Below the pieces are notes generated by a model. That model searched no databases and was not told the DNA's origin. It was given only the letters and a program-made list of their open reading frames with translations. Shown piece after piece: positions 1-64,000 of a stretch of 64,000 nucleotides of DNA; within the stretch, counting starts at the first letter, position 1; each line of letters opens with the position of its first letter. The stretch is from positions 1-64,000 of IMG/VR virus record IMGVR_UViG_3300007276_000035; one strand, 5' to 3'. The position numbers were made by a program, and so were the translations under genes. The DNA is from a virus.

Positions 1-237
1 GTAGAAACCATGACGGGTGGTGTAGGGACTGGTACAACGACTGGTGTGACTGTTTCAGGTTCAACAGACGACAATACGTTCTCATACGTTTATGTTTATA
101 GTGCTGATATTTCTGTATTTGCGCAAATACATGCCAACACCTGGGTTAATTTGCGTATCGAAAACCTAACATTGAGTAGCACAAACCAATCTATCCCTGT
201 GTCGCAACAGTTTGATCGAAACTACAGCAACCCATAA
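1..237 (+). CDS. 3' end of a virion structural protein (truncated by window start)
   Basis: Open frame from the window edge; Thr/Gly/Ser-rich; lies upstream of structural genes. Confidence 0.55.
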   Translation, partial: VETMTGGVGTGTTTGVTVSGSTDDNTFSYVYVYSADISVFAQIHANTWVNLRIENLTLSSTNQSIPVSQQFDRNYSNP

Positions 238-267
238 CCAATCTGTTTAATTGATTCTACCGTTATC

Positions 268-275
268 GATAAATA
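268..275 (+). promoter_or_regulatory. late-type promoter motif GATAAATA
   Basis: Motif recurs before structural genes; similar to T4 late promoter TATAAATA. Confidence 0.65.
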
Positions 276-311
276 GTATAATATAAGTATGTACGATAAA
301 GGAAAGGTTTT

Positions 312-1685
312 ATGGTTGATAATGTAAGGATCCCGTCGGACGGCGCAGGTAAACGTGTTACCACTAATGTCTATAATGACGGCGCCACAGATTTTCATAC
401 CCAGGTTATTAATGTAGGCGACCGAACAGATCCAAATCTTGCTCAAACAGTAAGTACGGATGGTGCTGCTTGGGTTGAATTTCCTTCTGGTATGCCTGAT
501 TTCAATGCATTCGGTGCATTGATGACCGCCAATTCAGGATTATTAGGTGCTTACAAATTTTATGATGGACCAGTTTCAATTGCATCGATAGTAAACACAA
601 ATACAACTGGCACAGCAAATGTAGCATTTGACTCATCTTCGTTGAGTTACAATATGAGTACTAGTGCCGGAACTGGACATTCAGCGGAAATAGGGTCACA
701 TAAACACTTTGCTTACAAACCAGGAAGCGGTATGCTAAGTTTATTTGTTGTTTCTGCCGATGATCCAGGCAAAATAAACGTAACCAGACAAGTCGGTATT
801 TTCGACGACGACGACGGATTATTTTTTGAATCTACTGACGGACTGATGAATGTGGTAGTAAGAGACTCAACAACTGCAACTGAAACACGCATAGAACAAG
901 ATAGCTGGAACGGCGACAGATTAAACGGTTTAGGAGGCGACAATAATAGAAGTGGTGCCCTTTTAGACTTTAGTAAATTAAATATTTTCTGGGTTAGGTA
1001 TCAATATCTTAGTGCTGGAGCAATAGAATTTGGAACATACATTGATGGCAAAGCTATTGTGCTACATACGATATCTAACTACGGTACTCTTAATGCACCG
1101 TACATGGCCAAATCAAAACTACCAGTCCGTGCTCGTATCGAAAATGTAGGACCTGCAATAGGCACCAGTGATTTTAGGATACATTGTGCGGCAGTATTAA
1201 ACGAAGGATACCCCGAACAAATTTTTAAGCCGTTGTCTATTATTGGACAACGTGTAATTAATACTAGCGACGAAACATATATCTGGGCTGCTCGACCAAG
1301 CCAAACCTGGAACGGAATACCAAATAGAGATGTCTACTTACCCAAAGACCTAAGTATAGTAAGCTCAACAGATGCAATGATAATAAGGGTGTATCACAAC
1401 CCCACCTTAGTAAATGCTACTTATCCAAATTCAGCACTGGGTGTTGAATGGGACACTAACAGTAATACTACACTTAGTGGTGGTTCAGTAATTTTTAGTA
1501 CAGTGGTTGGCGTCGGTCATGCTCTAGTTCATCAATTATCATTATTACTTGACCAAGGCACACAAGGTTACACAAGACACTACAATATAGCTGAGACTGA
1601 CGTATTAGCAATAACAGCAGAACGGTTAACTACAAATGGCAATTCTACGGTATGTGTAACATCGACCATACACCAGCAAGGATAA
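312..1685 (+). CDS. virion structural protein, beta-rich, lectin/concanavalin-like
   Basis: 457 aa, beta-strand-rich, YKPG...GIFDDDDGLFFE and IFWVRYQYL segments; follows late motif. Confidence 0.55.
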   Translation: MVDNVRIPSDGAGKRVTTNVYNDGATDFHTQVINVGDRTDPNLAQTVSTDGAAWVEFPSGMPDFNAFGALMTANSGLLGAYKFYDGPVSIASIVNTNTTGTANVAFDSSSLSYNMSTSAGTGHSAEIGSHKHFAYKPGSGMLSLFVVSADDPGKINVTRQVGIFDDDDGLFFESTDGLMNVVVRDSTTATETRIEQDSWNGDRLNGLGGDNNRSGALLDFSKLNIFWVRYQYLSAGAIEFGTYIDGKAIVLHTISNYGTLNAPYMAKSKLPVRARIENVGPAIGTSDFRIHCAAVLNEGYPEQIFKPLSIIGQRVINTSDETYIWAARPSQTWNGIPNRDVYLPKDLSIVSSTDAMIIRVYHNPTLVNATYPNSALGVEWDTNSNTTLSGGSVIFSTVVGVGHALVHQLSLLLDQGTQGYTRHYNIAETDVLAITAERLTTNGNSTVCVTSTIHQQG

Positions 1686-1688
1686 TGA

Positions 1689-3368
1689 ATGCTTGCATTA
1701 GGCTTCGGATTTTTTGAGCTTTGGGAACTTAACCAGAAAGTAAGTTTTGACCCCCTTCAACGACTAATTGTTGTTAACGACGGAGTAACCGACATAGATA
1801 TCAAAATAGATATCTATTCTAACTGGAAAGAATGGATACAATTATCTGACTATACTGGACAAGCGCCGCCAGCAATTAGACCAATTGGTGGTGACCCCAC
1901 AGGCCCTGGACAACGAGCTGGTGAAATTTACTTCTTAATTAATGACTGGAAATTAGTAATTGACTTTAATCAAACTAGAGTCAACGGAGTATTGTTGTCA
2001 GACGATTTTGATACTGCGTACTGGTTCGACCCAGTCGGTATATTAGAAAGGGACGACTTACTACCTTTTTACCCTGCAACAGTTAGTAACCTGGTAACAA
2101 CAATCGAGGTAACAGCAGAACTACAAAAATCACTTGACTATTCCGGCACTATAATAGTTGACACTACTCTAGAATTTTCGGGATCTGTTTTTCCATTCGG
2201 AACAAGAGCAAAACCAGTTAACAATATAAACGATGCAATTATACTAGCGGAAGAATACAACATTAGTGACATACGCTTAATTAGAGGCGATTTGACTATT
2301 GACACTGACGTAAGCTACTATCAAATTACCGCAGACAGCAGTGAACAAAAAGTAACTCTATTGGCAAATTCTACACTAACAGATGCTACGTTTATTAATA
2401 TGTCGTTAGAAGGGGAGGTAAACGGTTACAACATTCACGCAGATCAAGTAAAGTTGATTGATGTAAGTAATATAGCTGGAGACGTTAGATTCACTGGATA
2501 TGCTGGCAATATACTATTAGCTCCAAATGCATCTTTTGTATCTACAAACAGTTACTCTCTAAAGAGTGGTAACGAAACACCGTTTATTGTATTCAACGGA
2601 GACAACGATGTTTCTATACGATCATATTCTGGGGGATTACGAGTTCAAAATTTAACAGGAAATTCGTCCGCTACATTTGAATTTATTGCAGGCAAAATAT
2701 TTTTAGATAATACTGATGTTGGTGGCACAGCAAGTGTTCGAGGAACAGTGTTACTTACTGATAGCAGTGCTGGAACAGTAGTTGATACAACAGCTACCGT
2801 CACAGACCTTACTATACAAGACCTAAGCAATGTTGACTTGAGTAACGCGAACATTATAGTTAATGCGCCTACAGCCGTAGAAATTAGACAAGAGATAGAA
2901 CAAAACAGTACTCAGTTAGCAAATATTAGCACAACAACCGTAGACACTAATATTATTGTACAAGGAATAGATAGTAACTTAATTATAGTAGATAATACTG
3001 TCGATAATATCAACAATACAGTCAGCACGATTGACACCAATGTCAATGATATAGAGACTACCGTTAATAGTATTAGTTCAGAATTATCATTAGTAGCAGG
3101 TGATGTAACTAACATAGATTCGAATATTACTGTACTATCGCAAGAAATAGATAGTATTAATTCAAATATTATTAACATCGAAAATATTATTTCGTCGAGT
3201 GGAGGAGGTTTAACACCTACACAAGCTACTATGTTGTTAGAGATGTATGAGTTACTAGGTCTAGATCCAACCAAGCCACTAGTTGTAACTGAGACTGCAC
3301 GAGACGCAGGCAACATTAGCCAGACTATTGACACCAACAACACTAGAACAATAGTAACAAGAAACTAA
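1689..3368 (+). CDS. virion structural protein with beta-helix-like core and C-terminal heptad coiled coil
   Basis: 559 aa; I/V-x-x-I-D-x-N heptads near the C-terminus. Confidence 0.55.
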   Translation: MLALGFGFFELWELNQKVSFDPLQRLIVVNDGVTDIDIKIDIYSNWKEWIQLSDYTGQAPPAIRPIGGDPTGPGQRAGEIYFLINDWKLVIDFNQTRVNGVLLSDDFDTAYWFDPVGILERDDLLPFYPATVSNLVTTIEVTAELQKSLDYSGTIIVDTTLEFSGSVFPFGTRAKPVNNINDAIILAEEYNISDIRLIRGDLTIDTDVSYYQITADSSEQKVTLLANSTLTDATFINMSLEGEVNGYNIHADQVKLIDVSNIAGDVRFTGYAGNILLAPNASFVSTNSYSLKSGNETPFIVFNGDNDVSIRSYSGGLRVQNLTGNSSATFEFIAGKIFLDNTDVGGTASVRGTVLLTDSSAGTVVDTTATVTDLTIQDLSNVDLSNANIIVNAPTAVEIRQEIEQNSTQLANISTTTVDTNIIVQGIDSNLIIVDNTVDNINNTVSTIDTNVNDIETTVNSISSELSLVAGDVTNIDSNITVLSQEIDSINSNIINIENIISSSGGGLTPTQATMLLEMYELLGLDPTKPLVVTETARDAGNISQTIDTNNTRTIVTRN

Positions 3369-3369
3369 C

Positions 3370-3738
3370 ATGGCGTTTGATCACAAAAATTTTGCGACAC
3401 ACGGACTCTATCCTGGATTAGTCACCACTCGTAGCGTGGCTAACCTAGGCCACTTCAAACTTGAAGTAATAATAGAGAAACTACCACGCGGAGGCCCTGG
3501 TACAGCGGGAGGCGCGGTACGGACACGCGGTCGACCTGAAAAAGATAAATATAAAGTAACAATGCGAGTTATGTATAAGACTCGTGTTTGGGAATATGAA
3601 AGAGTAGTTAGCCATATTGCAGCTAGCGTAACAGCCAAACTAATAGGCAAACCTCTTCCAGAAGACCCAAGTGTAACAGTATATAGTGTTATAGAAAAGG
3701 AAAATGAAGATCCTAACATTGAGGTTTATAAGAAATGA
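3370..3738 (+). CDS. hypothetical protein
   Basis: 122 aa ORF tightly coupled within the operon. Confidence 0.6.
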   Translation: MAFDHKNFATHGLYPGLVTTRSVANLGHFKLEVIIEKLPRGGPGTAGGAVRTRGRPEKDKYKVTMRVMYKTRVWEYERVVSHIAASVTAKLIGKPLPEDPSVTVYSVIEKENEDPNIEVYKK

Positions 3739-4349
3739 GTATTGCTAAGCTGAAACTAGACGAGTCAACTAAATTAGAATTTGGTGTGGCCATCACAGGT
3801 GCAGAAAGCAGACCTATTACACGGTTTGTTATCGAAGGTGAAAAGTATTCTATTACTTTCCCTTGCCGCCCAGTTGGAGACGGCATTGAAGTTGATGTCG
3901 GCGAGCTAGATAACATATTTGAAGCAGGTGAATATCCTGTACGTCTAGAAGTTATAATTGAGGATAAAGTATATATTCCTTTCGAAGACACTATTACACT
4001 GGAGCCAAACGTACACATTACTACTAAGCCAAAGGAAACTAAAGTTCGTGAAAGCGTTAAAGTAGAACAAGTTGTTGTTAAAGCAAGTAAAGCAGCACCA
4101 CGTCCAGAACCAAAGACCCAGCTTACTGAAGCAGAGGTTAAGAAGCAGCGTAAGCTAGCAACACTTATTGCTGAGACTACTAACTACAAGTTCGTTGAAG
4201 GGCAAACAAACCGTCAGATCATTGAAGAATCACTGCATTCTTGCAAAGCACTTCCACAAGAGAAGCACAAGCTATTGATTGATATGCTTAAAGCAGCAAA
4301 AAGCGCAGATATTACCTTTAGCACAAAAGTTATACCAACTTCCCTGTAA
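3735..4349 (+). CDS. hypothetical protein, possibly structural
   Basis: 204 aa, overlaps the upstream stop codon. Confidence 0.6.
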   Translation: MSIAKLKLDESTKLEFGVAITGAESRPITRFVIEGEKYSITFPCRPVGDGIEVDVGELDNIFEAGEYPVRLEVIIEDKVYIPFEDTITLEPNVHITTKPKETKVRESVKVEQVVVKASKAAPRPEPKTQLTEAEVKKQRKLATLIAETTNYKFVEGQTNRQIIEESLHSCKALPQEKHKLLIDMLKAAKSADITFSTKVIPTSL

Positions 4350-4354
4350 AACAC

Positions 4355-4383
4355 TTGACTTAATACACGTACTGTTATATAAT
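4355..4383 (+). promoter_or_regulatory. sigma70-like promoter
   Basis: TTGACT-17 bp-TATAAT. Confidence 0.75.
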
Positions 4384-4413
4384 AGCAGTACATGTATAGG
4401 GTAATATATCATA

Positions 4414-5022
4414 ATGAGTAATACTTACGCCATTTCAGATACCCATTGGGGGCATCAAAACATTCGTCATTATCGTACTAAATTTACGAGTATCGAAGAG
4501 CATGACGGATTTATCATGGACAACATCTTGCGCACTGTGGGCAAGCGCGACATATTATGGCTATTAGGTGACTGTTTCTTTGATGAGGCAGCACTAGTTA
4601 ATTTAATTGCAATAAACAAAAGATGCCAAGCAGTGCATTTTATTCCAGGCAACCACGACACTGATACAAAAGAACGTCAAGAAGTACTGCGTAAAATTGT
4701 CAAGGACAATATGGTTAGCAAGTTTGGTAGCATGATGACAGCATCGGGGTTTTGGTTAACCCATCCTCCTATGCACCCGCGCGAGTTATATGGCAAGGTA
4801 AACGTACATGGCCACGTGCATGTCAAAACTGTCCCTGACACCAACTATATCAATGTGTCTTGCGAAAATGTACGCTATACCCCAGTTAACTTGAACGCAC
4901 TAAAAGACCCTAACAACTGTAAGGACTTACTGGTACATTATGGCCCTTATGAACATATATGCGATGATTATAGGGACGGGACTGGTATTAGGTGCCTATT
5001 GTGCGAAAATCGCAAGGAATAA
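4414..5022 (+). CDS. calcineurin-like metallophosphoesterase
   Basis: SDTHWGH, LGD, PGNHD, HGHVH motifs. Confidence 0.85.
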   Translation: MSNTYAISDTHWGHQNIRHYRTKFTSIEEHDGFIMDNILRTVGKRDILWLLGDCFFDEAALVNLIAINKRCQAVHFIPGNHDTDTKERQEVLRKIVKDNMVSKFGSMMTASGFWLTHPPMHPRELYGKVNVHGHVHVKTVPDTNYINVSCENVRYTPVNLNALKDPNNCKDLLVHYGPYEHICDDYRDGTGIRCLLCENRKE

Positions 5023-5023
5023 C

Positions 5024-5191
5024 GTAAGTCATTGATTTATAAGGAAAAAAATATCCAATAAAATCAATGACTTACAAAATCTGGCGATTTTACCCTAAAT
5101 TATTTTAAAACTCCAATAAAATCAATAACTTACATGGTTGACACATACCGTTATGGTGTTATTATATACATGTAGGTTAAATAACGGAGTA
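5024..5191 (+). repeat. repeated promoter module, copy 1: three IHF-consensus sites, sigma70 promoter and RBS
   Basis: 15-bp inverted repeat 5024-5038/5061-5075, third site 5119-5133, TTGACA 5138, TATTAT 5160; near-identical to 40931-41098. Confidence 0.85.
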
Positions 5192-5197
5192 AAGAAC

Positions 5198-5683
5198 ATG
5201 AAGATAGTAGTTGAGACGCAACACCGCGAGAACTATGGCGCCCATGATTGGGACGGTACTGGTGAGTGCCCACAGCACTGGAAGTGCAAGGGCGGCTCCA
5301 CCTACGTTATCAATAACGTCTCGATTGCTCAAAGCCTGGATACCCAGTTTTGGGATACCATCCGCAACACCATTCATAAAGTCGATGACTACTTCGAGGA
5401 GTACATCGTTGGTTTAGAACTAGTTGACGATGTCGACTACAAGCCCAACCACGAGCACTGGGACCAGCCTTATGTCTGCGATGACATTGCTACCGGCATC
5501 TTCCGCAAGACTGAGGTTGGCGGTTGTAATGAGCCTGTTCAAGCCTCGCGCAGGACACTGGCCATGGAAGATGGTAATTTGCAGCCCCAGGGCGTCGAGT
5601 ACATGATCGACGATGTATGGGTTAGCTACAGCGAAGGATGCGAAGCAGTAGAAGCATACCGACGCGCACAGGAGGCAGCGTAA
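5198..5683 (+). CDS. early hypothetical protein (start moved to ATG 5198)
   Basis: GGAG RBS at about 5186; the listed start at 5138 falls inside the -35 box. Confidence 0.7.
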   Translation: MKIVVETQHRENYGAHDWDGTGECPQHWKCKGGSTYVINNVSIAQSLDTQFWDTIRNTIHKVDDYFEEYIVGLELVDDVDYKPNHEHWDQPYVCDDIATGIFRKTEVGGCNEPVQASRRTLAMEDGNLQPQGVEYMIDDVWVSYSEGCEAVEAYRRAQEAA

Positions 5684-5684
5684 C

Positions 5685-6236
5685 ATGGCTATCGTAACTA
5701 AAGAATATATCGAGAACTATTGTACAACCAAGACTCCAGAGCAAGTTGCTCAGTTTGTTGGTCGCGCCTTGGTTGTTATCTTCAATAATCAAACAGCAGA
5801 CGAGAAGGCTGCTAGTACGACCAACGTTGATAATGGCATTGGTTTCACAGGCGCTGATGCCCATTCGGGCTGCATCACAGCCAAAACATTCCTCAAGCGC
5901 GGTGCCTTGCTGGATTGGCAAGTAGAGCGCTGGACCAAGCGCAACAAGAAGGGCACTATGCGCATCGCCAAATACCACAAACAGCTTAACGAAGCAGCTG
6001 AGCGTAAGGCTGTTAAGGCTACCCCGAGGTCATGGGAGCAGGTCAACAAAGCAATAAGCGATGTTAATTGGTCCAAATTGGATATGTCTACAGTTGAGCG
6101 TAACATGAAGAACGCCTTTGCAGAACACGAGCGTAAGCAAGAAGAACGGGCGTTTATGAACAAAGAAATAGTCCGCTCTAATGCTACAACGTACCGCCGA
6201 GCAATACGCAGCAATGCTGATCGGAGGAGCTTGTAA
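5685..6236 (+). CDS. early hypothetical phage protein
   Basis: 183 aa, QTADEK...NGIGFTGADA motif; coupled to neighbours. Confidence 0.7.
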   Translation: MAIVTKEYIENYCTTKTPEQVAQFVGRALVVIFNNQTADEKAASTTNVDNGIGFTGADAHSGCITAKTFLKRGALLDWQVERWTKRNKKGTMRIAKYHKQLNEAAERKAVKATPRSWEQVNKAISDVNWSKLDMSTVERNMKNAFAEHERKQEERAFMNKEIVRSNATTYRRAIRSNADRRSL

Positions 6237-6421
6237 TGTATAGGGAAGATCAGTGTGAAAATCCAAATGCTCATGCTAGGTATACGTCGGGATCATGTTT
6301 AATGTGCGCTATGGACCGACTACGAGCAGAAGTATTCCGGCTTGACGAAGTGATTCTTGAGTACAAAAAAGATATAGGAACCTTATCTAAGGCAAGCGAG
6401 ACAAGATATTGGAAGCATTAA
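6236..6421 (+). CDS. small hypothetical protein
   Basis: TAATG coupling; Cys pairs. Confidence 0.45.
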   Translation: MYREDQCENPNAHARYTSGSCLMCAMDRLRAEVFRLDEVILEYKKDIGTLSKASETRYWKH

Positions 6422-6437
6422 TCTTTAAAGATTATAA

Positions 6438-6471
6438 GGCAGCAACATAATGATTGTGTTGCTGTTTTTTT
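6438..6471 (+). terminator. intrinsic terminator
   Basis: GGCAGCAACATAA/TTGTGTTGCTGTT stem followed by a T run. Confidence 0.6.
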
Positions 6472-6629
6472 ATATCTTATGTGCCTCGTATACGTTCTAT
6501 AACGGGCAAGATCTGTTTAATGACAAGTGGTATTATTTGTTGATGTGGGCTGGGGCATGTTGCTTCTGGCCCATTCTTCTAGGGATCAAACTGCATCGGA
6601 ACTATAAATAATAAAATAAGGAGACACTT

Positions 6630-6860
6630 ATGGCAAACGATTACAGCGAATGGAGTCGAGAAGCACTTTACATGGGGATAGAAACTCGTGATGCTCGTAT
6701 AAAACAACTAGAAGATAACGAAGCTATTGTTAGCGGTATAGTGCAGAACTTAGTGCAGCATAAACTTGATTGTGCAATCGAAATGACATCAACTGAAGCA
6801 ACCCGTTTATCTAGGACCATTGCGGAACTAGAAGAACACTTCGGTACACAAAAGGACTAA
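6630..6860 (+). CDS. hypothetical coiled-coil protein
   Basis: AGGAG RBS; TATAAATA at 6603. Confidence 0.6.
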   Translation: MANDYSEWSREALYMGIETRDARIKQLEDNEAIVSGIVQNLVQHKLDCAIEMTSTEATRLSRTIAELEEHFGTQKD

Positions 6861-6864
6861 TAAC

Positions 6865-7122
6865 ATGTTTGATAATAAAAAAATTAGAATAGACAGCGTT
6901 GATATAGGAAATATCGGAGACGTAGTTGCATTCAAGATATTCACTAGTGAAGGCGACATGCATCTTAATATGTCTACAGACTCTGCTAAAAGTATGATTA
7001 GTCTACTAGAAAACACAGTAGCAAAAATAGAAACAGGCGACTATCTTAGCGAAGAAATTGTGGATACTCGCAAAGAAATTCTAGACACAGACATCCTGGA
7101 TGCTGGCGAAGCACCGGAATAA
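6865..7122 (+). CDS. hypothetical protein
   Basis: 85 aa ORF in operon. Confidence 0.55.
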   Translation: MFDNKKIRIDSVDIGNIGDVVAFKIFTSEGDMHLNMSTDSAKSMISLLENTVAKIETGDYLSEEIVDTRKEILDTDILDAGEAPE

Positions 7123-7126
7123 TTTA

Positions 7127-7696
7127 ATGAAAATTGATTTTGACGTTGACATAGACATGAAAGATCGGGATGCTTTTTTAAAAAAACTCCCGCATGTGGT
7201 CGGCTCAGTCAAAAAAGACGGTGTCTACACCAAACACAACACTGGTGTATATTTTCAAGCATTACCTAAATTTGCCCTTGAGGATATAGCTGCGATTGAT
7301 CATAAGGAAGCTGCCGACTTGGGCTACTTTAAAGTGGACTTTCTTAATAACAGTGTATATAGTGAAGTCCGAGATATGGAACACTTAGCAAAGCTAGCTA
7401 ACACTGAACCTATGTGGGAGTTACTAGAGCACGAAGACATTGTAAAGCACTTGTATCATATTTCTAATTATGCAGACTTGGTTGCTAGCTACAAGCCTAA
7501 GTCTATACTAGAATTAGCATACTTACTTGCTATAATACGTCCAGCGAAAAGACATTTGCAAGGCAAATCCTGGCAAGAAATATCCGAAACAGTTTGGGAA
7601 AAACCCGCAGACGGTAGTTACTATTTTAAGAAAGCTCACGCTGTCGCATTCGCAACAGCAATCGTTGTTCAACTAAATTTGTTGTGCGAAGACTAA
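7127..7696 (+). CDS. minimal DNA polymerase III alpha (DnaE)-like protein
   Basis: DVDID, KHNTGVY, GYFKVDFL, AIIRP, YYFKKAHA motifs of family C polymerases; start moved to 7127. Confidence 0.75.
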   Translation: MKIDFDVDIDMKDRDAFLKKLPHVVGSVKKDGVYTKHNTGVYFQALPKFALEDIAAIDHKEAADLGYFKVDFLNNSVYSEVRDMEHLAKLANTEPMWELLEHEDIVKHLYHISNYADLVASYKPKSILELAYLLAIIRPAKRHLQGKSWQEISETVWEKPADGSYYFKKAHAVAFATAIVVQLNLLCED

Positions 7697-8055
7697 TCAG
7701 TCCTACGAACTAACTGTATACTTCTTCTTTTTATTCTTTTCTTTAACAAGTTCTGTAAACTTGTCACTGGGCCAAATAAAATTTCAACATCCTTCATCGA
7801 GAAAGTTTTGATATAAGGTCTAAATAGTTGCATCTCATGATGGAGAAATACATCAACAGGCAACTGTCTATTACTTTCCCACCACCACAATTCACCGAGC
7901 TCCAAAAATTCCTGTTTTAGTTGTACAGTAGGTATAGCATCTACATCGTAAAATGTGAGTATATAGTTATCCTGGTTGACAACTATCCCCACGTATTCTT
8001 TTGATGCGTACTGTATTCCTGTTAGGAACTCTAGATTTAAATATTCATTATTCAT
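7693..8055 (-). CDS. hypothetical protein
   Basis: 120 aa, WWWESNR motif; minus-strand late motif at 8065-8072. Confidence 0.7.
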   Translation of the reverse strand: MNNEYLNLEFLTGIQYASKEYVGIVVNQDNYILTFYDVDAIPTVQLKQEFLELGELWWWESNRQLPVDVFLHHEMQLFRPYIKTFSMKDVEILFGPVTSLQNLLKKRIKRRSIQLVRRTD

Positions 8056-8064
8056 TTGTAATGA

Positions 8065-8085
8065 TATTTATCCTTTTGATAAATA
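8065..8085. promoter_or_regulatory. back-to-back late promoter motifs
   Basis: TATTTATC 8065-8072 and GATAAATA 8078-8085 between divergent genes. Confidence 0.7.
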
Positions 8086-8090
8086 CTAAT

Positions 8091-8906
8091 ATGAGCAATA
8101 ACGATAATAGACTATACTGGTATGAGGAAGAACGAGAATTAGTTATTACTAGAGATTGTATATATGTGGACAACAGACCTATGAATAATAGAAACTTAAA
8201 AGCGCACCGAGGATTAACTAACGAAATTCTGTTTACAGTTAAGGACAGAGACCGCAAGCTGCAAAACATGTTTGCTTATGAGCTGTATGCAAACCTAATA
8301 GATCCTAGCACCAAAAAGCGTATTCTTTCAAGGCAGTTGGACCACACTCTTGATCTAGGTAAAGCAAAGTTAACTTTAACTGAAGCAGACTTAGCTAATA
8401 TTACACCCGGACGTTACCACATCTATATATCACGCAAAGATGACAACGTCAACAGTTTAGCCCTATACAAAGATCAAGACAACAATGTTCGTTTTGATAT
8501 TGAGATAACAGACCAAGTTGGATTAGAACCAATTGAAACGCAAACAGTATTAGTATCAGATATAGTTATTACCTCACAAGGACTTGAACTTGTTGGAGTA
8601 ACACCAGCAATGACAGGTAACTTGTGTAGGAATTTTATAAATGCGCAGCATACTATACACATATCACTGCTAGGGTATGCCGGTATAATTAATGTGCAAG
8701 CTAGCGGATTAGAAAGTGTGCCAGACCAAGATCATAATAGTACAGATTGGTATACGGTATCAACTATCGACTTAACTGATACTGCTACCACTGGTGACGT
8801 AGTTAGAACTTTCCAAGCTAATTGCAATTGGGTTCGCGTAGTGTTTATTGTTGATCAAGACGATATATCTGGCCCAGGAATTTCGGCAGTAAAACTTCGC
8901 AATTAA
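8091..8906 (+). CDS. virion structural protein, baseplate/BppU-like Ig fold (start moved to 8091)
   Basis: ILFTVKDRDRK...GKAKLTLTEADL...PGRY pattern; late motif 5 nt upstream. Confidence 0.55.
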   Translation: MSNNDNRLYWYEEERELVITRDCIYVDNRPMNNRNLKAHRGLTNEILFTVKDRDRKLQNMFAYELYANLIDPSTKKRILSRQLDHTLDLGKAKLTLTEADLANITPGRYHIYISRKDDNVNSLALYKDQDNNVRFDIEITDQVGLEPIETQTVLVSDIVITSQGLELVGVTPAMTGNLCRNFINAQHTIHISLLGYAGIINVQASGLESVPDQDHNSTDWYTVSTIDLTDTATTGDVVRTFQANCNWVRVVFIVDQDDISGPGISAVKLRN

Positions 8907-8907
8907 C

Positions 8908-8936
8908 TTGACTTGTAGTACCTCTCGTGCTATAAT
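8908..8936 (+). promoter_or_regulatory. sigma70-like promoter, leaderless start
   Basis: TTGACT-17-TATAAT; ATG 6 nt downstream. Confidence 0.75.
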
Positions 8937-8942
8937 ATATCA

Positions 8943-9926
8943 ATGGATAAAATAATAAGTTCGGTACACGAACTAATACTAGATCACCTACCTTTACGTA
9001 CTACACGCTCTCCGAAGGGATGGATTACGTTTGACTGTCCTATATGTAGTGATAACAGGAAACGCGGTGGACTAATAACCAATGGTGCTAAAATTAGCTA
9101 TCATTGTTTTAATTGTAATTTCCGTACGGGCTGGAATGCTACTTCTTATTTAGGAAAAAAGTACTCGCAACTTGCCTTGGCCCTAGGCGCAGAGCTTCCT
9201 GAAATACATAAGGTGAAACTCGATCTACTAAAATACCAAGACCTGTTCGAAGAAGAAAACGATTTTAGTGATTTTACTTACGCCCATACTAAGTTTGAGC
9301 CACAAGATTTACCCGACAACGCTATTAAACTAGCTGACTTAGATGATGATCATGAATTAGTGCAGTACTGTAAGCAGCGAGGAGTATACGGGCTATATCC
9401 GTTTTATCATTTTCCGGATACATTCAATAAGCGCAGATTAATAATACCATTCATTGTAAACGGTGTAATAGTAGGGTGGACTGGCAGACATATAGCTCCT
9501 CCAGACAAAAGCACTCCTAAGTATTTTCATGTTAATCTACCAAACGGCTTTGTGTTTAACATGGATAAGTTTGTAGAAACAGAACGAGACATAGTGGTTG
9601 TAACTGAAGGAGTGCTTGATGCTCTGAGTATAGACGGTGTTGCAGTACTAGGAAATACAATTACACCTGAGCAAGCATTGTTGATATCTAAGTTAGGCAA
9701 AAGAATAATACTTGCACCAGATTTAGAAAAGTCTGGTGCTGAATTAATTAATCAAGCAATAGTACTAGACTGGGAAGTAAGTTTCCCACCCTGGGAAAAT
9801 AATATAAAAGATGCTAACCAAGCAGCAGCCACATATGGCCGTGTCGCTACATTAGCAAGCATAATTAGTAATGCAACAAATAATAAAACAAAAATAGAAG
9901 TAATGTCGAGGCTACTTAATGAGTGA
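8943..9926 (+). CDS. DNA primase (zinc finger + TOPRIM)
   Basis: CPIC...HCFNC, GWTGR, PKY, VTEGVLDA, PD/KDAN motifs. Confidence 0.88.
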   Translation: MDKIISSVHELILDHLPLRTTRSPKGWITFDCPICSDNRKRGGLITNGAKISYHCFNCNFRTGWNATSYLGKKYSQLALALGAELPEIHKVKLDLLKYQDLFEEENDFSDFTYAHTKFEPQDLPDNAIKLADLDDDHELVQYCKQRGVYGLYPFYHFPDTFNKRRLIIPFIVNGVIVGWTGRHIAPPDKSTPKYFHVNLPNGFVFNMDKFVETERDIVVVTEGVLDALSIDGVAVLGNTITPEQALLISKLGKRIILAPDLEKSGAELINQAIVLDWEVSFPPWENNIKDANQAAATYGRVATLASIISNATNNKTKIEVMSRLLNE

Positions 9927-11301
9927 AATAAAAGAATACACAGACGAAATACAAACACTGTTCTTGCAATTTTTAATTAGTGATCCTGATTTGTTTAGTC
10001 GGTGTTTGAACATTGTTGACTCAGAATATTTTAATCGCAAATTCAAACCAACAGTAGATCTACTAACATCACATTGTGAAAAGCATAACTCTATTCCCAC
10101 CATAGAGCAAATAAATGCAGTGGGTAGGTTAGACTTAGAGCTTATAAAGAATGTAACACCCGAACATCAAGATTGGTTCCTAGACGAGTTTGAAACTTTT
10201 TGTAGACATAAAGCATTAGAGAAAGCAATCATTGAAAGCACAGATGACCTAGAAAAACAGAACTACGGAGCAGTAGAAGAAAAAATAAAAGCAGCAGTTC
10301 AGATAGGATTAGTTAAGGACCTAGGACTAGACTACTTTGCAAACCCAAAAGAACGGTTAGAATGGATCAAGCAGCAAGCTGGCGCAGTTAAGACTGGCTG
10401 GCGTGACCTAGATTTTAAATTGTATGGCGGTTTAAACCGAGGGGAAATAACAATCTTTGCAGCGCCCAGTGGCGGTGGTAAAAGTTTGTTTTTACAAAAC
10501 CTAGGAGTTAACTGGGCACTAGAGGGATTAAATGTTGTATACATTACATTAGAATTAAGCGAACAGCTAATTAGTATGCGACTAGATAGCATGGTATCAA
10601 AATACAGTACAAAAGATATCCTAAAAAATATCGATGATGTTGATTTAAAAGTTCGTATGAAAGGAAAAAGCAGCAAAGGATCCTACCGCATTAAGTATAT
10701 GAACAGTGGAGCAACAGCAAACGATATTAGGGTATTCTTAAGAGAATACGAAATACAAAGTGGTATTAAAGTAGATGCTTTGCTAGTAGATTACTTAGAC
10801 TTAATGATGCCTATTAGTGCTAGAATATCTGCAGAAAATCTTTTTGTTAAAGATAAGTACGTCAGTGAAGAATTACGTAACTTAGCAATGGAGCGCAATA
10901 TATTACATGCTACAGCATCGCAGTTGGGACGAAGTGCAGTAGAGGAAGTTGAATATGATCATAGTCACATTGCTGGAGGCATAAGTAAAATTAATACAGC
11001 AGACAACGTTGTTGGCATCTTTAGTAGTAATGCTATGCGTGAACGGGGACGATTCCAGGTACAGCTTATGAAGACTAGGAGTAGCGCAGGCGTAGGTAGC
11101 AAAGTTGATTTAAAGTTTGATGTTGACTCCTTGCGTATAGAAGACCTAGAAGATGGTGCTGAAGATTCACAAACAGTAACAGCAAGTTCGCTTGTAGATT
11201 CACTAAAACGCAGCAAAACTATTAGTGCAGACGAGCCTGATGCTCAAGATGCAGTGTCGAATAGCCTACAACTCCGGGACTTTCTTAAAGATAGAAAGTG
11301 A
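9919..11301 (+). CDS. replicative DnaB/gp41-like helicase
   Basis: Walker A APSGGGKS, ITLELSE, VDYLDLM, ASQLGR, MKTR. Confidence 0.92.
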   Translation: MSEIKEYTDEIQTLFLQFLISDPDLFSRCLNIVDSEYFNRKFKPTVDLLTSHCEKHNSIPTIEQINAVGRLDLELIKNVTPEHQDWFLDEFETFCRHKALEKAIIESTDDLEKQNYGAVEEKIKAAVQIGLVKDLGLDYFANPKERLEWIKQQAGAVKTGWRDLDFKLYGGLNRGEITIFAAPSGGGKSLFLQNLGVNWALEGLNVVYITLELSEQLISMRLDSMVSKYSTKDILKNIDDVDLKVRMKGKSSKGSYRIKYMNSGATANDIRVFLREYEIQSGIKVDALLVDYLDLMMPISARISAENLFVKDKYVSEELRNLAMERNILHATASQLGRSAVEEVEYDHSHIAGGISKINTADNVVGIFSSNAMRERGRFQVQLMKTRSSAGVGSKVDLKFDVDSLRIEDLEDGAEDSQTVTASSLVDSLKRSKTISADEPDAQDAVSNSLQLRDFLKDRK

Positions 11302-11342
11302 TAAATAGTTATATAAAATTATAGCTACTTAGGAGTTATGTT

Positions 11343-11606
11343 GTGCGCAAAAGTAAAAGCATAATGGAAGAACTTAACCAGATATCTGTGTCTAGAGATA
11401 AAAATCATCTAGTTGAGAATCGAGGCGAGCACGTTATTAATAGTGCGATCCATTTAATAGAACAAATCGAAAAAAATTACGATCCTGATACCGCAAAAGA
11501 CCTCACAAATAGGCTTATCAATAGCATACGTAGCAAGGACGGTTCTAAGTTTAATCGAGGTATCAAAAAAACAATTAAGGAGTCCCAGAAAAATGAAACT
11601 AAGTGA
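11343..11606 (+). CDS. hypothetical late protein
   Basis: GATAAATA at 11300; AGGAG RBS. Confidence 0.7.
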   Translation: MRKSKSIMEELNQISVSRDKNHLVENRGEHVINSAIHLIEQIEKNYDPDTAKDLTNRLINSIRSKDGSKFNRGIKKTIKESQKNETK

Positions 11607-12093
11607 TATAGACGACACTATTTTATCTGAGTCACCGCTTGGCATAGGCGGCCGCGCATTGGATGCGGTAGCAGCAAAGATTCCTCACCGGGGAACAAAG
11701 CAAAAAGCTAAAGGAAAACAAGAAGCTAAAGCAGCAGCAATACAGTTACTAGACTATTATTATAAGCAAGCTGGCCGCAGCGGCATAAAAAGCAACACTC
11801 CTCGAACTATTAAGAATTTTCTAGCACAGTATAACGTTAACAGTGCTCTACTTGATGCAGCACTCGAAGACTACGTGGCACAGGGCGCCAGTGATGCAGT
11901 TGATCCTGAGGATATCAAGTTAAGCAAGTCGCAAGTAGAACATATATTTCTAGACATAGCGCAACAACACAGCTTTCAGAATAAAGAAAAAGCAACTAAG
12001 ATACCGTCTAATGTTATCGATGGTATTAAGAATTTAAGCCCAGAACAAAAAGATCAGTTGGTTAAAGTGTTAACAGGAACAAAGTTAGTATGA
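11593..12093 (+). CDS. putative internal virion protein
   Basis: N-terminus MKLSDI...ILSE. Confidence 0.55.
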   Translation: MKLSDIDDTILSESPLGIGGRALDAVAAKIPHRGTKQKAKGKQEAKAAAIQLLDYYYKQAGRSGIKSNTPRTIKNFLAQYNVNSALLDAALEDYVAQGASDAVDPEDIKLSKSQVEHIFLDIAQQHSFQNKEKATKIPSNVIDGIKNLSPEQKDQLVKVLTGTKLV

Positions 12094-12803
12094 AACTAAT
12101 TGAATTATTTCAGAAGCAAGGCAATGTAATTAATGAAGGTGGTAACGCTTTTCCTGATGTTACTCCCTTTGACCACAAGCACATTCCCGGTATTATGAAA
12201 ATACTTGACGGTGTATTAAAGCCAACAGGCACTCGCTCAATACAAATCGGGTCAGGCGCTACACCAACACCAGGTAAAGTAAGTGGCGACATTGATATTA
12301 TTGTTGATCAAGATACGCTAGCACAATACTTTAACATTAACGATGCTAAGTCTATTCGCAAAGCACTTCGTGCATTGTATGATCAAGCAGGGTATGACAC
12401 AAACCAAAGCGGCATAAGTGTACACGTAAGAGTGCCAATAGGCAACGAAGCACACCAAGCAGACATCATGGTAGTACCAAATGCAGAGCAAGTTGCAGGT
12501 TACCACAAGCATACTATCCCAGCAGATAGCCAATATAAAGGCAAGCACAAAATGATAGCAATGAGCAAACTTGCTAACAGCAAAGGCATGATGTGGAGCG
12601 GATTTCAAGGCTTGTTCAAGCGCGACGAAAACGGTAAGAAGGCTGAATTACTATCAACTAATTTAGACGAAATTGCATCGTACTTACTTAATCCTAATGC
12701 AACAGCAAAGGACCTAGGTAGCTTAGAAACTATACTAGCAGCATTGCCGCAAGATCAAGCAGAACATTTAAAAGCAGAACTAGAAGCAGATCCAAACACA
12801 TAA
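12090..12803 (+). CDS. pol-beta-type nucleotidyltransferase-like protein
   Basis: IGSG...SGDIDI...QADIM triad; N-terminus MKLIEL...INE. Confidence 0.65.
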   Translation: MKLIELFQKQGNVINEGGNAFPDVTPFDHKHIPGIMKILDGVLKPTGTRSIQIGSGATPTPGKVSGDIDIIVDQDTLAQYFNINDAKSIRKALRALYDQAGYDTNQSGISVHVRVPIGNEAHQADIMVVPNAEQVAGYHKHTIPADSQYKGKHKMIAMSKLANSKGMMWSGFQGLFKRDENGKKAELLSTNLDEIASYLLNPNATAKDLGSLETILAALPQDQAEHLKAELEADPNT

Positions 12804-13579
12804 TGGAATTCCAGCTAATCAATCAAGAGTTATCCGAGGCTCGTCTATTTCGCAGTAGTCGTAATTTTGGTTCTTTCGCTGGAGCAGATATTGCTAACAT
12901 GTTGTATCTTAATACTTTAAGTGTATATCTTATGTCAGAGATAGCTGCGTTACGCCCAACAGCACAAGACTATGCTAAGAAAACAGCGCAGCATGGTGGG
13001 TATGCTTTATTCAGAACACAAGCCACTGACATCTATATGTTGGCTTACCAGGTAATGCACCCCAACAACGATTACGCTAACTTGCGTGATCCAGTTAATA
13101 GCAAGCAGTTCCTAGATAAATTACAGTTCGCTGACAAGCGCCATATTATGTTTATGCGAAGTGTGTCTAACCAAGATGCAGGTCCTGGTTATGCACACAC
13201 GTTTATGCAACGATTAGAATCACAATTACGCATAACAGACTCGAGATACAAAAGCTGGCGTAGAGAAATAACTGGATGGGATCGTGCTTCTTCTGCTAAA
13301 CAAAAAGCAACGTTAAAGAAAATTGCTCAAGAAACAACACGGCTTGGAAAAGGCACTGGCCGCGGTTCGGAATTACTTGCTCCATTACAAAAGACTATAG
13401 CGCCAGCAGAGAAAGACGCAGTTAGTAAGCCAAGTGTATTAGCAAGAGCAGCAGGTGTTGCAGCAGGAGCAGCAACAGGTAGAAAAATAGCTAGCAGAAT
13501 TAAAGATACACCTACGTCTAAAAACATAGGAACAGGGATTGGTGCAATTGCAGGATATTTGGCAGGAAAAAGTAAATGA
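12803..13579 (+). CDS. putative virion protein with C-terminal glycine zipper
   Basis: LSEARLFR; GTGIGAIAGYLAG. Confidence 0.55.
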   Translation: MEFQLINQELSEARLFRSSRNFGSFAGADIANMLYLNTLSVYLMSEIAALRPTAQDYAKKTAQHGGYALFRTQATDIYMLAYQVMHPNNDYANLRDPVNSKQFLDKLQFADKRHIMFMRSVSNQDAGPGYAHTFMQRLESQLRITDSRYKSWRREITGWDRASSAKQKATLKKIAQETTRLGKGTGRGSELLAPLQKTIAPAEKDAVSKPSVLARAAGVAAGAATGRKIASRIKDTPTSKNIGTGIGAIAGYLAGKSK

Positions 13580-14040
13580 AAATACGTGATATTATATTAG
13601 AACAGGATGAGTCTCTAGCAGCACAGGTTCGGGACGAACTAGCTAGTAAGGTTGGTAATCCACCACTACCTCAATTTATATCACTACCGCAAGATGCTGT
13701 TCTAGCACGGTCAATGAACTATGCAGTACGACCGAATTTTACTATTGACTTAGCTGTAGATCAAGCAATTAGAGAAATACAGCAAGAAAGAAAAGATAAA
13801 TTAAATCGAGATAACGCACCAAAACCAAAAGAAAAAACACCTAAGCCTGACAGACCGTTAATGGACCCCGACAAGGCAGCAGCGCGTGACAGAACTAGAG
13901 TCGATTCACGCGGTAGAAAGTTAAAGCATCAACGTTATTATAACACGAAAACAGCAAAAAGTAAGGTTAGCCAGGCAGTGCAAAAGCGAGTAACAACGCC
14001 ATATGCTCGTGGTGCCGAATGGGCCGATAAGTTCTTATAA
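13576..14040 (+). CDS. putative internal virion protein, basic C-terminus
   Basis: N-terminus MKIRDIILE. Confidence 0.55.
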   Translation: MKIRDIILEQDESLAAQVRDELASKVGNPPLPQFISLPQDAVLARSMNYAVRPNFTIDLAVDQAIREIQQERKDKLNRDNAPKPKEKTPKPDRPLMDPDKAAARDRTRVDSRGRKLKHQRYYNTKTAKSKVSQAVQKRVTTPYARGAEWADKFL

Positions 14041-14115
14041 TTTGCTCATTTCGATAAATAAAGTTATACGCAAATAGAAATTTGCTATAGAATTTAGTTA
14101 ATTAGGAGATTTAAC

Positions 14116-14484
14116 ATGGCACAAGATAGAGTAAGCGGTACAGCACAAGCTGGCGCATGGTACGGATACAGCCCACTAGTAGTACAAGTTGCATGTGATG
14201 CATCAGGATTCCTTGCAGATTCAGTTGACGGCGACGGCGTCATCACTGAGCAGGGCTTCAGCAAAGCAGTAGCAACTTTAGAAACTTTTGGTTCAGTTGT
14301 TTGGTTGGGCGCTCAGTCTGACACAAACCTAGCAGCGATTGTTGATGGTCCATCTTTCAACAAAGGTGCAGCAGGCGATTACGCAGAACTAGCAACAGCA
14401 CTTGGTGCAGTTGTAGACGCAGGTAACGTTACTGTTACTACTTCAGCAGAACTAAACGGCGACGGTACTTTCACCCTAGCATAA
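14116..14484 (+). CDS. small structural protein, probably abundant
   Basis: Own late motif 14053, AGGAG RBS, biased codons, own terminator. Confidence 0.65.
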   Translation: MAQDRVSGTAQAGAWYGYSPLVVQVACDASGFLADSVDGDGVITEQGFSKAVATLETFGSVVWLGAQSDTNLAAIVDGPSFNKGAAGDYAELATALGAVVDAGNVTVTTSAELNGDGTFTLA

Positions 14485-14499
14485 GTTTTATAACTTATT

Positions 14500-14532
14500 A
14501 AAAAATCCTCGCATGATGCGGGGATTTTTTTT
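14500..14532 (+). terminator. intrinsic terminator, possibly bidirectional
   Basis: AAAAAATCCTCGCA/TGCGGGGATTTTTTTT. Confidence 0.8.
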
Positions 14533-14595
14533 GGTTGCTTGATCTCGATTTAAAAAATCTAATTATGATAAATACTCATATAAGAGGATTTTATT

Positions 14596-15000
14596 ATGTT
14601 ACCAAATAGAGCAGGAGCAATGCAAGCACACGAGGTTCTCACCGGAGACCTGGGATTTTACACATTATATACATCGTTCGATCTTACAGTAACGGGTGAC
14701 TACTCAGATAATACGCAAAAAGATTTTGAGAGTGTTATACAAGTAATGGCTTTACGAGCAATGCCAGTTATAATGAACAACCCAGTTGAACTAGATGGCA
14801 CAGGAAATAACACATTAGAAAATTTTGGAGCACCAACGTTAACAGGCGCAGGCTGGATTTTTAAGTTTGCATTTGAACGTGCTGATGTGCATACAATAGA
14901 AACACTAGTTGCAGAACTTGACGGTATTGTGCTTAACGCAGGTACTATAGATACGTCTAGTACAATAAATATGGAATTCACTAAACAGGATTTATTATAA
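14596..15000 (+). CDS. structural protein
   Basis: Late motif 14567; YTLYTSFDLT...WIFKF. Confidence 0.6.
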   Translation: MLPNRAGAMQAHEVLTGDLGFYTLYTSFDLTVTGDYSDNTQKDFESVIQVMALRAMPVIMNNPVELDGTGNNTLENFGAPTLTGAGWIFKFAFERADVHTIETLVAELDGIVLNAGTIDTSSTINMEFTKQDLL

Positions 15001-15003
15001 GTT

Positions 15004-15252
15004 ATGGACGAACAACCACAACCAAGAAAGTCTGAGATATTAAGTCCTGTGTTTGATGCAAAGAGCATGGAATCACATATTATCGCAGATATGCTTCGGA
15101 TCGAAGCACTAACAAGTGAAGTAAAAGAGTTTAAGCACGATACTAAGCTACGACTCGACAAAATAGAAGGCTGGGTGATTGGTATAGTGGGAGTAACAGT
15201 TACAACGTTAATAGCCACTGTAGGATCTTTACTCTTTAAGGTCATAGGTTGA
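15004..15252 (+). CDS. small coiled-coil protein with C-terminal transmembrane helix
   Basis: RLDKIEGWVIGIVGVTVTTLIATVGSLLF. Confidence 0.6.
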   Translation: MDEQPQPRKSEILSPVFDAKSMESHIIADMLRIEALTSEVKEFKHDTKLRLDKIEGWVIGIVGVTVTTLIATVGSLLFKVIG

Positions 15253-15551
15253 AACTAGAAGATATAAACGAATCGCAAGAGATGCTATTTGAAGCTAGGA
15301 TGGTCTGGCGGAGAACAGGAAAGAAAGTTGTTCGTGGCGTCCGTTGCACAAGTGGTAGACGTAAAGGCAGGGTTGTTTCTACGGCTAGCCAATGTAGTGC
15401 TCCTATTGACATGAAAAAGAGACTAAGTTTTAAGAAAACAAAAGCTAAGTTTGGCAACAGAATGATTAGAAAAGCAAAAAAAACAAAGCGCGTTAACCCG
15501 GCTAGCAGAAGATTAAAAACATTAAACAAGAGTACGAGACGTAGACGATGA
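15249..15551 (+). CDS. highly basic putative virion nucleic-acid-binding protein
   Basis: Acidic leader MKLEDINE...LFE followed by an R/K-rich body. Confidence 0.65.
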   Translation: MKLEDINESQEMLFEARMVWRRTGKKVVRGVRCTSGRRKGRVVSTASQCSAPIDMKKRLSFKKTKAKFGNRMIRKAKKTKRVNPASRRLKTLNKSTRRRR

Positions 15552-18500
15552 GACTGAACGAGTTTAGTAAAGAACAAGTTTCCGAGTATGGGATGACAAC
15601 CGGGTCTCCTACTCCAACAAGTGCCCAAGGCATGGGTACTAAAGCTAAGTCGTCAAGCCCGAGTATTACTACAACAAATACCTCCCCTACACAACAAAAA
15701 TCTAGCCCGTCTATTAACGGTTCTGAACCACCTGCTTCACCAGTTATTGCACAAGCAAAAGAACTTGAGGTAGACTTTGAGTACCCTGATGAGAAAGGTA
15801 ATGTAATTAAAGTAGTGAGTCCAATCGGCCAGGGAACAAACAAGAATGCAGTAGTAGTACAAAATCAAAAGACTAAAGAATTTTATACATTAGACCCAAC
15901 TGACAAAATTGCATTACCGCAAGTTGACCAAGTAGACGAAGACGTAGACGAGATTATAGGCCGCAGAAAAGAACACCTTGGTAAAAAGATTGGGCGTACC
16001 AGAAGCAAACTAAAGCGCCTAATACGTGCAAGTAAGTTTGACGAGCAAGTGGCTCCTATATTTGAACTTAACTTTAACAAGGCTGCTACTATTAAGTCAG
16101 CACTAGATGCCCCGATACAATGTGGATTCGAAGCTGAAACAGTATGGCCATTTCCTGATGCTGAAGATGAAGACGGCGCCTTTCTGGACGATTTAACTTG
16201 GAACGAGATACTTGATTTAGTTTGGGAGCAAGATGGTCGCAGTAGCTCTGCCAGATTAGAAACTAGATATATGGAGTGGGCAACTGAATCTGACGAGTTT
16301 TACTCGATTATGGATGACTTAATTGCTGATGAGGTTAATTCAGAAAAAGAAACCGAATATTGGCTTAACAAATATGCGGACGAGCAAGTGAGTTTCGAGG
16401 AAGCAGACGACTACAAAAATAATGTAATGAGAAACCTGGAAGCAGATAAAGATGAAGGTGATGAAGATGCCGACGACGAGTATAAAGAACGCTTGGATTG
16501 GGACGATGAAGCGTGGGCTCGAGAGTATATAGAGAACAACCAACGTGACTACGAAGATTGGTTGAGAGATGAGATAACAAATAGCAGCGATTTTTATAGT
16601 GATGCATTCGAAAAAGTACAGGAAGTGCTTACTCCCGAAGATTGGATGCAACAAGAGCACGGTACCTGGGCTAGCCTATTAGCAGACGAAGAAATATATC
16701 TTGTTAACGAAGACGCTAGCAACGGCTTAGAAGACGTAGAAAGATTGTTTTCTCCCTGGGCGCAAGACCATAGCAGATCAGATGTAGTCCGAACAGGTTC
16801 TTATCATAGCGGCCAGTCAGTTGATAACGACTATTGGAGAATAGAGGACGATTCTAGTATAGAATCTGACAGTGATCAACTTGGCGCAGAAATTATTAGT
16901 CCTGTTTATGATAGCCCGCGAGAAATGCTTCAAGAAATGAATAGCTTGTTTAAATTTTTTATGGAGGAAGGAGTAGAGACAAACTCCTCTACTGGATTAC
17001 ACGTTACAATGAGCATGACCTCACCAGGTGGTGAAAATGTTAATAGGTTAAAATTAGCTTTACTGCTAGGCGATCAATATGTCCTAAAACAATTTAACAG
17101 AGATTCAAACACTTACACTAAAAGCCAATATGATAAATTACAAAGTCAAGCAGTGCGTATGGCACAAGCAGCACAAGACGACGGCGTAGATGATCGAGAT
17201 CTCGGCTTTGCAACATTGGAAAAAACATTAGAGCGAGGAATAGATCCTGGCAAGTTTACTAGCATTAACTTCAAAAGTTCCCTGAACCAAAGCGGCAACC
17301 AACTAATTGAATTTCGAATAGCTGGAGGTAGTAACTATCACAAAGAATTTGATAAGGTAGCTAAGAGTGTTGTACGATATGCAGCAACATTGCAATCAGC
17401 ATACAACCCAGAAGCAGATAAGAGGGATTATGTTAAAGCTGTTTCTAAAGTTCTTACTCAAGGAAAAGATCCAACTGGTACTGAACTAATGAAGCACAAG
17501 AACACTAGCTTGCCTCAAACTCCGATGACATCGGCCGCTATTGAGTTTTTGAAACAGAGTCCAAACAGGCTTGATATGGTTGAAGTTTTGTCTCAAGCAT
17601 ACCACGAAAAGAAAACTGGAAAGACTGACGCAGCACAAAAAATGTTTAGTGAATTCATGCAAGCTATAGTGCAATTTGGCAGGAAGTCTGATGTTAAGTT
17701 AAGTAGTCAGATGGTCAGAGGTTTCCGTAGCGGATTTAAAGAATTTAGCGTAACACCTGAAGATTTATTGCACACCCTGCAAAGAAAATATTACCACAAC
17801 AAGCAAAGATACTACAAGGACGATGCAGATGTAAACCCAGTTGCGCAAACACAAGAAGCAGCAGCCGTATTGGGTAAGCTACTCATGAAAAAGATAGTAG
17901 CACCAGAAGATACAATGTATACCATCAGGTACAATTTCAATCAGCAAACTCCTATGATTAGACAAGGAGCATATCATGATCGTCAAGGAAACAAGAAAGA
18001 AGTTATACGCCCAGAAGACATCAAGGTGGTAGATAGAAACGATCATGATAATTTAGTTCGTGCATACCAGAACTTAGGCAAAGAAGGAACACCAGAAGCA
18101 GAACAAGCACAACAGTACATACAAGACTTCCAGAAGAAGTATGGCTTTCAAGTACCAAAAGATTATAGAGATACTAACCCAAATAGCTTTATCTTTGCTA
18201 ACAGCACAGACGGTGAGCTATCTAGACAACTAATAGACAATGGAATTAATTTAGTGAGAGAAAGTGCATTTAATCAGTTTGACAAATTGCCACTGCAAGA
18301 GCAATTGCAATTGCTTAGTAAAATAGACAAGAATAAAATAAACGAAGCCCACAAAAAGACACAAGAAAGTGCATTACCTGATCATAACGTACCAGACGAC
18401 TTTAAAGAACTAATGTCTAAGCCATTGCTTGCTGGTGACATTAAGAGACAAATGGAAGCATACTTTATACTTCCTGATCCTGCAATGTTGTTGGCATTTA

Positions 18501-19927
18501 GACAACAACGTGCAACTGCTGGTGACGACACCGATCTTCGTTCTGTACTTAAAAACTTTGCACAGAGACAGCTAGACCCTGCGCACCAACAACAAATTAA
18601 AGAGTCGCGCGGTGTAACAGCTAGGCAGCCAGGCGAGCAGTACGTTAATAATGCTAACCAAGAGGATGTTCTAACAGTTCAAGATATTACTTCTGTACCA
18701 GACAATGCTGAGGGGTTTGAATCAAGAGAAGACTTAGACACTGCACTAGACACTATTATACCGAAAGGTGCAACTCGCGTAAACGACAACATGGGCAATT
18801 CTGGTTCTAAAGCAGCTATTATCGCTTTGATGATAGACAAAGACAATAAGCCTCAGTACTGGGTAAGATACCTGCGAGCAATACCACCACAAGGCATCAC
18901 AGGTACTTGGAAAACTCTTAACGGTTACAAGTACACAAAAGGCGCAGCTCAAGAGACATTACCATTAAAGCCTACTGACGTGTTACCGCATGATAGATAT
19001 TTAAGCACCACGCAGATTGCAAACAACGTTAAGAAAAGTGTAGCAACTCAAGATGATAGTGTGTTAGAACAAGTAATGAATGATGCAGTTAAGTATGCAA
19101 GAACAAATAGCACAGCACCAATAAAAAATGGTGCACCGTATTTTAATGTAGTGCAAAAGTATGCAGGAGAATACCTAGGTCCATTGGCTCTCATTGATGG
19201 CGGCAATACTAGTGGCGATACTACTAAGATGCTTTCAGCTTACGGACTTAAATCACTTAAAGGCAGCAAAACATTGTTTCCAGGAGATACTGCATACGAA
19301 TTAGTTGACAGTGTTATACAAACCCCTAACGGTGATGAGATTGGTGTAAGTAGTAAAGCCCATGGCGGCGGTGGCGCTGCAAGTAGCCTTAGCGGTATTT
19401 CAAAACAACTTACGCCAGAAATAGAACAAGCATATCCAGTAGGATCCGAAATTATTCACATTCTCGGGCAAGCGAGCGCGTTAGAAGGACCACTCAAGGT
19501 TGCACAAATGTTCGGAATAATTTCCGCGCGTGATGTTAACGAAGTAATGGCTTTAGGCAAACAAAGCAAAAACTTAAAAGACATTAAATCACCAAAGTTA
19601 CGTAAACTAGTAAACACACAAGGTATAGGCAGAGATAGCTTAGATAATCCAGGATATCGCATATTGTACCACGTACTTACAGCAATAGTAAATACTATTG
19701 TTCCTGTAGTAAATCAGAACGCTGAGTTTACTGGGGCAATGAAAGCTGCATTAAATAACAATAACTTTGTGCAGCTCATGACCAAAGGAAAGAAAATTGG
19801 AAACGATATCACGCTAGACTACTACACAAAGTACCCAGCAGTATTTGAAGGTTCACCAAAATTATACAACAAAAGCTACTTTGCTACAGGGCAGAAAGGG
19901 CGACTAGGATTTAAACTACTAAAATGA
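15548..19927 (+). CDS. large multidomain protein with amidoligase-like (COOH-NH2 ligase type 2) domain and C-terminal possible nuclease-like domain
   Basis: GFEAE, EDDSSI, GAEIISPV, TNSSTGLHV, IEFRIAG; late VDS...IGVSSK. Confidence 0.7.
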   Translation: MRLNEFSKEQVSEYGMTTGSPTPTSAQGMGTKAKSSSPSITTTNTSPTQQKSSPSINGSEPPASPVIAQAKELEVDFEYPDEKGNVIKVVSPIGQGTNKNAVVVQNQKTKEFYTLDPTDKIALPQVDQVDEDVDEIIGRRKEHLGKKIGRTRSKLKRLIRASKFDEQVAPIFELNFNKAATIKSALDAPIQCGFEAETVWPFPDAEDEDGAFLDDLTWNEILDLVWEQDGRSSSARLETRYMEWATESDEFYSIMDDLIADEVNSEKETEYWLNKYADEQVSFEEADDYKNNVMRNLEADKDEGDEDADDEYKERLDWDDEAWAREYIENNQRDYEDWLRDEITNSSDFYSDAFEKVQEVLTPEDWMQQEHGTWASLLADEEIYLVNEDASNGLEDVERLFSPWAQDHSRSDVVRTGSYHSGQSVDNDYWRIEDDSSIESDSDQLGAEIISPVYDSPREMLQEMNSLFKFFMEEGVETNSSTGLHVTMSMTSPGGENVNRLKLALLLGDQYVLKQFNRDSNTYTKSQYDKLQSQAVRMAQAAQDDGVDDRDLGFATLEKTLERGIDPGKFTSINFKSSLNQSGNQLIEFRIAGGSNYHKEFDKVAKSVVRYAATLQSAYNPEADKRDYVKAVSKVLTQGKDPTGTELMKHKNTSLPQTPMTSAAIEFLKQSPNRLDMVEVLSQAYHEKKTGKTDAAQKMFSEFMQAIVQFGRKSDVKLSSQMVRGFRSGFKEFSVTPEDLLHTLQRKYYHNKQRYYKDDADVNPVAQTQEAAAVLGKLLMKKIVAPEDTMYTIRYNFNQQTPMIRQGAYHDRQGNKKEVIRPEDIKVVDRNDHDNLVRAYQNLGKEGTPEAEQAQQYIQDFQKKYGFQVPKDYRDTNPNSFIFANSTDGELSRQLIDNGINLVRESAFNQFDKLPLQEQLQLLSKIDKNKINEAHKKTQESALPDHNVPDDFKELMSKPLLAGDIKRQMEAYFILPDPAMLLAFRQQRATAGDDTDLRSVLKNFAQRQLDPAHQQQIKESRGVTARQPGEQYVNNANQEDVLTVQDITSVPDNAEGFESREDLDTALDTIIPKGATRVNDNMGNSGSKAAIIALMIDKDNKPQYWVRYLRAIPPQGITGTWKTLNGYKYTKGAAQETLPLKPTDVLPHDRYLSTTQIANNVKKSVATQDDSVLEQVMNDAVKYARTNSTAPIKNGAPYFNVVQKYAGEYLGPLALIDGGNTSGDTTKMLSAYGLKSLKGSKTLFPGDTAYELVDSVIQTPNGDEIGVSSKAHGGGGAASSLSGISKQLTPEIEQAYPVGSEIIHILGQASALEGPLKVAQMFGIISARDVNEVMALGKQSKNLKDIKSPKLRKLVNTQGIGRDSLDNPGYRILYHVLTAIVNTIVPVVNQNAEFTGAMKAALNNNNFVQLMTKGKKIGNDITLDYYTKYPAVFEGSPKLYNKSYFATGQKGRLGFKLLK

Positions 19928-21006
19928 AAATACGCGATATAATAGAATCAGCAAGTGTAGGCGGCATTAGTGCTGGAGCAGTAGCAGGCGGGCATGTTCC
20001 CTCTTTTGCGATGCAACGTAGATCTCCAACAAAGAAAAAGAAGCGCAAAAAGACTTCAGAAGCTGAAACACTTAACCCGCCCAGCATAGACGTTGGCGAT
20101 GAAGTTAAAGTGGGCAAGTTCAAGAACAGTAAAGCAGAAGTTAAAGGTTTTAAGAAAGACGAGCATGGCCAGCCTGTGCTTAAAACTACTAAAGGTGATC
20201 AGAAGCTATACAAGCCAAGAGTTAGCAAACTAGAACCTGGTGTAAAGGAATCCAATCTAAACGAAAGTTCAGCATATAATGTTGCGAAAGCCTTTGCTGA
20301 TCAATGGAATCAAGAGTCGGGAGTAGATGATGCGCAGAAGCTGCGGGTTAAAGAACCAGGGACTCGAGTATGGACCAGAGGAGACGGTACAAGACATCGT
20401 GATCCCGGAATGATTCTCGCGGAACACGACGATACTATCGCTAAATTTTGGAAATGGCTTGTCCAACAACCTGGTATTAAACCGTTTGGACAGATCAGCG
20501 GAGAGTTCGGAAGCGATCCATATAAGCCCGCTGTTCGTTTAAAGAACATGTTCTTTGTTCAAGGGAGAAGCTCGGTTGCGTACGGATCAACAAGCCGCGT
20601 AAAGAACCCTAATAGTGTTTGGCGTCACAAAGAAAGTGTTGGAGAAAACGAAGTATTTCCAGATGTAGCTACGCCATCTGCAGGCCAGATTGCCCGTAAG
20701 CATGGTGTTAACCCCAAGCAAATTTTCCAGCAACTTAAAAAAGGCATACAAGTAGAAAAAGAACACACCGGAGATGCTAAAGCAGCTAGAGAGATTGCAT
20801 TGGATCACCTTAACGAGTTCCCGGACTACTACGATAGACTCGAAGGTGTTGAAGAAGGATCAAGACAAGATAAGCTCTACCAGCGTTATAGCAAAGTAAC
20901 TAAAAAGCGCACAGGTAAGACACCAGACGAACACGCTCAAGGCTTCGAAAAAGAAAAGAAGCGTATACAAAACAAGCTAGCTAGCATGGATAAGAAGACA
21001 AAGTAA
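19924..21006 (+). CDS. modular putative virion protein with DUF5661-like module
   Basis: MKIRDIIE; KGIQVEKEHT...EIALDHL...PDYYDRL. Confidence 0.6.
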   Translation: MKIRDIIESASVGGISAGAVAGGHVPSFAMQRRSPTKKKKRKKTSEAETLNPPSIDVGDEVKVGKFKNSKAEVKGFKKDEHGQPVLKTTKGDQKLYKPRVSKLEPGVKESNLNESSAYNVAKAFADQWNQESGVDDAQKLRVKEPGTRVWTRGDGTRHRDPGMILAEHDDTIAKFWKWLVQQPGIKPFGQISGEFGSDPYKPAVRLKNMFFVQGRSSVAYGSTSRVKNPNSVWRHKESVGENEVFPDVATPSAGQIARKHGVNPKQIFQQLKKGIQVEKEHTGDAKAAREIALDHLNEFPDYYDRLEGVEEGSRQDKLYQRYSKVTKKRTGKTPDEHAQGFEKEKKRIQNKLASMDKKTK

Positions 21007-21008
21007 CC

Positions 21009-21230
21009 ATGAAAGCAATTAAATGTAAAGACGGAAGACTAACGTTTATAAGTCGAGAATCAGCAAGCATGTTCAATAACATCGAAATGGCAAAGTTTCT
21101 TGACATAAGTACACTTACAGAAAGAGAATTGTATATCGCAGAAGAAATGTATAAGCAAGACATACTTCAAAAAATTAAAAGAGACGAAACCATTGGCTAC
21201 CGAATCTACCCGCAAAAACAAAAGATCTAA
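21009..21230 (+). CDS. hypothetical protein
   Basis: 73 aa ORF in operon. Confidence 0.55.
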   Translation: MKAIKCKDGRLTFISRESASMFNNIEMAKFLDISTLTERELYIAEEMYKQDILQKIKRDETIGYRIYPQKQKI

Positions 21231-21615
21231 TACCAAACAAACAGTAAAGAAGCTTGACAGCTTAATTGAGAAAGTCAAGAGTAAGCCTGTGTTTGTAATT
21301 GGCAAAAATGATGTTTTCTACACCGTTGTTAACTATATAACCAATGAAGTAGCAGTAGACTTTATACCCACTAAATTAGCAGCAGAGCGTATAACTAATC
21401 GTTATAACAACAAAAATGCATTTAGTCCAACGCAGAAAAAGAAAGTGGCTGAATGTTTACAGGGCAACTTAAAGTTACACACTGATATTATTTTTTATGA
21501 ACACACGATAAAGAATACAACAGATCTCGACTATAAAACGGTTTTGCTCTCCAGACACAAAGAAGCAAAGATTTTTAAACAAAAATTTACACGAGACTTA
21601 CTCAAGCTAATTTAG
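21193..21615 (+). CDS. hypothetical protein
   Basis: 140 aa ORF in operon. Confidence 0.55.
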   Translation: MATESTRKNKRSNTKQTVKKLDSLIEKVKSKPVFVIGKNDVFYTVVNYITNEVAVDFIPTKLAAERITNRYNNKNAFSPTQKKKVAECLQGNLKLHTDIIFYEHTIKNTTDLDYKTVLLSRHKEAKIFKQKFTRDLLKLI

Positions 21616-21664
21616 CAAATATTGATAAATAAGTGTAATACTATATACTTGACAGGATTTCGTT

Positions 21665-22927
21665 ATGTTTTTAAAAGATTTTAATCAAACTCCAGAGAAA
21701 AGAGTCTCTAAGCTCAATAAGTTACTAAAAGAGCAATTTAACATGAGTGTTGCTGCATTTCCTAGCAAACTAAACCTAGAGCGCATTCTCGAAGCTACTA
21801 ATCAACAGCTTGTTTCTATTAGAGGCACAAGCAAAAAATTCCATCTTGAGCCAGAATATGCAAAGTTTCTTGGTATCAAGGATATCACTGAGACTATGCT
21901 AAGTGAAGGCATGTATGCAGAATCGCCTAAGTACAATGAAATGAAGCAAATGATTTCTGCTAGTGTACAAGAGCTTATGGATGGTGGATACACTATGGAC
22001 GAAGCATGTTCAGAAAGCATGAACCGCTTCCGTAAAGATCCACGTTGGGCATACGACGACGAACACGTTCTACCTATGGTGCTTAAAGCAGCTAAAGAAT
22101 ACATGGAAGCATGTGGTATGGATCACGTTGCAGTTGAAGATGCAGTAATTACTATGCCAGACTCAGATTTAAACGAAAAGCTACTTATGGCTATGGCAGA
22201 AGAATGTGGTGTTAAGATTAGTGACAGTGCAAGCTATGATGCTATTGAAGAAAAGCTAGGCATGTTTGCTAGCGTAGCAGGTAAGAGCCGTGATGCAGTA
22301 GTAAGTTTCTTAAACAGCCTAGACGAAGATGCGGTACAAGGCGGCATCCAAATGTTTGGTAAGAAAGTAGCAGAAGCTAACAAGTATGTAAAAGCACGTA
22401 AAGATGCAATTAAACTAGGAAGTGACGAATTTGAAGTTGACGGTGTTGTACATTCAGTAACCGGCAACACAGACGACGAAAAATTAGAAGAAGGAATGTT
22501 TGATATGTTAATTAGAGATCTACTCAACGAAGAAGTCGATGTAGAGCAAGCTGAGGTTGTTATGGCAGTTCGTGCGCTAGCCGACGACATGCAAAGTTCA
22601 GTTGAGAGGTTGGGTCGTATGATCAATGAAGACCTTCCTGCTATCACTGACCAAATGAGGGCTGAAATGGGTGCTAGCGAAGCGCAAGCATTTTACGATC
22701 AGACTAGTCAGCTACTAAGCCAGCACTTAGAAGCTACACGCCAAGTTAAAGCACAACTTGATCAAAGTGTTACTGGCATGACAGGCGGCGAAGCTGAAAT
22801 GGGACTTGGCGGAATGGAACCTGACATGGACATGGACATGGGTATGGGTGCAGAAGAACCTGCTATCGATAATATCCCAGCTATGCAAGGACCAGAAGAC
22901 GAACCACTAGGCCGCGCAGAAATTTAA
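21665..22927 (+). CDS. acidic head/scaffold-like structural protein
   Basis: Late motif 21624; acidic, Met-rich, many LxE sites. Confidence 0.6.
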   Translation: MFLKDFNQTPEKRVSKLNKLLKEQFNMSVAAFPSKLNLERILEATNQQLVSIRGTSKKFHLEPEYAKFLGIKDITETMLSEGMYAESPKYNEMKQMISASVQELMDGGYTMDEACSESMNRFRKDPRWAYDDEHVLPMVLKAAKEYMEACGMDHVAVEDAVITMPDSDLNEKLLMAMAEECGVKISDSASYDAIEEKLGMFASVAGKSRDAVVSFLNSLDEDAVQGGIQMFGKKVAEANKYVKARKDAIKLGSDEFEVDGVVHSVTGNTDDEKLEEGMFDMLIRDLLNEEVDVEQAEVVMAVRALADDMQSSVERLGRMINEDLPAITDQMRAEMGASEAQAFYDQTSQLLSQHLEATRQVKAQLDQSVTGMTGGEAEMGLGGMEPDMDMDMGMGAEEPAIDNIPAMQGPEDEPLGRAEI

Positions 22928-23268
22928 TGTTGATACGCGATATTATTCTTGCTGAAGGATATGCAGACGACCTTTTGCACATTGTTCAGGATACTTTAGT
23001 TATGATGATGGGAGATGACATCGGTGAAATCCCCACTGACAAGTTTAAAGCAATGCTTGCTCAGCAAGGCTATATCGTGTCAACTGAAGAAATTATTGCA
23101 GCAGTGGATGCAAGCGGTTTTGCTAGTAGCGTAGATGCAAACAGCATTATACCAACTAGCGAATTGCCAAGTAACATCGGCCAGGATACTGAGGAAGAGC
23201 CAGTAGACGTTGGAGCAATGGCAGGCGACCAAGCAATGAAAGATATTAATCAAGACCTACCGCAATAA
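22927..23268 (+). CDS. putative virion protein
   Basis: N-terminus MLIRDIILAE. Confidence 0.6.
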   Translation: MLIRDIILAEGYADDLLHIVQDTLVMMMGDDIGEIPTDKFKAMLAQQGYIVSTEEIIAAVDASGFASSVDANSIIPTSELPSNIGQDTEEEPVDVGAMAGDQAMKDINQDLPQ

Positions 23269-23279
23269 GGAATACAAAG

Positions 23280-23612
23280 ATGACTACCTGCTCAACAAGT
23301 ATTTTCCCAAACGCTACAACAGCACGATCATTGACACGAACAACAGTAACCGTGATAGAAGAAGTGTGCGCTATTGAAGTTGCAGTGCTAGGTAATGTTG
23401 AGTTAGGATTGTTATCAGCTAATATAACGTCAGGCACTACAATGACTGACAGTAATGCATACTATAAAGCATACAACGATATAACTACTGATCCTTCATT
23501 AGTTGATCAGATTAATGTAGTTAAAGAACACTTTCTTAATTTAGGTTATGGTGTAAAGATATTCACAAACCCACAAACCACTGATACTATTACCTGGAAT
23601 ATTAACTGGTAA
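23280..23612 (+). CDS. structural hypothetical protein
   Basis: 110 aa ending in WNINW. Confidence 0.6.
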   Translation: MTTCSTSIFPNATTARSLTRTTVTVIEEVCAIEVAVLGNVELGLLSANITSGTTMTDSNAYYKAYNDITTDPSLVDQINVVKEHFLNLGYGVKIFTNPQTTDTITWNINW

Positions 23613-23619
23613 TAATAGG

Positions 23620-23648
23620 TTGACACTTAGGATATTAGATCATATAAT
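23620..23648 (+). promoter_or_regulatory. sigma70-like promoter, leaderless start
   Basis: TTGACA-17-TATAAT; ATG 6 nt downstream. Confidence 0.8.
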
Positions 23649-23654
23649 AGTTAT

Positions 23655-24335
23655 ATGCTAATAAACAAATATAAATACCCAAAACTAAAACGTATACAAC
23701 AAGCAAACGGCTCTCGTCAATATACTGATGGAGAAGCTAATCCTGTCCCTAGTGTTACAACTATCCTAGACAAAACAGCAGATAAATCTTTTCTAATTAA
23801 ATGGCGACAGCGTGTCGGAGAAGCTGAAGCTTCTCGCATTTCTAAGGAAAGTGCTGGCCTGGGTACTAAGGTACACGATGCGTTAGAGAAGTTTGTACTT
23901 AAAGAAGACTATGAAATAACCGGAAACAATCTCGTTAGTATTATGGCGCGTCGAATGGTTGACGACATGATCGACAAAGGGTTAAGTCAAGTTGACGAAG
24001 TATGGGGTGTTGAGGTAGGATTAATTGCACCTGGTTGCTATGCAGGAACAAGCGATGCCGTTGGAATGTTTAACGGGCGCGAAAGTATCATTGACTTCAA
24101 GACTGCTAAAAAGATAAAAAAGCGTGAGTGGATTGACGATTACTTTATGCAAGGATGTGCTTATGCACTAGCACACAATGAAATGTTCGGCAGCGATATA
24201 TCCCAAGTAGCTATCTTAATGGTAGACAGAGAAGGTGGCTATGCAGACTTTGTCATTAAAGACGACGAGTTTGTTGACTACTGCAACAAGTGGGCACAGA
24301 GGGTAGTAGCGTATTATGAAAAATACGGAACTTAG
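23655..24335 (+). CDS. PD-(D/E)XK exonuclease (Cas4/RecB-like phage exonuclease)
   Basis: PSVTTIL, GTKVH, AGTSD, IIDFKT, QGCAYA. Confidence 0.85.
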   Translation: MLINKYKYPKLKRIQQANGSRQYTDGEANPVPSVTTILDKTADKSFLIKWRQRVGEAEASRISKESAGLGTKVHDALEKFVLKEDYEITGNNLVSIMARRMVDDMIDKGLSQVDEVWGVEVGLIAPGCYAGTSDAVGMFNGRESIIDFKTAKKIKKREWIDDYFMQGCAYALAHNEMFGSDISQVAILMVDREGGYADFVIKDDEFVDYCNKWAQRVVAYYEKYGT

Positions 24336-24415
24336 AGCCGGAGTTGTGATTACAGGACAAATCTAAATAGAACAATTACGATAAATACTGTTAAGAACCC
24401 GTTAGGAGCTTAACA

Positions 24416-27400
24416 GTGGCAGATCAAAACGACAACGAAAATATTATAATTTCTCGCATTCAGCAGAGAAGAGGCCTAAAGCAAGATATTCCTCAGCCCT
24501 TGCGTCCTGCAGAAATTGGATTCACTACCGATAGTAGACAGGTATTTATTGGCGCCGACCCCGAAGACACTAGTGCTACTTTCAACAAAAGCCTAAGTTA
24601 TTTCGAAACTACGTTAAGTGCTAAAGAGCACACTCTTAGTATTGCAGAGAATCAAGTTATTGCATTCACTGTACCATTTATCAAGTATTCAAAAGGTAAG
24701 TTTGATGGCATTAGTAATTTGCGCCAGTGGGAGCCTGAAGATGCTAGAACTTCTATAACCGTTGATATAGCGTGTGAACATATTAGTTCTGATTACAGCG
24801 TATTTGGACCAGATGTATTAGGTCAATATACATTACCTGTTATATTTGATATTCCGGGAGACAGCAGTATTACAGTTTCGTATGCTGCTGCAGGCTTTAC
24901 TACTAATCCTATTCAAGAAGGTGATGCAGTTGCAGAGCTTAACGGCAATAATATTAGTCCGGCAGTTGTCGGGGTTCCTATCACAGTTTCAAGCGTTGAG
25001 CAAGACGACGGTAGTAATTGCATTGTTAAACTTAAAGGCTATGAAAGTCCTACGTTAAGTGTAGCAAACTCAAGTTTACTGTTTACTAAGTCATCTATAA
25101 CTAATTTCATAACAGGAAAAGCATTCACTAGCAGTGATGTTTTTGTTAGTCAAAATGGCATATTATGCGAGCCTGATCCTGATGCTGCGCAAACTGTACC
25201 TAGATCTGCGTACGACTATGCCCTTGATGCATCTAACATTTTCTCAACAGGAACGCATAGCTTAACGATGCGAGCTGCACCTACACCAAGTGATGATGTT
25301 ACCCTTGCATACTACTCTAACATATCTGTATTGCAAGCATTAGAAGGATCACAAGCTAGTGACGGTAAGCGTTATGTGTCAAACAATGTAGAAAATCCTG
25401 CATACCGAGTTGAGAGCTTTTACTCACAATATAACACACCGGATTATTTAAAACTATCACCTGAGCTTGTGCGTGTAAGCACAACTACCGGTCTCGGGTA
25501 TATGGGATTAGAAAGAAAGCACATTTCAAGTATTGCATTTAGTGATACTATTAGTCAAACGGTCGGGTTAACTTTAGGAAATCTTTATGTTGCTAGAGAT
25601 GATGAGCAATTTGGTATTTCTAATATCTCAGTGCTTGGAAATAATACACAGCAATTTACTTTCACAATGGATTTTGCGTCAGAGAACGTATTTTCTCCTA
25701 AGACAGAAGCAAACGCAGATACAACGTATCGCTATAATACTTTACGTTTTCCGTCAAACCCTGCAACAGCTAATGCGTTCTTGCAGCAAGTAAATATTGA
25801 TGTGCTAACAGTAGATGACGCTAACTCTATTATAACTATAGAAGTTCCGGCAGTTGGCTTCTCTACAACTAGAACAGCAGCAATTAAATTAGCAACCCAA
25901 GTAGGAAATGATTACGGTAACACTCAGTCTACTACGATTACTGTTACAACCCCAGAAACAGCAGGTGTATCGCGTAATGATTTGATTCGTTTCTTAGATG
26001 ATTCAGGTAATGTAGCTAATTGCGAAGTGCAAGATGTGCTGTTTAAAGTGATTGACGTGCCGACTACAACTTCGTTTAACGTAGCAGTATCAGCCAACAA
26101 CGTACAAAATTACGACTTTACTGTAGATAATGATCAGGTTAGATTTGTTAACCATGGTAACACAACAATATCAGCTGATATATCACCTGGCAATGATCCT
26201 GAATCATCGATAGTACAACTATACTCAGAAAGTAAGCATAGAATGATAACAGATCCACTAGCGATCGAAGTATTAACTTCAACTAACCCGGCTGTGTTTC
26301 CTGCTAATGTTTCTTCTAATTCTTATTTACGATACGATATAGATGAAAACGAACAATTGCGTGATCAGGATCAGAAGAGCATCTTTATTGAACTTAATCC
26401 GACTCCGGGCATTGCTAACATTGCTGTTACTGGCGATTATTATCCAGTGCTAGATATGGGGTTATTGGGTGACTTAACTACTGTTACTCCTGTGCTAAGC
26501 ATAGATTTAAGCGGGGCGTCAACACTCAACGAAGTACTGGCATTAGTAAACGCAGATCTAGTTACAGTAAAGATAGATTCAGTAACTGATATTCCTGTAG
26601 TCGAAGATATATTCCCTAGTATAGGTTATGTGCCCGGTACAACAAACGAACTAATATTAAAGCAAGATCCATCTTACAGTAGTGTAAGTGTTGGCGGCAT
26701 AGAGTTTACATTGTTTGAAGACCTTGAAACTTCGACGCTATCAGCTTTAGGGTTCGAAGAAAGAAATTACGGACGTCCAGAAGATACTATTAGGGGTCAG
26801 TTAGAACAATGGCTTAACGATGTAGTTGTTAACCGAAACATAAACTTGTTTAGTCGTGTAATGACAATAGGTACCCAGATTGTACCTCAAGGTAATACTA
26901 CTGTGGCAGTTCCTGCAACATACACACCTTATACGGAATTACCTAACTTAAACCCTAACTACACTGATTCTCTTGATTCTTACTTACCATACACATTGTT
27001 GGTTGATGACGTATTTAAAGAAATACAATTTTGTGATAGATTAGAAGCTAGTAACTTTAATTACATTGTGAACTATAATTACAATGAAAGTTTATTTGAC
27101 AAGCAACTTGACAGATTGAATGGTGTTCGTGGTCTACTAAATCTTAAAAATAATATCGAAATTCTTACAAGAGAATCTAGTATATTGTTTGGTGAGCGGG
27201 AAGTAACATTCCCAGCAGCATTCCAAGTGTTAGTACTTAACGAACAAGAACCTAATGTACCTCTTACTAACTTTGTATTAGAAGCAACGAGATACAATAC
27301 ATTCATTATAGACTATACTATAGTTGATAGAGAAAGCAACAGTAACAAGTATTCTCGTGTAGGGCAAATGAGAGTAGAGGCTAGAACTGATATATCCACT

Positions 27401-27694
27401 ACTGACATAACGGTGTACGACGAGTTCTCAAGTCAATATGATATACAAGATCCGCCATTAGCCCCAAATCAAGGCCCTGGCGCAACTATTGGTGGTGCAC
27501 AAGATTACTCAGGCAACCCAGACAACATCTTTGAACCAAAGTTTGGTGCAGATATTGTTGATAATGGTATTAGGTTTTTCTTAGAAGAAAATCAAGATCT
27601 TGTCGCTCTGGGAGCGGATAACACAGCGCATAGTGTTAATACCGATTTAGTTCTTCGCTATGTAATTAAACGATGGTCTAGCACAGATATCTAA
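24416..27694 (+). CDS. large tail/baseplate protein with Mtd_N-like N-terminus
   Basis: SRIQQRRG...LRPAEIGFTTDSRQVFIG; late motif 24380. Confidence 0.65.
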   Translation: MADQNDNENIIISRIQQRRGLKQDIPQPLRPAEIGFTTDSRQVFIGADPEDTSATFNKSLSYFETTLSAKEHTLSIAENQVIAFTVPFIKYSKGKFDGISNLRQWEPEDARTSITVDIACEHISSDYSVFGPDVLGQYTLPVIFDIPGDSSITVSYAAAGFTTNPIQEGDAVAELNGNNISPAVVGVPITVSSVEQDDGSNCIVKLKGYESPTLSVANSSLLFTKSSITNFITGKAFTSSDVFVSQNGILCEPDPDAAQTVPRSAYDYALDASNIFSTGTHSLTMRAAPTPSDDVTLAYYSNISVLQALEGSQASDGKRYVSNNVENPAYRVESFYSQYNTPDYLKLSPELVRVSTTTGLGYMGLERKHISSIAFSDTISQTVGLTLGNLYVARDDEQFGISNISVLGNNTQQFTFTMDFASENVFSPKTEANADTTYRYNTLRFPSNPATANAFLQQVNIDVLTVDDANSIITIEVPAVGFSTTRTAAIKLATQVGNDYGNTQSTTITVTTPETAGVSRNDLIRFLDDSGNVANCEVQDVLFKVIDVPTTTSFNVAVSANNVQNYDFTVDNDQVRFVNHGNTTISADISPGNDPESSIVQLYSESKHRMITDPLAIEVLTSTNPAVFPANVSSNSYLRYDIDENEQLRDQDQKSIFIELNPTPGIANIAVTGDYYPVLDMGLLGDLTTVTPVLSIDLSGASTLNEVLALVNADLVTVKIDSVTDIPVVEDIFPSIGYVPGTTNELILKQDPSYSSVSVGGIEFTLFEDLETSTLSALGFEERNYGRPEDTIRGQLEQWLNDVVVNRNINLFSRVMTIGTQIVPQGNTTVAVPATYTPYTELPNLNPNYTDSLDSYLPYTLLVDDVFKEIQFCDRLEASNFNYIVNYNYNESLFDKQLDRLNGVRGLLNLKNNIEILTRESSILFGEREVTFPAAFQVLVLNEQEPNVPLTNFVLEATRYNTFIIDYTIVDRESNSNKYSRVGQMRVEARTDISTTDITVYDEFSSQYDIQDPPLAPNQGPGATIGGAQDYSGNPDNIFEPKFGADIVDNGIRFFLEENQDLVALGADNTAHSVNTDLVLRYVIKRWSSTDI

Positions 27695-27703
27695 GGATAA
27701 ATT

Positions 27704-28144
27704 TTGTTTTCAAAAAGTAAGTCGGACCAAGAACGACTTCATGACTGGCGTGTATTTCGTCAGTTATTCGACAGAGAAATAGGGACCGAGCAAACCGTAG
27801 TTGATGCATTTAAAAGTGTACCCACTCAACGACGATTTCTTGATTACTATACTCCTGACAGCTGGCCTAGTGTATTCGAGATTGTCCAACAAGGCATGTT
27901 TTGCCAAACCGGGATAACCTTAGTTATGGCTAGCACATTAGTTTATTTAGATTTCATTAAAACCAAAGAAATTCACTTAGAAGTAATAAGTAATCATATA
28001 ACAGGAAGTGAAGGTCTTGTGTTAGCATACACCGGAATGTACTATAATTTTGTCCCCGGGACTATAGTTTCTGAAGAGTATGTGCTTGATAATTCGACGA
28101 AATTTGATAGCCACATAATAGCAGCAGATAAACTTTGCTCTTGA
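27704..28144 (+). CDS. hypothetical protein
   Basis: RLHDWRVFR...DYYTPDSWPSVFEI. Confidence 0.65.
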   Translation: MFSKSKSDQERLHDWRVFRQLFDREIGTEQTVVDAFKSVPTQRRFLDYYTPDSWPSVFEIVQQGMFCQTGITLVMASTLVYLDFIKTKEIHLEVISNHITGSEGLVLAYTGMYYNFVPGTIVSEEYVLDNSTKFDSHIIAADKLCS

Positions 28145-28169
28145 CAAGATAAGTAATAGCTACTATACT
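28141..28169 (+). promoter_or_regulatory. sigma70-like promoter of nrdA
   Basis: TTGACA-17-TATACT. Confidence 0.7.
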
Positions 28170-28211
28170 AGTAGTGTATAATTATAAACACAATACAACA
28201 CAGGAAACACG

Positions 28212-30497
28212 ATGTCAAAACAAATTCTTATCACTAAGCGTGACGGCGCCAAAGAAGACCTAGACCTAGACAAATTACACAAAGTAGTATTCCATGCTTG
28301 CGAGGGTATCACCGGGGTGAGCCCAAGTGAAGTTGAAATCAAAAGCCATATACAGTTTTATAATGGTATCACTAGCACAGACATCCAAGAAACATTAATC
28401 AAGAGCGCAGCAGATCTAATTACTGAAGAAACTCCTAACTATCAGTATGTTGCTGGACGATTAATTAACTATCATTTGCGTAAAATGGTTTACAATAGTT
28501 TTGATCCCCCTTGTCTTTGCGACATAATTCAGAAGAACATAGACCTAGGTTTTTACGATGAAGAATTCACCGTTAAGTACTCCAAGGAAGATATCAACGA
28601 ACTTAATGAATACATTGTGCATGATCGAGACAACAATCTTACTTACGCAGCAATGGAACAGTTCCGTGGAAAATATTTAGTACAGAATAGAGCAACTAAT
28701 ATAATCTATGAAACGCCGCAGGTAGCTTACATGATGATTGCTGCTACTCTGTTTAGTGACTATGACGAAGAACTTCGGTTGCAATATGTTAAGGATTACT
28801 ACGATGCAATTAGTAACTTTGATATTAGCTTGCCTACACCAGTTATGGCAGGTGTACGCACACCACAACGTCAGTTCAGTTCTTGTGTGTTAATAGAATC
28901 TGATGATAGCCTAGACAGTATCAATGCAACCGCAAGCGCCGTAGTAAAATATGTTTCACAAAAAGCTGGAATTGGAATTGGTGCAGGAAGTATTAGAGCT
29001 ATTGGCAGTGCTATACGAAACGGTGATGCAACGCACACAGGAGTTATTCCTTTTTATAAGTTATTCCAAAGTGCAGTTAAGTCTTGCAGTCAGGGCGGAG
29101 TTCGTGGCGGTGCAGCAACATTGTATTATCCCATCTGGCATCTAGAAGTTGAAGATATGCTAGTGCTTAAGAATAATAAAGGCACTGAAGATAATCGTGT
29201 TAGGCACATGGACTACGGTGTGCAGTTTAACAAGCTAATGTACGAGCGTTTGTTGAGTGGTGGAGAAATTACATTGTTTTCCCCAAGTGATGTACCAGGA
29301 CTCTACGAAAGTTTCTTTAACGACCAAGAGAAATTTAAAGAATTATATGAAACAGCAGAAAGAAATACACGCCTAAGAAAGAAAACTATAAGTGCAGTAG
29401 AATTATTTAGTTCGTTTGTTACAGAACGCAAAGACACAGGCCGCATTTACTTAATGAATGTAGACCACGCTAACACACATAGCTCTTTTGACGAACAAGT
29501 GTGTCCAATCAGAATGAGCAACTTGTGTACAGAGATTACATTACCCACTGTCCCACTTAACGATATTAATGACCCAGAAGGTGAGATTGCACTATGTACG
29601 TTAAGCGCGATTAACTGGGGGAACATACGCACACCTGCAGATTTCGAAAAGGTTTGCGGATTAGCAGTCAGAGGGCTCGACGCACTATTAGACTACCAAA
29701 AGTATCCGGTAATAGCAGCAGAAATTGCAACAATGAAGCGCAGGCCGTTAGGTATAGGTATTATTAACTTTGCATTCTGGCTGGCTAAGCACGACACTAC
29801 ATACCAGGATCCTAACTTAGAGTTAGTTGACGAGTGGGCCGAAGCTTGGAGTTATTACTTAATTAAAGCAAGCGCAGACTTAGCTATAGAGAAAGGTGCT
29901 TGCCCTGGAACAATGGACACTAAGTACAGTAAAGGCATCACCCCTAATCAAACGTATAAGAAAGAAGTAGATGAACTAGTAAAGCACCAAGAGCGCATGG
30001 ATTGGAAAGGATTGCGCAAGCAACTCAAAGACACAGGGATACGCAACAGTACGCTAATGGCATTGATGCCAGCAGAAACATCTGCACAAATATCCAATAG
30101 TACAAACGGCATAGAGCCTCCACGTAGTTTCGTAAGTATAAAACAAAGCAAGCATGGTGTGCTCAAGCAAGTGGTGCCTCAGTATCACAGACTTAAAAAT
30201 AAGTATGACCTACTATGGGACCAGAAGAGCCCAGTAGGATATCTTAAAATTTGTGCAGTGCTGCAAAAGTATATTGATCAAGCTATTAGTGTTAACACGA
30301 GTTATAATCCAGAACACTACGAAGATGAAAAAATACCAATGAGTGAGATACTACAGCACATTGTTATGTTTTACAAGTACGGTGGCAAGCAGTTATATTA
30401 TAATAATACACACGACGGCCAAGGCGAAATGAATTTTGACAAGCCACTCGCTCAGGGTGAGGTAGATGACGAAGATTGCGAGTCTTGTAAGATATGA
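28212..30497 (+). CDS. nrdA: ribonucleotide reductase class Ia alpha subunit
   Basis: ATP cone, QFSSCVLI, SNLCTEI, MPAETS, LYY, C-terminal CESC. Confidence 0.97.
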   Translation: MSKQILITKRDGAKEDLDLDKLHKVVFHACEGITGVSPSEVEIKSHIQFYNGITSTDIQETLIKSAADLITEETPNYQYVAGRLINYHLRKMVYNSFDPPCLCDIIQKNIDLGFYDEEFTVKYSKEDINELNEYIVHDRDNNLTYAAMEQFRGKYLVQNRATNIIYETPQVAYMMIAATLFSDYDEELRLQYVKDYYDAISNFDISLPTPVMAGVRTPQRQFSSCVLIESDDSLDSINATASAVVKYVSQKAGIGIGAGSIRAIGSAIRNGDATHTGVIPFYKLFQSAVKSCSQGGVRGGAATLYYPIWHLEVEDMLVLKNNKGTEDNRVRHMDYGVQFNKLMYERLLSGGEITLFSPSDVPGLYESFFNDQEKFKELYETAERNTRLRKKTISAVELFSSFVTERKDTGRIYLMNVDHANTHSSFDEQVCPIRMSNLCTEITLPTVPLNDINDPEGEIALCTLSAINWGNIRTPADFEKVCGLAVRGLDALLDYQKYPVIAAEIATMKRRPLGIGIINFAFWLAKHDTTYQDPNLELVDEWAEAWSYYLIKASADLAIEKGACPGTMDTKYSKGITPNQTYKKEVDELVKHQERMDWKGLRKQLKDTGIRNSTLMALMPAETSAQISNSTNGIEPPRSFVSIKQSKHGVLKQVVPQYHRLKNKYDLLWDQKSPVGYLKICAVLQKYIDQAISVNTSYNPEHYEDEKIPMSEILQHIVMFYKYGGKQLYYNNTHDGQGEMNFDKPLAQGEVDDEDCESCKI

Positions 30498-31036
30498 TAC
30501 TGTTTGAGTCGTTAATCTTTAATAAAGACTTAAACATAGGGTTACTTCAAATTCCTAAGAATGCAAGTACATCAGCACGTATCCTTAAAGATTACAAGGG
30601 CGAATCCTGGAAGCAAACATCCGCAGCGGAAGTAGACTCTTCTGCGAAAATTGTTATAGTCTTACGAGACCCTGAGTCACGCTTTAAGTCTGCTATTAAT
30701 ATGTACTTTGCTACACAAGGAAACTTGTTTACTATGCCAACAGTATTTAATAACTACCTGGAAACTGATCAACATTTCTTACCGCAAACGAAATTTATTG
30801 GAACTATACTAGATAAATTTAGCGACATCGATTACTGGCAATACAATCATTCAGTACTCGAAGATATAAATGACCATTATAAGCTAGACATAACGGAAAT
30901 ACTCAAAGCTCGATGTAACACTAGTGAAAAAATAGTAACATCTATTAATAAAACATTTATAAAAAAACACTATGCTGACGATATTGCTATTATGAACTCA
31001 GTAAAATTTTTAAATAATGAGAAGAATAAAAAATGA
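30494..31036 (+). CDS. sulfotransferase-family protein
   Basis: IPKNASTS, VLRDPESRFKSA, DQHFLPQ. Confidence 0.7.
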   Translation: MILFESLIFNKDLNIGLLQIPKNASTSARILKDYKGESWKQTSAAEVDSSAKIVIVLRDPESRFKSAINMYFATQGNLFTMPTVFNNYLETDQHFLPQTKFIGTILDKFSDIDYWQYNHSVLEDINDHYKLDITEILKARCNTSEKIVTSINKTFIKKHYADDIAIMNSVKFLNNEKNKK

Positions 31037-32160
31037 CCGTTTTTGACCCAACTATAAAAGACCATACAAAAGCAAACATGTTTTTAGATCCGAGTGGTCC
31101 TGTAAACCTACAAAGGTATGACACGGTGAAATATAGGCTATTTGATAAACTCACTGACAAACAACTAGGGTTCTTTTGGCGGCCTGAGGAAGTTGACATA
31201 GGAAAGGATAGTAAAGACTTCAAGGATCTAACTGATCACGAGCAACATATTTTTACTAGTAATCTAAAGAGGCAGATCCTATTAGACAGTGTTCAAGGTC
31301 GTTCGCCTAACTTAGCTTTACTTCCCATTGTTAGTTTACCGGAGATTGAAACCTGGATAGAAACTTGGGCGTTTAGTGAAACTATACACAGTCGTAGCTA
31401 CACGCATATAATACGCAATATATATAGTAACCCTAGTAAAATATTTGATGAAATGCTAAAAATTGATGAAATTGTAGCATGTTCTACTAGCATAAGCAAG
31501 CACTATGATAAGTTAATAGAAGCGAATGGTTATTACAACTTACTTGGTGTTGGCACACATACTGTAAACGGTAAGAAGATTACAGTAGACTTATACGAAA
31601 TCAAGAAATTGCTTTGGCTTTGTTTAATGAGTGTAAATATATTAGAAGGTGTACGTTTTTATGTTAGCTTTGCTTGCAGCTGGGCGTTTGCTGAATTAAA
31701 GAAAATGGAGGGTAACGCTAAGATTATTAAATTTATTGCGAGGGATGAAAACGTACACTTAGCTGGAACACAGCAAATGTTAAAGACATTGCCGCAAGAA
31801 GATCCAGACTTTGTTACAATTGCAGCAGAGTGCGAAGAACAATCAATAGCAATGTTTATGGAAGCAGTAGAACAAGAGACCGCCTGGGCTGAGTACTTGT
31901 TTAAAGACGGTAGCATGATCGGTCTTAATGCAGAACTTTTACAACAGTATGTTGAGTGGATTACTGCTAGAAGAATGCGGGCAGTGGGGTTAACTCCACC
32001 TTATAGTACTACAGCTAGTAATCCTTTACCGTGGACACAAAAATGGATCTCTGGTAGTGATGTACAAGTAGCACCACAAGAAACAGAAATTAGTTCCTAC
32101 GTTATAGGTGGAACCAAACAAGACGTAACTGAAGACACATTCAAGGGGATGAGTTTATAA
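31033..32160 (+). CDS. nrdB: ribonucleotide reductase class Ia beta subunit
   Basis: FFWRPEE, LLDSVQGR, ETIHSRSY, LEGVRFY, RDENVH, VAPQE. Confidence 0.97.
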   Translation: MTVFDPTIKDHTKANMFLDPSGPVNLQRYDTVKYRLFDKLTDKQLGFFWRPEEVDIGKDSKDFKDLTDHEQHIFTSNLKRQILLDSVQGRSPNLALLPIVSLPEIETWIETWAFSETIHSRSYTHIIRNIYSNPSKIFDEMLKIDEIVACSTSISKHYDKLIEANGYYNLLGVGTHTVNGKKITVDLYEIKKLLWLCLMSVNILEGVRFYVSFACSWAFAELKKMEGNAKIIKFIARDENVHLAGTQQMLKTLPQEDPDFVTIAAECEEQSIAMFMEAVEQETAWAEYLFKDGSMIGLNAELLQQYVEWITARRMRAVGLTPPYSTTASNPLPWTQKWISGSDVQVAPQETEISSYVIGGTKQDVTEDTFKGMSL

Positions 32161-32417
32161 TGCTAACAGTATATACTAAAAACAATTGCGGATTTTGCGT
32201 AATGCTTAAAAATTTGCTTACAAAGAAAGGCTATGACTTCACTGAAGTTAATATAGAAGAAGACGAAGATGCGTACACATTCGTTATTGAAGAAGGCCAT
32301 AAATCTATGCCACAAATTTACGAGGACGGTTCTGTTTTTGTAGAAGGTGGCTTTGAGGGTATGCGAGCATACTTAGCTGAACAAGAAATTAACAACACAA
32401 ACTTAGGAACACTATAA
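32160..32417 (+). CDS. glutaredoxin/NrdH-like redoxin
   Basis: VYTKNNCGFC, SMPQI, GGF. Confidence 0.9.
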   Translation: MLTVYTKNNCGFCVMLKNLLTKKGYDFTEVNIEEDEDAYTFVIEEGHKSMPQIYEDGSVFVEGGFEGMRAYLAEQEINNTNLGTL

Positions 32418-32752
32418 TGTTTTATCATTTAAATGACTTACTTGGAAAAGTAGTTACAATCAAAATAGGAAACGGACAAGAATTTATAGCAACTCTTAGA
32501 GGGATAGATGATCCTTTATCAGTGCTCACACTTAACAAACCAAAGTCAATAATACTCGGAGGCAACAGTCCGGAGACTCAGCAAGTTTTTATGCTACCTT
32601 ACATGCTTACAGCAGACCAGGATGAGATTTTTATGAGTCTAAGTCAGGTATTAAGTGTAGTAAAAACTTTAGAAGAAACTGCTGAAGAATATAAATTACT
32701 GCTACTTCAGGAAGAGTCTGAAGATGTTGACGTAGAAGTAGTCGATAAATAA
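32417..32752 (+). CDS. Sm/LSm-like fold protein
   Basis: LLGKVVTIKIGNGQEFIATLRGID resembles the Sm1 motif; similar to the protein at 57698. Confidence 0.55.
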   Translation: MFYHLNDLLGKVVTIKIGNGQEFIATLRGIDDPLSVLTLNKPKSIILGGNSPETQQVFMLPYMLTADQDEIFMSLSQVLSVVKTLEETAEEYKLLLLQEESEDVDVEVVDK

Positions 32753-32756
32753 GTAT

Positions 32757-33032
32757 ATGCCAGGAGCAGCAAGAGTAGGAGTTGATATAGTCGGGGGTGG
32801 TACCATAGTTGGGCCAGGCTCTCCAACCGTAAGGGTGGATGGTGTTCCGATGAGTTATATCGGCGATCTTGTTTCTAGTCACGGCAACTCCCCACATACT
32901 AGCCCTACCATTATAACCGGAAGTGCAACAGTTCGAGCAGACGGCCGGCCTGTGTCAGTTGAAGGCATTAGTCAAGCAACTTGTGCTCATAATGTTAACA
33001 CAGGATCAGCTACTACACGCATTGACGGATAG
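32757..33032 (+). CDS. PAAR-domain spike tip protein
   Basis: MPGAARVG, GSPTVRVDG, HGNSPH, GSATVRADG, CAH. Confidence 0.9.
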   Translation: MPGAARVGVDIVGGGTIVGPGSPTVRVDGVPMSYIGDLVSSHGNSPHTSPTIITGSATVRADGRPVSVEGISQATCAHNVNTGSATTRIDG

Positions 33033-33118
33033 AACTTGCCTTAGGACCAATATAAGGCGGTGGGTTTACCAGTTCCCTCGTTGATTGATTCGCTACCATG
33101 ACATGTAAATACTGGCTT
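33033..33118 (+). ncRNA. candidate structured RNA with two arms antisense to 23S rRNA 1921-1937
   Basis: CCTTAGGACC 33039-33048 and TTCGCTACC 33089-33097; hairpin 33058-33080 whose loop CCAGT can pair with ACTGG 33111-33115. Confidence 0.5.
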
Positions 33119-33193
33119 ATTTAAACATATAGTTAATATTCAGCTTTAGCTAGGATAAATACTGATAACGTAGACTTAGTTAGGGAAATAAAA

Positions 33194-33355
33194 ATGTCAA
33201 AAACACCATATGAAATTAGATTAGATCTTGTCAGAGAAGCAAAGGAAATTTTGCAAGCAAAAGCAAAAGGCGCAAGCGAGATGCCTTCGACTGAAGATGT
33301 GATTGCCGAAGCCGAAAAACTTAATAAGTTTGTAAGTAGCAAGCCTGAACGATAA
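33194..33355 (+). CDS. small phage protein (53 aa, absent from ORF track)
   Basis: MSKTPYEIRLDLVREAK...AEKLNKFVS; own late motif 33154, RBS and terminator. Confidence 0.75.
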   Translation: MSKTPYEIRLDLVREAKEILQAKAKGASEMPSTEDVIAEAEKLNKFVSSKPER

Positions 33356-33369
33356 TAAGACGGTAGGAG

Positions 33370-33400
33370 AAAATAGGCACTTTTTTGTGCCTATTTTTTT
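33370..33400 (+). terminator. intrinsic terminator
   Basis: AAAATAGGCAC/GTGCCTATTTT plus T run. Confidence 0.8.
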
Positions 33401-33465
33401 GACTTTGTTTTCAGATAGTAAGTAAATAAGTATAACACACTATTACACACTAAAGGAATTATTTA

Positions 33466-34428
33466 ATGGCGAACCGTAAAGAGCGCAGAGCAGCAAACGC
33501 GCAAAAGAAAAAATCATCATCAAGTGGCACTATTGCTGCTACAGGCACTGCACCTTCCGTCCAACCGTCTAGTAATGACGGTGATGTTATGCATCGTTTA
33601 CTTGATTCTAAAATCGAAATCCCAGTCGGGCTATTGCGAGAAAAACATATCTTCATTGCAACACCTTGTTATGGTGGACAACTTGGAGAGCCATACTTTA
33701 GAAGTATGATGCGATTAAGTATATTGTGTAATAAGTATGATATTCCTTATACTATTAGTACACTTGCAAACGAGAGTCTAATTACACGAGGAAGAAATAC
33801 GCTTGTTAGTTTCTTCATGGAAAACCCAAAAGCAACACACTTATTCTTTATTGATGCAGACATTGAGTTTAACCCCGAAGACTTGCTACGTATGGTAGCT
33901 TATGATAAACCTGTAATAGTGGGCGCATACCCCAAAAAGGCTGTGAACTGGGGCAGCATTGTTGAAGCAGTACGCCGCGACGAAAGAGAAACAGCAGATA
34001 CGGTTGAAGGTCATAGTTCTAATTATGTAGTTAACTTTGAGTTTCTAACTGACGAAGACGGAAATCGACTCCCGCAAGTACAAATTGTTGATAACCTAGT
34101 TAAACTTAAAGATGCAGGCACTGGCTTTATGTGCATTAAAAAGGATGTGATTCAGCAAATGTTTGATGCGCACCCTGAACTTAGTTACGCAAATGATATT
34201 AATGTAGACATGAAGTTTGAGCAATACATGTATGCATTGTTTGATACTATTATCGATCCTGATTCTAGGCGTTATTTGTCAGAAGACTACACGTTCTGTA
34301 GACGCTGGCAAAAACTAGGAGGGGAAGTTTACTTAGATCCTCGTACCGCACTTAACCACGTAGGTCATTATACATTCCGTGGGAACATTCGCAAGCTATT
34401 TACAGGAGAAAATCAAAGTGGAAAATAA
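33466..34428 (+). CDS. GT-A fold glycosyltransferase-like protein
   Basis: IATPCYGG, SLITRGRN, FIDADI, GTGFM, LSEDY, LNHVG. Confidence 0.75.
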   Translation: MANRKERRAANAQKKKSSSSGTIAATGTAPSVQPSSNDGDVMHRLLDSKIEIPVGLLREKHIFIATPCYGGQLGEPYFRSMMRLSILCNKYDIPYTISTLANESLITRGRNTLVSFFMENPKATHLFFIDADIEFNPEDLLRMVAYDKPVIVGAYPKKAVNWGSIVEAVRRDERETADTVEGHSSNYVVNFEFLTDEDGNRLPQVQIVDNLVKLKDAGTGFMCIKKDVIQQMFDAHPELSYANDINVDMKFEQYMYALFDTIIDPDSRRYLSEDYTFCRRWQKLGGEVYLDPRTALNHVGHYTFRGNIRKLFTGENQSGK

Positions 34429-35281
34429 TATTATTTCAGTGATACTACCAACAAGAGGTCGACCCGAAGTACTCTTAAAGAGTCTTAAGACTGTAGTAGA
34501 CAAAGCAAGTGACCCTAGTAGGGTAGAGATATTACTAGGCATAGACGAAGATGATCCTGAAACTAAAGCTATGCTGCAAGGAGAGTTAGCCACTTATCTT
34601 AAAGAAAAGGGTGTTGAGTGTCGTGCAAGTATCTTTAAGCCATTAGGCTACACACAGCTTCATACTTACGTTAACACATTAGCTAGCGGTGCTAAGGGAC
34701 AATGGATCTTCTTTTGGAATGACGATGGCCTAATGGTAACAGAAGGATGGGACAAGATAATCGACCAGTACGATGGACAGTTTAAACTACTAGCGCCCAC
34801 AGATAACCACGACGGCCACCCGTATGCTATCTTCCCTATCGTTCCTCGCGATTGGTTTATGCTTATGGATCATCTTAGTATGAATGCACAAAACGACACA
34901 TGGTTAAGCCATATAGCATACATGCTTGATATCTTTGAGCGTATTGAACTCGAGTTCATTCACGATCGCGCAGACATCACAGGAAACAACAACGATGAGA
35001 CTTTTAAGAATCGTAAATACAAAGAAGGAAATCCAGAAGATCCAGAGGATTTCGGACACATCAATATGCAACAAGCTCGCGTTCGCAGCGCGTTTAAAAT
35101 TGCTTGGTACCTAGATAAAATTGGGCAGCATAGTGATTGGTGGGATGCAGTACAATCAGGCAAACAAGATCCATTTGAGAAAATGATAGCCAACACAAAA
35201 GAAACAATGAAAGGCGCTGGTCAGCTTGATGCATTGAATGAAAAGAAAAAGGTTGACGATTCGGAGACGCTGACACTATAA
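34418..35281 (+). CDS. family 2 glycosyltransferase (start moved to GTG 34418)
   Basis: SVILPTRGRP, IDEDD, WNDDG; AGGAG RBS. Confidence 0.75.
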   Translation: MENNIISVILPTRGRPEVLLKSLKTVVDKASDPSRVEILLGIDEDDPETKAMLQGELATYLKEKGVECRASIFKPLGYTQLHTYVNTLASGAKGQWIFFWNDDGLMVTEGWDKIIDQYDGQFKLLAPTDNHDGHPYAIFPIVPRDWFMLMDHLSMNAQNDTWLSHIAYMLDIFERIELEFIHDRADITGNNNDETFKNRKYKEGNPEDPEDFGHINMQQARVRSAFKIAWYLDKIGQHSDWWDAVQSGKQDPFEKMIANTKETMKGAGQLDALNEKKKVDDSETLTL

Positions 35282-35363
35282 TAGTAGTGTAACGCAGTGA
35301 TAAATATTGTCATGCGCCTATCACTGTAAAATAGATTCGACTAGGTTGCATGTAGAGTGTAAG

Positions 35364-35984
35364 ATGTTTGCTAATCATATTACTTCTGGTGTCATGAACC
35401 TTTTTGGTCCTGATCCCTTAAAAGAAAAATACAAGGAAGACGTATATACCCTGTTGCAGCAAAGTTACAAATATGCCGGCGGGTTGCTCAGTTCTGGCAC
35501 AGAAAATTCTGACGTTATAACAAAACTCCCGATGTGGACAGTTGCAGTTAAGAACGGAAAAGTTATTGCTGCTATATTGTACAAAGACAGAAACGGCTGT
35601 AAAGCTATAGCAACGGGCACCGATGGATCTATAGCAGGCAAAAGAACACTTAGTAGCTTGGTATGCAGAGATGCTTCTAGAAGCTACAGCGAAAAAAGCA
35701 GATCATCATTAAATCTATTCCTAAAAGTAACACCAAATGCTAGAGACTATTTAATTGATCCGGTCCAAGCCGCAATGATCTCAGGTAAGGATATTATACC
35801 TATATCCGGATTAGACCAAAATGACTGGCCCGCTGAAGAAAGCGAGATTAAATCTGCATTGCTAACATTGGAACGTTATCCGTTCCTTAAAGACTACGGT
35901 TATTTTCGGCCCCTAAAAGGACATATGAAATTTAAGATTATGTTAGGTACACCGAACAAGGAAATACAGCAAAGCGATAAATAG
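35364..35984 (+). CDS. hypothetical protein, paralog A of tandem pair
   Basis: Aligns along its length with the 35989 protein; start set by that alignment. Confidence 0.7.
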   Translation: MFANHITSGVMNLFGPDPLKEKYKEDVYTLLQQSYKYAGGLLSSGTENSDVITKLPMWTVAVKNGKVIAAILYKDRNGCKAIATGTDGSIAGKRTLSSLVCRDASRSYSEKSRSSLNLFLKVTPNARDYLIDPVQAAMISGKDIIPISGLDQNDWPAEESEIKSALLTLERYPFLKDYGYFRPLKGHMKFKIMLGTPNKEIQQSDK

Positions 35985-35988
35985 TTGT

Positions 35989-36600
35989 ATGCTAATAGAA
36001 AACATTATTACCGAACGTTACATAAATTTAATAGGTGACGACCCTAAAAAAGACAAGTACAAAGATGAAGTGTTTTCTATACTACAGCGAAGCTACAAAG
36101 ACATAGGTGGTATGGCAGGGTCCGGAACAGAAAGTCCCGATGCTATTAAATCTATACCGATGTGGAAGATTGCTGTAAAAGACGGTCGAGTTGTTGCTGC
36201 TATATTGTACAAAGATAAAAATGGACGCAAAGCAGTAGCAACGGGCACAGACGGTTCTATCACAGGTAAGAAAGTAATAGCTGATATAATTAGACAAGAA
36301 CCAAAACGAAGCTACGGCGAAAAGAGCAAAGCAGCGTTAGGCTTCTTTCTCAAAGCTACTGCCAACCCTAAACAGTATCTAATTAAGCCTAGCGAAGCAG
36401 AAAAAATTGTACGTAAAGAACTTACCCCCATCAAAGGCCTAGAGCCTAATCAATGGCCAATAGACGGTAAAGAAATGCAGTCAACTTTAGCTACACTTGA
36501 GAAATATCCCTTTCTAATGGATTACGGGTATTTTAGAGAGCTAAATGGGAAAATGGCGTTCAAAGTCATGGCAGGAACACCCAATAAAACCGTAAAATAA
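35989..36600 (+). CDS. hypothetical protein, paralog B, putative virion cargo
   Basis: MLIENIITE; late motif 35976; shared AAILYKDxNGxKAxATGTDGS. Confidence 0.75.
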   Translation: MLIENIITERYINLIGDDPKKDKYKDEVFSILQRSYKDIGGMAGSGTESPDAIKSIPMWKIAVKDGRVVAAILYKDKNGRKAVATGTDGSITGKKVIADIIRQEPKRSYGEKSKAALGFFLKATANPKQYLIKPSEAEKIVRKELTPIKGLEPNQWPIDGKEMQSTLATLEKYPFLMDYGYFRELNGKMAFKVMAGTPNKTVK

Positions 36601-36632
36601 CGGTTGACAAACTGTTATTTTTTTGCTATAAT
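36594..36632 (+). promoter_or_regulatory. terminator hairpin overlapping a sigma70 promoter
   Basis: AAAATAACGGTT/AACTGTTATTTT stem with T run; TTGACA 36604, TATAAT 36627. Confidence 0.7.
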
Positions 36633-36665
36633 TACTACTGTATTAATAAATAGAAGGCAACAGTT

Positions 36666-36902
36666 ATGTCTAATCGTTCAAGTGATATGGAAAGTCTAGG
36701 TATAGTATTAGTTATACTATTTTCTGGTTTTATAGCGATGTGGTACTTAGGAAAGTTAGCATTTGCTTGTATAGGGTTCAATACATTCCTCTGGGTAGAG
36801 GATACGATTTGGAGTCCTGTTATTATTCTTATGGCGTTCGGTTTCTTAGCAGTCTGGGCAGCCTTGTTTATGTTAATGTTTAGTATCATCATAGTACTTT
36901 AG
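36666..36902 (+). CDS. small membrane protein
   Basis: Two hydrophobic helices. Confidence 0.6.
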   Translation: MSNRSSDMESLGIVLVILFSGFIAMWYLGKLAFACIGFNTFLWVEDTIWSPVIILMAFGFLAVWAALFMLMFSIIIVL

Positions 36903-36911
36903 GAGAATCGT

Positions 36912-37085
36912 ATGTTACAGGCAGCAGCATGGTTTTTTTCAATCGTTATAGGCTACTTTGGTCTTTGGTTGTTGGCAGTTATGGCGGATTCTAGTGATGC
37001 AGGACTAGTGATAGTATTTTTTATCTGCGTAGTCGCATCGTTCGCAATAACCAACGTTCTTGCCAGGGTAATAACTGATAGTTAA
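36912..37085 (+). CDS. small membrane protein (57 aa, absent from ORF track)
   Basis: AGGAG RBS; MLQAAAWFFSIVIGYFG...; two hydrophobic helices. Confidence 0.6.
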   Translation: MLQAAAWFFSIVIGYFGLWLLAVMADSSDAGLVIVFFICVVASFAITNVLARVITDS

Positions 37086-37096
37086 CTTTCCCTTAT

Positions 37097-37186
37097 AAAT
37101 CAATGACTTACAAAATCAAGTTATTTTAAAAGTGCTTATAAATCAATGACTTACGTGGTTGACATATATAGTATATATGTTATTAT
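37097..37186 (+). repeat. repeated promoter module, copy 2 (shorter)
   Basis: AAATCAATGACTTAC at 37097 and 37140; TTGACA 37159; TATTAT 37181. Confidence 0.8.
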
Positions 37187-37217
37187 ATATATGTTGGTTA
37201 ATTAGTTAGGAGTTGTT

Positions 37218-37502
37218 ATGTCATTTGCCCCTTCCAGTGTTTACTTTGATTCAGGAGACGCCACAATTATTGGTTGTTTCAACGAAGTTGATGTTGACGG
37301 TTTGTTTGAGTTCTCAGAGAACACAGACGACATGACAGGAGCTTGGGACTTCCCCCACAAGATTTGGGTTGGTGACGGATACCGCTACGGTAAGGTCCTC
37401 AAGACAGTTGCCTACATCGCAGTTGACGAAGATGCTTACGGCCAACCAGTTATAGAAAAATGGGATATTAAGCGTCATCGAATTTATCCAACACCCCAAT
37501 AA
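37218..37502 (+). CDS. early hypothetical protein
   Basis: AGGAG RBS; first gene after the module. Confidence 0.7.
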   Translation: MSFAPSSVYFDSGDATIIGCFNEVDVDGLFEFSENTDDMTGAWDFPHKIWVGDGYRYGKVLKTVAYIAVDEDAYGQPVIEKWDIKRHRIYPTPQ

Positions 37503-37514
37503 GGAGAATTAAAA

Positions 37515-38114
37515 ATGAAGATTTTATACATACACGGCTTCGGCAGTAAATTTGACCCCACTTCAGAAAAGATTGTGAAGCTATCTACTATCGGCACTGT
37601 GGCTGGGCCTGACCTTGATTATGCAGGCAAGACATACCAGGTACTTTTGACAGAGCTAATCAACTTCGCCCTGGAGTTTGATCCTGACATTATAATTGGT
37701 ACTAGCATGGGCGGCTACATGGCAGCAGCTCTTCAGAATGCTTTCCAAAACAGCATAATATTACAGCAATGGCGGGACGACGGAAACATACCAAAACCTG
37801 GTATGTTTATTAACCCTTGCTTAGATCCTGGTCAACAGTTGCGTAAATATTTGGGTGCTGGCGTTGACTATGATGACAACGAATATTTCCTTGAGCAGAG
37901 CACATTAGACTCTTATCCCATTGGACCAAACCCATTCCCAGTTACTGGTGTCCAGGGAGTTGTGGTATTAGACTTAGCTGATGAAGTTATTGATGCGCAA
38001 GAAACATTTGCTACTTTAAGCAGCTATTTCCCTTGTCTTACTTTTAACGGTGGAAGCCATCGGTTCGAACACATGGACGAAATTTTGCCCCTAGTAAAGT
38101 CTTTAGAGGTTTAA
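37515..38114 (+). CDS. YqiA/YcfP-like alpha/beta-hydrolase (esterase)
   Basis: YIHGFGS, GTSMGG, INP, DEVID, GGSHRF. Confidence 0.85.
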   Translation: MKILYIHGFGSKFDPTSEKIVKLSTIGTVAGPDLDYAGKTYQVLLTELINFALEFDPDIIIGTSMGGYMAAALQNAFQNSIILQQWRDDGNIPKPGMFINPCLDPGQQLRKYLGAGVDYDDNEYFLEQSTLDSYPIGPNPFPVTGVQGVVVLDLADEVIDAQETFATLSSYFPCLTFNGGSHRFEHMDEILPLVKSLEV

Positions 38115-38115
38115 A

Positions 38116-38655
38116 ATGACCACTCATGCTATGATCGACATTGAGACTCTGGATACAGAAGATACGGCTGTAATTTTAAGTATCGGTGTATGTAAGTTTA
38201 ATCCTTATACCTCAGAGCAACCGCACACTCGCCAACTCTGGCTACCTAGCTTAGAAGAACAGTTTAAGCTAGATCGGACTGCTAGCGAAAGCACATTAGA
38301 GTGGTGGAGCAAGCAAGATCCCGAAATCCTAGAACGGGCCTTAAGTGAAGTTGGCCGCCAGTCCTGTGTTACAGTAGCGAAAGAAATAAACAAGTATTTT
38401 GTTGGCGTTGACGAAATTTGGGCACAAGGCGTTCTCTTTGACATTAATATTATTGCTAATTTGTTTAAGATGCTTGATATCCATACTAATTGGGCATACT
38501 GGCAGATATCTGATAGTAGAACAATCTTTAAGATGATGCCTCAAGATCCACGCAAAGGTCTTCAAGAAGATCTGCATGATGCGTCTGCAGATGCATATTA
38601 TCAAGCAGTTTGTGTGCAGAAAACCTTTGCACAGTTCGGAGTAACACCCCGGTAA
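38116..38655 (+). CDS. DEDDh 3'-5' exonuclease
   Basis: MIDIETL, ILSIG, WAQG..FDI, DSRT, HDASADA. Confidence 0.85.
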   Translation: MTTHAMIDIETLDTEDTAVILSIGVCKFNPYTSEQPHTRQLWLPSLEEQFKLDRTASESTLEWWSKQDPEILERALSEVGRQSCVTVAKEINKYFVGVDEIWAQGVLFDINIIANLFKMLDIHTNWAYWQISDSRTIFKMMPQDPRKGLQEDLHDASADAYYQAVCVQKTFAQFGVTPR

Positions 38656-38656
38656 T

Positions 38657-38691
38657 GATAAATAGTGTTATCCAGGGGAGGATAACACATG
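38657..38691 (+). promoter_or_regulatory. late promoter with RBS-occluding hairpin
   Basis: GATAAATA, then GTGTTATCC/GGATAACAC perfect 9-bp stem abutting the ATG. Confidence 0.7.
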
Positions 38692-39084
38692 AAAAAGATA
38701 TTTTTTCTAGCGGTACTAATAATAACAACCGCTTGCAGTAACGAATCCCACACAGGTCCAATGACTGGAACCCCAGTTAACGGCCAGCCACAAGCGTACA
38801 TCGACTTATGCAACAGAACTCCCGAAAGTGTTCTTTGCCCTCAAGATGTACCAGTAACACACGCTAACCTAAATGCGCATTGGTGTAATATATGCGCAGA
38901 AGATAATAATCAATATACCTGGTGTGAATCCCTAAAGTGTGAAGACACTTCAGCGGTGCGTAGCATTGAGGACACACAAACAAAAAGTAACGTTATGACT
39001 GGTCGAAAGGTTCGACTACGCGCAGATGCTTATATCAAGCTATGTCGTGATGACCCAGAGTCGTTGTTGTGCAAAAAGCAATAA
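38689..39084 (+). CDS. Cys-rich lipoprotein
   Basis: Signal peptide with lipobox ITTAC; duplicated AYIxLCxxxPESxLC. Confidence 0.7.
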   Translation: MKKIFFLAVLIITTACSNESHTGPMTGTPVNGQPQAYIDLCNRTPESVLCPQDVPVTHANLNAHWCNICAEDNNQYTWCESLKCEDTSAVRSIEDTQTKSNVMTGRKVRLRADAYIKLCRDDPESLLCKKQ

Positions 39085-39137
39085 TCGATATAGTAACGTA
39101 CTTGTTCAATATAATTAAGAACGTATGGGAGAAAATC

Positions 39138-39563
39138 ATGGATAATGATCGGGGTAGGCAGCTGCGTCCAGCTGAGCTACAAAAACTACAAAACAAGGCT
39201 TTTGCCTTGTTTGAATACAAACACGATGACAAAAACTACGGTGTAATGGAAGACTGGCGTAGTCATGCAGATTTACTTGCTGAAGGCAAGATTTTTGTTG
39301 ATGACTGTGACGGGTATGCATTTACCATATGTGAGACACTATTACACATGGACGGTATAAAACCGGAAGACGTATTGTTTATAATTTGCGAAACAGAAAC
39401 TGGCGAAGGCCATGCTGTAGCAGGTTATACCTCAGGGGGAACAACATGGATTTTGGAAAACCGTTATACGGAGATTTATGACTGGAAAAAGCGCTCGGGC
39501 TATAAATGGAACTACTATATGCAGTTTAACAATCCTGGGCAGTGGCACCAGATCGACAAATAA
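39138..39563 (+). CDS. transglutaminase-like cysteine protease (BTLCP/LapG-like)
   Basis: DDCDGYA, EGHAV, WILEN; start uncertain (39069 or 39138). Confidence 0.7.
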   Translation: MDNDRGRQLRPAELQKLQNKAFALFEYKHDDKNYGVMEDWRSHADLLAEGKIFVDDCDGYAFTICETLLHMDGIKPEDVLFIICETETGEGHAVAGYTSGGTTWILENRYTEIYDWKKRSGYKWNYYMQFNNPGQWHQIDK

Positions 39564-39582
39564 TAAAAATTAGGAGATCTAA

Positions 39583-40368
39583 ATGAATAAGATAAAACTA
39601 TTTTCGTTAGCTCTAATAGTAATGTTTACAACTGGTTGCGCAAATCAAGCAGCTCAGGATTATTATATTGCTATGCAGGCAGCAGCAACAGCTAATTCAG
39701 TGCAGCAAGAAGCACGATATCGTGCATTAGCGACAGTTGCAGCAACAGGCGACGAAAATGCAGCAGTAGCAGCAACAATGGCTATAGCAATGACGCAAGA
39801 CAAAGTGGTTGTACCACAATATGTGGAAAGCCAAAGTTTGAAATGGGCACAAGTGTTAGCAACTCCGGTAGCAGCAATAGCAGGTATTGCTATTCAAGCT
39901 GACGTAGCTAAAAATGCTAGTGACAACGCAACCAAGGTACAGTTAGGTTCACAGAATACCACTATGGGCACTATACTTGGATTGAGCCAAGATCAGCAAA
40001 ATGCATCAGTGTTAACAACGCAAAGTGTAGCTACTCTTGGGATGGCAGGCATAGAAGCTGTTAATGTAGCAGGGCAGCAATCTGCACTTGCTAATCAGCA
40101 GAATCTAGAAGTAGTACAAGCTACCTCACTAGCTGGGCTAAATGCACAAGGAACCGCTTATCAAAACGGTCTAAATGCAGTTACGGAAGTAAGCCAAGCA
40201 GGAATGCAGCAAATTACTACAGTTAGCAACAACGGTATTTCAGCAACTGAAAATACAGCAATTGCTGGATTTAACTCTACGGAAAACATAATAAAGGATT
40301 ATAATCAAGTTATACTTGACAATAATACGTTATTACAGTCGCTGATTCCAGCGCCAGTTTCACCTTAA
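39583..40368 (+). CDS. lipoprotein, Ala/Gln/Thr-rich helical
   Basis: Lipobox FTTGC; AGGAG RBS. Confidence 0.7.
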   Translation: MNKIKLFSLALIVMFTTGCANQAAQDYYIAMQAAATANSVQQEARYRALATVAATGDENAAVAATMAIAMTQDKVVVPQYVESQSLKWAQVLATPVAAIAGIAIQADVAKNASDNATKVQLGSQNTTMGTILGLSQDQQNASVLTTQSVATLGMAGIEAVNVAGQQSALANQQNLEVVQATSLAGLNAQGTAYQNGLNAVTEVSQAGMQQITTVSNNGISATENTAIAGFNSTENIIKDYNQVILDNNTLLQSLIPAPVSP

Positions 40369-40382
40369 TAAATACCTTTTAA

Positions 40383-40426
40383 ACTGGTTGACAGTGTACT
40401 TGAAATATAGTATACTGTTAATCAGT
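40383..40426 (+). promoter_or_regulatory. sigma70 promoter embedded in an 18-bp hairpin
   Basis: TTGACA 40388, TATACT 40411; arms 40383-40400 and 40409-40426. Confidence 0.7.
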
Positions 40427-40447
40427 GTTTAAATTTCGAGATAACTT

Positions 40448-40621
40448 ATGGAAATTCTAATAGCATACGTTGTAGGTTCTTTAATAGGAGCTATAATATC
40501 ATACCGGGCAGGTGTACGAGGTGGCGCTGATGCCACTCTTATATTGTTGGCGGAAAATAATTACATCCGGACTAAACTTGTCGACGGAGAAACACAAATT
40601 GTCCCACTAGATCAAGAATGA
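40448..40621 (+). CDS. small membrane-anchored protein (57 aa, absent from ORF track)
   Basis: MEILIAYVVGSLIGAII...; ATGA overlap with next gene. Confidence 0.55.
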   Translation: MEILIAYVVGSLIGAIISYRAGVRGGADATLILLAENNYIRTKLVDGETQIVPLDQE

Positions 40622-40911
40622 CAAAGTTTGCAAAGGTCAAGTGCAAGTATATTCACGTTAATCAGAATTATATTAAGCAAAACCTAAAGCATGGTACAGA
40701 CCAGCCCGTTGTTACTGTGAAGTATGGTTCCAAGAATATATACGGACACGAAGTAAAAGTACACGGAGAGAGTGAAATAGTGTATTGTGGTCCTGGCAGG
40801 GTAGACCCTCTAATCCCATGTGGAGCTAGGGTAGTGATTAAAACATTCTCAGCCGTTACTGTACACAAATATGAAGAAGGAAAAATCACAGAAACAATAG
40901 AGATAGAATGA
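40618..40911 (+). CDS. phage hypothetical protein
   Basis: IHVNQ...PVVTVK...CGARVVI. Confidence 0.7.
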   Translation: MTKFAKVKCKYIHVNQNYIKQNLKHGTDQPVVTVKYGSKNIYGHEVKVHGESEIVYCGPGRVDPLIPCGARVVIKTFSAVTVHKYEEGKITETIEIE

Positions 40912-40930
40912 GCTCGGGAGGGCGGAAAAT

Positions 40931-41098
40931 GTAAGTCATTGATTTTATTGGATATTTTTTTCCTTATAAATCAATGACTTACAAAATCCACCAAAAATAG
41001 CTCAAATTATTTTAAAACTCCAATGAAATCAATAACTTACGTGGTTGACACGTACTGTAATGGTGCTATTATATACATGTAGGTTAAATAACGGAGTA
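40931..41098 (+). repeat. repeated promoter module, copy 3 (22-bp core inverted relative to copy 1)
   Basis: IR 40931-40945/40968-40982, third site 41026-41040, TTGACA 41045, TATTAT 41067. Confidence 0.85.
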
Positions 41099-41105
41099 GA
41101 GTTAG

Positions 41106-41444
41106 ATGGGTTTGATAGTTGATGTTTTGCGTTCAAGCGGTATGGATTGTACTGCTAACGGTGTTTCAAGTCAAAGCGATTGTCTCCTTGTTGCTAATGT
41201 TGATGGTCCTTTTGATCCAGGCGAGTATGCGCACAGGATGCCGATCGTTAACGTAGTAGAGGGTAACCTCCCCGGAACGGTTAAAGTAGTTCCAGCTAAC
41301 ATTTACAACCAAGCGCCAGAGCGCGTAATGATGGGCGGTAACTACGCTGCATCAAGTGACGCTCGCTGGAATCGCAAGTTAGAGCAGATAGCTGGTTCAC
41401 GCCAGTCTGGTGCAGTTCCCATCCACGATCGTGTTGAGGCATAA
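41106..41444 (+). CDS. early hypothetical protein
   Basis: DCTANGVSS...MMGGNY...VPIHDRVE. Confidence 0.7.
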   Translation: MGLIVDVLRSSGMDCTANGVSSQSDCLLVANVDGPFDPGEYAHRMPIVNVVEGNLPGTVKVVPANIYNQAPERVMMGGNYAASSDARWNRKLEQIAGSRQSGAVPIHDRVEA

Positions 41445-41447
41445 GAC

Positions 41448-41666
41448 ATGGACAAGAAAGCATACGAGTATTACCCTACGCGGGTTGAGTTTACCAAGTA
41501 CTTCTTGTCTGGTACACTTGAAGGCATGACAGTTACGGAGCGCATGGGTTTCATAACCTGGGATGACGCTTGCAAGTGGGCTGGTGGTGTAACAATGAGT
41601 GTCAAGTGCGACTACGTGGTACTTGAGATGCGCGACTTGCAGACTGGTGTTACGGAGAAGTTTTAA
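41448..41666 (+). CDS. early hypothetical protein
   Basis: Coupled small ORF. Confidence 0.6.
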   Translation: MDKKAYEYYPTRVEFTKYFLSGTLEGMTVTERMGFITWDDACKWAGGVTMSVKCDYVVLEMRDLQTGVTEKF

Positions 41667-41875
41667 TGGACTTGAACCCAGTTCAAACTGTTAGTAGTAA
41701 ACTGGCCCAGGCTGGTATTAGGTTTACAACAGAAGCATTTTTGAGTAACTTTTATGGTACACGGTTTATATTCGAATCACGCCGTGATGCTATAAAGGCA
41801 GAGAAGAAACTGGGCCGAGACTTCATTGTGCGAAAAAGCGGTATTACAAAAGAATGGTACCTGGAGATATTTTAA
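41666..41875 (+). CDS. early hypothetical protein
   Basis: TAATG coupling. Confidence 0.6.
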   Translation: MDLNPVQTVSSKLAQAGIRFTTEAFLSNFYGTRFIFESRRDAIKAEKKLGRDFIVRKSGITKEWYLEIF

Positions 41876-42111
41876 TGCTAGTTGAATTTACTAAACCACT
41901 TGGCCCTTGGAAGACTATTTTCTGCAAGCTAGACGGTAAAGACTTAGCTCGAATACGTGACGCAGGGACTAACGGATATCAGGTAACTGTTACCCGCATG
42001 ATGTTCGAAGGACGGTTTGGTGCAACTAACACTAAGTATTTCAAAACACTAAAAACAGCAAAGAATTTTGTAGAAGATAATGCTGTAGCAATTACAACAG
42101 GAGTTAAGTAA
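41875..42111 (+). CDS. early hypothetical protein (start moved to 41875)
   Basis: TAATG coupling, GGAG RBS. Confidence 0.6.
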   Translation: MLVEFTKPLGPWKTIFCKLDGKDLARIRDAGTNGYQVTVTRMMFEGRFGATNTKYFKTLKTAKNFVEDNAVAITTGVK

Positions 42112-42617
42112 TGTCCGAAGTTATTGACAGAGCTATAGAGTTTGCTACGAGGGCACACGGAACCCAGAAGAGAAAGTATACTGGCGAAGCGTATGTTACG
42201 CACCCTATTGCAGTCTCGAAAATTGTTGCTACGGTCCCTCACACTACAGCGATGCTGGTTGCTGCTATCCTTCACGACACAGTGGAAGATACGAATGTAA
42301 CACTCAGCGAAATTGAAGCAGAGTTTGGGTCGGAAGTAGCAATGCTGGTTAACTGGTTAACTGATGTTAGTCAACTAGAAGATGGTAACAGAGAGTTAAG
42401 AAAGGCTATAGATAGGGCTCATTCAGCAGAGGCACCGCCTGATGCACAAACAATCAAGGTGGCTGACCTTATACATAATACTATAAGTATTAGTCAACAC
42501 GATCCAGATTTTTGGAAAGTGTATCGACATGAAAAGCGAATGCTGCTCGATGCTCTTACACTTGCAGATGAAGCATTGCGGGACCAAGCAATTGCACAAT
42601 TAGAGAGGGTTTGGTAA
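42111..42617 (+). CDS. HD-domain (p)ppGpp hydrolase-like protein (SpoT/Mesh1 type)
   Basis: AHGTQKRK...YVTHP, AAILHDTVED, IKVADLIHN. Confidence 0.85.
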   Translation: MSEVIDRAIEFATRAHGTQKRKYTGEAYVTHPIAVSKIVATVPHTTAMLVAAILHDTVEDTNVTLSEIEAEFGSEVAMLVNWLTDVSQLEDGNRELRKAIDRAHSAEAPPDAQTIKVADLIHNTISISQHDPDFWKVYRHEKRMLLDALTLADEALRDQAIAQLERVW

Positions 42618-42829
42618 TGAAGCAGTATGCACGAATAAAAGACTACGGAGATGTCCTGATTCCTGTTGCACTACTTGAAAAGGTTGTTGCCCAAGGTTAC
42701 TTAGTTAGGACGGACTATGTAGATAGCAAAGAAATTCTGTCTGAGGTTTACCCGATACTAAACGTAGCAATGCACGATGAGAAGGAAGTTAAGGCTGTGT
42801 TAGCTCAGCAGATGTTAGAGGGAAAGTAG
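42617..42829 (+). CDS. hypothetical protein
   Basis: TAATG coupling. Confidence 0.55.
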   Translation: MKQYARIKDYGDVLIPVALLEKVVAQGYLVRTDYVDSKEILSEVYPILNVAMHDEKEVKAVLAQQMLEGK

Positions 42830-42830
42830 A

Positions 42831-43262
42831 ATGACTGATTACGTTGGTATAGAAACACTGAAAGGATTAACAATTGCTAGTGTCATAGACAGCGACGATG
42901 CCTGTATTGTATTCAAAACGGTATGTGGCAGAACATTCACGATGCAGCATTTTCAGGATTGCTGTGAAGCTGTTTATGTTGAAGACATCTGCGGAGATTG
43001 GGATGACATTATAGGTTCTCCTATAGTTGTAGCTGAAGAAGTGATCTCGACTGATGCTAAACCTTATGGCGATCCATTAATCGCCGCAGAACACATTTTA
43101 CGTAACGGAGACAATGAACCCGTGGATGCCGATGACTCTCATACTTGGACGTTTTACAAGTTAGACACAGTTAAAGGTGGTGTTACTATACGTTGGTTCG
43201 GCACTTCAAACGGCTACTACTCAGAATCGGTTTCTTTTTATGAAGGTGAGAATCCTCGGTAA
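42831..43262 (+). CDS. phage hypothetical protein
   Basis: HFQDCCE.V...TWTFY...RWFGTSNGYYSE. Confidence 0.75.
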   Translation: MTDYVGIETLKGLTIASVIDSDDACIVFKTVCGRTFTMQHFQDCCEAVYVEDICGDWDDIIGSPIVVAEEVISTDAKPYGDPLIAAEHILRNGDNEPVDADDSHTWTFYKLDTVKGGVTIRWFGTSNGYYSESVSFYEGENPR

Positions 43263-43564
43263 TGCAAGTATTACAGGAAATAACTAAGTGGGAGGAAAGC
43301 ACTCCTAACCACAAGTACTGGGTTAACAATGCAGGAAAGTTAGTTGCATTCGAAAACAGCTTTGGTTACACTAAATTTAATCGACCTTTGCGTTTTGATA
43401 AAGCAAGACGCAAGTTTACGATCCTGGAAACTATCGAGGAAGCACTTCCGAAAAACGCTCGTAAAGTGGAAGGCAGCAACGGAAAAATATACACAGTAAC
43501 TGAAGACAAGTGTTCTTGCCCTGGTTTTCGCTTTCGTGGAACTTGTAAACATATGAAAGATTAA
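43262..43564 (+). CDS. SWIM zinc-finger protein
   Basis: CSCPGFRFRGTCKH. Confidence 0.8.
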   Translation: MQVLQEITKWEESTPNHKYWVNNAGKLVAFENSFGYTKFNRPLRFDKARRKFTILETIEEALPKNARKVEGSNGKIYTVTEDKCSCPGFRFRGTCKHMKD

Positions 43565-43638
43565 ACAATTACCCACTTGATGTCTTAAGTGTAGCCTAAA
43601 GAACACGAGCATAACTCCTAGGTATACTAAATATAGTT

Positions 43639-44736
43639 ATGAATAATATCTATAACATATACCCAAATTTAAAAAAGCACGGACACAAAATAGCTTTATA
43701 CGATGACTTCTTGAACCGACTAAATCCTCAACTCACCGAGGATTTAAACACTTTACTAGAGGATCATCAGTATGTGTTTCTGTTACGTGATGAGATCTTG
43801 TCTGTAGACTACATACAAATACTACATAACCTAACAAAAGATATACCACCGGGACGATTGTTTCTGTTTGCAGCAAGTTTAAATCCTAAAGTGGCAGACT
43901 ATTACTACGAATATTGTGAGGAGTTGGGTGTTAGAGCAATACCATTAATACTTTCTTCATTGATTGATATGCCAGTCGGGCAGCATACACAGCCAAAGAT
44001 AAGTACTGGTGTTAGAAAAAAGAAGTTCTTGTGTTTTAATCGTGTACCTAGGGTACATAGAATAATGTTATTAAAAGGACTCCACGAAAGAAATTTGGTT
44101 GATCAAGGCTTTGTTTCATTCGGTTTTGATCCACTAACGCCTGACATCGTAATAGATAGTTTCCCTCCATCAATTAAAGATTTTCTTAATGAGCACAAAG
44201 ACAAATGGCCTCTACTGCTCGATTACGACGATATAGTTTCTGTTAGCCACACGTCAATGATTGATTCCAGCTTATACCCTCTATTCGAGAATTCTTATTT
44301 TAGTGTAGTAAGTGAAACATACTTCTTTAACGGAACAGAACAGGATCCTCCGCACCACTGGGAAAACAATTGGCAATATGTCTCTGTCCTAGCACCGTTT
44401 ATATTTAAAGATGATATATCTATAACCGAAAAGACGTTTAGAGCCATATTTCACAAACATCCATTTATAATAGCCGGTGCTCCACACTCGTTAGCTAAGA
44501 TAAGAGAATGGGGCTATCAGACTTTTTCGCCGTGGATAGACGAAAGCTACGATGCTTGTGAGGATCACGAAGCCAGACTAGAAATAATTCTAGAAGAAAT
44601 AAATAGACTGTGTAGTCTGTCAGATCAAGAATTAAATAAAATGATAAACGAAATGGCAGATGTGCTAGAACATAACTACAGACTATATATAAACAAACCA
44701 TACAACAGACAAATTACACAGGAACCGGTATTATGA
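43639..44736 (+). CDS. glycosyltransferase-like (GT-B) hypothetical protein
   Basis: FLCFNRVPRVHR, SVVSET, ITEKTFR, PFII, IDESYD. Confidence 0.55.
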   Translation: MNNIYNIYPNLKKHGHKIALYDDFLNRLNPQLTEDLNTLLEDHQYVFLLRDEILSVDYIQILHNLTKDIPPGRLFLFAASLNPKVADYYYEYCEELGVRAIPLILSSLIDMPVGQHTQPKISTGVRKKKFLCFNRVPRVHRIMLLKGLHERNLVDQGFVSFGFDPLTPDIVIDSFPPSIKDFLNEHKDKWPLLLDYDDIVSVSHTSMIDSSLYPLFENSYFSVVSETYFFNGTEQDPPHHWENNWQYVSVLAPFIFKDDISITEKTFRAIFHKHPFIIAGAPHSLAKIREWGYQTFSPWIDESYDACEDHEARLEIILEEINRLCSLSDQELNKMINEMADVLEHNYRLYINKPYNRQITQEPVL

Positions 44737-45329
44737 AGCAGTATAATCCCTATGACAAATATTCATCATCTGACGGCTTGGTATTAGACACCCTAGTTGT
44801 AGATGATGGGAAATGCGAATTAGTAGAACCAAGCCACCCAGCCCTGCATAAACGCGCATCTTTGGACCCATTCGATGGCACTGATTGGGTAGAACGTGAA
44901 AAAGAAATGCTTGACCTTATGCACGGTAAGTTAGGTGTAGGGTTAGCGTCCCCTCAAATCGGCTCAAGCTATAATATGTTTGTGATGCATCATAGCATCC
45001 TAGGTGATATAGGTGTGTACAATCCAACAGTTTTAGAAACAGAAGGTAAAGACCTGATAGAAGAAGGTTGCTTGTCCTGGCCGTTGCTGTACATACCAAT
45101 ATCTAGACCCGAAAGAATTAAAGTTAGTTATACAAAAAATGATGGCGAGACTATAGTAGAGACATGGATGGACGGGATGGATGCTCGGTGTTTCTTACAC
45201 GAAGTAGATCATTTAAACGGTGTTAACTTTATAGACATCGTAAGTGAATTTAAACTAAAACGTGCAAAAGAAAAGAGAGACAAGTTTTTTAAAAAGATGT
45301 CCAGGTCAGCCAAGAGGGTCAAATCTTAA
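44733..45329 (+). CDS. def: peptide deformylase
   Basis: GVGLASPQIG, EGCLS, HEVDHLNG. Confidence 0.93.
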   Translation: MKQYNPYDKYSSSDGLVLDTLVVDDGKCELVEPSHPALHKRASLDPFDGTDWVEREKEMLDLMHGKLGVGLASPQIGSSYNMFVMHHSILGDIGVYNPTVLETEGKDLIEEGCLSWPLLYIPISRPERIKVSYTKNDGETIVETWMDGMDARCFLHEVDHLNGVNFIDIVSEFKLKRAKEKRDKFFKKMSRSAKRVKS

Positions 45330-45332
45330 TAT

Positions 45333-46196
45333 ATGCTGAACCGATTTAATTTTTATATTAATGATTTTGACCGTGTAAAAGACTATAGGGCTGAATACCC
45401 TGAAGCAGGAAAGATATTTAACTATCCTACTAGTTTTTGGTTAGGAACCCGCAAGAATAAAAAACGTCGACAGGCAGCGAATGTGCATAAGAGAGTAGTG
45501 CGACTGATGAAGCGTGTTGCTCCTGCTGAGCCTGTTCTAGTGATATACAATTTGCCTGATCGTGACATGGGTAATCACAGTAAAGGTGGCGCTGCTGACG
45601 ACAAAGAATATCTAGAATTTATTCATGCTGTAGCTAGCGGTATAGGAAGTAGGAAACCCATTCTAATATTCGAACCAGACGCAATACCGCATAGTACAAT
45701 GATGACACAAGCACAACGAAAAAAACGATTATCATTAATGAAGAAAGCAATCAAGATATTAACTGAGGAGAGTTCTGCTTTAATTTATATAGATATAGGA
45801 CACAGCAATTGGTTGAGTGCTGAAGAAGCAGGAACATTATTCAACCAGGTATATGTAGAGGGGGTTTCTGGGTACAGTATTAATGTTAGTAACTTTCGCA
45901 CTAATAAAGAAAGTATGCGGTGGGGAGGTCAAGTTGGAGATTATGCGCTAGTAAGTAACTTTGTGGTAGATACTAGTCGCAATGGTAATGGGCCTTACGG
46001 CAATAATTGGTGTAACCCTCCGGGTAGATGTTTAGGAACAGCACCTACCTTAAATACACACAATGAGAACTGCGATGCTTTTTTATGGATTAAGGTGCCT
46101 GGCGAAAGTGATGGTACATGTAACAATGGACCACGAGCAGGCCGCTTTTGGCCAGAGTACGCTAGAGAGTTAGTTCGTAATACGTCTTGGCTTTAA
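45333..46196 (+). CDS. glycoside hydrolase family 6 (cellulase-like)
   Basis: YNLPDRD, EPDA, YIDIGH, VDTSRNG, WCNPPG, WIKVPGESDG. Confidence 0.88.
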   Translation: MLNRFNFYINDFDRVKDYRAEYPEAGKIFNYPTSFWLGTRKNKKRRQAANVHKRVVRLMKRVAPAEPVLVIYNLPDRDMGNHSKGGAADDKEYLEFIHAVASGIGSRKPILIFEPDAIPHSTMMTQAQRKKRLSLMKKAIKILTEESSALIYIDIGHSNWLSAEEAGTLFNQVYVEGVSGYSINVSNFRTNKESMRWGGQVGDYALVSNFVVDTSRNGNGPYGNNWCNPPGRCLGTAPTLNTHNENCDAFLWIKVPGESDGTCNNGPRAGRFWPEYARELVRNTSWL

Positions 46197-46549
46197 GATA
46201 CGCCGCTTGGATCTGAAAAATCCTCAGCGTCTGGTGTAACAACTACGTTGTCTTTTTGATGGTCAGCATCAGGAACATTAATATCATTCTCTAAGTAATG
46301 CTTAACGCTACCAATATAATCATTAGCTTTGATAATCTTTGCTTGCCACCAATGCGGAAAGTCTGCATTATCTGGCGCACTGTCGAGCATCTTGTATAGC
46401 TCAACACAGTACTTGCCCATTTGAAACAGTTGCTTTTTAATAGCTGTGCGCTCATCGTCGGTATGACCTATCGATGTTTTTGCTGTTTCTTCTTCGCCGT
46501 CCTCGTTAATGATTCCAGCTAGCAATTGCATACGTTCTATTTCATTCAT
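46193..46549 (-). CDS. putative virion protein
   Basis: IERMQLLAGIINE; PHWWQAKI...HYLE. Confidence 0.65.
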   Translation of the reverse strand: MNEIERMQLLAGIINEDGEEETAKTSIGHTDDERTAIKKQLFQMGKYCVELYKMLDSAPDNADFPHWWQAKIIKANDYIGSVKHYLENDINVPDADHQKDNVVVTPDAEDFSDPSGVS

Positions 46550-46740
46550 TTGTTCAATCTCTTCTTGAATGCTTCAAATAATGGTAACAAGTCTTGTCTA
46601 TGTGTACTAACTTCCTTACCGTCGAAGTAACTTGTAGTTACTAGTGTTAATTCTTTTTTGTTATCTATAATTTCCGTTTCTACTAACAAACGACTTTTAA
46701 TTCCGTCTATTATTTTTTCTTCTAGGTTTAAATTAAACAC
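46546..46740 (-). CDS. hypothetical protein
   Basis: Coupled small ORF. Confidence 0.55.
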   Translation of the reverse strand: MFNLNLEEKIIDGIKSRLLVETEIIDNKKELTLVTTSYFDGKEVSTHRQDLLPLFEAFKKRLNK

Positions 46741-47570
46741 TAGTACTCGTCCCCATCATCACCCATTTCTCGCAGCTCTGTAACAGTATCCATCATAGTA
46801 GCCATGCTCTGTCCGGCGTAGCTATCATCACCAGCAGCACTCATGATGTGTCCGTACCAGTATGCTTCTGCACGATTTCTAACTTGCCCACTTGGTAGTA
46901 AGCCCATAGCTTGATCAGTTAGTTCCATAATTGTCTGTGCAATTTCTTCTAGTTCATCAGCAAGCATTGAGATATCACTATCTTCGCGTATAACAGATTC
47001 TTCTGTGTTGCCTTGTACTTCAGCTACAGCACCTTTTGCTTCTTCTTGTGTAAGCCAAGTAGCTACTGTTTTATTATTATCGCTGTAAATACTCCATGGC
47101 TCCATTGGTCGCCCAACTGCTCTCCATGGTGCAGGATAATCGTCGTTTGGTGCAAATGCATTTACCTGCGGCGCATCGCCAATCCTAAACCCTTTCTCTT
47201 TGTATGCGGCCACTTTTTTGTCGCTTTTAACTTTAACATCTTTAAGTATGCTAGAACCAGTATTAGTTTCGCCTTCGTCTGCTCTGTCCCGCCATGCGTC
47301 TAAGTCTTCGCCTAGGTCACTAAATACCGAAGAAAGATATGCGTGAACATCACTGCTACCAATTTCGTCTAGCTCTCTATCACCATAAAACTCAGCTGCT
47401 GATTCAACAGCTTGTAATACCTTTTCTGGACCATGCTTTTGAACTAGGTCCATGTACTGCATTTTAATACGATGCATAATAGAATCATATACTGCTCGCA
47501 TACTGTCAGTAGCCCATCTATCAAATGTGCTAGATTCAAATAAGTTTATTAGGTCACGCATGTTCTTCAT
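46740..47570 (-). CDS. modular putative virion protein
   Basis: MRDLINLFE; internal IRED. Confidence 0.6.
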   Translation of the reverse strand: MKNMRDLINLFESSTFDRWATDSMRAVYDSIMHRIKMQYMDLVQKHGPEKVLQAVESAAEFYGDRELDEIGSSDVHAYLSSVFSDLGEDLDAWRDRADEGETNTGSSILKDVKVKSDKKVAAYKEKGFRIGDAPQVNAFAPNDDYPAPWRAVGRPMEPWSIYSDNNKTVATWLTQEEAKGAVAEVQGNTEESVIREDSDISMLADELEEIAQTIMELTDQAMGLLPSGQVRNRAEAYWYGHIMSAAGDDSYAGQSMATMMDTVTELREMGDDGDEY

Positions 47571-47609
47571 TGTTATATTCCTGTTGGTAATTTTCTAAAT
47601 TCGTTTATG

Positions 47610-47978
47610 TTATTGGCTTTTGAGCCACTTACATAACTCTTCAACGCTACCGTCGAAGAACTTAATAGCTGGCTTGCCCTTCTTACCATCGTGCCAATAA
47701 ACTGGACCTCCAGGTCTAGTGGTGCTGTACACATGCACTACTGCTAGACCATCTGGGCGGGTAATTATTGTGTGGGTGTTGCCTGGTGGTTCTTTAACAA
47801 CACAACCGGCTACTTTTTTACCTGCAGAAGATTGTATGGCACGAAGTAAATCCTTTTCCTTGCTCAATGCTTTCTCCAGGTCCCTAACACGTTTTTTGGC
47901 TGCCACAAGATCGTCCTGCGTGTACTTCTTTTTGTTCGCTTCCTCAATTTTCTCTAATAGGATTCTAAATTCGTTCAT
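47610..47978 (-). CDS. putative virion protein
   Basis: MNEFRILLEKIEE. Confidence 0.6.
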   Translation of the reverse strand: MNEFRILLEKIEEANKKKYTQDDLVAAKKRVRDLEKALSKEKDLLRAIQSSAGKKVAGCVVKEPPGNTHTIITRPDGLAVVHVYSTTRPGGPVYWHDGKKGKPAIKFFDGSVEELCKWLKSQ

Positions 47979-47979
47979 G

Positions 47980-49401
47980 TTATAGTCCTGCTAGTTGCCT
48001 AAGTTCAGCCATTGCGCTATCAATAGCATTCTGAGAAGTTTCTTCGACTGCTTCTTCTTCAACTGATTCTTCAGTTTCGTCTATTTCTGAATAGTCGTTA
48101 GCGTAATCATCTTCGCTAGGCTCACCTGAGCTGCCGCCTACTTTGCCAGTACCGTCACACTTGGTGCATTCGTAACTACGTGGTGCACCGTCCATGTCTA
48201 CGCTGAAGTAATGCTCGCCTGTTCCGTCACAGTGTGGGCAATCGTCGCCGTCTGCTTCAGGCTCGTCTTCGCTTACATATTCAGCAGCGATGTCACTAAA
48301 GTCAACGCTATCCATCATGTCGTCTTCTGTATCTTGTACAGGAATTTCTTGATCGTCAGCTACGTCAAACTCATCGCTGGTATCTTCAGGCTCGCCTTCA
48401 GATTCTTCGCCACCAGCAGCGCGATCGCCATCATTATATGCACGGATTGCTAAAGTAGCTTGGTTGCTCAATCCAGCTTGCACTGAACTATCAACACTAC
48501 TAATAAAATCAACTAGAGACTGTTGATCGCTAACAGAACCATCTGCTAAGCCTCCGCCTAGTTGCGCCATTGCATTGGAAAGCTCTGGTTCTTTTTCGCT
48601 TTCTGCATTACGCATAAGCAAACGCCCAATGTCAGCTAGCTTCTTCTCAGCATCACTCATACCATAGTATGAACTTCTTCCTACCTGGAAAGGTACTGCC
48701 GCTGCTTCGTCAACACTTTCACTTAGTGGTAAGCCTGCAAGCTGGCGTAGTTCGTTTAAATTTTTCATATCAATACTCTCGTTAACTGTTATATTATATT
48801 TATCGTTTTCTGATTCATTAACACCCAATAGATAGTGTGCAACTAAATCAAAATAAGGTTTACCGTCTATGATTGTGTCAGCATCTATACCAGCCGCTTT
48901 TGTAAATGCGTCTCGATCGTTAGCAGCAACAGCATTTCTAACATCGGTTGCTGAACTCAAGCGAGGTGTAGGCTTTTGATGTATACTAGCAAATTCGTAA
49001 TAGCCATGCTTACCTTCTTTACCGTTATATTTTACTAAGGAATCAGTTAGCCAAGATTCATCAGTATAAACGGTTAACGGTACTTTACCGTGTTCAGCAT
49101 ATACTTTGCTAGCAAGTGTAAACAGGTTTGATTCTGCAACAATGTGATTAGCTACGCCTGGCCATAGTGCTTCCATTGCTTTAATCTTAACGTCGAATGG
49201 TAGAGGATCTTTCTTGCCTTGAGTAGATTTATTAGTGCCAACATACCAATGGTCGTTTTCGCTTGCCATTTGCCAGGCAGCAGCATGTCCCCTGTGGGGA
49301 GGATTGAACCGCCCGAACATTATACCCACAGTCTCGTATGAATCGTTGCTAGGCAAGGCACTGTTCTTTTCAAAGTCTTCTGTTATATCTTTAAATCTCA
49401 T
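47980..49401 (-). CDS. cytidyltransferase-like (HxGH) nucleotidyltransferase with acidic extension and CxxCxGxG zinc finger
   Basis: FGRFNPPHRGH, KKDPL, SSATDVR; CPHCDGTG/CTKCDGTG; start moved to 49401. Confidence 0.75.
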   Translation of the reverse strand: MRFKDITEDFEKNSALPSNDSYETVGIMFGRFNPPHRGHAAAWQMASENDHWYVGTNKSTQGKKDPLPFDVKIKAMEALWPGVANHIVAESNLFTLASKVYAEHGKVPLTVYTDESWLTDSLVKYNGKEGKHGYYEFASIHQKPTPRLSSATDVRNAVAANDRDAFTKAAGIDADTIIDGKPYFDLVAHYLLGVNESENDKYNITVNESIDMKNLNELRQLAGLPLSESVDEAAAVPFQVGRSSYYGMSDAEKKLADIGRLLMRNAESEKEPELSNAMAQLGGGLADGSVSDQQSLVDFISSVDSSVQAGLSNQATLAIRAYNDGDRAAGGEESEGEPEDTSDEFDVADDQEIPVQDTEDDMMDSVDFSDIAAEYVSEDEPEADGDDCPHCDGTGEHYFSVDMDGAPRSYECTKCDGTGKVGGSSGEPSEDDYANDYSEIDETEESVEEEAVEETSQNAIDSAMAELRQLAGL

Positions 49402-49402
49402 A

Positions 49403-50542
49403 TTAAATACCAGGCTGCCATTTGTGTCTAGGAACAAATTTCACATTACCAAACTGCTTTTTGTCGTCACCGTATCTAACATGACCTTCACCTTTTGTAT
49501 CCCAAATTTCGCCTTCTTGATCTTCTAGTTGATCAATTACACTGTTCTTAGCCACTTGTATAATCTTAACTAACGTGAATATTTCTTCAGTGACGTTATT
49601 ATACGCCTGGTCAAGCTCTTGTATTTTTGCTTGCTTGGGTTGACTTACAGTACTGTTAGCGAGCCATTGATAAAAGTGCTTACTACTTAATTTGTCTAGT
49701 TGCCTTGCTTTAGCAGTCTGGTTCACGTACTTGTAAATAATCTCTTTAACATCAGACAAGCCTTTGACACCAGCAATGAATGTATCAATGTTCTTGCCAT
49801 GCTGTGACACATACTTGTCAGCTTGATCTATTGCTGAAGTATCCACTTTAATTGGCTTCTTGTTGTATACTGGACCTAATACGATAATTGGGGCAGTGTT
49901 ATTAAACTGACTAAAATCATCTATTGGTTGTTGATCGTTTTGGTTCATGCCGTATTCTGGATAGTAAGCGTGTCCTACAATCATTGCGTCTGCTTGACTA
50001 ATACGCTTGCCTAAGTCGCTGTCTTGACTTACGTGGTAACATGTACCTGAGTTTTCATTTGGACAAAAGTTATATATGCCGTTGTTGTCTAGTTCTGGGC
50101 GCGTAGAAAACATTAAGTCTCCGTATACAAACCCAACAAAATCCTTTGGTGTAGCTGCATCAAGTGGTGCGTATAAACTAGCAAACAATTTTGCAAACTG
50201 CTCTCTAGCAGGACCAGCAGCTTTAGTGCCTGTAGCAATAAAATTATAAAGTTCTTCTGCACTGTCTAGCTTAACATTGCGTCCCCAACCAGCAGTACCT
50301 GTAACTAGCAAAGGTCCGCCTGCAACTTCACGACCCCAATACACAGTAGGCTTACCATCCCACTTCATGCGTATTGATGTTGATCCTTTATCTTGTGTAA
50401 TTTCACGCAAGTGATCTAGTGCTTCTTTAACTCCAGCTGCACCGTAAAAGAATACAAGATCTTCTAAATGATTAAAGGTTCTTCCTAGCTGTTTAAGCTC
50501 AAAAAGATTACGGGCTTCATAGATAAATTCAATCGCTTTCAT
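49403..50542 (-). CDS. DUF6267-like protein with ligase-type KxDG motif
   Basis: HLEDL, KWDG, VYGDLMF, EGHV, KFVPR. Confidence 0.65.
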   Translation of the reverse strand: MKAIEFIYEARNLFELKQLGRTFNHLEDLVFFYGAAGVKEALDHLREITQDKGSTSIRMKWDGKPTVYWGREVAGGPLLVTGTAGWGRNVKLDSAEELYNFIATGTKAAGPAREQFAKLFASLYAPLDAATPKDFVGFVYGDLMFSTRPELDNNGIYNFCPNENSGTCYHVSQDSDLGKRISQADAMIVGHAYYPEYGMNQNDQQPIDDFSQFNNTAPIIVLGPVYNKKPIKVDTSAIDQADKYVSQHGKNIDTFIAGVKGLSDVKEIIYKYVNQTAKARQLDKLSSKHFYQWLANSTVSQPKQAKIQELDQAYNNVTEEIFTLVKIIQVAKNSVIDQLEDQEGEIWDTKGEGHVRYGDDKKQFGNVKFVPRHKWQPGI

Positions 50543-50572
50543 ATTACTTATTTATCTACTTTACACGTATTT

Positions 50573-51397
50573 CTATCTGTAATATTTAATGTATTGCCTT
50601 GCGATATATTCCCCGATCAAGATATGTTCGGTGTCACTGAAGTGTCCCTGGGTTAATGTACCATTACTGTTAACATGGTCGTAGCGGTTCTCTACTAGAT
50701 TTGGCTTCGGCAATCTTTTTTGTATCTCAGCCCATTCGGTTAGTATATTACTATCAGACCATAGTTTTGAAGTATACGGTGATAGACCCAGCCAGGTTTC
50801 AGTCACATGAAACTCAAGACCATAGCTTTTACACAACAAAAATAAATGATTTATAACTTCGGTATTAACATATTGTGAACAGCTTTCTGGATAGTACTTT
50901 ATGGCTAATGCAACATCCGGGTCGTATCCTTCACTAGGATCCACGTCTTGGTATTCAATTCCGTGCCCTCGCTCAGTTCGATGTACATGAGTAGGAACTC
51001 CGGCATCGCTAACACCAAACAGCCTAGCTTCTTGTGTGGGGGTAAAAAATACGTTTATCTTGTCGTATTTTTTCTGTGCCTCATTGAGGTCATGAATTAC
51101 AAACTGTGTGAGAGAATAAAGACCCCAGCCGTTTGACGATGAACTAAGGCAAAAACTAATCATGTCATGCTCTAGTATATTACTAGCTATAGTAGGATAC
51201 GCTAGATCAGGCCTTGAAAAACTTTTATCTGTCTTGATATATCGATAGGTATACTCTAATCCTGCATTTTCACCAGGATTAGTATAAACGTAGTCGCTGT
51301 TTTGCAGACTAACTTGTTGTATATGATCTGATGGGAAAAAATGTAATAGCTCTGCTCCCATGGGAATACTGCATCCTAACCAAATATCTAAGTTCAT
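50573..51397 (-). CDS. SGNH-hydrolase-like protein
   Basis: LGCSIPMG, SSN, GHFS..EH. Confidence 0.5.
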   Translation of the reverse strand: MNLDIWLGCSIPMGAELLHFFPSDHIQQVSLQNSDYVYTNPGENAGLEYTYRYIKTDKSFSRPDLAYPTIASNILEHDMISFCLSSSSNGWGLYSLTQFVIHDLNEAQKKYDKINVFFTPTQEARLFGVSDAGVPTHVHRTERGHGIEYQDVDPSEGYDPDVALAIKYYPESCSQYVNTEVINHLFLLCKSYGLEFHVTETWLGLSPYTSKLWSDSNILTEWAEIQKRLPKPNLVENRYDHVNSNGTLTQGHFSDTEHILIGEYIARQYIKYYR

Positions 51398-51924
51398 GCG
51401 TGTTTAACTCCTACTATATGCACTCGGTCTTTTTCACCGTGGTTTATTGCACAGTGTAAACGTGTTGTGTTTGTTTCGTAAGTGTTACCGGCATCGAGAT
51501 GAAAAATTTTCGCAGTCCAGTCATCTTCGTTGTAAAAGTACATTAGGCTAGTTGGGTTGGTTATAACAGGTATGTGTAATCGTATACTTTCCTTGTCTGG
51601 ATACAGCTTATCGTCGTGTATAGAATATGCAGTCTTGGGAAGCATTTTTAAAATACGCCAACGGTAATACTCAGGGTAGCGTAAAATACATTCTTCAATG
51701 TAAGTGCCTTTTAAATAATTATTTATTTGGTTGTATTCTGATTCTGGCATTGTTATACTAGATGTTCTTCCAATACTGACAAGCCAATCGTTAGAGCCGG
51801 TCTTACTAGTAAGACTTATTTGTAATTCGTTTAATAAATTTTGTGAAGTAACTAGATCTCTGATTTCAGTAGCTAGTAAATCTACATTGATATCAGAGTC
51901 TAGTTGTTTGACGTAGTTATGCAT
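51394..51924 (-). CDS. 2OG-Fe(II) oxygenase (Asp/Asn beta-hydroxylase-like)
   Basis: YSIHDD, RLHIPVITNP, LHCAIN, RVHIV. Confidence 0.8.
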   Translation of the reverse strand: MHNYVKQLDSDINVDLLATEIRDLVTSQNLLNELQISLTSKTGSNDWLVSIGRTSSITMPESEYNQINNYLKGTYIEECILRYPEYYRWRILKMLPKTAYSIHDDKLYPDKESIRLHIPVITNPTSLMYFYNEDDWTAKIFHLDAGNTYETNTTRLHCAINHGEKDRVHIVGVKHA

Positions 51925-51950
51925 TATAACTACTTATAGTGTCTGTTAAA

Positions 51951-52136
51951 TTAAGCTACTTCTTTCTGAAGCATTCTGAATGCGCCGTAAGCTACACCAG
52001 CCATTGCGATATACTTAAGAAACGGGCTTGCTAGTAGTACTGCTAAGCTAACGCCTGCAATAACACCGCCGTCCCAAGTTGAACGCTCTGCTAATCTTGC
52101 TTTAACCCAATCTGTAATTTTAGTAATGAAATCCAT
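51951..52136 (-). CDS. small membrane protein, holin-like
   Basis: RLAERSTWDG followed by two hydrophobic segments; AAGGAG RBS. Confidence 0.6.
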   Translation of the reverse strand: MDFITKITDWVKARLAERSTWDGGVIAGVSLAVLLASPFLKYIAMAGVAYGAFRMLQKEVA

Positions 52137-52148
52137 TGATCTCTCCTT

Positions 52149-53315
52149 TTAATCGTTATTATAAAGATACATTGATCGTGTAACCCAATTGCTGTTAAAC
52201 CAATCAACTTTCTTGTCTATCTCATCGTCAACCCCGTTCGGAAAAGTTACTGTAGCAGTTTGCCTTTTTGGGTTGTGTGAGATTTTTGCTTGCGGGAATG
52301 TTCCCTGTAGTGATTTGTGTACTTTTTTATCTACGTGGAAGAACTTAACACCTGTAGCTCCATCTCCGTAGAACATTTCGTTAACATCACCAGGTGATTC
52401 TTTCTGATAAGGCTTGTTACATTTTATACAACGCTTAGGATCATGTGGGTCGTATTCGTGTTCACATTTGTCCTCTGACATAGCGCCTTTGAGTTGATCT
52501 ATTACGCTACGTTGACCTTTAACGTCTAAGCTCTTGCCCATAACCTTTAGTATTTGTGCAAGTTGTTCTTTGCTTGGATCTGACTCAATGAAGTCACTAA
52601 ACAGTGTAGCTACCATTTTGTGTAGTGCTGCATTTCCAGCTAGTACCATTGGGCTTTCGTCTACAGCTTTAGGATTGCGCCAGTCTTTTTTCATTTTAGA
52701 TTTTAGCCTATCGTAATCATCACTGCTACCTATACCTGCATTCTTTGGTACTGGTTTCTCACCTGGACCTGGACCTTTCTTTGCAGGTCTAGCTTTTTTC
52801 TTTTCTTCTACTGGTCTTGGTTCTAGGTCTTTGGTAGTAACCTTGTTCTTTTTCATACGACTAGTTTCCTTGTTAACGTGGGCAAGTGCAGCTTCTTCAG
52901 AATCAAAGCCACCTTTAAAACGGTTAGCCCACTTACCTGCTCTAGTCTTCCAAGCACGGTTAGCAGCTTCACCTACCATCTTGTTGCGCATTGGGTGTGG
53001 ACTGGTGTTGCCCTTCTTGGGTGGCTTGTTGGTCTTGGGCTTAGGGTCACTAGCACGAGCATGTGGAGTTCTTGCTTCATCAACGTTACCAGGAGTATGA
53101 GCCTCTTGGATGCCTTCATCCATTTCACGAGCTTCTTCATCACTCAGGTACATGTCAGTGTCACGGTCGTAATACTTGCCTTCTTGTGGATCGTAATAAT
53201 ATACTCTACCGTTCTTAGCGATAAACGGGCCTTCTAACCCGGGTATATCTGTATAGCGTTCACGGTCTATCTTAGGCAATGTAGACCAGCCTTCTAGTAT
53301 CTCTTTAAATTTCAT
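52149..53315 (-). CDS. modular putative virion polyprotein
   Basis: MKFKEILE; GLEGPF...YYDPQEGKYYD; repeated V-x-E-A/S junctions; late motif 53344-53351. Confidence 0.65.
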   Translation of the reverse strand: MKFKEILEGWSTLPKIDRERYTDIPGLEGPFIAKNGRVYYYDPQEGKYYDRDTDMYLSDEEAREMDEGIQEAHTPGNVDEARTPHARASDPKPKTNKPPKKGNTSPHPMRNKMVGEAANRAWKTRAGKWANRFKGGFDSEEAALAHVNKETSRMKKNKVTTKDLEPRPVEEKKKARPAKKGPGPGEKPVPKNAGIGSSDDYDRLKSKMKKDWRNPKAVDESPMVLAGNAALHKMVATLFSDFIESDPSKEQLAQILKVMGKSLDVKGQRSVIDQLKGAMSEDKCEHEYDPHDPKRCIKCNKPYQKESPGDVNEMFYGDGATGVKFFHVDKKVHKSLQGTFPQAKISHNPKRQTATVTFPNGVDDEIDKKVDWFNSNWVTRSMYLYNND

Positions 53316-53360
53316 AAACTCCCCGAGCTAAAGCATTTAAACATATTTATCTGATCTTGG

Positions 53361-53389
53361 TTGACTTGATCCACTTTATACTGTATACT
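53361..53389 (+). promoter_or_regulatory. sigma70-like promoter
   Basis: TTGACT-17-TATACT. Confidence 0.7.
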
Positions 53390-53420
53390 ATATACTAATC
53401 TAACAGTTTAAGGTAGTATT

Positions 53421-53696
53421 ATGTCTTGGAACATACGAATAATCAAACAAACCCACCCCTGTGGTACTGCAACATACGGCCTACACGAAGTGCATTACGA
53501 CGATGATATGCAACCTGTTAGTTGCACTGAAAACACTATAGCAATGTCTGCAGAATCATGGGACGACCTATATGATTACTGTGTTATGGTATTACGCGCA
53601 TTCATTAAGCCTGCATTAGACATGAGCATTTTCGAACAAGATGATGTACAAGAATCAACAGACCGAGCACTGGGACTACTTAACAATGAGCTTTAA
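53421..53696 (+). CDS. phage hypothetical protein
   Basis: MSWNIRII...YGLHEVHY. Confidence 0.7.
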   Translation: MSWNIRIIKQTHPCGTATYGLHEVHYDDDMQPVSCTENTIAMSAESWDDLYDYCVMVLRAFIKPALDMSIFEQDDVQESTDRALGLLNNEL

Positions 53697-54726
53697 TCAA
53701 TCTATTAAGAGAATGGGGTTTTGTTGCAAGTACATGGACCCTGATCAAACACAGCCTAAAAAATTATTAGAGGAACTACAACGACCACTAAATACTCGTA
53801 GTACTACAATGACTTGGCTTAACAATCAAACCAAGGATGTTGCGTACCAGCGACTATGGGAGTTAATGGAACATAACATTGCTTCGTACCAAAGGTTAGT
53901 AGAATATGCAGGCAGTTTACCAGAAAATATGCGCATGGTTAGGTTGGGTAGCGATTGCTTGCCTGGCTTCACTCAGTCGGTGTGGGGACAACATTGGCGT
54001 CGAGGAGAAGTTCGACGATATGTGGAGACAAATCTTGCCAGAGTGGGCGAAACCGCTCGTAGGCTTGATGTTCGTCTTAGTTTTCATCCTGGTCAGTTTA
54101 CTGTTTTGGCAAGTGATCGACCTGACGTAGTAGAAAAAAGCATCGAAGAATTAGAGTACCACGCATACATGGCAGAGCTAATGGGCTATGGTCAAGAGTT
54201 TATGGACTTTAAGATTAACGTACATATCTCCGGTAAGCAAGGTGCAGAAGGTATCGTTAAGGTACTACCTAGACTAAGCCCAGTTGCCCGTAATACTATG
54301 ACAATAGAAAACGACGAAATGAAATGGGGTCTAGACGAAAGTCTTAAATTAAAAGATCATTTAGCTTTAGTTCTAGACGTACACCATCACTGGATACGCG
54401 ATGAAGAATATATTGAGGCAAACGATGACCGAGTTAAAGCAGTGGTCGACAGCTGGCGCGGTGTTCGCCCTGTCATTCATTATAGTTACAGCCGTTGTGA
54501 GCAGTTACCTGATGATGCTAGTAAGCATACTAATATGCATGATATCAAAAGTTTGTTGGAGCAAGGTTTTAAAAAGCAAAAACTCCGCGCACACAGTGAA
54601 TACTATCCTAACAAGAAAGTAAACGAGTGGGCACTTAGCTTTTGGGACCAATTTGATATTCAATGCGAAGCTAAAGCAAAAAATTTAGCAAGCAAACAAC
54701 TATATGATCAATCGCTTAACCAATAG
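53686..54726 (+). CDS. uvsE: UV DNA damage endonuclease
   Basis: RLGSD, LSFHPGQF, IENDE, LDVHHH, RAHS, EAKAK; start moved to 53686. Confidence 0.9.
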   Translation: MSFNQSIKRMGFCCKYMDPDQTQPKKLLEELQRPLNTRSTTMTWLNNQTKDVAYQRLWELMEHNIASYQRLVEYAGSLPENMRMVRLGSDCLPGFTQSVWGQHWRRGEVRRYVETNLARVGETARRLDVRLSFHPGQFTVLASDRPDVVEKSIEELEYHAYMAELMGYGQEFMDFKINVHISGKQGAEGIVKVLPRLSPVARNTMTIENDEMKWGLDESLKLKDHLALVLDVHHHWIRDEEYIEANDDRVKAVVDSWRGVRPVIHYSYSRCEQLPDDASKHTNMHDIKSLLEQGFKKQKLRAHSEYYPNKKVNEWALSFWDQFDIQCEAKAKNLASKQLYDQSLNQ

Positions 54727-55711
54727 ATTTTTACCGCCAAGGCTTCCTTTCATACCATTGTATGATGGCCAAGATACTATCTTATACTGTTACGGTGAGG
54801 TCGACACAGTCCTAGCACAAAAAGTATCGCCCAAAGCATCAATAATAACTATCGACAATGCTGACGGTTTGCTTAACCGTGATGAAGAAACATTGTGTGT
54901 GTTGTTGTATACTTTAAAAGATGCACTCAACGAAGATCAACTCAAGCAGTTAACACAAAGAAACATTCTAGTGGTTGCTCCAGTAGGGCACGAAGTAGTT
55001 GATGTTGAATTCCCGGCTAGCCATCCTGACGTGCTTAGTGTCGGAATACATAACAAAGACAATCTAGTTGAACTTAATTCAAATATCGGCGATATTGATA
55101 TTTACGCTCATGCTAAAGATTTAAACCAAGCAGCTACTTTGGTCGCCAGCGGATGCCTACATTATATTCAAACAAAAATGGTACGCTATGCACACGAACT
55201 TAAAGATTATGTTTTACTTAGTGCGACCAGGAATGCATTAACTGGTCCGTGGCCACCTTTTCATGACAAACATAAAGCAATTCACGGCAAGCATTTAAAC
55301 AATAGAACAATGTTTGTTCCTACAAAGCAAGAACCTATGTTGTGGAACATGCCTAAGGACTTTAATCAATACTTTTTCATTAATAAGTATAAAACAAAAT
55401 ATATTCCACTAAATATATCGAACACAGTAAAAGAAGTTGACCTAGGCGATGTAAATGAATTACCTGACTTTGTAGAACTTAAGAACAATGTTCTACGTAT
55501 TGATCCGAATCGTGACGATATTAAACCAGGAATATATCAATTTGAGTTAACAGCATATACGGCTGATACACACCAAATACAAACTTTTTATATACGGTTA
55601 AAAAGTAACACAGGAGAAGACATAGATTATACTTACGCATTAGTTAGGATAGACGGCGAGTACTTTGAGCTTGGTGTCGACGATGTGTTAGAATTTTCAG
55701 GCTATCATTAA
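54704..55711 (+). CDS. degenerate subtilase (S8)-like protein with C-terminal Ig-like domain
   Basis: ILVVAPVG, FPASHPDVLSVG, SNIG, IDIYA; catalytic GTSMA absent. Confidence 0.55.
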   Translation: MINRLTNRFLPPRLPFIPLYDGQDTILYCYGEVDTVLAQKVSPKASIITIDNADGLLNRDEETLCVLLYTLKDALNEDQLKQLTQRNILVVAPVGHEVVDVEFPASHPDVLSVGIHNKDNLVELNSNIGDIDIYAHAKDLNQAATLVASGCLHYIQTKMVRYAHELKDYVLLSATRNALTGPWPPFHDKHKAIHGKHLNNRTMFVPTKQEPMLWNMPKDFNQYFFINKYKTKYIPLNISNTVKEVDLGDVNELPDFVELKNNVLRIDPNRDDIKPGIYQFELTAYTADTHQIQTFYIRLKSNTGEDIDYTYALVRIDGEYFELGVDDVLEFSGYH

Positions 55712-56632
55712 ATGATTAGAGACTTAGTTGTAATAGGAACAAGTATGGCCAGCGGCGTTGGCCAGGGCCTTGAGTCTCGCACAGCAGAAGATGGTGCCGT
55801 TGTTAGTTGGGTTACTGCCTTAGCTAATTTATTAGAGGTTGACAACGTTTGGAATCATAGCTTACCTGGAAAGCCGATTGGGTTAGTTCACGCAGATTTT
55901 GTTGAATTCCATAGGCAATATATTAAAAGATACGGAACTAGCGAAAATCTCACAATAATACTTGAATACAGTATGCCTAGCTATAGACATTGGGATCCTG
56001 TTGCTGCATCTAGATCCGACTGTATGGGTATGAATATAATCCCACTTGCGCAGTTTAGTCCCATCATGGATTGGGAAAAAGCAAGATCATCAGCATATTA
56101 TCGAGATGCTAAATTTCTACAGACTGAATTTTACGAAAGGCGCGAGATAGACATGTTAGCAGTATCACGTAACGCTGGCGCTGACATGTATCAAAAAGTA
56201 ACAGACGATGTTATTTTGCCTGACGAGGTTTTAGATTTTGAAGCTCGTGCATTAGAATGGTTTAGACCTACAGAAGAAAATAAATTACGTTACATGAAAT
56301 ATGCCTTCGACGAACTAGGTTCTGCCCAGCGACTGTGTAACCATTGGAATACAGCTTACTTGCAAACTTGGGCAGGAGGATTTAATGACGATTACAAACG
56401 CGGAGTTGATCGATTTCTAAAGCCGTTGTCACAAGGCAACCCACGACTAATACCAATGCAAGAGTTTACGTCTATTACTGCTACTAACGACTGGAGTGAT
56501 AAAGTGTGGCGTAATCATCCAGACGAAGTCGGACACAAACGAATCGCTGAATATTTTTACAATTACATTAAAGAACATAAGATATACGAAAGACCTAACA
56601 ATAATTTATATAGAGGATATACTAGTGAGTAA
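55712..56632 (+). CDS. SGNH-hydrolase-like protein
   Basis: VIGTSMASG, NHSLPG, HPDEVGHKRIA. Confidence 0.6.
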   Translation: MIRDLVVIGTSMASGVGQGLESRTAEDGAVVSWVTALANLLEVDNVWNHSLPGKPIGLVHADFVEFHRQYIKRYGTSENLTIILEYSMPSYRHWDPVAASRSDCMGMNIIPLAQFSPIMDWEKARSSAYYRDAKFLQTEFYERREIDMLAVSRNAGADMYQKVTDDVILPDEVLDFEARALEWFRPTEENKLRYMKYAFDELGSAQRLCNHWNTAYLQTWAGGFNDDYKRGVDRFLKPLSQGNPRLIPMQEFTSITATNDWSDKVWRNHPDEVGHKRIAEYFYNYIKEHKIYERPNNNLYRGYTSE

Positions 56633-57455
56633 TTTGCTTTGCATGGCAGTGTCAAAAATTATTGGCGATTCAGCTGAATATAATAAAAATTTAGACAATC
56701 AAACATTATTTAATGCATACCAGGACATGTGTAATATTGTTTTACATAGCGCAGAAACATTCATCCAGGAAGACTTTGACATTGTGGTTTTTGGAGATGA
56801 TGTTGAAAGTTATCAAGAAATATTTCATAAAAACTTTGCTAGCGTTTATGAAGCATGGGATATTGATAGCCCTAATAACGTGTTGTTTTTGGACTGCGAC
56901 ACATTAATAATTAGCCCCACAGAAGTATTCGGTAAGTATGATCGCTTTCAATTATTTAATTATACCGACCCTAAATCGCTGCAAGGACCAGACGCTAAAA
57001 ACAAATACAACTTAGCGTTTGATCATTACTTTAATGCAGGGGTTAGGTATTATCCTGACACCATGACTAAAGAAGTATGGGACCTAGGTTGGAGCTATGC
57101 ATCGGATTGGGATTACGATATTTGGGGTACAGAACAAATTATATTTAATGAAATGATGTTCTCACAAGACCGCGATCATACTACCTGGTTAAAGCCAGAA
57201 ATGAATTACCAAATTCCAGGCGTTGCATTTAATAGCTTGGGTGCTTATGGTAAAGTACATCAACTTGATAGACTGAACGGGTGTAATGTCCAGGATGCTA
57301 ACATTTTACATTTACATGGAACACGCGGTGCCTTGAACACATTGTTACAACAATGGGTTATTTGGAAACAAATAACTAACGAGGAGTTTGAGTTTGATAA
57401 TTTTGTCGTGGTTAAAGATAGCGATGGTAATGCTACAAACTTGCAACAAAAATAA
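56625..57455 (+). CDS. GT-A glycosyltransferase, GT8-like (start moved to GTG 56625)
   Basis: LFLDCDT, FNAGV, EQIIFN, ILHLHG. Confidence 0.7.
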   Translation: MSNLLCMAVSKIIGDSAEYNKNLDNQTLFNAYQDMCNIVLHSAETFIQEDFDIVVFGDDVESYQEIFHKNFASVYEAWDIDSPNNVLFLDCDTLIISPTEVFGKYDRFQLFNYTDPKSLQGPDAKNKYNLAFDHYFNAGVRYYPDTMTKEVWDLGWSYASDWDYDIWGTEQIIFNEMMFSQDRDHTTWLKPEMNYQIPGVAFNSLGAYGKVHQLDRLNGCNVQDANILHLHGTRGALNTLLQQWVIWKQITNEEFEFDNFVVVKDSDGNATNLQQK

Positions 57456-57481
57456 TTTTTTAAATAATGGCGCCACTAAGT

Positions 57482-57582
57482 AAAAAACTGGACAGTCTAG
57501 TTGCAGTACTCTGCGTCTAAATAGCCTATACTAAGAGGGAGGCACACAATATTACTTGTTAGACTGAACATCAACTGTCCGT
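57482..57582 (-). ncRNA. candidate ~95-100 nt multi-stem small RNA
   Basis: AGTAAATA upstream (57595-57588); terminal stem GGACAGU/ACUGUCC; nested stems; U6 tail. Confidence 0.55.
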
Positions 57583-57644
57583 ACTAATATTTACTAAAAA
57601 ATACAAAAATCTATTCTAAACGGTGGATTTTAAGTCAAAACAGC

Positions 57645-57673
57645 TTGACCGACCAATTAAAGTGTAGTATAAT
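57645..57673 (+). promoter_or_regulatory. sigma70-like promoter
   Basis: TTGACC-17-TATAAT. Confidence 0.75.
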
Positions 57674-57697
57674 GTATATAACATAAAGGAATTAATC

Positions 57698-58003
57698 ATG
57701 CTAATCGATAAACCAATTGCAAAGAACGATGTAGTAACAATCAAACTATTAAGTGGCGAAGAACTTATTGCGACTTATGTTAACGAAGAAAATGGTAAGT
57801 ATAATGTAGACAAGCCAGTGCAACTAGTTAGTGTCCCAGGAGACAATGGCCAAATGGGAGTGCAGTTCCATCCTTACTTGGTTACTAGTGCAAGCACTTC
57901 GTTTGGCATAAACACTGCATTAGTTGTTACACTATGTCCTAGCTCTGATCAAGTAGCTAAAATGTATTTAGAACAAACTACTAGTATACAACTCGCAACA
58001 TAA
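57698..58003 (+). CDS. Sm/LSm-like fold protein
   Basis: DVVTIKLLSGEELIAT...KP...PY; similar to the protein at 32417. Confidence 0.55.
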   Translation: MLIDKPIAKNDVVTIKLLSGEELIATYVNEENGKYNVDKPVQLVSVPGDNGQMGVQFHPYLVTSASTSFGINTALVVTLCPSSDQVAKMYLEQTTSIQLAT

Positions 58004-58013
58004 GGAAGAAAAA

Positions 58014-58487
58014 ATGATCTATGAATATAATTGTATAATTGATCACGTAGTCGACGGTGACACCATAGACGTACACATTGACTTAGGGTTTGATAACTGG
58101 GTCAAGCACCAGCGTATTAGACTACATGACATAGACACTCCAGAAACACGCACTAGTGATAAAATAGAAGAACACTTCGGTGAGCTTGCTGAACAGTTTG
58201 TTAAGAAAATGCTGCCAGAAGGTAGCATACAAAGATTAAAAAGCAAAGCATATAACCCAAAAGGATCATACGGACGTATACTTGCAGATTTTGAATTTTA
58301 TGACGCCCCTAACGATCGCTGGACTAGTCTTTGCCAAACACTAGTGGACGTAGGATATGCTGCTAAGTATAGAACTGGCCAGGATCAAATATTAATGGAA
58401 CAAGAACATCTAAATAATAGAAGAAAGTTGATAGACGCAGGCATTTCGACAATGACCTACGAAGAAGCAGGAGTCGAGGAGGCTTAA
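58014..58487 (+). CDS. thermonuclease (SNase)-like nuclease
   Basis: VVDGDT, IRLHDIDTPE, YGRILA. Confidence 0.85.
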   Translation: MIYEYNCIIDHVVDGDTIDVHIDLGFDNWVKHQRIRLHDIDTPETRTSDKIEEHFGELAEQFVKKMLPEGSIQRLKSKAYNPKGSYGRILADFEFYDAPNDRWTSLCQTLVDVGYAAKYRTGQDQILMEQEHLNNRRKLIDAGISTMTYEEAGVEEA

Positions 58488-58984
58488 TGTATATTTCAAC
58501 AAAATCATATGGACCCAGTGAAGGCTTTGCTGTATGCTACAGACAGTGGCGAGCAGATCGCAAAAGTGGGAAAGGCAAGGATGAGCTATATAGTATCAAT
58601 GAAGTGCCAGGATGTAGTGCATTGCATGGTTACGCATTAGGGTTTCACTTCGAGTTCTCTTGTGAAACACTTGATGCTCGTAATTGGGTTGTGGACTTTG
58701 GTAGTCTACGATCGTTTAAAGAGTTCCTTAAAGAAAACTTCGATCATACTATGCTAGTAGCACAAGACGACCCCGAGTTTGAAACATTTGAAATGTTGCA
58801 CAATAAAGCATTAGCTAAGATGGTTGTGGTGGAAGCCACTGGGTGTGAAGCATTAGCTAAGTTCTTGTGTGATTATCTAAACAATATTTGGTTACCAGAT
58901 AACTATCCAAATGGCGGAATAGTTTGCACTAAGTTTGAGGTTAGAGAAACACCAAGCAATAGTGCTATGTATGTACCCTCATAA
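58487..58984 (+). CDS. queD: 6-pyruvoyl/6-carboxy-tetrahydropterin synthase
   Basis: CSALHGY, WVVDFG, FDHT, GCE, VRET. Confidence 0.8.
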   Translation: MYISTKSYGPSEGFAVCYRQWRADRKSGKGKDELYSINEVPGCSALHGYALGFHFEFSCETLDARNWVVDFGSLRSFKEFLKENFDHTMLVAQDDPEFETFEMLHNKALAKMVVVEATGCEALAKFLCDYLNNIWLPDNYPNGGIVCTKFEVRETPSNSAMYVPS

Positions 58985-59042
58985 TCAGTAGAGTTTACAT
59001 AAATGTTGTTATATCAGAGCGATATTTATGGTAAATACATAC

Positions 59043-60244
59043 ATGTTCTTTGGTATACTCACATTAATAACCGCGTTAAGCATAGCAGGCGTTGCTGCCT
59101 GGTTTAGTATTGCAGGCCTTATGGCTATTTTCAGTGCAAGTGCAATTGCCATAGCCATCATGGCAGGAGTACTTGAAGTAGGCAAACTAGTTACAGCTAG
59201 TTGGCTTTATAGGCACTGGCAAGAAACTAGATTCATGATGAAGGTGTACATGACTAGTGCAGTTGTGGTTTTAATGCTTATTACTAGCATGGGTATATTT
59301 GGATTCTTATCAAAAGCGCACCTAGACCAAGCAGCAGAAGGCGGCAACAATAATTTACTAATTAAACGAATAGAACAGCAAATGGTGCGAGAACAACGTG
59401 CAATTACTGATGCAGATATTGTAATCGGCAGTTAGATCAAGCAGTACAAACATTAATGGATTATGATCGGATTCGAGGTAAAGATGGGGCAATTGCTGTT
59501 AGGAAAAGCCAAGCAGAAGAAAGAGCAGATCTAAAAGAAATTATAACAAGAGCATCAGGTAATATCGCTACACTCCAAGATGATTTGCTTCCATTAAAAG
59601 AAAAAGAATTACAAGTAGAATTAAAAGTTGGGCCACTAAAATATGTCGCTGAACTTGTTTACGGGGAAAGTTCAGAGGAATTATTAGATAAAGCAGTTCG
59701 ATTGTTTATACTATTATTAATATTTGTTTTTGATCCATTGGCTATAATGATGATTATAGCAGCTAACCAAACACTACTTCATCACGGGGTATCATTAGAA
59801 AAAAGATATACGTCATCCGATGAAGAAGATGAACCTCCAAAAAAAAAGAGTAGCGAGCCAGTAAATGAGAAACAGAATGAGAAACGCGCAGACAAACCGT
59901 CAGCGACAACAACGGTCCTGGATGAATCTTCAAAGCGAGAGCGAGAAAGACTTGAGCAATACATCAATAGACTCGAGTCTGATAAAGCCGATTTGGAGTC
60001 CGAAAAAGAATACCTCAAAAACAGACCAAAAGAAATAGAATACATAGTTAAAGAAAAGCCCATTTCGCGTGTTGTTACAATCGAAGACACCGAAAGGGTA
60101 GATGCTCTAACTAAACAAGTAGAGGAACTAACCAAACAGCTTGCTCAGCAGCCTAAGCCTACACAAAAACAAAAGGAAGCTGATCTAAAAAACAAAATGG
60201 GCTTTTGGGCTGTGCCATTACCGGGCAAGGATAAAGATATATAA
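59043..60244 (+). pseudogene. membrane coiled-coil protein split by a 1-nt frameshift near 59428
   Basis: ORF 59028-59435 continues in the -1 frame as QLDQAVQTLMDY... into ORF 59456-60244. Confidence 0.6.
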
Positions 60245-61515
60245 TGTCTACTGAAGAATTAACATGCAGTTTTTGTAGTAAGCCTCGCTCAGACGTAGAC
60301 AAGCTAATTGCTGGTCCTGCTGTCTATATTTGCAATGAATGTATTACAATTAGTTACAATATTGTTCAAGAAACCGAGATAGAAGAAGAGGTTGAACAGG
60401 AACCGCAAGAAGAAGCCATCTTAACGCCTTTAGAAATTAAGAAGTACTTAGACGAATACATAGTCGGGCACAATGATGCAAAACAGATGCTAGCAGTTAG
60501 TGCGTATAATCATTACAAGCGCGTAGATAACGACAATGACATATTTCTAGAAAAGAGTAATATTATGCTACTTGGTCCTACTGGGTCTGGTAAGACTCTA
60601 TTCGCAAAAACACTAGCAAATAAGCTAAGTGTGCCGTTTGCTATAGCGGACGCAACTACATTAACTGAATCAGGGTACATCGGAGAAGACGTAGAAAGTA
60701 TTATCGAGCGACTACTTTCGGTTGCTAACTACGATGTAGAAAAAGCTCAGCGCGGAATAATATATATAGACGAAATTGATAAAAAAGCTAGGTCAGAATC
60801 AAGCTCAAATGCTCGCGATGTGTCAGGCGAAGGTGTGCAACAGGCATTGCTACGCATGATAGAAGGTACTACATTAAAAGTAAAAGTAGACACATTTAAG
60901 ATTGAAAACCAATACATAGACTTTGATACGTCGAATGTTTTGTTTATATTGGGTGGCGCATTTGTGGGAATAGAAAAATTAATAAACAAACGGCATAAGT
61001 CAAAAACAAATATTGGATTTAATGCTAACATAAAAAATAAAGCAGAACGTGAAAACACACTTAGCGATGTTACAACTGATGATTTAATCAAGTTTGGAAT
61101 AATTCCTGAATTAATGGGCAGAGTACCTATCATTGGTGTACTTGATCGCTTAACTGAAAAAGAATTACGATTGATTTTAACGCATGTTAAAAATAACCTA
61201 ATAGACCAAGAAAAGCATCTATTACAATTAGACGGAATAATACTTGAGTTTAGCGAAAGCTATTATAATACAGTTGCACGCCTAAGTGCTAAAGCAGGCA
61301 TGGGAGCAAGGACGTTAAAGACTATCGTAGATAACAGTCTTATTAGTATTATGTATAGAGCCCCAGAACTTCAAGAAGCCGGGGTAGTAAAAATATCCTT
61401 CGATAAATATCCAGTAAGCAAAGACATAAAGCCTACGCTGCATTACGATAAAGGTAGACCAGTAGTAGACAAACAGTACACAATATACAGAGGAAAGTAT
61501 GAAGAACAATTATAA
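60244..61515 (+). CDS. clpX: ClpX ATP-dependent protease ATPase subunit
   Basis: CSFC/CNEC zinc finger, GPTGSGKT, GYIGEDVE, YIDEIDK, RDVSGEGVQQALL, GAR. Confidence 0.95.
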   Translation: MSTEELTCSFCSKPRSDVDKLIAGPAVYICNECITISYNIVQETEIEEEVEQEPQEEAILTPLEIKKYLDEYIVGHNDAKQMLAVSAYNHYKRVDNDNDIFLEKSNIMLLGPTGSGKTLFAKTLANKLSVPFAIADATTLTESGYIGEDVESIIERLLSVANYDVEKAQRGIIYIDEIDKKARSESSSNARDVSGEGVQQALLRMIEGTTLKVKVDTFKIENQYIDFDTSNVLFILGGAFVGIEKLINKRHKSKTNIGFNANIKNKAERENTLSDVTTDDLIKFGIIPELMGRVPIIGVLDRLTEKELRLILTHVKNNLIDQEKHLLQLDGIILEFSESYYNTVARLSAKAGMGARTLKTIVDNSLISIMYRAPELQEAGVVKISFDKYPVSKDIKPTLHYDKGRPVVDKQYTIYRGKYEEQL

Positions 61516-61855
61516 GTCAAATAACAATCAACCTATCATAACAGGCGCAAGTGTGTTTGTTAGGAACGATGATGTTAATGGGGCACTGCGTAGACTCAAG
61601 AAGATCTTAGAAGCTGATAACAGACAAAAAGATTTAGCAAGACACGAGTTTTTCGAAAAAGACAGCTCAAGAAAGAAACGGGCACGTGACCAAGCCAAGA
61701 AAAGAACTAAGCGTGATAATCAAGCGGGCATAGAAGCAGGCACAGCTAATCGTCCTACTGGTCTAAAATGGATGAAGTCAAAGCGTAAGCGTAGAAAAAT
61801 AATCGATGCCGATTATGCGTTTAATGTAGCAAGGCGCCGAAGCCAAACACGCTAA
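61499..61855 (+). CDS. rpsU: ribosomal protein bS21 homolog with extensions
   Basis: VFVRNDDVNGALRRLKK...RHEFFEKDSSRKKRAR. Confidence 0.8.
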   Translation: MKNNYKSNNNQPIITGASVFVRNDDVNGALRRLKKILEADNRQKDLARHEFFEKDSSRKKRARDQAKKRTKRDNQAGIEAGTANRPTGLKWMKSKRKRRKIIDADYAFNVARRRSQTR

Positions 61856-61857
61856 CT

Positions 61858-62589
61858 GTGAAAAAACTATTCGTTGCTGGTTGCAGTTTTAGTAATTACA
61901 CCGAAGTAGATAAAGTATACGGTGAGTTTGCTAGCGAAAAGATGGGTATAGAATATAGACATCTAGCTGGTGGCTGTGGCAGCAACGATCGTTCCATTCG
62001 ACTTATAATGAGTGCTATCTTAAACGGCAGCATGGACCCAGGCGATATTATAGTTTATCAACCAACAGAGTCAACCCGCACTGAATTTGCAAGCTGGTCC
62101 TTAACTGATACTCCAGATGGAAAACTGTACATGGACTCCATCTGGCCCTGGGTAAAACACGAGAAGAATGCATTATTAGAATACACGGAAACCAATACAG
62201 TGATAACTCGATGGAAAACAGACAGTCACAAGTGGCAACCAGGCAAAGACGCTGAGCTCCACAGAGCATACGAAATGTATGGCACTGTCTATAACCATGC
62301 ACTAGAAATAGAGCGTAACAAATTACTTATGCTTCGGGAATTTGTAAACTCACGTAATATAAATTTTACAGTATTATGGACTGGGTATGCGTTAGATTTG
62401 CTAGAAACATACAGCATATTACTCGATGATCAAGATATACAATTAACAGAAATTTGTCCAGAATTAGCACCGGAGCCACTGGAAGAATATCAATTACACG
62501 GGACAGACCTGGCTCATTTGTCTCTAGAAGGACATAAACTATTAGGCGATAGATTAGCTAGCGCCTTAAACACTACATTCGGAGAGTAA
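61858..62589 (+). CDS. SGNH-hydrolase-like protein
   Basis: VAGCSFS, GCGSN, HLSLEGH. Confidence 0.6.
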   Translation: MKKLFVAGCSFSNYTEVDKVYGEFASEKMGIEYRHLAGGCGSNDRSIRLIMSAILNGSMDPGDIIVYQPTESTRTEFASWSLTDTPDGKLYMDSIWPWVKHEKNALLEYTETNTVITRWKTDSHKWQPGKDAELHRAYEMYGTVYNHALEIERNKLLMLREFVNSRNINFTVLWTGYALDLLETYSILLDDQDIQLTEICPELAPEPLEEYQLHGTDLAHLSLEGHKLLGDRLASALNTTFGE

Positions 62590-62590
62590 A

Positions 62591-62974
62591 ATGGCATACA
62601 GTGATAAAGTTTTAGATCATTACGAAAACCCGCGCAACGTTGGTAAGTTTGATCCAAAAGAAGATAGCATAGGCACCGGAATGGTGGGCGCGCCAGCATG
62701 TGGTGACGTAATGAGACTACAAATTAAAGTTGGTAAAGATGGTTTAATCGAAGACGCTAAGTTTAAAACATACGGTTGCGGCAGTGCTATTGCATCAAGT
62801 TCGCTACTAACTGAATGGGTAAAAGGAATGACACTAGAACAAGCAAGTGAAGTGCGAAACACAGAAATTGCTCAAGAACTAGCATTACCGCCAGTTAAAA
62901 TACATTGCAGTGTATTAGCTGAGGATGCTATCAAAGCCGCCGTTCGCGACTATCGAGAAAAGCATGGATCTTAA
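62591..62974 (+). CDS. iscU: Fe-S cluster scaffold IscU
   Basis: YSDKVLDHYENPRNVG, GAPACGD, GCGSAIAS, LPPVKIHCS. Confidence 0.97.
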   Translation: MAYSDKVLDHYENPRNVGKFDPKEDSIGTGMVGAPACGDVMRLQIKVGKDGLIEDAKFKTYGCGSAIASSSLLTEWVKGMTLEQASEVRNTEIAQELALPPVKIHCSVLAEDAIKAAVRDYREKHGS

Positions 62975-63368
62975 AAAAGCATTATGGTACACAGCAGGAA
63001 TGCTGTGTCTAGTGTTAGCTTATATTGGATTTATACTACCAGGTATTCCTTTTAGCATTCCATTGGTAGGTGCAGCGTATTGCTTTGCTAAATCAAGTGA
63101 AAAAATGCACGACTGGTTATATAACCATCCTTGGTTTGGTGAGTTCTTAACAAACTTTACTGAAAAGAAAATATTTCCTACCAAAGCAAAGTACATGATG
63201 GTAGCAATGATGTCTACAACTGTAGTCATTATGTGGTTTACTACACATAACCTTGTTGCTGTATTTTGGGCAGCACTGTTTATGGCAAGTGGTGCATGGT
63301 GGACTTGGCGCTTGCCAGGTAGTGAGGAAGAATGGGAAAAGAGACAGAACAAATCTACTACGAAGTAG
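62964..63368 (+). CDS. YbaN/DUF454 family membrane protein
   Basis: IGFILPGIP...CFAKSS...WLYNHPWFG; start moved to 62964. Confidence 0.85.
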   Translation: MDLKKALWYTAGMLCLVLAYIGFILPGIPFSIPLVGAAYCFAKSSEKMHDWLYNHPWFGEFLTNFTEKKIFPTKAKYMMVAMMSTTVVIMWFTTHNLVAVFWAALFMASGAWWTWRLPGSEEEWEKRQNKSTTK

Positions 63369-63772
63369 ACCTTCCACAATTACCGGATGATATATTAGAC
63401 TCTGATCCGGAATCAATCCTTAAACGTACCTGTACCTTCGACCGTATCGAATACGGGTACGGTAGCTTTGAAGCAAACCCAGAGCTATACGAGTTCTTAC
63501 AGCCCTACTACAAAACGCCAATTATTGTACGCTATCAATTAGTGCTTAACGACTTACCTAAGCACACTGACTTTTGTGATCAAGACTACAAATGCAATTA
63601 CATTATTACACCAGGTGGTGACAATGTAATAACCACCTGGTACAAACAGGATCGCGTATTAGCTTATACTCAATTCGAATCACAGTTATGGTACAAGTTT
63701 AACGTGACACTTGAACACGATGTAATAAATGTAAAATCACCTCGCGTAAGTGTAACGGTGAAAGAAACATGA
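63332..63772 (+). CDS. 2OG-Fe(II) oxygenase-like protein
   Basis: LPKHTD, NYII, EHDV, PRVSV. Confidence 0.55.
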   Translation: MGKETEQIYYEVDLPQLPDDILDSDPESILKRTCTFDRIEYGYGSFEANPELYEFLQPYYKTPIIVRYQLVLNDLPKHTDFCDQDYKCNYIITPGGDNVITTWYKQDRVLAYTQFESQLWYKFNVTLEHDVINVKSPRVSVTVKET

Positions 63773-64000
63773 AGCGGTACTTAATAACAGCTTGGATGAT
63801 CTTGATTTGGTGTTTGTTGTTACCTATAACACCATTTATTAAACAAAGTAACTGTTGGTATTATAGTGTAAAGAAACGTATATCGCAGGGCGGATCTATT
63901 GAGGCAATAGCAAGTAAGTATTGGTCAGGATATCACTTTGCTTGGATAGATCAAGACGGGGTTTTCCATGATTATAATGTAAGATACCGCTTACCTGATC
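63769..64000 (+). CDS. hypothetical membrane-anchored protein (truncated by window end)
   Basis: ATGA overlap; open to the window edge. Confidence 0.5.
   Translation, partial: MKRYLITAWMILIWCLLLPITPFIKQSNCWYYSVKKRISQGGSIEAIASKYWSGYHFAWIDQDGVFHDYNVRYRLPD

What the first reader, a model, noticed from the sequence alone, without database searches (positions are those of the whole stretch)
33033..33118. Intergenic RNA with a bipartite antisense match to 23S rRNA H69-H71, beside an Sm-like gene
Seen: right after the PAAR stop lie CCTTAGGACC (33039-33048) and TTCGCTACC (33089-33097). Between them is a hairpin (33058-33080) whose loop CCAGT can pair with ACTGG (33111-33115), forming a pseudoknot. 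The first arm can alternatively be masked by a GCCTTA/TAAGGC stem. Known: the conserved 23S segment GGUCCUAAGGUAGCGAA (E. coli about 1921-1937) lies at the H69-H71 subunit interface and is also the I-CeuI/group I intron site. The two arms are exact complements of its two halves, share the central GG, and occur in permuted order. Inference: a late-transcribed guide, splint or catalytic RNA that clamps host 23S rRNA to modify, cut, protect or repair it or to block subunit joining, possibly chaperoned by the Sm-like protein at 32417. The genome also encodes bS21 and Def and uses leaderless mRNAs. Caveat: 10- and 9-nt matches are short and could arise by chance in one genome.
Basis: partly seen in the sequence, partly recalled or inferred. 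Interest (0 to 1): 0.9.

Follow-up and report, generated by a model that had tools for sequence, protein, structure and literature searches.

The report
New jumbo-phage RNA mirroring 23S rRNA
The 97 bases after the PAAR gene belong to a previously unnamed, widespread folded RNA of giant environmental phages, and its most conserved loops are exact antisense to a universally conserved stretch of the host's large ribosomal RNA, so it may be a virus-made RNA that grips the ribosome's own RNA.

Summary
On its own it is not significant: two-part 10+9-nt antisense matches to rRNA occur about 14 times per shuffled window. What makes it real is conservation. A second, loop-independent pattern added about 68 more.

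The RNA has three helices (P1-P3) and a pseudoknot between the P2 loop and the 3' tail. All 15 nested pairs and 5 of 6 pseudoknot pairs show compensatory changes. A covariance model built without the window finds only window 33025-33121(+), at 31.8 bits and E 1.6e-6.

The RNA occurs once (rarely twice) per genome in uncultured 300-355-kb phages related to Rak2/GAP32. It is absent from four cultured relatives, essentially absent from cellular genomes, and absent from Rfam 15. This scan flagged the same RNA, uninterpreted, in two other genomes.

Loop L1 (CCUUAGG core) is nearly invariant and pairs with 23S 1920-1930. Loop L3 comes in classes. Three of them are complementary to one or the other strand of helix 70 (1929-1937, 1968-1976, 1971-1978); two are not.

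Best reading, at about 0.4: a small RNA that pairs with unfolded 23S H69-H70. The Sm-like chaperone idea is not supported.

The parts
32757..33032 (+). Upstream PAAR-motif gene (91 aa). Its TAG stop at 33030-33032 overlaps the conserved 5' flank of the RNA. It is context, not part of the RNA fold.
   Evidence: ORF list. Pfam PAAR_motif E 4.5e-12. In about 80% of family members a co-directional ORF stops within about 10 nt of P1.
33025..33121 (+). Full extent of the structured RNA as matched by the family covariance models.
   Evidence: R2, built without the window, gives 31.8 bits, E 1.6e-6, and is the only hit in 64 kb. R1 gives 46.2 bits. It is the single copy in the 101,655-bp record.
33039..33048 (+). 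Loop L1, CCUUAGGACC. It is the most conserved element of the family and the exact complement of E. coli 23S 1921-1930.
   Evidence: The CCUUAGG core is nearly invariant in the loop-independent sample.
33038..33058 (+). Local stem GCCUUA/UAAGGC. It sequesters the 5' half of L1 against an internal strand that resembles the sense 23S sequence UAAGG.
   Evidence: RNAfold MFE and centroid. Type-B relatives have a 7-bp CCUUAGG/CCUAAGG stem followed by GGCGUC.
33062..33077 (+). P2 hairpin: GGG/CCC stem with the 10-nt loop UUUACCAGUU.
   Evidence: CM alignment. The P2 pairs of the family are 99.6% paired with G-C to C-G swaps.
33069..33073 (+). Pseudoknot 5' strand, CCAGU, inside the P2 loop.
   Evidence: Family pseudoknot: 87.6% of cells paired against 30-43% when slid, and 5 of 6 pairs compensatory. 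Type-B relatives carry other, mutually complementary pseudoknot strands.
33078..33106 (+). P3 hairpin. It is weak in this copy (about 5-6 of 7 pairs) and presents loop L3.
   Evidence: CM alignment. Family P3 pairs covary strongly.
33088..33097 (+). Loop L3, class a: AUUCGCUACC. TTCGCTACC at 33089-33097 is the exact complement of 23S 1929-1937 and abuts the L1 target.
   Evidence: The loop-closing pair covaries G-C to A-U between classes a and b.
33111..33115 (+). Pseudoknot 3' strand, ACUGG. It overlaps a late-promoter-like GTAAATACT.
33155..33165 (+). Late-promoter-like GATAAATACTG ahead of the 53-aa ORF at 33194-33355. It marks the start of the next transcription unit and is not part of the RNA.
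   Evidence: NTAAATA lies within 45 nt downstream of 35% of family members, against a 2.2% background.

Best explanation
Shown: window 33025-33121(+) is a divergent member of an unnamed, phage-restricted structured RNA family of about 85-125 nt.
- P1 carries loop L1 (CCUUAGGACC), with or without an inserted hairpin.
- P2 is a hairpin whose loop forms an H-type pseudoknot with the 3' tail.
- P3 is a hairpin that presents a second conserved loop, L3.
- The RNA is present once per genome in uncultured 300-355-kb Rak2/GAP32-related myoviruses. It usually sits directly after a co-directional ORF and directly before the next promoter.

Inferred mechanism: it is made as the 3' end of the upstream late transcript, or from its own late promoter in about 11% of members, and acts as a small RNA.
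- L1 pairs with 23S 1920-1930, which is the 3' strand of helix 69 plus the H69-H70 linker.
- L3 pairs with the abutting 5' strand of helix 70 (1929/30-1937). In other classes it pairs with the 3' strand of helix 70 (1968-1978).
- These bases are paired or buried in mature 50S subunits. The target would therefore be nascent or late-assembly 23S domain IV, which the RNA would hold open, blocking or steering H69/H70 formation and so subunit joining.
- In the window's subtype an internal 23S-like strand (UAAGGC) masks half of L1, which suggests a closed and an open state.

Confidence that this is a real conserved structured RNA is about 0.97. Confidence in the 23S-pairing mechanism is about 0.4.
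For: Family and structure:
Of those, 119 of 120 share one fold.
- A pattern that uses only the P2 loop and the pseudoknot tail recovered about 68 further members, still with the CCUUAGG core.
- All 15 nested pairs show compensatory changes: covariation 0.60 against 0.19 shuffled and at most 0.10 slid.
- The pseudoknot covaries.
- G-U outnumbers A-C 180 to 50, which fixes the strand.
- The model without the window scores the window at 31.8 bits as its only hit.

Distribution:
- One copy in the window's own record and in G001, G003, G004 and G005; two in G002.
- In 596 Gb of cellular genomes there is only one true member.

23S link:
- L1 plus the following G is complementary to 1920-1930. L3a is complementary to 1929-1937, exactly abutting.
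- My estimate for a 10-mer plus an adjacent 8-mer on any stable RNA is about 4e-6.
- L3 variants extend along the 23S sequence. UUCGCUACCU(U) reaches 1927/28. GGAAUUCGCUAC matches 1930-1945 with one bulge. UUACGCCA matches 1971-78. ACGCCAUUC, in plain hairpin loops, matches 1968-76.
- No contiguous target exists in five phage genomes.
- The stems vary freely while L1 stays fixed across very divergent phages, as expected for a universally conserved host target. From established knowledge, this stretch is the I-CeuI site conserved in bacterial 23S genes.

Circumstantial: the window encodes bS21 and Def. bS21 is in 3 of 5 other RNA-positive genomes and 0 of 4 cultured RNA-negative relatives.
Against: - No transcript, binding or phenotype data exist, and sequencing runs could not be queried.
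- In the loop-independent sample only about half of members carry a 23S-complementary L3. Classes GGGAGUCGUGCCCC and AUAGGCCGGGAAUCC have no significant 23S match.
- About a third of L1 variants break pairing at positions 8-10 or 3 (GGACG, GGAAC, CCCUAGG).
- Part of L1 pairs intramolecularly in several classes and in the window. Generic folding gives L1 no higher accessibility (0.48) than the RNA average (0.46).
- Conserved 8-mers match rRNA by chance in the reversed and complemented controls too. The shorter L3 matches are therefore weak singly, and the class analysis is post hoc.
- The target is base-paired or buried in mature ribosomes.
- The arm order is permuted relative to a simple antisense RNA.
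- G002 has the RNA but no bS21.
Confidence: 0.4

Rival explanations
1. The RNA is a self-contained structured RNA whose conserved loops are recognised by a phage or host protein, or make tertiary contacts with each other. The complementarity to 23S is then incidental, or a relic of an ancestral capture of antisense rDNA.
For: - L3 falls into several unrelated classes while the scaffold is kept.
- L1 is partly paired internally in several classes, and predicted L1 accessibility is average.
- A single copy per genome fits a dedicated RNA gene with a dedicated partner.
Against: - No conserved neighbouring protein exists. Upstream genes are heterogeneous, and the commonest downstream gene, a DsbA-like phrog_639 protein, is present in only 72 of 180 loci.
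- The exact abutment of L1 and L3a on one 18-nt universal rRNA stretch needs an ad hoc explanation, as do the L3 variants that follow the 23S sequence on either strand of H70.
Confidence: 0.3
2. The RNA is a cis-acting 3'-UTR element of the upstream transcript. It could be a 3'-end protective structure, a factor-dependent terminator, or a ribosome-engaging 3' element that marks the end of a transcription unit.
For: - The upstream ORF is co-directional in 170 of 176 loci. Its stop lies within about 10 nt of P1 in about 80%.
- Promoter-like motifs follow immediately: late type in 35% and sigma70 type in 18%, against a 2.2% background.
- In type C the P3 hairpin is followed by a U-run like an intrinsic terminator.
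Against: - There are only one or two copies in genomes of 300-355 kb with hundreds of transcription-unit ends.
- The upstream genes are unrelated to each other.
- About 11% of members have their own late promoter and no upstream ORF coupling.
- There is no U-tract in the window, and no terminator was called at the site.
- Sequence-invariant loops are not needed for a stability element.
Confidence: 0.12
3. The RNA is a ligand-sensing aptamer (riboswitch-like). L1, L3 and the pseudoknot would form a binding pocket, and the L3 classes would reflect altered specificity.
For: - The fold is compact and pseudoknotted, with invariant unpaired nucleotides and variant classes.
- The type C arrangement is late promoter, then RNA, then P3 terminator with U-run, then SD and ATG of a small basic DUF7230-like protein.
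Against: - In most members a promoter separates the RNA from the downstream gene.
- Downstream genes vary.
- No Rfam riboswitch matches even at E up to 10.
Confidence: 0.08
4. The RNA is a small self-cleaving ribozyme that processes the transcript at this one junction.
For: - The size and the pseudoknotted three-helix architecture with invariant loop nucleotides fit.
- The position is between transcription units in phage DNA, where small ribozymes are common (established knowledge).
Against: - No match to any Rfam ribozyme family.
- There is no recognisable cleavage-site signature.
- It does not explain the rRNA complementarity.
Confidence: 0.05

Closest known systems
Group II intron exon-binding sites (EBS2/EBS1 pairing with IBS2/IBS1)
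   Same: Two separate loops of one folded RNA pair with two abutting segments of a target strand. The loops lie in the same 5'-to-3' order as the target segments. This is exactly the 'permuted' order seen here, with L1 on the 5' half of the target and L3 on the 3' half.
   Different: The RNA is only about 100 nt. It has no domain V/VI, no reverse-transcriptase ORF and no Rfam group II hit. The arms are 8-11 nt rather than about 6 nt. The comparison is recalled from textbook knowledge and describes topology only; it is not a membership claim.
Archaeal and eukaryotic rRNA guide RNAs (box C/D and H/ACA)
   Same: They are small RNAs with antisense elements to highly conserved, functionally central rRNA segments, and they act on rRNA that is not yet folded.
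   Different: There are no conserved C/D or H/ACA boxes. The only snoRNA hit is SNORD44 at E 4.5 and 13.6 bits, against a cut-off of 40. The arm order is opposite to an H/ACA pocket. No guide-RNP proteins are known in bacteria or were seen here.
Ribosome-binding 3' elements of plant RNA viruses (TCV T-shaped structure; BYDV-like BTE with 18S complementarity)
   Same: They are elements of about 100 nt placed right after a stop codon and built from hairpins plus pseudoknots. They engage a ribosomal subunit or pair with rRNA.
   Different: Those belong to eukaryotic RNA viruses, act in cis as translation enhancers and share no sequence or model similarity. This element is a single-copy element of a DNA phage and is followed by a new promoter. 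The resemblance is recalled, not tested.
Unnamed candidate structured RNAs predicted from IMG/VR (Fremin et al. 2023, PMC10690425)
   Same: That catalogue lists 8,495 novel candidates derived from intergenic covariation in the same database. A motif this abundant and this well covarying may well be one of them.
   Different: I could not verify this, because no supplementary files are held. The main text never mentions 23S or jumbo phages. No name, function or rRNA link has been published as far as my searches reach.

Membership tests
The new phage RNA family defined here (models R1 and R2) | Significant score to a covariance model that was built without the candidate | tested here: met
   R2 was built from 92 other members. 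It scores window 33025-33121(+) at 31.8 bits, E 1.6e-6, as the only hit in 64 kb. Type B/d members score 25-47 bits.
The new phage RNA family defined here (models R1 and R2) | L1 loop with CCUUAGG core located 5' of P2 | tested here: met
   CCUUAGGACC lies at 33039-33048. The core is nearly invariant in the loop-independent sample.
The new phage RNA family defined here (models R1 and R2) | P2 hairpin whose loop pairs with the 3' tail (H-type pseudoknot) | tested here: met
   The GGG/CCC stem is at 33062-33077. CCAGU (33069-73) pairs with ACUGG (33111-15). The family pseudoknot covaries.
The new phage RNA family defined here (models R1 and R2) | P3 hairpin presenting the L3 loop | tested here: met
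   The class-a loop AUUCGCUACC is at 33088-33097. The stem is weaker than usual, with several non-standard pairs flagged.
The new phage RNA family defined here (models R1 and R2) | Single copy, directly after a co-directional ORF, in a Rak2/GAP32-related jumbo phage | tested here: met
   There is one copy in the 101,655-bp record, which CheckV rates 28% complete. The PAAR stop is 6 nt before L1. NrdB is 64% identical to Mimasvirus and Eneladusvirus phages.
Any Rfam 15 family (riboswitches, ribozymes, sRNAs, tRNA/tmRNA, snoRNAs, introns) | Score at or above the family's gathering threshold | tested here: not met
   There were no hits in the window and none on the element in 12 member loci. At E up to 10 only noise appears: SNORD44, mir-1976, 6A and Esr41. 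ARAGORN finds no tRNA or tmRNA.
Box C/D or H/ACA rRNA guide RNA | Conserved C/D (RUGAUGA, CUGA) or H/ACA boxes flanking the antisense element | tested here: not met
   No such conserved boxes appear in the 84- to 99-sequence alignments. There is no snoRNA-family hit above noise.
Intrinsic (Rho-independent) terminator | GC-rich hairpin immediately followed by a U-run | tested here: not met
   No terminator was called at 33033-33121. Only 29 of 177 members have T5 at the 3' end. The type C variants do meet this feature.
rRNA-directed antisense RNA (functional class, not a sequence family) | Physical base pairing with 23S rRNA in vitro or in vivo | not testable with these tools
   Only complementarity is shown.

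The most novel reading that the evidence does not exclude
A large clade of giant phages encodes a dedicated small RNA whose two loops clamp the universally conserved H69-H70 segment of host 23S rRNA. Different RNA classes seize either strand of helix 70. This would be the first virus-encoded, rRNA-directed antisense or guide RNA in bacteria. It would give phages a sequence-specific handle on 50S maturation or subunit joining that works in any bacterial host.
Probability: 0.4. Interest if true: 0.92.

Novelty: categorically new. Interest (0 to 1): 0.8.

Why it matters
Phage RNAs that act on the host translation machinery are almost unknown. Giant phages are known to carry ribosomal proteins, tRNAs, tmRNA and deformylase, but no RNA aimed at the ribosome's own RNA.

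This is an abundant RNA class with about 190 contigs already in hand and excellent covariation. It has a concrete hypothesis that can be tested at once, and its target sequence is identical in laboratory bacteria. Binding and 50S-assembly assays can therefore be done without culturing the phage.

If the RNA pairs with H69-H70, it would be a natural blueprint for sequence-specific interference with ribosome assembly, and a new category of phage takeover tool. If it does not, it is still a new, widespread pseudoknotted RNA fold with invariant loops. Its partner, whether protein, ligand or RNA, is worth finding.

Tried and rejected
- **PAAR relatives.** The 16 IMG/VR loci found with the PAAR protein have no intergenic region after the gene, so they were useless for conservation.
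- **GenBank phages.** Three blastn searches, one of the window region and two with family members, found nothing, and a relaxed one only 19-nt noise. Model R2 also finds nothing in GAP32, XbC2, CBB or fHe-Yen9-03.
- **Rfam.** Five scans found no family.
- **Single-sequence folding.** There was no excess stability.
- **Duplex-energy scan.** I scanned whole P3 segments against all rRNA windows. The H69-H71 region ranked top in 25 of 169 against 2.5% expected. GC-rich stems dominate the energies, so I do not lean on this result.
- **Cellular genomes.** Of 53 pattern hits, 33 lie inside 23S rDNA (its antisense strand trivially carries L1), 5 inside Streptococcus macacae 16S rDNA and about 14 are chance. 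Only L238 is a true member.
- **Sm-like chaperone.** No homologue was found in five RNA-positive or four RNA-negative genomes. Its own LSM hit is below Pfam's cut-off.
- **Phage-internal target.** No GGTCCTAAGGTAGCGAA-like site, allowing up to 3 mismatches, exists in five genomes.
- **tRNA-like readings.** An anticodon-loop or T-loop reading of the loops was considered by eye and dropped, because the closing pair and the U54-A58 equivalents do not fit.
- **RNase P external guide, H/ACA pocket or group I internal guide.** These were rejected because their arm order is the opposite of the one seen here.
- **Literature.** Four searches found no description of the motif. The supplements of the one relevant catalogue are not held.

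Full report
**1. The observation**

The sequence is as described.
- The 91-aa PAAR ORF (Pfam E 4.5e-12) ends with TAG at 33030-33032.
- CCTTAGGACC lies at 33039-33048 and TTCGCTACC at 33089-33097.
- A GGG/CCC hairpin spans 33062-33077. Its loop CCAGT (33069-33073) is complementary to ACTGG (33111-33115).
- GCCTTA (33038-43) pairs with TAAGGC (33053-58). This is the only stem in the RNAfold centroid.

I fetched E. coli rrlH. The first arm is the exact complement of 23S 1921-1930, and the second of 1929-1937.

In isolation this is not significant.
- The window contains 479 antisense 10-mer matches to E. coli rRNAs.
- It contains 22 two-part (10+9) pair records, while dinucleotide shuffles give a mean of 14.
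- The interval folds no better than shuffles (z +0.5 and +1.0).

**2. What it is**

Relatives found through the PAAR protein were too distant and lack the spacer.

All but one hit (L075, inside a coding region) share one architecture.
- That architecture starts with a 5' flank, often (U)AAGAAC.
- P1 follows, and its loop holds CCUUAGGACC with or without an inserted hairpin.
- P2 is a GC-rich hairpin, commonly with loop GGCUGCU.
- P3 is a hairpin with loop GAUUCGCUACC.
- A tail AAGUGAGC then pairs back to the P2 loop.

This first sample forced the two loops by construction. I therefore drew a second sample using only the P2 loop and the tail (CGGCTGCTG-N28-48-AAGTGAGC). It added about 68 new members.
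- The CCUUAGG core is almost invariant in them. Exact CCTTAGGACC occurs in 37 of 75 rows. The variants are GGGCC, GGACG, GGAAC, CCCUAGG and GGUCC.
- L3 falls into several classes.

Structure is well supported.
- On the 92-sequence alignment A2, all 15 nested pairs have compensatory changes. 83.6% of cells are paired. The covariation score is 0.60, against 0.19 shuffled and at most 0.10 when partners are slid.
- On the loop-selected alignment A1, the pseudoknot is 87.6% paired, against 30-43% when slid. Five of six pairs change on both sides.
- G-U outnumbers A-C in helices 180 to 50, so the RNA is read from the window's + strand.

A covariance model built from A2, which does not contain the window, finds exactly one hit in the 64-kb window. 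It is 33025-33121(+), at 31.8 bits and E 1.6e-6. The window is a member of the rarer 'type B' flavour. In that flavour the 5' half of L1 pairs with an internal UAAGG(C) strand and the pseudoknot sequence is idiosyncratic. Five other type-B members each have a different, mutually complementary pseudoknot.

**3. Distribution and context**

- There is one copy in the window's 101,655-bp record.
- There is one copy in each of four records of 138-355 kb and two in a complete 352,754-bp genome.
- There is one hit per roughly 10-kb locus in 191 of 198 loci.
- By NrdB, the nearest named phages are the 350-378-kb Rak2/GAP32-like jumbo myoviruses (Mimasvirus, Eneladusvirus; 64% identity). GAP32, XbC2, CBB and fHe-Yen9-03 have no match to the model. 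blastn finds nothing in 50,697 GenBank phage records.
- In 596 Gb of bacterial and archaeal genomes the two-arm pattern gives 53 hits. Of these, 33 are inside 23S rDNA, 5 inside Streptococcus macacae 16S rDNA, about 14 are chance, and only one is a true member, on a 7.6-kb MAG contig.
- Rfam 15 has no family for it, at gathering thresholds or at E up to 10.
- No open-access paper contains either loop sequence.
- A 2023 catalogue of 8,495 unnamed IMG/VR candidate RNAs (PMC10690425) may include it. Its supplements are not held, and its text never mentions 23S.
- This scan had already flagged the same RNA in two other genomes as an unclassified structured RNA.

The local context is as follows.
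- The upstream ORF is co-directional in 170 of 176 loci. Its stop lies within about 10 nt of P1 in about 80%. The upstream proteins are unrelated to one another.
- A DsbA-like 86-aa gene (phrog_639) lies downstream in 72 of 180 loci.
- Late-promoter-like NTAAATA follows the RNA in 35% of members and a sigma70-like promoter in 18%. Eleven percent have NTAAATA just upstream. The background is 2.2%.
- Three 'type C' members have P3 followed by a U-run and then the RBS of a small basic DUF7230-like protein.

Taken together, the RNA sits at the junction of transcription units. It is not tied to any one gene.

**4. The 23S link at family level**

- L1 plus the next base, which is G in most members, is complementary to 1920-1930. 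L3 class a is complementary to 1929-1937. Together they cover one 18-nt stretch without a gap.
- Class b (AAUUCGCUACU) differs from class a by a covarying closing pair, and it matches 1930-1937.
- For a 10-mer plus an adjacent 8-mer on any abundant stable RNA, I estimate a chance probability of about 4e-6.
- Several variants follow the 23S sequence further. UUCGCUACCU(U) reaches 1928 or 1927. GGAAUUCGCUAC (L165, L188) matches 1930-1945 with one bulged A. Class d, UUACGCCA, matches 1971-1978. ACGCCAUUC, in simple hairpin loops (L176, L212, L206), matches 1968-1976.
- From my recollection of the E. coli secondary structure, which I did not test here, 1933-1941 and 1968-1976 are the two strands of helix 70 and 1920-1924 is the 3' strand of helix 69.
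- No contiguous target exists in five of the phage genomes.

**5. Counter-evidence**

- Classes GGGAGUCGUGCCCC (about 20 of 68 in the unbiased sample) and AUAGGCCGGGAAUCC have no significant 23S match.
- Some L1 variants would break pairs.
- L1 is partly paired internally in several classes.
- Generic folding does not predict L1 to be especially accessible: 0.48 against 0.46 overall, while L3 is 0.67.
- Conserved 8-mers match rRNA by chance in the reversed and complemented controls.
- The class analysis is post hoc.
- The arm order is L1 on the 5' half of the target and L3 on the 3' half. This is the order of group II intron EBS2/EBS1, not that of a plain antisense RNA, an H/ACA pocket or an RNase P external guide.

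**6. Mechanism**

I commit, at about 0.4, to a small RNA that pairs with unfolded 23S domain IV (H69 3' strand, linker, and one strand of H70). It would be the 3' end of a late transcript, or self-promoted. By pairing it would interfere with, or steer, late 50S maturation or subunit joining. In the window's subtype an internal 23S-like strand would act as a mask.
- Shown: the RNA family, its fold, its distribution and the complementarity.
- Inferred: transcription, binding and the effect on ribosomes.

The rivals are these:
- a protein-bound or self-contained fold with incidental or relic complementarity (0.3);
- a cis-acting 3'-UTR element (0.12);
- a riboswitch-like aptamer (0.08);
- a self-cleaving ribozyme (0.05).

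The Sm-like chaperone proposal fails. The protein's LSM hit is sub-threshold, and no homologue is detectable in five other RNA-positive genomes. bS21 (61553-61708) and Def (44817-45254) are indeed in the window. bS21 occurs in 3 of 5 other RNA-positive genomes and 0 of 4 cultured RNA-negative relatives. That is weak circumstantial support, and G002 is an exception.

**7. Verdict**

The specific function remains unproven. However, the target sequence is identical in laboratory bacteria, so the central hypothesis can be tested directly.

All covariance-model E-values here come from shortened calibration and are rough.

Noticed in passing
window 33103-33115 and 33155-33166: Two copies of TAAATACTG, a T4-type late-promoter-like motif, lie 52 nt apart. 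The first overlaps the pseudoknot 3' strand of the RNA. The second precedes the 53-aa ORF at 33194-33355, which has no Pfam or PHROG match.
   Followed up: partly
window 33367-33400: A strong intrinsic-terminator-like hairpin (14 pairs plus a T-run) lies right after the 53-aa ORF. This suggests that the RNA, the late promoter and the small ORF end in one short unit.
   Followed up: no
window 32417-32752: The 'Sm-like' protein has only a sub-threshold LSM hit (E 0.0011, 19 bits against a cut-off of 23.4). It matches PHROGs 527 and 431, both of unknown function. No homologue was found in nine related jumbo-phage genomes.
   Followed up: partly
window 61553-61708 and 44817-45254: The phage encodes ribosomal protein bS21 (41.4 bits) and peptide deformylase (102.5 bits). 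bS21 is also present in 3 of 5 other RNA-positive jumbo genomes, but in none of GAP32, XbC2, CBB or fHe-Yen9-03.
   Followed up: partly
L096:2864-3310 (+), with a tRNA at 3364-3435: A member contig carries a permuted tmRNA gene (Rfam tmRNA_permuted, 112.6 bits) next to a tRNA. This is another translation-related RNA in this phage group.
   Followed up: no
L133:7115-7206, L027:6572-6666 (-), L129:712-804: These are 'type C' variants. A late promoter comes first, then L1 in P1, then a GCC..GGCGUC hairpin, then P3 acting as an intrinsic terminator with a U-run. About 10 nt further on lie the RBS and ATG of a conserved 55-58-aa basic protein (weak DUF7230 / phrog_1359). The layout looks like an attenuator or a terminated sRNA.
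   Followed up: partly
G002:C1:76937-77021 (+): The complete 352,754-bp genome holds a second, weaker copy of the RNA (30.6 bits) about 190 kb from the main copy at 266270-266369.
   Followed up: no
L139, L143, L148, L171, L187, L189, L191, L195 (class c members): The P3 loop GGGAGUCGUGCCCC class often has CUA directly 5' of L1. That extends the contiguous 23S complementarity to 1921-1933. The same CUA is also the 5' strand of a longer P1 (ACACUA/UAGUGU), so its meaning is ambiguous.
   Followed up: partly
L239, L254, L257, L261, L266 (Streptococcus macacae): The antisense strand of this species' 16S rDNA carries CCTTAGGACC and TTCGCTACC 52 nt apart by chance. This shows that the bare pattern is not specific outside phage DNA.
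   Followed up: yes

Follow-up and report, generated by a model that had tools for sequence, protein, structure and literature searches.

The window considered here, a stretch of 64,000 nt, is taken from an IMG/VR virus fragment of 101,655 bp that was judged to be 28% complete; at that degree of completeness, the phage would have a genome of roughly 360 kb. The record carries genes for ribonucleotide reductase, a DnaB-like helicase and virion proteins. Our subject is a gap of 242 nt between two plus-strand genes, at 56496-57455 and 57698-58003. Read on the minus strand, the gap presents in order the motif AGTAAATA, the heptamer GGACAGU, an 84-nt interior, ACUGUCC, a run of six U residues and a weak hairpin centred on GGCGCC (Table 1). 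The initial annotation had described a stand-alone late small RNA with six nested stems, transcribed away from an Sm-like gene; its coordinates, motifs and stems were all verified on the minus strand, where GGACAGU...ACUGUCC encloses 91 nt. The open reading frame upstream of the gap has a GTG start inside the preceding gene (55712-56632); relatives of its product align from about residue 47, and the true start is probably an ATG near 56634.

Table 1. Features in and beside the 242-nt gap, in window coordinates.
Feature	Position	Strand	Evidence
Late-type promoter core AGTAAATA	57588..57595 (TAAATA 57593-57588)	minus	sequence; 66/66 upstream regions
Structured RNA core, 91 nt, closed by P1	57490..57580	minus	covariance model R1: 91.3 bits, E = 5e-16
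P1, 5' strand GGACAGU	57574..57580	minus	partner 57490-57496; covariation
P1, 3' strand ACUGUCC	57490..57496	minus	covariation
P1b, 5' strand GUU	57567..57569	minus	partner AAC 57500-57502; covariation
P1b, 3' strand AAC	57500..57502	minus	covariation
Conserved unpaired motif GUCUAAC	57558..57564	minus	near-invariant across the family
P3 hairpin: GCCU, loop CCCUCUUAGUAU, AGGC	57524..57543 (GCCU 57543-57540, AGGC 57527-57524)	minus	covariation; 12-nt loop
Conserved junction CUAUUUAG, family consensus CUAnAUAG	57517..57524	minus	family alignment
P4 hairpin GCAG-AGUA-CUGC	57503..57514	minus	17 distinct stems in the family
U6 run directly 3' of P1	57482..57487	minus	seen in the sequence; some clades only
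GGCGCC-centred palindromic hairpin, likely a two-way terminator	57465..57478	no strand assigned	about 60/72 loci
Sigma-70-like promoter of the Sm-like gene, TTGACC-17-TATAAT	57645..57673	plus	11/12 consensus positions
Sm-like paralogue, 101 aa	57698..58003	plus	profile, AlphaFold model, Foldseek

The first relatives of the element came from homologues of the upstream gene, which led to four syntenic contigs carrying the same element. A pattern taken from the conserved hairpin found 49 viral loci, and a less strict pattern detected 85 loci in metagenomes, some of them in TARA and other marine records. With two chance matches removed, the collection stands at 136 loci of viral or metagenome origin, among which 72 cores are distinct. 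A covariance model (R1) built on helices P1 and P3 recovers 74 members with scores of 68-109 bits, one per contig, and finds no second copy of the RNA in the window. DNA of the window itself was found in 19 DNA sequencing runs, mostly freshwater metagenomes, and in no RNA run. Mean pairwise identity in the RNA core is 70%, with 22 invariant columns, and the adjoining proteins average 47%. The element in the gap is a genuine small RNA gene, folded and strongly conserved, that belongs to giant aquatic phages known from uncultured material, and even with the protein link set aside the family is a well-supported addition to the structured RNAs of uncultured phages.

The loop pattern has no match in 185,579 prokaryote species (one genome each), and among cultured phages blastn finds no match for the 2-kb region or for a typical member. 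At E values up to 10, nothing among the 4227 models of Rfam 15 overlaps the element in the window, and for two other members, L018 and L014, the same collection gives chance matches only, 10-30 bits below 35-110-bit gathering scores. An ARAGORN search of the window detects neither tRNA nor tmRNA genes, in keeping with the remark in the initial annotation that tRNA hallmarks are lacking. The loose likeness to Y RNA that was also remarked on is not borne out, as there is no match to the Y RNA models of Rfam 15 in the window, L018 or L014, and the 101-kb record, about 28% of the genome, has no match to a Ro/TROVE gene (PF05731). We found no description of the RNA in the literature on Sm-like proteins, phages and small RNAs. 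Rfam includes orphan structured RNAs of phages and aquatic metagenomes. Like these, the present RNA comes from uncultured aquatic phage sequence only, is supported by covariation and has no known function; the difference is that it matches none of the Rfam 15 models.

Folded by minimum free energy, the window's copy of the element reaches -25.7 kcal/mol and shows the nested stems of the first reading. Set against shuffled sequences, as the initial annotation had suggested, the stability of this single fold is not significant (z = -1.62, with 13 of 200 shuffles folding equally well or better; z = -1.48 for the plus-strand fold). It is the comparison across relatives that makes the element more than a chance fold. 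In alignment A4, which holds 74 members aligned by the covariance model, the six pairs of P1 and the four pairs of P3 are formed in 97.7% of cells, five of these pairs change on both sides, and the observed score is reached in none of 500 shuffles. When the 3' partners are slid along the alignment, pairing falls to 22-45%. Four predicted helices, namely P1, P1b, P3 and P4, are kept by compensating changes.

Helix P1 occurs in relatives as GAACAG/CUGUUC, GAUGG/CCGUC and GUGACAGA/UCUGUCAC; its seventh pair is U-A, A-U or C-G, and in many clades the helix extends to GUUGG...CCAAC with one base bulged. The pair counts in P1b are GC 19 and UA 16, UA 56 and GC 4, and UA 52 and AU 3, and the helix appears in relatives as AUUU/AAAU, AUUG/CAAU, UGUG/CACA or GUUU/AAAC. 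The P3 stem is paired in 100% of cases and two of its pairs covary (CG/AU/UA and GC/CG), giving the forms GCGU/ACGC, GCCU/AGGC, GAGU/ACUC and GUGU/ACAC around the 12-nt loop CCCUCUUAGNAU. This loop is C/U-rich and near-invariant, with the rare variants CCCUCGUAG in L080 and L090 and CAAUCUUAG in L201. The members concerned (L201:982-1087, L080:12697-12801 and L090:12179-12282) are natural variants and possible guides for mutational tests. A P4 stem of at least 4 bp can be formed in 93% of 69 distinct sequences, compared with 10% of shuffles, and takes the form of 17 different stems whose sequence and register differ between clades.

Of the six stems first proposed, four are thus conserved (P1, GUU/AAC, GCCU/AGGC and GCAG-AGUA-CUGC), whereas GUCUAA/UUAGAC and ACAA/UUGU are confined to the window; where the window has UUUAGAC, relatives read UAUAG(U/A). 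The strands GUCUAACA and CUAnAUAG are conserved as sequence and not as pairing partners, and the AU-rich stretch between GUCUAACA and P3 varies in both length and sequence. Covariation shows that P1 and P1b together close a junction from which three elements branch, namely a variable arm rich in A and U, the P3 hairpin of 4 bp, and the variable hairpin P4. P3 displays the C/U-rich 12-nt loop, and GUCUAACA and CUAnAUAG, both invariant, lie unpaired at the junction.

Several other pairings were considered. The GGAC/GUCU pairing chosen by RNAalifold breaks in the GAACAG clade, where the compensating change lies in the 3' strand of P1, and a CAGUC/GACUG pairing lacks covariation in the AUCUG clade. 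In many sequences, an AU-rich, cloverleaf-like P2 can be drawn between the stretches before and after GUCUAAC, in competition with P1b. The GUCUAAC motif has no flanking stem that would make it an anticodon loop, and GGA loops of the CsrA type are confined to the P4 of some clades.

The 101-residue product of the gene on the other side of the promoter region has no Pfam match of its own. The profile of its family, however, matches PDB entry 3BY7 (E = 8.2e-8, at about 18% identity), and 17 of 32 family members match PF16243 weakly, all of them below the cut-off. An AlphaFold model of the protein (pLDDT 82.6) shows five strands followed by a C-terminal helix, and Foldseek places 3by7 first at 1.5e-5, followed by dozens of Sm/LSm chains. 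By profile and by predicted structure, then, the neighbour has an Sm/LSm fold. The view that the gap holds a discrete, structured non-coding element divergent from an Sm-like gene is upheld on both counts, by the conserved family on one side and by the profile and Foldseek matches on the other.

In at least 66 of the 72 loci, the RNA has an Sm-like homologue immediately downstream, encoded on the strand opposite to its own; the gene on the other side of the RNA is variable or missing. The link does not hold in reverse: the RNA is present in only 6 of the best 80 of more than 337 Sm-like loci in IMG/VR. Most of the other Sm-like genes among those 80 stand directly behind a glutaredoxin-like gene with no gap, which points to a second, RNA-less context for phage Sm-like proteins; at L202-L270, the gene in front usually encodes a glutaredoxin-like protein with a CPxC motif. 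The first Sm-like paralogue of the window, at 32417-32752, comes after the ribonucleotide reductase genes. Distant homologues occur in the T4-type phages Melnitz, S-SCSM1 and Atu_ph07, in each case inside an operon and without a comparable upstream gap, and the covariance model finds nothing in these three genomes.

A quick maximum-likelihood tree places 33 of the 34 Sm-like proteins linked to the RNA in a single subtree (SH-aLRT 87), and the RNA-linkage label requires 4 changes, compared with 28 in shuffles. Since the alignment is short and its rows are related, this shows joint inheritance and not interaction, and linkage and shared clade could both reflect common descent alone. The best explanation of the material as a whole, and one on which we are evenly divided, is a stand-alone structured small RNA gene on the minus strand that works with the adjoining Sm-like paralogue. 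Its strongest rival accepts the RNA as real and stand-alone and makes it independent of the protein, whether by titrating a host factor as a decoy or sponge, by binding a ligand or by acting as a ribozyme, with the linkage as inherited synteny. The junction strands and the loop are indeed conserved far beyond the needs of base pairing, as would be the case if the RNA had a tertiary fold or bound a protein or a ligand; a U-rich linker resembling an Sm site follows P1 only in some clades; and most Sm-like genes have no RNA. Against this, the Sm-like gene keeps its place beside the RNA in at least 66 of 72 loci with an upstream flanking gene that is variable or absent, the RNA-linked proteins form nearly one clade, and no known ribozyme or riboswitch family is matched at E values up to 10. 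We consider independence from the protein unlikely.

The strand on which the element is read bears on all of this, and the flanking signals are relevant to it. The motif GATAAATA lies 0-45 nt before start codons on the plus strand at 270, 11302, 14055, 14569, 21626, 24382, 35301 and 38659, and before start codons on the minus strand at 50549 and 53344. It is probably the late promoter consensus of the phage, in which case some genes, such as that at 35301, would be leaderless. On the coding strand of the window, 17 of 49 TAAATA sites lie within the 6% of sequence that is non-coding, a strong enrichment, and the intergenic sites precede genes that include two matches to PHROG 'virion structural protein' families. 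At the RNA, all 66 distinct upstream regions carry TAAATA on the minus strand, with 6-8 nt separating it from the first G of GGACAG. The late promoter of T4-type phages is an octamer resembling TATAAATA, placed about 6-7 nt ahead of the start, and has no -35 element. In clades where P1 is extended, the helix therefore begins near the expected start of a T4-type late transcript. Of the late-type motif in the initial annotation, TAAATA is borne out by its invariant placement, but it follows T or G in every one of the 66 regions and never the A of the GATAAATA motif that the protein genes of the phage mostly have. Given this systematic difference between the two kinds of promoter, the late timing of the RNA is something that we infer. 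Two further intergenic TAAATA sites on the minus strand, at 33113-33118 and 33455-33460, lie in the gap after the first Sm-like paralogue; as in the RNA promoter, each is preceded by T, and the covariance model finds no homologue of the RNA in that gap.

Beyond the other end of the RNA, about 60 of the 72 loci have a GC-centred palindrome 7-22 nt after P1. On the RNA side of the palindrome, a T-rich tail (at least 5 of 9 bases) is present in 27 loci, weak in others and absent in the L014 clade. Lying between RNA and upstream gene, the palindrome is nearly always perfect, with GGCGCC at its centre and rarely GGGCCC, TGGCCA, CCGGCCGG or TCCGGA; a run of A often borders one side of it and a run of T the other, and it looks like a two-way terminator. 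The U6 tail proposed at the outset is there in the window, directly after P1, but such a tail is a feature of some clades only, most relatives having the separate GC-rich hairpin instead.

On the promoter side, TTGAC and phased A-tracts recur upstream of the Sm-like gene in relatives. The A-tracts (57596-57673 in the window, and their counterparts in relatives) are phased at about 10-14 bp and lead into TTGAC(A/C)-17-TATAAT; on the minus strand, they show up as a conserved run of five T residues about 15 nt before the TAAATA of the RNA. The divergent promoters of the RNA and the Sm-like gene may share bent DNA.

The main alternative on this point makes the plus strand functional: a folded RNA in transcripts that read through from the upstream gene, or that come from a promoter farther upstream that has escaped notice, might act in cis on the Sm-like gene or autoregulate it, with UAUUUA as the tail to which the protein binds. 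The plus strand carries nearly all of the neighbouring genes; in that direction, the loop reads AAGAGGGA, and UAUUUA, elsewhere on the plus strand, resembles a site for Sm or Hfq rich in A and U. Whole-sequence folding energy is slightly better on the plus strand on average, the minus strand being the more stable in only 19 of 72 sequences, and P4 is neutral as to strand. A few members (L016 and L169) show A-C in P1 when read on the minus strand. The location fits poorly, however: read in the plus direction, the element comes after a terminator hairpin and 60-100 nt before the sigma-70-type promoter that the Sm-like gene has of its own, there is no conserved plus promoter upstream, and the plus-strand TAAATA at 57461 is specific to the window. 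Across P1 and P3, the minus reading gives 30 G-U and 3 A-C pairs, a count inflated by an alignment bulge, and G-U pairs favour the minus strand in several independent clades. In 44 sequences the minus strand gives the better P1 duplex, compared with 24 for the plus strand. In L004, the L011 clade, L174, L161 and L188, the terminator has its U-tail on the RNA side only, so that it would serve minus transcripts alone. We regard a functional plus strand as quite unlikely, and we hold with good confidence that the minus strand is the functional one.

A role as DNA and not as RNA, whether as part of a promoter or an origin or as inverted repeats to which a regulator binds, is highly improbable: GGACAGTC and GACTGTCC are conserved as sequence, and phased A/T tracts and two back-to-back promoters lie around the element, but P3, P1b and P4 stay complementary while their sequence changes and G-U pairs are tolerated, as expected of RNA and not of duplex DNA sites, and the 12-nt P3 loop is asymmetric and invariant.

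For the minus-strand RNA gene working with its Sm-like neighbour, the following course of events can be proposed. Transcription would start about 6 nt after TAAATA, at the first base of the closing stem, and the transcript is predicted to be about 100 nt long if it ends at the U run that follows P1, or about 125 nt long if it ends at the two-way terminator. The Sm-like protein would be made from its sigma-70-type promoter, presumably early. The linkage of the two genes suggests that the RNA probably belongs to a phage Sm-like/RNA particle, in which it would act with the ring-forming paralogue next door. The exposed loop and the invariant strands might then bind a conserved partner, most plausibly a purine-rich RNA sequence resembling a ribosome-binding site, and late in infection this might alter translation or the stability of RNA.

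Candidate targets were sought for this last, speculative part. The complement of the loop reads CUAAGAGGG, so that the C/U-rich loop might pair with purine-rich sites. Neither the P3 loop nor GUCUAACA has an excess of complementary sites in the 659 kb of contigs that carry members: the loop has 49, compared with about 141 expected, and GUCUAACA has 39, compared with 39 expected. The 101-kb record contains no extended site complementary to the loop. With Escherichia coli 16S, 23S and 5S rRNA, which may not represent the host, the longest complementarity is no better than that of shuffled segments. A more ambitious proposal, which we put forward tentatively and think somewhat unlikely, is that giant aquatic phages carry an Sm-class ribonucleoprotein of their own, a snRNP-like counterpart composed of a dedicated ring paralogue and a cognate RNA, and that the invariant loop of this RNA grips a site conserved universally in host or phage RNA, for instance in purine-rich regions where translation begins, and in this way reprograms late translation or RNA decay.

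In layout, the RNA most closely resembles the small RNAs associated with Sm proteins and Hfq. The shared features are a short gene that stands alone, with a probable promoter and a putative hairpin-plus-U terminator, conserved unpaired stretches on a folded scaffold, and an Sm-fold protein, which is present here by linkage only. C/U-rich loops of this kind in Hfq/Sm-dependent small RNAs often pair with ribosome-binding sites. Unlike in those systems, the Sm-fold protein is encoded by the phage, beside the RNA, and forms a separate clade. The RNA also has a multi-branch junction and about 22 invariant positions, more than a typical seed plus terminator, and its core looks more like a tertiary-folded junction than like that simpler design.

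3BY7 is an Sm-like pentameric protein of putative cyanophage origin (Das et al. 2009, cited in PMC3710371 and PMC12152347), and the texts consulted name no RNA partner for it. The neighbour protein shares its profile and its fold of five strands and a C-terminal helix, but most relatives stand gapless behind the glutaredoxin-like gene, whereas the paralogue described here has the RNA. The HSURs of Herpesvirus saimiri (mentioned in PMC3710371) are viral small RNAs that recruit host Sm proteins. They have in common with the phage RNA that a virus-encoded small RNA may assemble with an Sm-fold ring; they differ in belonging to a eukaryotic virus, in using host Sm proteins and in having a canonical AUUUUUG site, whereas here both parts would be encoded by the phage and a U-rich site is not conserved across the RNA family. 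T4-type phages also encode proteins with an LSm-like fold that are implicated in mRNA stability, but these belong to another protein family and act on mRNA leaders, and no dedicated small RNA has been described for them.

Sm-like proteins of marine T4-type phages have been known since the 3BY7 structure of 2008, and the literature searched yielded neither an RNA partner nor a function for them. Here, an RNA family outside Rfam is accompanied by a phage-borne Sm-fold gene that is adjacent to it and specific to one clade. Tightly linked to that Sm-like clade in marine and freshwater giant phages, the RNA is a testable candidate partner for the protein. If the pairing holds, it would mean that a phage can supply the RNA as well as the protein of an Sm-type machine, and the RNA would offer a handle on the role of the widespread phage Sm-like genes.
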